DNA from: Promethearchaeota archaeon
GTDB taxonomy: Archaea; Asgardarchaeota; Lokiarchaeia; Sigyniarchaeales; SOKP01
Assembly (NCBI GenBank): GCA_008080735.1
Contig: SHMW01000091.1
Span: forward strand, 1 to 16,984
Direction of reading: 5' to 3'
Length of the DNA: 16,984 nt
Under the pieces are notes generated by a model. That model did no database searches, was not told the origin of the DNA, and saw nothing but the letters and a program-made list of their open reading frames with translations. Each line of letters opens with the position of its first letter. The stretch's first letter is position 1. Shown piece after piece: positions 1 to 16,984 of the stretch. The position numbers were made by a program, and so were the translations under genes.

Positions 1-398
1 TCCCCCGAGTCTTCTACGTAGTTAAACTCGATTTCAAGCTGAGAATAGAAACTCTCCTCAAAATCGGCTAAATAGGTGTGGTTAAAGGCGCCTAGTAATT
101 TCAACTCGGAATAGCTTGAGAGAGGCGCATAAGAATAATTCAAAATTACTGTAATTTGGTCGAATACATCCAATAAGCCGTCTTGGACGTATAGATCTGT
201 AATGGTGATTTGGTTGGAAAACTCGTCCAGGGTGATAGTAAAATTCTCATTTTCGGTTAATATTTCATCTTCAAACGTTTGGGTAAGTCCTACCACACTA
301 AACAGACTTAGATTGACAAAATCATTTGTGAGGGTGAGATTCCCAATATCAAAGGTATGTGTGTATTCGTCCGTATTTTCGTAAATTATAAATAACGA
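1..398 (-). CDS. Partial open frame (runs off left edge) for an acidic, beta-rich, probably extracellular glycoprotein; start uncertain, possibly a pseudogene
   Basis: Manual translation of the minus strand shows 132 stop-free codons (…ENTDEYTHTFDIGNLTLTNDFVNLSLF…NFTITLDEF…LNYSYAPL…FNHTYLADFEESFY…) with five N-x-S/T sequons. There is no in-frame ATG after the TGA-TAA stops at 404-399. Not in the ORF track. Confidence 0.55.
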
Positions 399-442
399 TT
401 ATCATATAAATATGAGAAACCAGAAATCCTTTTTTTTCATCT

Positions 443-457
443 CATAAACATTTAAAA
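443..457 (+). promoter_or_regulatory. Putative BRE/TATA-like promoter of coiled-coil gene 1
   Basis: CATAAACATTTAAAA, 14/15 identical to 1584-1598 upstream of the paralog; TTTAAA TATA-like core about 95 nt before the ATG. Confidence 0.45.
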
Positions 458-545
458 ATTAGAATGGAATATAGATCGTTAGAAAAGATTATAATTAAAA
501 CCCATAATCTTATTTGTAGTTAACTCGGTGAAGAGGTGAAAAGGA

Positions 546-1394
546 ATGAGTATAGATTGGGACAAGGTTGAATCAAGCCCTAATTCAAAAGTAAAATTAG
601 TAGGAAAGGATTTATTAGAGCTAAAAAACAAAATCGCTGACCTCGAAGAGGATAATTTTAAAAAGGAGGAGCAAACACTAAAGTTACAAGAGAAACTTGC
701 AACTACAGAACGTTCATTCAAAGATATCATTAATAAGGCGACTCAGACTGAAAAGAATTTGAAAATCAAGATTTCCGCCTTACAAGAGAAGTTAAGTGCT
801 GCAGAGAGCCAGATAGAAAAGCAAGGAAGAAGATTGGCAAACCTTATGGGAAGCTCTATTGATATTATGAGTGAGGCACCTTCGGGTGATGAGCCAGTAA
901 ATCCTTATATAAAAGGGTTCGACAGCATATTCAATGAATTTAATTCCCTAAGAAAAGACGTGGAACAAATACGATTAACTCACCGCAATGAATTTAAGAT
1001 TAATAAACATGAAATCTCGCAGGTAAATGATCGCTTAGATAACCTTATTGGAACGTTTGAAGAGACCATACCTGAAACGAATAAGGAAATTGAACGATTG
1101 AAAGAAGAGTTAAAGGTTAAGGATAAACAAATCAAAGTGACGAAAGAAAATTTGGATGAGGCGATCTTAAGTAAGGATCAAATCATTCAGAAATTAGAAA
1201 GTGATTTGGAAGCAAAGATCGAAGAGATAAATGAGTTGAATAGCACTGTGGATGCTTTATATACGCAAATATCAGAATTCAAGAATACTCCAAAAGTGAT
1301 TGGAAAAATCATTGATGCGGTAAAGCATAAAGGATCCATAAGCGATAAAGAATTGGAAAAGATTTTAGAAAAAGGGATGAAAAAATATCAATAA
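546..1394 (+). CDS. Coiled-coil protein, paralog 1 (282 aa): IDWxK head, two coiled-coil segments split by a Pro/Gly linker, HKGxISDKE tail
   Basis: K/E/L-rich heptad-like sequence; SD-like GAGGTGA at 533-539; about 48% identical (manual count 136/282) to 1682..2530. No Walker A motif, so not an SMC ATPase. Confidence 0.85.
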   Translation: MSIDWDKVESSPNSKVKLVGKDLLELKNKIADLEEDNFKKEEQTLKLQEKLATTERSFKDIINKATQTEKNLKIKISALQEKLSAAESQIEKQGRRLANLMGSSIDIMSEAPSGDEPVNPYIKGFDSIFNEFNSLRKDVEQIRLTHRNEFKINKHEISQVNDRLDNLIGTFEETIPETNKEIERLKEELKVKDKQIKVTKENLDEAILSKDQIIQKLESDLEAKIEEINELNSTVDALYTQISEFKNTPKVIGKIIDAVKHKGSISDKELEKILEKGMKKYQ

Positions 1395-1583
1395 TTTTTC
1401 TTATTTTCAATTGATCAATGAGTAAAACCCTAGAAAAGTATAAATCTACTATTTAATATTTCAGCTTCTTTTATTTATACAGATTTTCCTTGGCGATCCC
1501 ATTATGGTATTATATAATTACACAGTAAATCCGTCTGCATATATCAATGATATTATGGTCTGATGAAGATATCGAATATCAAC

Positions 1584-1598
1584 CATAAAAATTTAAAA
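1584..1598 (+). promoter_or_regulatory. Putative BRE/TATA-like promoter of coiled-coil gene 2
   Basis: CATAAAAATTTAAAA matches 443-457 and lies about 90 nt before the GTG at 1682. Confidence 0.45.
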
Positions 1599-1681
1599 GT
1601 GGTAATTCAATATTTAGATTTTATAGATTGTTTGAGTTTCTATAGATTTATTAATTAAAAACACATTCGGTGAGGAAGATA

Positions 1682-2530
1682 GTGACCATAGATTGGAATA
1701 AGGCATTAGCAAGACCAAATAGTAAACAAAAAGTCGAAGGAAAAAATCTGCTTAAATTAAAGGAAGAAATGGAAAGATTAGAAGCCAAATTAGAAGATTC
1801 TGAAGAGAGATTTGGATTGGCTAAGGAAAAATATGAAGCAACCGAAGAATCGTTTAGAGAAATCATTGATAGAGCCAGTCAAAAAGAAAAAAACCTAACT
1901 TCAAGAATAGAATCATTAAAAGCAAAATTAGAGGATAAACAAACACTACTGAAGGAAAAAAAGAAAGAGCTGGAATATTATATAGGTCCGGCTAATGATA
2001 CCCAAAAGAAACCCCCAATAAAATCTCCGAGAAAAGAGATATCATCAAATTCTTTTGCGAAAATAGGAGAAGAGATTGAAGAATTGAAATATGAGATGGG
2101 GCGGATTAAGGCACGAACTAAAAATGAATTAATGATCGATAAGATGGAAATCTCTCAGATTAACAATCGGTTAGATAACCTCATTGAAAACATAGACAAG
2201 ACAATCCCAGAAACAAATAAAGAGATTGAACGATTGAAAGAAGAATTGAAGGTAAAGGATAAACAGATCAAAATCACTAAAAAAGATCTGAACAGATCCA
2301 TTATTAGTAAAGATAAGATAATCAGCAAATTAGAGAGTGATTTAGAGGCCAAGATTGCAGAAATTAGTGACCTCAATAATACAATTGATGCACTTTATAC
2401 ACAGATTAATAAGACAAAAACGATTCCAAAATTAGTCAAGAACATTATTGATATAATGGAACATAAGGGATATATCAGTGATAAGGAATTTGAAAAATTG
2501 CTGGAAAAAGAATTGACCTCCGTACCGTGA
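1682..2530 (+). CDS. Coiled-coil protein, paralog 2 (282 aa from the revised GTG start)
   Basis: The ORF track starts at 1670, but GGTGAGG (1669-1675) is an SD spaced for the GTG at 1682. That start gives MTIDWNK, matching MSIDWDK of paralog 1, and an identical 849-nt length. Confidence 0.85.
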   Translation: MTIDWNKALARPNSKQKVEGKNLLKLKEEMERLEAKLEDSEERFGLAKEKYEATEESFREIIDRASQKEKNLTSRIESLKAKLEDKQTLLKEKKKELEYYIGPANDTQKKPPIKSPRKEISSNSFAKIGEEIEELKYEMGRIKARTKNELMIDKMEISQINNRLDNLIENIDKTIPETNKEIERLKEELKVKDKQIKITKKDLNRSIISKDKIISKLESDLEAKIAEISDLNNTIDALYTQINKTKTIPKLVKNIIDIMEHKGYISDKEFEKLLEKELTSVP

Positions 2531-2531
2531 A

Positions 2532-2564
2532 TTTTCACATTTTATTACTTCTTTTGTTTTTTTT
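2532..2564 (+). terminator. Putative archaeal oligo-T terminator after coiled-coil gene 2
   Basis: Several T tracts (TTTT…CTTTTGTTTTTTTT) directly after the stop codon. Confidence 0.4.
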
Positions 2565-2681
2565 ATATCAGATTTCCTACTTGAACCATATTTGGAATGA
2601 AAGGGGATAAACTGAACGTTCTTTTCAATTTAATGCTCTCAAAAGCTTAAAATGATTTAAAAATTTCTATATATTGTAGAA

Positions 2682-3368
2682 ATGAAACGAAGTAAAATTA
2701 ATGACGTGATGAGACAAGCGGTTGATTTTTTTGAGGAGCAGAAATTCTTTTTACCAGAGTTTGCGTTTTGGAAATTAGAAGATTGGAAGAGTCGAGGAGA
2801 AGAGATCAAGGAAATAATTGATAATCAATTGGGGTGGGATATCACTGACTATGGAAGCGGGAATTTTTCCGATTTTGGATTGATTCATTTTACTCTAAGA
2901 AATGGAAATTTTGCAGATATTCCAAAGGGGGCAAAACCTTATTGTGAGAAAGTGATGATTATGGAGGAGGGACAAGTAATTCCCATGCATCATCATAATC
3001 AAAAAATAGAGGATATCATAAACCGCGGAGGCGGAATTTTATCTATTCAACTATATAATACAACTAATGATAATCAGTTAGCTGAAACTCCTGTCGTGGT
3101 ATTTTGCGATGGAATTAAAAATGAATTAGAGTCAGGAAGCGTAGTAAACTTAAAACCCGGAGACTCAATCACCATTAAGCCCGAACATTATCATAAATTT
3201 TGGTGTAAGGAAGGAAGCGGCAGAGTTTTAATCGGAGAGGTCTCAAGCGTGAATGATGATTATAGGGATAATGTGTTCTTAAAAAAAATCGAACGCTTTA
3301 TAGAAATTGAAGAGGATGAGGAACCGCTATATTTACTATATGATGATTATGAGAAATTTTTAGAATAA
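2682..3368 (+). CDS. D-lyxose/D-mannose family sugar isomerase (cupin, DUF1498-type)
   Basis: MKRSxIN start, GWDITDYG, FTLRNG, PYCEK, PMHxHxxKxEDIINRGGG metal motif, HKFW, GEVSSVNDD. Confidence 0.9.
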   Translation: MKRSKINDVMRQAVDFFEEQKFFLPEFAFWKLEDWKSRGEEIKEIIDNQLGWDITDYGSGNFSDFGLIHFTLRNGNFADIPKGAKPYCEKVMIMEEGQVIPMHHHNQKIEDIINRGGGILSIQLYNTTNDNQLAETPVVVFCDGIKNELESGSVVNLKPGDSITIKPEHYHKFWCKEGSGRVLIGEVSSVNDDYRDNVFLKKIERFIEIEEDEEPLYLLYDDYEKFLE

Positions 3369-3437
3369 AAATAAGTAGATCTTTAAGCATAGTGTTAAAA
3401 TAATAGAATTAAAATTTCTATAAAGATTTGTTATTTC

Positions 3438-5414
3438 ATGTTAAAAAGAACTCGTCTAGCTCCATATAATAAATTATCTTCTATTTCATATAATCATATA
3501 AAAATTACCGACTTGTTCTGGTCTAAAAGACAAGAGATAAATAAAGATATTTCTCTCCCATTGATGCTTGAAAAATTAGAAGAAGATCATCATATCGATA
3601 ATTTTCGGGTTGCCGCAGGACTGAAGAAAGGTATTCATTTGGGTGATTTCTATTTTGATTCAGATCTCTATAAATGGCTAGAAGGTGCATTATATTTTCA
3701 TCAAATATTTTCTTTACCCACCAAAATAAGTTCCCAAATTAAGGAGATTATTGGATTGATAGAAAAATCTCAATTGAAGGATGGGTATCTGAACACATTT
3801 TACACACTTAATTTTTTACAGAAGCGCTTTACTAATTTTTTAATTTTTCACGAATTATATTGCGCTGGTCATTTAATTGAAGCGGCTCTGGCAGAAGCCA
3901 ATCTTACAAATAATGGTATCCTTCTAAAAGTAGCCATAAGATTTACCAATTTATTAGTTAACAAAATTCTAAATAATGATCTTCGAGATACCGCGGGCCA
4001 TCCTGAGATCGAATTAGCTTTGATTAGACTTTATCGAAAAACAAAAAATAAAGACTATCTAAATTTGTGTGATCATCTAATTAAAGAGAGGGGAAATATC
4101 CCACATCTTAGAACATATGTTATGAGAAGATTAATAGATGCTGTAAAGACTTTTGGAGAAAGTAGAAAAATAAGACAACACTATTTAGATAATAATGAGA
4201 TTGAGAGGATTGAAAAGGAGGAAGCTGCTGAATTTTTAGAAGGTTTAACGCCTAGAGATTGGCTCATTTTTCTTAGGCAAAACCTTAATGGTAAGCAATA
4301 TCAGCTCAATACACCTATACGTGAAGCGTATAATCCCGTGGGACATGCTGTTAGAGCATTGTATTTATATTCTGGAGCCGCGGATCTTTATTCGGAAACA
4401 GGAGATGAGTCTTTATTAGATGCAATGGAATTATTATGGTTAAAAATGGTGAAAGGTAAAATATATATTACCGGTGGAACGGGTTCCGTGAAAGCTATCG
4501 AAGGTTTCGGTAAGGATTTTCAGTTATCTCTCGAAAATTCATATTCAGAGACATGTGCAGCCATTGCAAATATTATGTGGAACTGGAGATTGCTTCTTAT
4601 AACAAAAAAGTGCAAATACGCGGATCTTATAGAAAGATTACTATATAATGCTATGCTCCCGGGACAATCCTTAGATGGGAGAAAATATTTTTATGTGAAT
4701 CCTATGATCTCCAATGGAGAGCATACGAGAAAAGAATGGTTTAAATGTCCGTGCTGCCCAACTAATTATATACGATTCATTCCACAGATAGGGAAATATA
4801 TTTATTCTATTTCAGAAAATGATATTTGGATTCATCAATATATAGGAAATGAAGCAGAGATTCCATCAAATTCAGGGCAGTCAACTAAAATTATTCAAAA
4901 AAGTGAATTTCCGTGGGATGGAAAAGTTTCTCTCCAGATAATCAACGATGGGGTAGAAAAATTTTCTCTCTACCTTAGAATTCCAGACTGGTGTGAAAAT
5001 CCAACAATCTATATGAATGACGAGAAGATTACCAAAAATTTAATTCCTGGTGCATATTTTCGGTTAGAGAATAAGTGGAATAACGGAGACTTAGTTGTAT
5101 TAGACTTACCAATGAAACCACTGCTGCATTCAGATAAATTAAATAGAAAAGAAACTAAAGGGAAAAAGTATATTCAATACGGTCCATTAATATATTGTGT
5201 GGAGGAAGTTGATAATCAAGATTTACAATTTTCGCGTTTAAAAATAGCAAAAGAATCAGATTTAGAGAATGTCTATAAAAAATCGATATTAGGAGGAATG
5301 ACGATTCTTAGAGGTAAAACAACTTCTGGAAGAGTTTTCACAGCGATACCGTATTTTGCATGGTGTAATAGGAAGCCAACGAAAATGCGTGTATGGATCA
5401 ATTCGGAAGATTAA
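3438..5414 (+). CDS. Glycoside hydrolase family 127 (beta-L-arabinofuranosidase-like, HypBA1 type)
   Basis: DSDLYKWLEG, HELYCAGHLIEA, GHPEIELAL, GHAVRALYL, ETCAAIAN and CPCCP (Zn/Cys nucleophile site), IPYFAWCNR; no signal peptide. Confidence 0.92.
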   Translation: MLKRTRLAPYNKLSSISYNHIKITDLFWSKRQEINKDISLPLMLEKLEEDHHIDNFRVAAGLKKGIHLGDFYFDSDLYKWLEGALYFHQIFSLPTKISSQIKEIIGLIEKSQLKDGYLNTFYTLNFLQKRFTNFLIFHELYCAGHLIEAALAEANLTNNGILLKVAIRFTNLLVNKILNNDLRDTAGHPEIELALIRLYRKTKNKDYLNLCDHLIKERGNIPHLRTYVMRRLIDAVKTFGESRKIRQHYLDNNEIERIEKEEAAEFLEGLTPRDWLIFLRQNLNGKQYQLNTPIREAYNPVGHAVRALYLYSGAADLYSETGDESLLDAMELLWLKMVKGKIYITGGTGSVKAIEGFGKDFQLSLENSYSETCAAIANIMWNWRLLLITKKCKYADLIERLLYNAMLPGQSLDGRKYFYVNPMISNGEHTRKEWFKCPCCPTNYIRFIPQIGKYIYSISENDIWIHQYIGNEAEIPSNSGQSTKIIQKSEFPWDGKVSLQIINDGVEKFSLYLRIPDWCENPTIYMNDEKITKNLIPGAYFRLENKWNNGDLVVLDLPMKPLLHSDKLNRKETKGKKYIQYGPLIYCVEEVDNQDLQFSRLKIAKESDLENVYKKSILGGMTILRGKTTSGRVFTAIPYFAWCNRKPTKMRVWINSED

Positions 5415-5449
5415 ATATTAAGCCTCATTTTTTATATCCGTTTTTTATA

Positions 5450-6877
5450 TTAGTGTCGATGATGATTATAATGGTCCAGAAATTCTTTATATTCACACAA
5501 CTTCCTTAATGCTTTAGATGCTAAGTCGACAGACTCAAATACAGGGATTCCAGCAGCGAACAATGCTTTTTTGAAGGCTATTCGTTCTCGAAAATCTTCG
5601 AGATTATCTCGTATTTTAGGAGTAATACATATTAATGGTTTTTTCATTTGGTTTTTAGCTTGTATGATGGCATCGCTAAATGGTTTAGTTAGATAATATG
5701 GTTTGATAAAAATAACGCAAGATATATTGGGATCGGTATCTAAAGTTATTAAGGATTTTGCGAACACGTTTGGCATTAATCCATTACCTCCCAGATCTAA
5801 AGGATTGGTAAAAATCGTATTGACCGCTGGTAAAAATTGCTGGTATTGTTCCTTTGTATAATTTGATAAAGTCGGAATCATTAATCCATTTAATTCCATC
5901 TGTTCCGTTAATTCTATGGATGTTCCTCCGCCAACCGCAATAATTCCTAACTTGTCTCTCTCAATTTTCTTGTAATCGATATATTTAAAAGCCATTGCTA
6001 AACTTACTAATTCTAGGGTATTGTTCACCAATAAAGTACCCGTTTGCTTTGCCATATCCTTCCATAGTTTATGAGATCCTGCCATCCCTCCTGTGTGAGA
6101 TAAAATCGCCTCCTTGGCAGACTCTCCGTATCCAACTTTCCATAGGATTATTGGTTTACCACTCAGACAGATTTGCTTTAAGAGTTCAATGAATTTTTTT
6201 CCTTCGCGGGAATTTTTGACTTTAAGATTTTCCAGGTAAAGTCCTATAATTTTAGTCTGGGTATCCTCGTTAAAATATTCTAAAAAATCGATGACATTCA
6301 AATCAATCTGATTTCCTATGGAAATTGCCTTACTAATATAGGTGGAATAGCTATGGATTGCCGTGTTGGTAATATTGATTGAAAGACCTCCAGATTGACT
6401 AATAAGACCAAAAGAACCAGGGTATGCGGTTTGCCACCGACTTACGGACAATCTTGCTTTGGGATTATAAACTCCCAGACAATTAGGTCCAATAATTCTT
6501 ACATTATACTTCTCTGCGATACTTAATACTTGATTTTCTAGGGTTTTTTTACCCACTTCTGAAAATCCTGAGGAAAAAATTGTTGCATAAGGTACCCTTT
6601 TTTCTCCTACTTCTTGTAAGATTTTAGGACATTTTTCTGCGGGAACTGCGATAATCACATAATCAATCGTTTCATTTTCCTCCACCTCCAAAATTGAACC
6701 ATAAACTCTGTGATCAAAAATAGTTTTACCTTTCAATCTTGGATTGAATAAGTAAATGGGTCTTTCAAAACCAATCGATTCTAAGCAATTAAGAAAATAG
6801 CCGCCACCATATGGTTTTTCATTTACTCCTATGATTCCTACCGCTTTAGGATTGAATAATCTCTCGAATTTACTCAT
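5450..6877 (-). CDS. Acetate/acyl-CoA ligase (ADP-forming) alpha-subunit-like CoA-binding protein
   Basis: LFNPKAVGIIG CoA-binding start, IIGPNCLG, ISQSGG, SIGNQIDL, SHTGGMAG (phospho-His), NPLDLGG; no ATP-grasp domain. Confidence 0.88.
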   Translation of the reverse strand: MSKFERLFNPKAVGIIGVNEKPYGGGYFLNCLESIGFERPIYLFNPRLKGKTIFDHRVYGSILEVEENETIDYVIIAVPAEKCPKILQEVGEKRVPYATIFSSGFSEVGKKTLENQVLSIAEKYNVRIIGPNCLGVYNPKARLSVSRWQTAYPGSFGLISQSGGLSINITNTAIHSYSTYISKAISIGNQIDLNVIDFLEYFNEDTQTKIIGLYLENLKVKNSREGKKFIELLKQICLSGKPIILWKVGYGESAKEAILSHTGGMAGSHKLWKDMAKQTGTLLVNNTLELVSLAMAFKYIDYKKIERDKLGIIAVGGGTSIELTEQMELNGLMIPTLSNYTKEQYQQFLPAVNTIFTNPLDLGGNGLMPNVFAKSLITLDTDPNISCVIFIKPYYLTKPFSDAIIQAKNQMKKPLICITPKIRDNLEDFRERIAFKKALFAAGIPVFESVDLASKALRKLCEYKEFLDHYNHHRH

Positions 6878-6945
6878 TAATATTCTTATAAATTGATTAC
6901 AAATTTAATAATAACAATAACACGAAAGAGAATCTTAGATCTTTA

Positions 6946-7494
6946 TTAAGGAATAGCACTTTCTTCACGAGGGTAAATATATTTCTCAAATAAAATATCG
7001 GTCATATTGGTGAACGCCTCTTCTACATTTTGACCTGTTTTCGAGGAAAGCTCTATAAAGGCCGCAAGATTATATTTTTTTGCTGCTTGAATTCCCTCCT
7101 CTCTGGAAACTTCCCGATAAGGATCAAGATCAAGTTTGGCGCCAACAAGTATAATTGGGATATCACCTGCATTCTCACGAATTATACTCGTCCATTCTGG
7201 AAGATGTTCGAGGGTTATGTGTTTTGTTATATCATAGAGAAAGAGAGCACCATTTGCACCCCTACAGTATTGAGGGAGTAAAAATCTGAATCGTTCTTCT
7301 CCTCCAAAATCCCAGATTTGATATTTCACTTTCTTTCCTTTAAATTCTGTAGTTTTGCTAAAAAAATCTACTCCAATTGTGAGTTTTAAGTCTTCTAAAA
7401 AAGATCCCGAAATATATCTTATCGTAAGGGACGTTTTCCCGACCGCTGCGTCTCCAACCATTAAAATTTTGAATGTATAATCGAAGTCTACCAC
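6946..7494 (-). CDS. Rab-like small GTPase (Ras superfamily, Asgard type)
   Basis: FKILMVGDAAVGKT (G1), TIGVDF (G2/RabF1-like), IWDFGGEERFR (G3), YCRGA, GAKLD (G4), ELSSKTG (G5); no C-terminal Cys. Confidence 0.92.
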   Translation of the reverse strand: MVDFDYTFKILMVGDAAVGKTSLTIRYISGSFLEDLKLTIGVDFFSKTTEFKGKKVKYQIWDFGGEERFRFLLPQYCRGANGALFLYDITKHITLEHLPEWTSIIRENAGDIPIILVGAKLDLDPYREVSREEGIQAAKKYNLAAFIELSSKTGQNVEEAFTNMTDILFEKYIYPREESAIP

Positions 7495-7782
7495 AAATAA
7501 AACCCCAATCGTTTTTTAGAGAGATTATTAGATTAGATCAAAGGACCTCTTGATTTTAGAGACCTTTCTATTTTTAATTAAATGGAACAATATAATTTCT
7601 TATAATTATTATTAAATTTTGCAGCAATAAAAACTTATTATAGTCAATACTGTTCAAATTCATTAATTTTTTGGTGAATCTGTTTCAAAATATCCCAATT
7701 AGATTTGTTCTTTTAGGAATTGTGATAAATGATTAGAAGAGCTCCATCTTTTATCTCTTATTTATCAATTATTTTAATTTCT

Positions 7783-8430
7783 TTAAAATATTAAAATTAA
7801 GATATTAAATAGCCCATGTGCGGTTATATTCTGTAATATAGAGTAATCCGTTACATAATACAGAAGAGAGAGTAATATTCCCAATATGAAATAATATCCG
7901 AAAAAAGTAATAATTGTTATAAAAGGTATGATAAACGGAGGAGTATGATATAATGTAAATATTAGAGAGGAGATCAGCAAACTGAAGAAAGGTTTGAATT
8001 TTTTATTAAATTTTTTAATAAGAAATGCCCGGAAAAAGAATTCTTCAGAAAAAGCGACCACAAAAATTTGAAGTAAGAGAATTATAATAAATTGCAAAAG
8101 AGTTGGTTGAATAGGAGTAGTTAAGATCCTATTTTCTTGAGCATTTTTAAGGAAGATCTCTCCAAATACATGTCGAATTATCAGAATATTTAAATCATAT
8201 ATAAAACCTCCAAAAAAAAACAACCCAATCCCAAAAATTAATCCTAATATCAATAATTTTGTTTGATGAATATTTATCCTTGCAAGTTCATTCGCTCCCA
8301 GTTCTTCTAATTGAGCGGAAAGAGTATTTCGCTCGATCTTTGAGGCGATCCAGGGAGGAATAAGGATTAATAATAGTTCAAATAATGTTAAAATGATCAA
8401 TGTCCATGGATTATCACCAAGAGCAATCAT
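7783..8430 (-). CDS. CPBP family intramembrane glutamic endopeptidase (type II CAAX protease/Rce1-like)
   Basis: Several hydrophobic helices; EEFFFRA, FTLYH and AHGLFN motifs. Confidence 0.88.
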   Translation of the reverse strand: MIALGDNPWTLIILTLFELLLILIPPWIASKIERNTLSAQLEELGANELARINIHQTKLLILGLIFGIGLFFFGGFIYDLNILIIRHVFGEIFLKNAQENRILTTPIQPTLLQFIIILLLQIFVVAFSEEFFFRAFLIKKFNKKFKPFFSLLISSLIFTLYHTPPFIIPFITIITFFGYYFILGILLSLLYYVTDYSILQNITAHGLFNILILIF

Positions 8431-8513
8431 AAGCTATTGAAAGGATCTTTAATAAATTAAAAAATTATCATACTCATAACAATAAATATCGAAGGTTTTA
8501 TTAATTAATCCTA

Positions 8514-9791
8514 ATGATTATAGGACGCGATTATCTAAGTTCGGAAAAGAATGCCGAAAGTGAAAACTTAAATCTTTCAGCAATCGCACATTTAGGACGT
8601 ACAAAAGAGGATTTACTTTTTAATCAAATAGAAAATATTGCGCTGGAATGCAAAGAGGTAGAAAACCTAAAAAATCAATTTGCTAAAGCAATTTTAGATA
8701 ATATAAATGAACTGACGTTTGATGAGTATATTAACCATCCCAAATATTACATTAAAGAACCCATATTAAAAAATGAAGTTGAGATCTCTAATATCCGCGG
8801 ATTAAAAGTGGTAAGTGTGGATGGAAGTTCGGTAATTAAGAAATTTCTCAACGTTGATATATCCTTCCTAAAAGCGATAGCTGTTAAATATTATTTTTAT
8901 GAGAATACAAATGCGAGGATTGATTATTTTCCAGATTTCAACGGATTCAATAATTATGATCTTCATATCAATTTGATAAATAAGGATGATAATTATATTG
9001 ACACTAACTCCTCACTCGATATGACTTATATGGAGATTCATATTTTAAACGAGCTCATAGAAGAATCGCCAAATATTGATTTGATCATAATTGATGGGTC
9101 GGTGGTAATTATGCCAATTCACCTTATATTTTCTAAAGATCCAAGAATTAGTGATAAATATGATTATGTCTTACAAGAGTATAACAAATTGTATCAAAAT
9201 TGTCAGAAAAATGGTATAACTCTCGTAGGCTCAATTAAAGACACAAGATCTTCTGCTTTAAACCATCTGTTAAGAGATTCAATTCAGCTTTTAAAACCTA
9301 ACTCAGAATATTTGAGAGAATTCATAACCCTTAATTATCGAGAAACGATGAATTTCTTTTCAGATCTTGATCTTTTCAATAGGATTTTAAGAAAAAATGA
9401 TCGTAGTTGTATTTTTAATTGTAAAACAGAAATAGACAAGATAAGAGATACTGGGATTAAAAAAGAAATTCCTTACTATTTTCCTTTGAGTTTTTATGCA
9501 TTCTATTTGAAAACAACCAAATACGATATGCCATGCAGAATTGAATTTTTTATGGATGAAAAACACAATATCAAAGAAGCTTCAAGGAAGGCAGATATGA
9601 TAAGTTCAATCTTATTGCCAATATCTAACTTAAATGAACATTATGGCCTTCCAATCCCCCAGATTGAAGCCCATAAAAGAGCGGTTTTCACAAATCAAGA
9701 GATAAATTTGTTATTTAATAGTCTAAGGCGAAAATTAAATGGTTTTGGGATTGATTTGGTGGAGAAAAGAAGAAATCGACGACCGTTTTAA
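8514..9791 (+). CDS. nurA: NurA-domain nuclease
   Basis: VSVDGS and IIIDGS catalytic Asp motifs, LVGSIKDT, RIEF, GLPIPQIEAHKRA C-terminal motif. Confidence 0.8.
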   Translation: MIIGRDYLSSEKNAESENLNLSAIAHLGRTKEDLLFNQIENIALECKEVENLKNQFAKAILDNINELTFDEYINHPKYYIKEPILKNEVEISNIRGLKVVSVDGSSVIKKFLNVDISFLKAIAVKYYFYENTNARIDYFPDFNGFNNYDLHINLINKDDNYIDTNSSLDMTYMEIHILNELIEESPNIDLIIIDGSVVIMPIHLIFSKDPRISDKYDYVLQEYNKLYQNCQKNGITLVGSIKDTRSSALNHLLRDSIQLLKPNSEYLREFITLNYRETMNFFSDLDLFNRILRKNDRSCIFNCKTEIDKIRDTGIKKEIPYYFPLSFYAFYLKTTKYDMPCRIEFFMDEKHNIKEASRKADMISSILLPISNLNEHYGLPIPQIEAHKRAVFTNQEINLLFNSLRRKLNGFGIDLVEKRRNRRPF

Positions 9792-10426
9792 GATACTATT
9801 TCTGAACGATTAAGAAAGAGATCTTCGAAGAAGATATGGGTTTTTTTTAAAATTGTGTTCTTAAACCCTAGTTGAGAAATACGTTCATATAATTTTTGTA
9901 GATTAGTTTTAGAGGAACACACATAATAGATACGGGTTTTATGTTCTTTTCGTAAGAAATTTCTTGCTTGTTTTAAAAAATCAAGGATAACTTCAAAACC
10001 TTTTTCTCCTCCATCCCACGTGTAGTCTTGAGAATTATTTCGTTCTAAATTTCTATCCGATACAATAGAAGGTAAATAGGGAGGATTAAAAAAAATGATA
10101 TCAAATCTGTGTTTTAAGTCTGCAGGGAATGATTTAAATAAATCGGATTGAATAAATGTAATCTGATTATTAAATCTGTTGCATTTTTCATTAGCTTTAG
10201 CAGAATCTATCGCATTCTGATCAATATCAGAAGCATAGATATTTGCTGAGAAATTTGGATTGGCCTTTTTTACTAACAGAAGGAAAATCGCAACAATTCC
10301 AGATCCTGTACCCATATCTAAAATATTATTAACATTTTCAATTTTAAGAGAGTCAAAATGAGTGAGCGTTATATGGTTCTTTAAATAATCTATAATTAGA
10401 TATGAATCGTCAGATGGAGAATACAC
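9788..10426 (-). CDS. hemK: HemK/N6AMT1-like (PrmC) protein-glutamine methyltransferase; true start may lie upstream (about 10468)
   Basis: VYSPSDDSYL, ILDMGTGSG (SAM binding), IFFNPPY, WDGGEKG; last gene of the conserved archaeal cluster. Confidence 0.88.
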   Translation of the reverse strand: MYSPSDDSYLIIDYLKNHITLTHFDSLKIENVNNILDMGTGSGIVAIFLLLVKKANPNFSANIYASDIDQNAIDSAKANEKCNRFNNQITFIQSDLFKSFPADLKHRFDIIFFNPPYLPSIVSDRNLERNNSQDYTWDGGEKGFEVILDFLKQARNFLRKEHKTRIYYVCSSKTNLQKLYERISQLGFKNTILKKTHIFFEDLFLNRSEIVS

Positions 10427-10463
10427 ATCCCCAATCGTGAATTTAATCTTGGGATCTGAGAAT

Positions 10464-11327
10464 TTAATGATTAATCTCCCCCAATTCAGTCAGGTGATAT
10501 ATTTTTTGGGCTAATTCCGGAAATTTATCAAGTTCTAATTGAAAAGTTTTTCCATCTTTTAACTGGATCTCCTTCAAGATTCTTTTAATCTGATTTTTAT
10601 CACTATCAGAGTACCTAAATCTTTTTAGGAATAATCCTATAGCATTTGAGAGATTTTTATTCTTATAGGGCATTATTCCCGCAATAAATTTTAAGAAGAA
10701 GTCTCTTGTTGACTCTTCTTCTAAAAAAGGAGGGAGTTCTTTCTTGGGTTTAAGTTTTATTAAGGATAAATCAATTTTGGGTCGAGGATAAAAAGAATTC
10801 TTAGATATTTGAACCCTTTTAATCGGATTCATAAAAGAGTTTACACTCACAGTAATACGCGAGAAATTATGATATTCTTTCTTGTAAAAAATTCTGTCCG
10901 AAATACTTTTTTCAATGACCAAATTGCCATTAGGTGGACTTGATTTAAAAAATACTTTTTCTAATAGGGGTCCAGTGATAGAATAAGGGATGTTTGAAAC
11001 TATCTTATTATGTGGGGGCAGTTCCGCCTTTAGAATATCTTGATGTATAATTTGTACATTAGGTCTTTTCGCAAATTTATCAGAGAGATACCTATATAAG
11101 TTAGCATCAATTTCATAGGCATATACGTTTTGGGCAACACCACTTAGCTTCTCGGTCAGTGCACCTAATCCTGAACCAACTTCTAAGATAATATCATCCT
11201 CAGAAATATTGGAAAACTCTATAATTTTAGAAGTGGTAAGCTCATTAATTAAAAAATTTTGACCTAAGTGTTTTTTAGGAGAAATTCTAAGATTTTTTAA
11301 AATAGATATTACGTCTTTTTTATTCAT
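10464..11327 (-). CDS. rsmA: 16S rRNA m6,2A dimethyltransferase (KsgA/Dim1)
   Basis: KKHLGQNFL, LEVGSGLGALT, YEID, VSNIPYSIT, FYPRPKID. Confidence 0.95.
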   Translation of the reverse strand: MNKKDVISILKNLRISPKKHLGQNFLINELTTSKIIEFSNISEDDIILEVGSGLGALTEKLSGVAQNVYAYEIDANLYRYLSDKFAKRPNVQIIHQDILKAELPPHNKIVSNIPYSITGPLLEKVFFKSSPPNGNLVIEKSISDRIFYKKEYHNFSRITVSVNSFMNPIKRVQISKNSFYPRPKIDLSLIKLKPKKELPPFLEEESTRDFFLKFIAGIMPYKNKNLSNAIGLFLKRFRYSDSDKNQIKRILKEIQLKDGKTFQLELDKFPELAQKIYHLTELGEINH

Positions 11328-11338
11328 ACTGGAATGAG

Positions 11339-11986
11339 CTACTCGTACCTTTTGGTCTTACTGAAGATATAATACTTCACATCTCTTTGGAGCTCTTTTA
11401 TAATTCTTAAAGCGATTTGTTTTCCGGGATTACTGATACTTGTTCTGTCGGAAATATCTTGAAAAGTGACAAATTCTTGTCTATCCCGTGCTTCCAATAT
11501 TTCCCACATGTGTTTTTGTCCAATTCCGGGAATGAGTTTTAAAGCGTGAAGTCTGGGGGTTATTGATGTAGAATTGTTGAAAAAGCGAATAAATAAATCT
11601 TCATAATTATTTACTTCCGTTTCCAATACAGATTGAATTAATGCCTTAGAAGTATTAGTTAAATCATCATAATCGATTTTTCTGACAACTTCTTGTAATT
11701 TATTTGCATTTCTAAAATTTTCATAGGTGTCCTTTTCTTGGACTTTAATATTTGAATCTCGATTGTATTTAACTTCATAAAGAACAAAATCAGGAAAAGT
11801 GAGAACTTGTGCGAGAGGGGCTCGTGCCCAACTGGGTTTTTCGCCACTGACATGTCCATGTGGCATCAGATCTAAGATTATCACATCGCGCTCTCGTTTG
11901 ATAAACTGTCTTTTTTTGCGAGGACCCTTTCGATAAGAGCCTCGTCGAGGTTTTCCTCTGTATCGATCTCTTGGTCTTCTGTTCAT
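11339..11986 (-). CDS. DUF655 family putative nucleic-acid-binding protein with Arg-rich N-terminal extension
   Basis: ILDLMPHG, YDDLT, FFN…SITPRLHALKLIPGIG (HhH-like); canonical position between rpo4 and rsmA. Confidence 0.88.
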   Translation of the reverse strand: MNRRPRDRYRGKPRRGSYRKGPRKKRQFIKRERDVIILDLMPHGHVSGEKPSWARAPLAQVLTFPDFVLYEVKYNRDSNIKVQEKDTYENFRNANKLQEVVRKIDYDDLTNTSKALIQSVLETEVNNYEDLFIRFFNNSTSITPRLHALKLIPGIGQKHMWEILEARDRQEFVTFQDISDRTSISNPGKQIALRIIKELQRDVKYYIFSKTKRYE

Positions 11987-12167
11987 CTTGTTTACCCACT
12001 CTCTTAATCCATTTTAATGTTGTATATCCCATAACTATTATTAATTATTTAAATCTTCGATTAATAGAAAGGACGTCATTCTTTAATTAAATTATCTATG
12101 AATATAAATTCTTCGACTAATTATATTCTATCTCTCTAGATTAAAAAAATTATATTTTTATTAAACT

Positions 12168-12533
12168 TTAAGACGACTTCAGATCTTCGATTTGGTAAAG
12201 TATTTCTTGCAATTGGTCATCGCTCAATGATTTACCTGCATAACTTTTTTCCAAAATCATTCTTAATTCGGGTACTGTCTTCGGATCAACATTTACTATA
12301 TTAATAGTATAAATTTCTTCAATATCATATTTATCCATCAAGAAATTTTTAATTTTGACCGCATCTTTTTCAGAGAGTTTTGAAAACTTATTTACATAAT
12401 TAAAAGTAATTTCTTGAAAATGCGATAATCCTTCTTCTGGGTCAATTTCTTCAATTCTCTCCTTTATGTCTTCCATCATTTTATTGACCTCAGGTATGGA
12501 AACCGATTTCTCGTCTATTTTTCGCCCAAACAT
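12168..12533 (-). CDS. rpo4: DNA-directed RNA polymerase subunit Rpo4 (F)
   Basis: VSIPEV…LSHFQEITFNYVNKFSKL…IVNVDPKTVPELRMIL; synteny with rpl21e. ATG at 12533 preferred over GTG at 12542 because GTGAT there is SD-like. Confidence 0.88.
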   Translation of the reverse strand: MFGRKIDEKSVSIPEVNKMMEDIKERIEEIDPEEGLSHFQEITFNYVNKFSKLSEKDAVKIKNFLMDKYDIEEIYTINIVNVDPKTVPELRMILEKSYAGKSLSDDQLQEILYQIEDLKSS

Positions 12534-12575
12534 TTGAATCACAATAACTCGTATTTACATATACAATTACTATTA

Positions 12576-12878
12576 TTATTTAGAAGCAGAATTTAGTCGT
12601 AAATGTTCTCTCCCAACTATGATTGTCTTCTTTGAGTTCCCAAGCTTGACATCCACTTCAAAACATCGACCTCGTATACCTGTAATAACACCTGTCCGTC
12701 CATGATATCGTCTATGAGGGAGGCCTCTCTTTTGTTTAGAAGGATCTCCAATAATATCGACCTTATACCCTATTTCATAATCAATCAAATATTTATCTAT
12801 TGACCCTATTCCTCGTTGTCGAACTTTCTTTCTATAAATTTTTCGCGTAGAGTTTCGGTATCCTTTATTTAAAGCCAT
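12576..12878 (-). CDS. rpl21e: 50S ribosomal protein L21e
   Basis: KGYRNSTRK, GLPHRRYHGRTG, EHLR. Confidence 0.96.
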   Translation of the reverse strand: MALNKGYRNSTRKIYRKKVRQRGIGSIDKYLIDYEIGYKVDIIGDPSKQKRGLPHRRYHGRTGVITGIRGRCFEVDVKLGNSKKTIIVGREHLRLNSASK

Positions 12879-12980
12879 AGTTGTTCGATCCTTATAGTTT
12901 ATTATTTTTGTATATGTACTATAATTTATTTATTTTGTGGTTTTTCTCTTTTAGCCTATATATTTTAGTTTTTAGCCCGA

Positions 12981-14342
12981 TTAGTATTCAATATTTATTA
13001 CATCCAATTCTTCACAAAATAATTGCATATTGAAAATTTCGGTTAAAGAAGGTGAAGTTCTTCCCTCGTCTCCATTTATCAATTCTTTTATGTATGTGCC
13101 TCCTTGAGTTTTAATTTGAAACTCGTAAAGATCGGGCTCTAAATAGACACCTTCAATTTTGTAGATTCGTTTTTTGCGAACTTTATCTGCTCGACGATGA
13201 GATACTCGATTGGGAGTGCGTTGATCCAATACTTCTTCCCCCATGGTGTCCTTAACGAGGTTCATATTTTCTTGGAAAGTAGATTCATCTATATTTTTTT
13301 CCCCTCTGACCAAAGCTTTATAGGTTTTTTGTGTTCTTTCTGACTCTTCTTTTATGATTACAACCTCCTTTTTATCACTGTATCTTAGATCATTGATTTC
13401 GACCTGGCCTTCATTTAAGGAATTAACTTTTCTTCTGATTGCTTCCAAATCTAAAGATCTCCTCTTAGGGTTGATGAGTTCCAAGACAAAAGGTCTCCCA
13501 GACCCTAGCATTCTTACATCAATATCCTCTCTTCCTGCTCCATGAAATTTAGATCCCTCTGCTTCTGCTGACTTTATAAATTCTGGACTTATTAATTCTT
13601 CAACACTGGTTTGATATTGCTTACCCGTAAAATCGCAATCTTCACAGCCCTTCCCATTACATTTTCCGCAAGGCCATCTTGTTTGAGGAATTCCTCGGAT
13701 TAATTTTTTATATCGTCCATAAATAAAAAGAGACCTAATGAGTAAGCGAACCGAACAAGAATCATATCCGACAGTATATATTATTGTGATATCGGGATAT
13801 TGAAACTCCGGTTCCTTTTGAAGGTTTTCAGAAAGTATTTTACCTATTTCTCTATTGAAATGGGATTTAAACGATTCTGCCTCAATTAATTGAAGTTTTG
13901 ACTTGAATTTATCTTCCTTATTAACTATTTCAGCTTCGGGACTTGTACCCACTAGTAAAGTTTCAAATTCAATATCAGAGAGCTTTTTTTGGGCTTTTTG
14001 CGCATAATCTTCTAAATTCTTAAAGATATTTTTACATAAATAGCATTCTGATTCAGTTTTTTTTTGAAAAACTGTAAATCCCTCTTTTTTCAGGACTTTT
14101 AGGGCCACATCATAGTTCGCATTCTTGCCAAGTATCTCTAAATGTCTAATTGCTTGCTCTCTCTCATTTACAGCTCCAGATAATAATTTTTGGTGGTTTT
14201 CCATTGTTATTGAAAGGAGTAATGAGGCACCTCGTTCTTTGTTGGTGGTATTCGTCCCCAATAAGGAAAACATCCTCCCTAAACACGGATTACAGAGGTA
14301 TCTGTGGGTGTAAATCTCTAATACTTTCTCGAAAATACTCAT
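12981..14342 (-). CDS. pus10: tRNA pseudouridine(54/55) synthase Pus10
   Basis: LCNPCLGR…CYLC Zn site, GRYKKLIRGIPQTRW, FHGAGREDIDVRMLGSGRPF catalytic motif, QRTPNRV, GGTYIKELI. Confidence 0.96.
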   Translation of the reverse strand: MSIFEKVLEIYTHRYLCNPCLGRMFSLLGTNTTNKERGASLLLSITMENHQKLLSGAVNEREQAIRHLEILGKNANYDVALKVLKKEGFTVFQKKTESECYLCKNIFKNLEDYAQKAQKKLSDIEFETLLVGTSPEAEIVNKEDKFKSKLQLIEAESFKSHFNREIGKILSENLQKEPEFQYPDITIIYTVGYDSCSVRLLIRSLFIYGRYKKLIRGIPQTRWPCGKCNGKGCEDCDFTGKQYQTSVEELISPEFIKSAEAEGSKFHGAGREDIDVRMLGSGRPFVLELINPKRRSLDLEAIRRKVNSLNEGQVEINDLRYSDKKEVVIIKEESERTQKTYKALVRGEKNIDESTFQENMNLVKDTMGEEVLDQRTPNRVSHRRADKVRKKRIYKIEGVYLEPDLYEFQIKTQGGTYIKELINGDEGRTSPSLTEIFNMQLFCEELDVINIEY

Positions 14343-14501
14343 TAATAGATGAAATAGTTTTTGATACTTTATCTTATTATTGCTTTTGCCTTCTAATGCT
14401 CATTTTAAAATCAAAATTTAAAAATCAACATAGATTTTTCTATTTAAGTTTACTAAAACATAAATGAAAAATATAATAAGAGTTAATTAAGGCGGTTTAT
14501 T

Positions 14502-14747
14502 GTGGCTAGTAATGACGTACAACAAGGTTTCGTGAAGTGGTTTGACTACAGAAAGGGTTATGGATTTATAGCGGTGAAGGATCAAGAAGAAGATGTTTTT
14601 GTTCATTATTCGAATATCGATATGCAGGGCTTTAAAAAACTTGATCAAGGCGATGAAGTTGAATTTGAATTAAAGGAGAATGAAGGCGAAGAAAAGGGTC
14701 CAGAAGCTCTGAACGTCAAAATAATTGCGAAAGATCGAAGATTTTAA
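14502..14747 (+). CDS. csp: Cold-shock domain protein
   Basis: GFVKWF, KGYGFI (RNP1), DVFVHYS (RNP2), GPEALNV; GTG start with GGCGGT upstream. Confidence 0.95.
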   Translation: MASNDVQQGFVKWFDYRKGYGFIAVKDQEEDVFVHYSNIDMQGFKKLDQGDEVEFELKENEGEEKGPEALNVKIIAKDRRF

Positions 14748-14767
14748 GGGCATAGTTGATATATTTG

Positions 14768-14875
14768 ATTTAATTTTTTTATTTCTTCTTTTTTATTAAT
14801 CGTATTTATAATTTAATCAATCCCTTGTTAATTTCTGCTATTTAAAAAGAAATAAGTAGAATAAAAAAAAAGAAA
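14768..14875. terminator. Putative bidirectional T-tract terminator region between convergent csp and MFS genes
   Basis: T runs on the + strand after csp (about 14774-14797) and an A run (T on the - strand) at about 14863-14871 after the MFS stop. Confidence 0.35.
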
Positions 14876-16246
14876 TTAGATTTTGATTTGCTTTTCCCAC
14901 TCGAAATCCAAGGTCACGTATTTTTTCGTATAGAAATATGCGATGATTAGAACGACCGAAGCGATAGGACCCCATAAAACCATTCCTATAGAATATGGTG
15001 TGATAGTGGGAGTTGGATTGTAATTAAATGGAATCTCAAGAATTATACCAATAAGAAATACTCCAGCAGCTTGAAAAATATTTAAAATAATTGATGGAAA
15101 CCCCGTATATATGCCTGCTTTTAGATCTCCAGTCTTTTTCTCATCATCCTCAGCTACATCAGCATAAACAATATAAGGAAATAAAAACCATCCTCCAAGT
15201 ATAGCACCGATGCCAATTATGAAAATGATTCCAAAAATGAGATATGATGGCATAGGAATTAATCCAACTAACGTAATGGGCAGAAATGCGGCTGCTATAA
15301 GAAACACATACAGAAGAGTAGGCTTCTTTCCATTTTTATCAATAGATCTTCTCCATAAATAGAGAAAGATGAATATAAATACTAGTAGAAAGACTGCTAC
15401 GATAAGATAATCTGTCCCCCCTAGATTGAGTGCTTCTTCGGTATATTTTAACATTGTATTCGTAATCATAGTCCAAGCCAACCCAGAGATACCAACCATA
15501 AAAATAATCAGCATAAAGTTTTTATTCTGTATAATTCGTTTGAGATTTTCGATCATATTTGTCTTTATTTCATATTTAGGCTCCGTAGGTAGAAAAAAAG
15601 CGACTAAATAAAATAATACAATAGTAAGTATCCCAAATATGATAACAGGCAATGAAAAAATTATTGGAATCGCTGTATTGATATCTGTTTCTAATTTTTC
15701 CACGTAATCTGTTAATATAAGTAATGAAAATAAAGACATTATACCATTTCCAATATAATTAAAGGTGTTCTGAATTTGTGAGACTTTGGGCCGTTCATTG
15801 ACACTAAAAACTTCTGCCATCCATGCTTGATAGGGAGTGGTCACCGCATAACTCGCCCTAAATAGAATATCCCATATTAATAACCATAAAAAAAGAGCAG
15901 TTTTATCATTTAAATCTGGGAGTATTAATTTAGGAAGTAAGAGAAATATTATAGAAATTCCTAAGATGGGGGCAAAGATAAAAAGATATGGTTTTCTTCT
16001 GCCAAATTTCGTATATCTTGCGTCACTTAGCCAACCAAGTAGAAATTGAGATGCTGCGATGGTTAAATACCCCATAGCTAAAGCAAATCCTGTTTGAAAT
16101 TCATTTAACCCATAACCTGTAGTATAAAGGGTAAAGACTGCCCACCCTTCTATTCCCAATATGATGGATGTTCCTAATCTCGGCATTCCAAATAAGAAAC
16201 GGTCTTTCGATCCTGTTTCGCGTTTTACTTCCTCGAGTTCACTCAT
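14876..16246 (-). CDS. MFS transporter, glycoside-pentoside-hexuronide (MelB-like) family
   Basis: About 12 hydrophobic segments; GWLSDARYTKFGRRKPY, PYQAWMAEV…ER, YADVAEDDEKKTG…AGIY motifs. Confidence 0.88.
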   Translation of the reverse strand: MSELEEVKRETGSKDRFLFGMPRLGTSIILGIEGWAVFTLYTTGYGLNEFQTGFALAMGYLTIAASQFLLGWLSDARYTKFGRRKPYLFIFAPILGISIIFLLLPKLILPDLNDKTALFLWLLIWDILFRASYAVTTPYQAWMAEVFSVNERPKVSQIQNTFNYIGNGIMSLFSLLILTDYVEKLETDINTAIPIIFSLPVIIFGILTIVLFYLVAFFLPTEPKYEIKTNMIENLKRIIQNKNFMLIIFMVGISGLAWTMITNTMLKYTEEALNLGGTDYLIVAVFLLVFIFIFLYLWRRSIDKNGKKPTLLYVFLIAAAFLPITLVGLIPMPSYLIFGIIFIIGIGAILGGWFLFPYIVYADVAEDDEKKTGDLKAGIYTGFPSIILNIFQAAGVFLIGIILEIPFNYNPTPTITPYSIGMVLWGPIASVVLIIAYFYTKKYVTLDFEWEKQIKI

Positions 16247-16314
16247 TTTAAATCGACTAAAATTTTTTGATTAGATATTAAATTTGTATAAACTTAGGTC
16301 AAAAAAGTTTATAA

Positions 16315-16445
16315 TATTTCCTAATAGATCATTATTGAACTACCAAGCCCTTAAGGGCGTGGATTCGTAATTCATCGAGAATTGCTGACCTAACATCAGT
16401 CTTACATTCTCTCCAAACGCATTAACCGTAGTCCCTACGGCAGAC
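16315..16445 (-). ncRNA. Predicted TnpB omega/reRNA (3' scaffold plus guide); 5' boundary uncertain
   Basis: Stems within the tnpB 3' end: CCGTAG-GGA-CTACGG (16426-16440); GAGAAT…CTGAT/GTCAG…ATTCTC (16377-16411); right-end hairpin (16343-16362). Guide would follow TCAA. Confidence 0.65.
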
Positions 16446-16984
16446 TCATCATTACTCATGATCGTAATATTTTCCTCTTCTAATTTCTTAAAACTTTTCT
16501 TTCTAATGTTTTCGGACGCATTTATATCTCTATCGTGATGAGCATTACAATTCGGACAAGTCCATTCTCTATCACTTAGCTCTAATATCTCATTCTTATA
16601 TCCACACTCGGAACATAGTTTAGAACTCGGAAAATATCGGTCTATCAAGACTAAATGCTTTCCTTTTTGTTCCATTTTATACTCCAGAGTAGATACAAAC
16701 TGATACCACGAAAAATCTAAACTCACCGATTTAGAGAGTCCCGAATTGAACGATTGCATCCCCTTGATGTTCAAATCTTCCAAGATCACGCAATTGAAAT
16801 GTTCGGAAAGGAGATGTGTCATCTTGTGCATCCAATCCTTTTTTCGATTATTGATTTTCTCGTATAACTTAGCTAACTTCTTTCTGGCTCGATTTCGGTT
16901 ATTCGATCCCTTCTTCTTTCGGCTTACTTCTCTATGGAGTTTTCTAAGTTTTGCTTCTTCATTTCGATAAAATCGGGGATTAGC
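16335..16984 (-). mobile_element. IS200/IS605-family element, right part (left end outside window)
   Basis: tnpB plus right end reading GAAT-CCACGCCCTTAAGGGCTTGG-TAGT-TCAA on the minus strand: GAAT guide tetramer, subterminal hairpin and TCAA cleavage site, as known for the IS608 right end. Confidence 0.85.
16340..16984 (-). CDS. tnpB: TnpB RNA-guided endonuclease (5'-truncated by window edge)
   Basis: Frame stays open upstream of the listed ATG to the edge (ANPRFYRNEEAKLRKLHREVSRKKKGSNNRNRARKKLAKLYEKINNRKKDWMHK); RuvC-II ILEDL, Zn finger CSEC…CPNC, RuvC-III HDRDINA. Confidence 0.93.
   Translation of the reverse strand, partial: ANPRFYRNEEAKLRKLHREVSRKKKGSNNRNRARKKLAKLYEKINNRKKDWMHKMTHLLSEHFNCVILEDLNIKGMQSFNSGLSKSVSLDFSWYQFVSTLEYKMEQKGKHLVLIDRYFPSSKLCSECGYKNEILELSDREWTCPNCNAHHDRDINASENIRKKSFKKLEEENITIMSNDESAVGTTVNAFGENVRLMLGQQFSMNYESTPLRAW

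Follow-up and report, generated by a model that had tools for sequence, protein, structure and literature searches.

Two neighbouring genes on the forward strand of a 16,984-nucleotide stretch of archaeal DNA (the window) raise the question of what a pair of diverged coiled-coil proteins of exactly equal length might do. The initial annotation read them as an in-register heterodimer, a candidate filament or ruler, from an Asgard-like archaeon, and the source does belong to the Lokiarchaeia class. Gene A (546..1394) and gene B (1682..2530) each encode 282 residues, and BLASTP aligns the products with 136 identities over 278 positions (49%) and 0 gaps. Ungapped identity is 48.2% overall, 18.6% over residues 81-150 and 65.9% over residues 151-282, reproducing the earlier manual figures of 48, 19 and 66%. 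GTG 1682, the corrected start assigned to B, is the right one, since a Shine-Dalgarno-like GGTGAGG (1669..1675) precedes it and the closest orthologue, in L001, has an ATG at the same position; the upstream GTG 1670 falls within the GGTGAGG itself.

The two proteins share a head-coil-hinge-coil-tail layout. The AF2 model of A, a single chain with a pTM of 0.26 whose numbering is that of the residue minus 1, has helices at 4-9 and 19-100, a disordered segment at 101-118, a long helix at 119-245 and two short ones at 247-261 and 266-278. The N-terminal head (546..656) comprises a short helix, an extended segment and the start of the coil, and is found class-wide by alignment and profile search. 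It leads into a first coil (603..848) of ~82 residues (~12 nm) with heptad hydrophobicity, a 24-residue hinge (843..914) predicted to be disordered (pLDDT < 50), and a second coil (903..1283) of ~127 residues (~19 nm), the most conserved part in the orthologue group. The chain ends in a helix-turn-helix tail of two amphipathic helices (1287..1382), which we call the T module. The tail is broken in the model, and heptad analysis reveals several register shifts along the coils. In B the hinge lies at 1979..2050 and the tail, placed by alignment, at 2423..2518; the hinge of A is mostly acidic, with a net charge of -3, and that of B is basic, with a net charge of +3. The layout is as first described, except that the linker can hardly be called proline-rich, the orthologues of A having 0-3 prolines within its 24 residues.

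As had been noted before, neither protein has an ATPase motif or a transmembrane segment: the Walker A motif is absent from both, and the maximum 19-residue hydropathy is 0.23 for A and 0.28 for B. Assignment to a known non-structural family, which would have spoken against the filament model, was looked for, and no known family or enzyme domain scored above curated cut-offs in a search with Pfam-type models. The named homologues are hypothetical proteins of Lokiarchaeota or Promethearchaeati. SMC and Rad50 proteins, with an ABC ATPase head and about 900-1200 residues, differ from the 282-residue A and B, against which SMC models reached 20-30 bits compared with cut-offs of 567-729. A Foldseek search of the PDB with the model of A gave no match, and ESM Atlas searches returned generic coils only. 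Both genes are under purifying selection (dN/dS against the respective orthologue 0.065/1.11 for A and 0.045/0.99 for B, ~0.05 overall), relaxed to about 0.2-0.36 in the hinge.

Comparison shows that the pair is an ordinary tandem duplication, in which a single member of a modular family was copied, apparently together with its promoter. An AT-rich, promoter-like 15-nt motif, CATAAAMATTTAAAA, is present in exactly two copies in the 4.1-Mb genome, at 443..457, 103 nt before the start of A, and at 1584..1598, 98 nt before that of B. Its presence at about -100 of both genes and nowhere else in the genome suggests that a promoter was duplicated along with the gene. The putative promoter is near-identical in L001, L002 and L081, and its second copy is a conserved block in four A-B spacers. 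The spacer itself measures 287 nt and includes, after the stop of A, a partly conserved T-rich run (1395..1408) that may act as an archaeal terminator. A scan for sigma-70-type promoters was uninformative, the host being an archaeon. Phylogenetically, A, B and the single-copy orthologues form separate clades, with coil-only proteins as the outgroup, and B keeps the YYxGP motif of the single-copy orthologues. Recent gene conversion in coil 2 was considered and rejected, since synonymous differences between the two genes have reached saturation (pS 0.9).

Equal length proved not to be a property of the pair. In P0003 and P0004 an A-type gene, whose 282-residue product is 70% identical to A, stands between a histone gene (L148) and a lyxose isomerase gene with neither B nor a remnant of B at the locus (L149 begins just upstream of the A-type gene). 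Both sequences nest within the A clade (100/100); B could sit elsewhere in the unassembled genomes of this lineage. One orthologue is found at the same locus in genus g6 and one at another locus in G131, and the single orthologues of G014-G017 and G131 have a head-to-tail span of 257-258 residues, compared with 257 in A and B. Several of these single-copy genes have been shortened by gene callers because they start with ATT or ATA. Orthologues that occur singly, which the initial annotation had named as evidence against its model, therefore exist. The length itself is older still: in a sister group of ~32% identity a continuous coil takes the place of the hinge with the same 24-residue spacing, and the distance from the head to a motif in coil 2 is 190 residues in A, in B and, among the 14 sister-group proteins in which that motif could be located, in 8. 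Together with the lone A-type genes and the single-copy orthologues, this shared register indicates that equal length is a trait the orthologue group inherited, older than the hinge and older than the duplication. Elsewhere in the wider family, genes in tandem pairs and triplets differ in length by 3-77 residues. As a control we counted zero-gap alignments at 40-58% identity, which occurred in 7 of 76 paralogue pairs inside the source genome and in 16 of 28 orthologue-like pairs (11 genes); a gap-free alignment of A and B at such identity is uncommon, not extreme.

Conservation of length is nevertheless real, and the part of the earlier claim that proposed selection on register or length stands in that sense, separated from the idea that the two genes lock one another. 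The span is 257 in 13 and 258 in 3 unique orthologue sequences with identity down to 34%, and the hinge is 24 residues long in 17 of 20 sequences and 25 in the other 3 although its sequence is saturated, as the initial annotation had remarked of the linker. Such constancy, together with the fact that other orthologue groups keep spans of their own (199, 210 and 220), is what one would expect if each group were a fixed-length ruler, this one measuring ~257 residues from head to tail in some larger structure and paralogues of other lengths measuring other distances. We consider this improbable: coiled coils rarely take indels, gap-free alignments arise in 9-57% of control pairs, a disordered elbow is poorly suited to measuring distance, and spans within the sister group vary (262-274 in most members, 239 in one).

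An obligate in-register A:B heterodimer with lengths locked to each other, as first proposed, would account for retention of the pair with equal spans in at least three lineages, and for the tendency of the hinges to carry opposite charge where the genes are paired (-5 to -2 in A, +2 to +3 in B) compared with near-neutral values in lone A copies (-1 and +1). That the partners depend on one another is nonetheless very improbable. A stands alone at the locus in two other contigs, single-copy orthologues share its length, and each gene has its own promoter-like motif with no translational coupling between them. The charges flanking the core show no preference for AB either: a crude tally of g-e' contacts gives 14 attractive and 4 repulsive for AA, 10 and 8 for BB and 12 and 6 for AB, and the same order of AA, AB and BB recurs in two other genomes. 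This differs from the logic of Fos/Jun or of type I and type II keratins, in which partners always occur together and homodimers are disfavoured, since A occurs alone and the tally favours AA. The opposite hinge charges may instead reflect a facultative AB pairing.

The broader answer came from the head. Profile searches place A and B in a family of head-coil-module proteins that spans the Lokiarchaeia and has apparently gone undescribed. A 36-residue head profile matched 107 of 107 genomes of the class, from six families, and 0 of 194 other Asgard genomes; with its 36 columns the profile is short and can miss diverged heads. Searched against 1.84 billion representatives it gave 158 hits, and of the 145 that were re-scored, 144 have a head that starts no later than residue 20. 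The source genome holds four further head genes, of ~95 to 310 codons; these score 54-73 bits, alongside 59.5 for A and 60.1 for B, both of which were part of the training alignment of the profile, and A alone as a query finds the four paralogues at E values of 2e-6 to 1e-4. Members of the family follow one plan, an almost always N-terminal head, a coil of variable length and an exchangeable C-terminal module. Among representatives of at least 120 residues, 30 carry a T tail, 18 a zinc ribbon, 7 a gelsolin-like domain and 2 a weakly gelsolin-like one; other family members end in a TrmB/PLD-like domain or in short or plain helical tails. The T tail occurs in 84 of 91 other genomes of the source's own family and in no other family searched. 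Neither head nor tail profile matched PDB sequences or Pfam significantly, the two profiles are unrelated to each other, and the Pfam SHOCT model matched none of 15 tails at E<=1. A literature search by title or abstract, mostly outside subscription papers, retrieved accounts of the zinc domain and of Asgard gelsolins and none of the head or the family.

Two features of the family's genes may be recorded here. In 31 of 127 head genes (L002:4904, L004:7845, L018, L019 and others) there is no ATG, GTG or TTG within six codons of the head, and ATT, ATA or ATC stands where the start should be; those inspected have a Shine-Dalgarno-like site ahead of it, and gene callers truncate such genes. A conserved, unnamed C-terminal domain of 100 residues with an ARSIAK motif is found in L091, L104, L105, L107, P0119 and P0140; it matches no Pfam model or PDB sequence and has a weak profile resemblance to the gelsolin tails (probability 45%).

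Many coiled-coil-rich proteins of bacteria form polymers, and the family might likewise form filaments. Its rods would join at their ends, either the head of one to the tail module of the next or two heads together, into a polymer resembling intermediate filaments or tropomyosin, which the T-tailed A and B would co-polymerise with, cap or branch. Consistent with this, almost every genome of the class has one head-coil-zinc-ribbon gene, and the f2 genomes inspected, among them the closed genome G341 (4,324,194 bases), have no other head gene; the stalk is far less conserved than the head and tail termini, and its length often changes by 3, 4 or 7 residues at a time; and tandem clusters of 2-3 paralogues are common. 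We nevertheless think filament formation unlikely. The head is conserved though the tails are unrelated, so that binding of a head to its own tail cannot be the rule; the T tail is restricted to one family, and core stalk spans range from 194 to 324. A complex predicted for the core member, in which a head dimer meets a zinc-ribbon dimer in the presence of zinc, scored 0.48 and one unrelated control 0.68, and we count it neither for nor against binding.

Comparison with known rods gives no family match in support of polymerisation, and the resemblance to them is one of layout. Tropomyosin consists of ~280 residues in a parallel, uninterrupted coiled-coil dimer, and its paralogues form homo- or heterodimers. 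A and B resemble it in size, in being paralogues and in their probable parallel dimer; they differ in the non-helical head segment, the disordered hinge (101-118) and the helix-turn-helix tail of the model of A, and the tropomyosin Pfam families gave no match at E<=0.01. Intermediate filaments, crescentin and the bacterial coiled-coil-rich cytoskeletal proteins have a head-rod-tail plan with a segmented rod and no nucleotide site, all of which A and B share. The Pfam Filament model did not match either protein at E<=0.01, however, and in comparisons of rod shape keratin clusters reached TM scores of 0.38-0.49 (< 0.5), no better than unrelated rods. Crescentin appeared in the ESM Atlas search as a feature hit at rank 28 with a score of 0.90.

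Some tails of the family point towards actin. A profile built from eight aligned gelsolin-type tails hit gelsolin, villin, 2DGel3, Loki2DGel and a single-domain Asgard gelsolin over whole chains at E values of 1e-14 to 5e-8, and the Pfam Gelsolin model is found in all eight tails (best E 5.5e-4). Head-coil-gelsolin proteins are encoded in L099, L178:6001-6996 and L179:6001-7137, and a coil preceding a gelsolin domain is not among the architectures in the accessible text of PMC9433394 and PMC7444086. Thorarchaeal 1DGelX (Akil et al. 2020, PMC7444086) also combines a gelsolin domain with a predicted coiled coil, in the reverse order of gelsolin first and coil second; no match to the head was found in genomes outside the Lokiarchaeia class. 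The zinc ribbon that forms the tail of the core head-family member also ends the two-domain gelsolin of the source genome, and it is the Loki 'Zn' domain at the end of Loki2DGel/MKD1-2DGel (Akil et al. 2022, PMC9433394). According to the available sections of that paper the domain closes Loki gelsolins as well as 'unrelated multi-domain proteins' and has no consistent homologues beyond Loki; they do not include the head or the coiled-coil carriers in their account of it. In our searches the domain is more widespread: many non-Loki Asgard families (L118-L127), from classes without the head, have it as one stand-alone protein of 48-103 codons, and several other Asgard families searched gave no match. 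Fold searches with the zinc ribbon matched generic zinc ribbons (best Z 3.8) and no FYVE structure. Two more zinc-ribbon-tailed proteins lack the head, G000:C6:1309-2259 and G000:C52:4489-4848, having a Pro/Ser-rich N-terminus and a coil, and a short helix and a linker, respectively. A and B differ from all of these carriers in having neither a gelsolin domain nor a zinc ribbon, and their link to actin is consequently one of family association.

Taken in this setting, each chain would most likely form a parallel two-stranded coiled coil, the dimer going beyond the single-chain model, with ~31 nm of helix (~12 + 19 nm) and one flexible elbow. Homodimers must be possible, and AB dimers may form without being required. 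Because the head is conserved in all paralogues whatever their tail, it probably docks on one common cellular site; the stalk would then set a distance, and the tail would close the dimer as a small helical bundle, bind a partner or bundle the rods. We give about even chances to the reading of A/B-type rods as tethers or spacers. Their most likely job would lie in the actin-linked cell architecture, because several family tails are gelsolin domains or the zinc ribbon of the Loki gelsolin; the TrmB/PLD-like domain and the plain helical tails, which are not actin-related, count against that link, as do the generic fold of the zinc ribbon and its stand-alone occurrence in Asgard classes that have no head.

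Among Asgard archaea it is the Lokiarchaeia whose cultured members have actin-filled protrusions, and a literature search brought up no paper that names a coiled-coil scaffold or linker for their actin cytoskeleton. With the head in every genome of the class that was searched, always on a stalk and in some cases with a gelsolin or zinc-ribbon end, the family is a candidate part of the cell skeleton. We tentatively suggest, as a possibility with the odds still against it, that the head marks a class-wide coiled-coil cytoskeletal system, in which rods or filaments, anchored by their shared head, hold gelsolin domains, the zinc ribbon and further modules at a defined spacing from the actin network. 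Such a system would be a functional counterpart, not a homologue, of the tropomyosin-, tether- or intermediate filament-like linkers of eukaryotes, with A and B as two of its variants, both hinged and each expressed independently of the other. The family matters more than the pair, and offers a testable lead on Asgard cell architecture.

A and B could also be effectors or tethers of the Rab-like small GTPase encoded nearby (6946-7494), in the manner of golgins and EEA1. Those proteins have conserved end modules, a variable-length stalk and an internal hinge, with a zinc module at the end in some. The head family shows the same features by analogy, down to the zinc module of some members; A and B are much shorter and share no homology with them, the one Golgin_A5 coil hit falling below threshold. 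In genera g1 and g6 a Rab-like gene is found at a distance of 1-4 genes, a different one stands beside the g11 clusters, and the orthologue alignment shows invariant charged residues in coil 2. The T-type pairs of the two largest genera and the orthologue in G131 have no GTPase gene close by, and these genomes hold numerous small GTPases. As an idea drawn from gene neighbourhood it is not general across genera, and we attach very little likelihood to it. In the window itself, genes for D-lyxose isomerase, a GH127 glycosidase and an acyl-CoA synthetase subunit (2682-6877) separate A and B from the GTPase; in genus g6 the coiled-coil gene adjoins the GTPase gene or has one chloride-channel gene in between. 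Further along the window, positions 14502-14747 (forward strand) hold what by eye we take to be a bacterial-type cold-shock domain protein beside the conserved archaeal Pus10-L21e-RpoF-DUF655-RsmA cluster, and positions 16340-16984 (reverse strand) what is presumably a TnpB-like (IS605-type) open reading frame cut by the contig end, likewise recognised by eye.

Finally, in five genomes from three genera the zinc-ribbon part of the core head-coil-zinc-ribbon gene is interrupted by an insert of 30 nt that contains a stop: L037:6575-6620 (G000:C56, about 10560-10620), L108 (G133), L110 (G124), L111 (G071) and L109 (G114). There are four different inserts at three sites. With three of these, the register giving back the consensus protein has a fully paired (4/4) central helix and cuts after the second bulge base, the geometry of a bulge-helix-bulge; the G114 insert fits it poorly (2/4). 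Judged by this geometry, the inserts are probably spliced mRNA introns.
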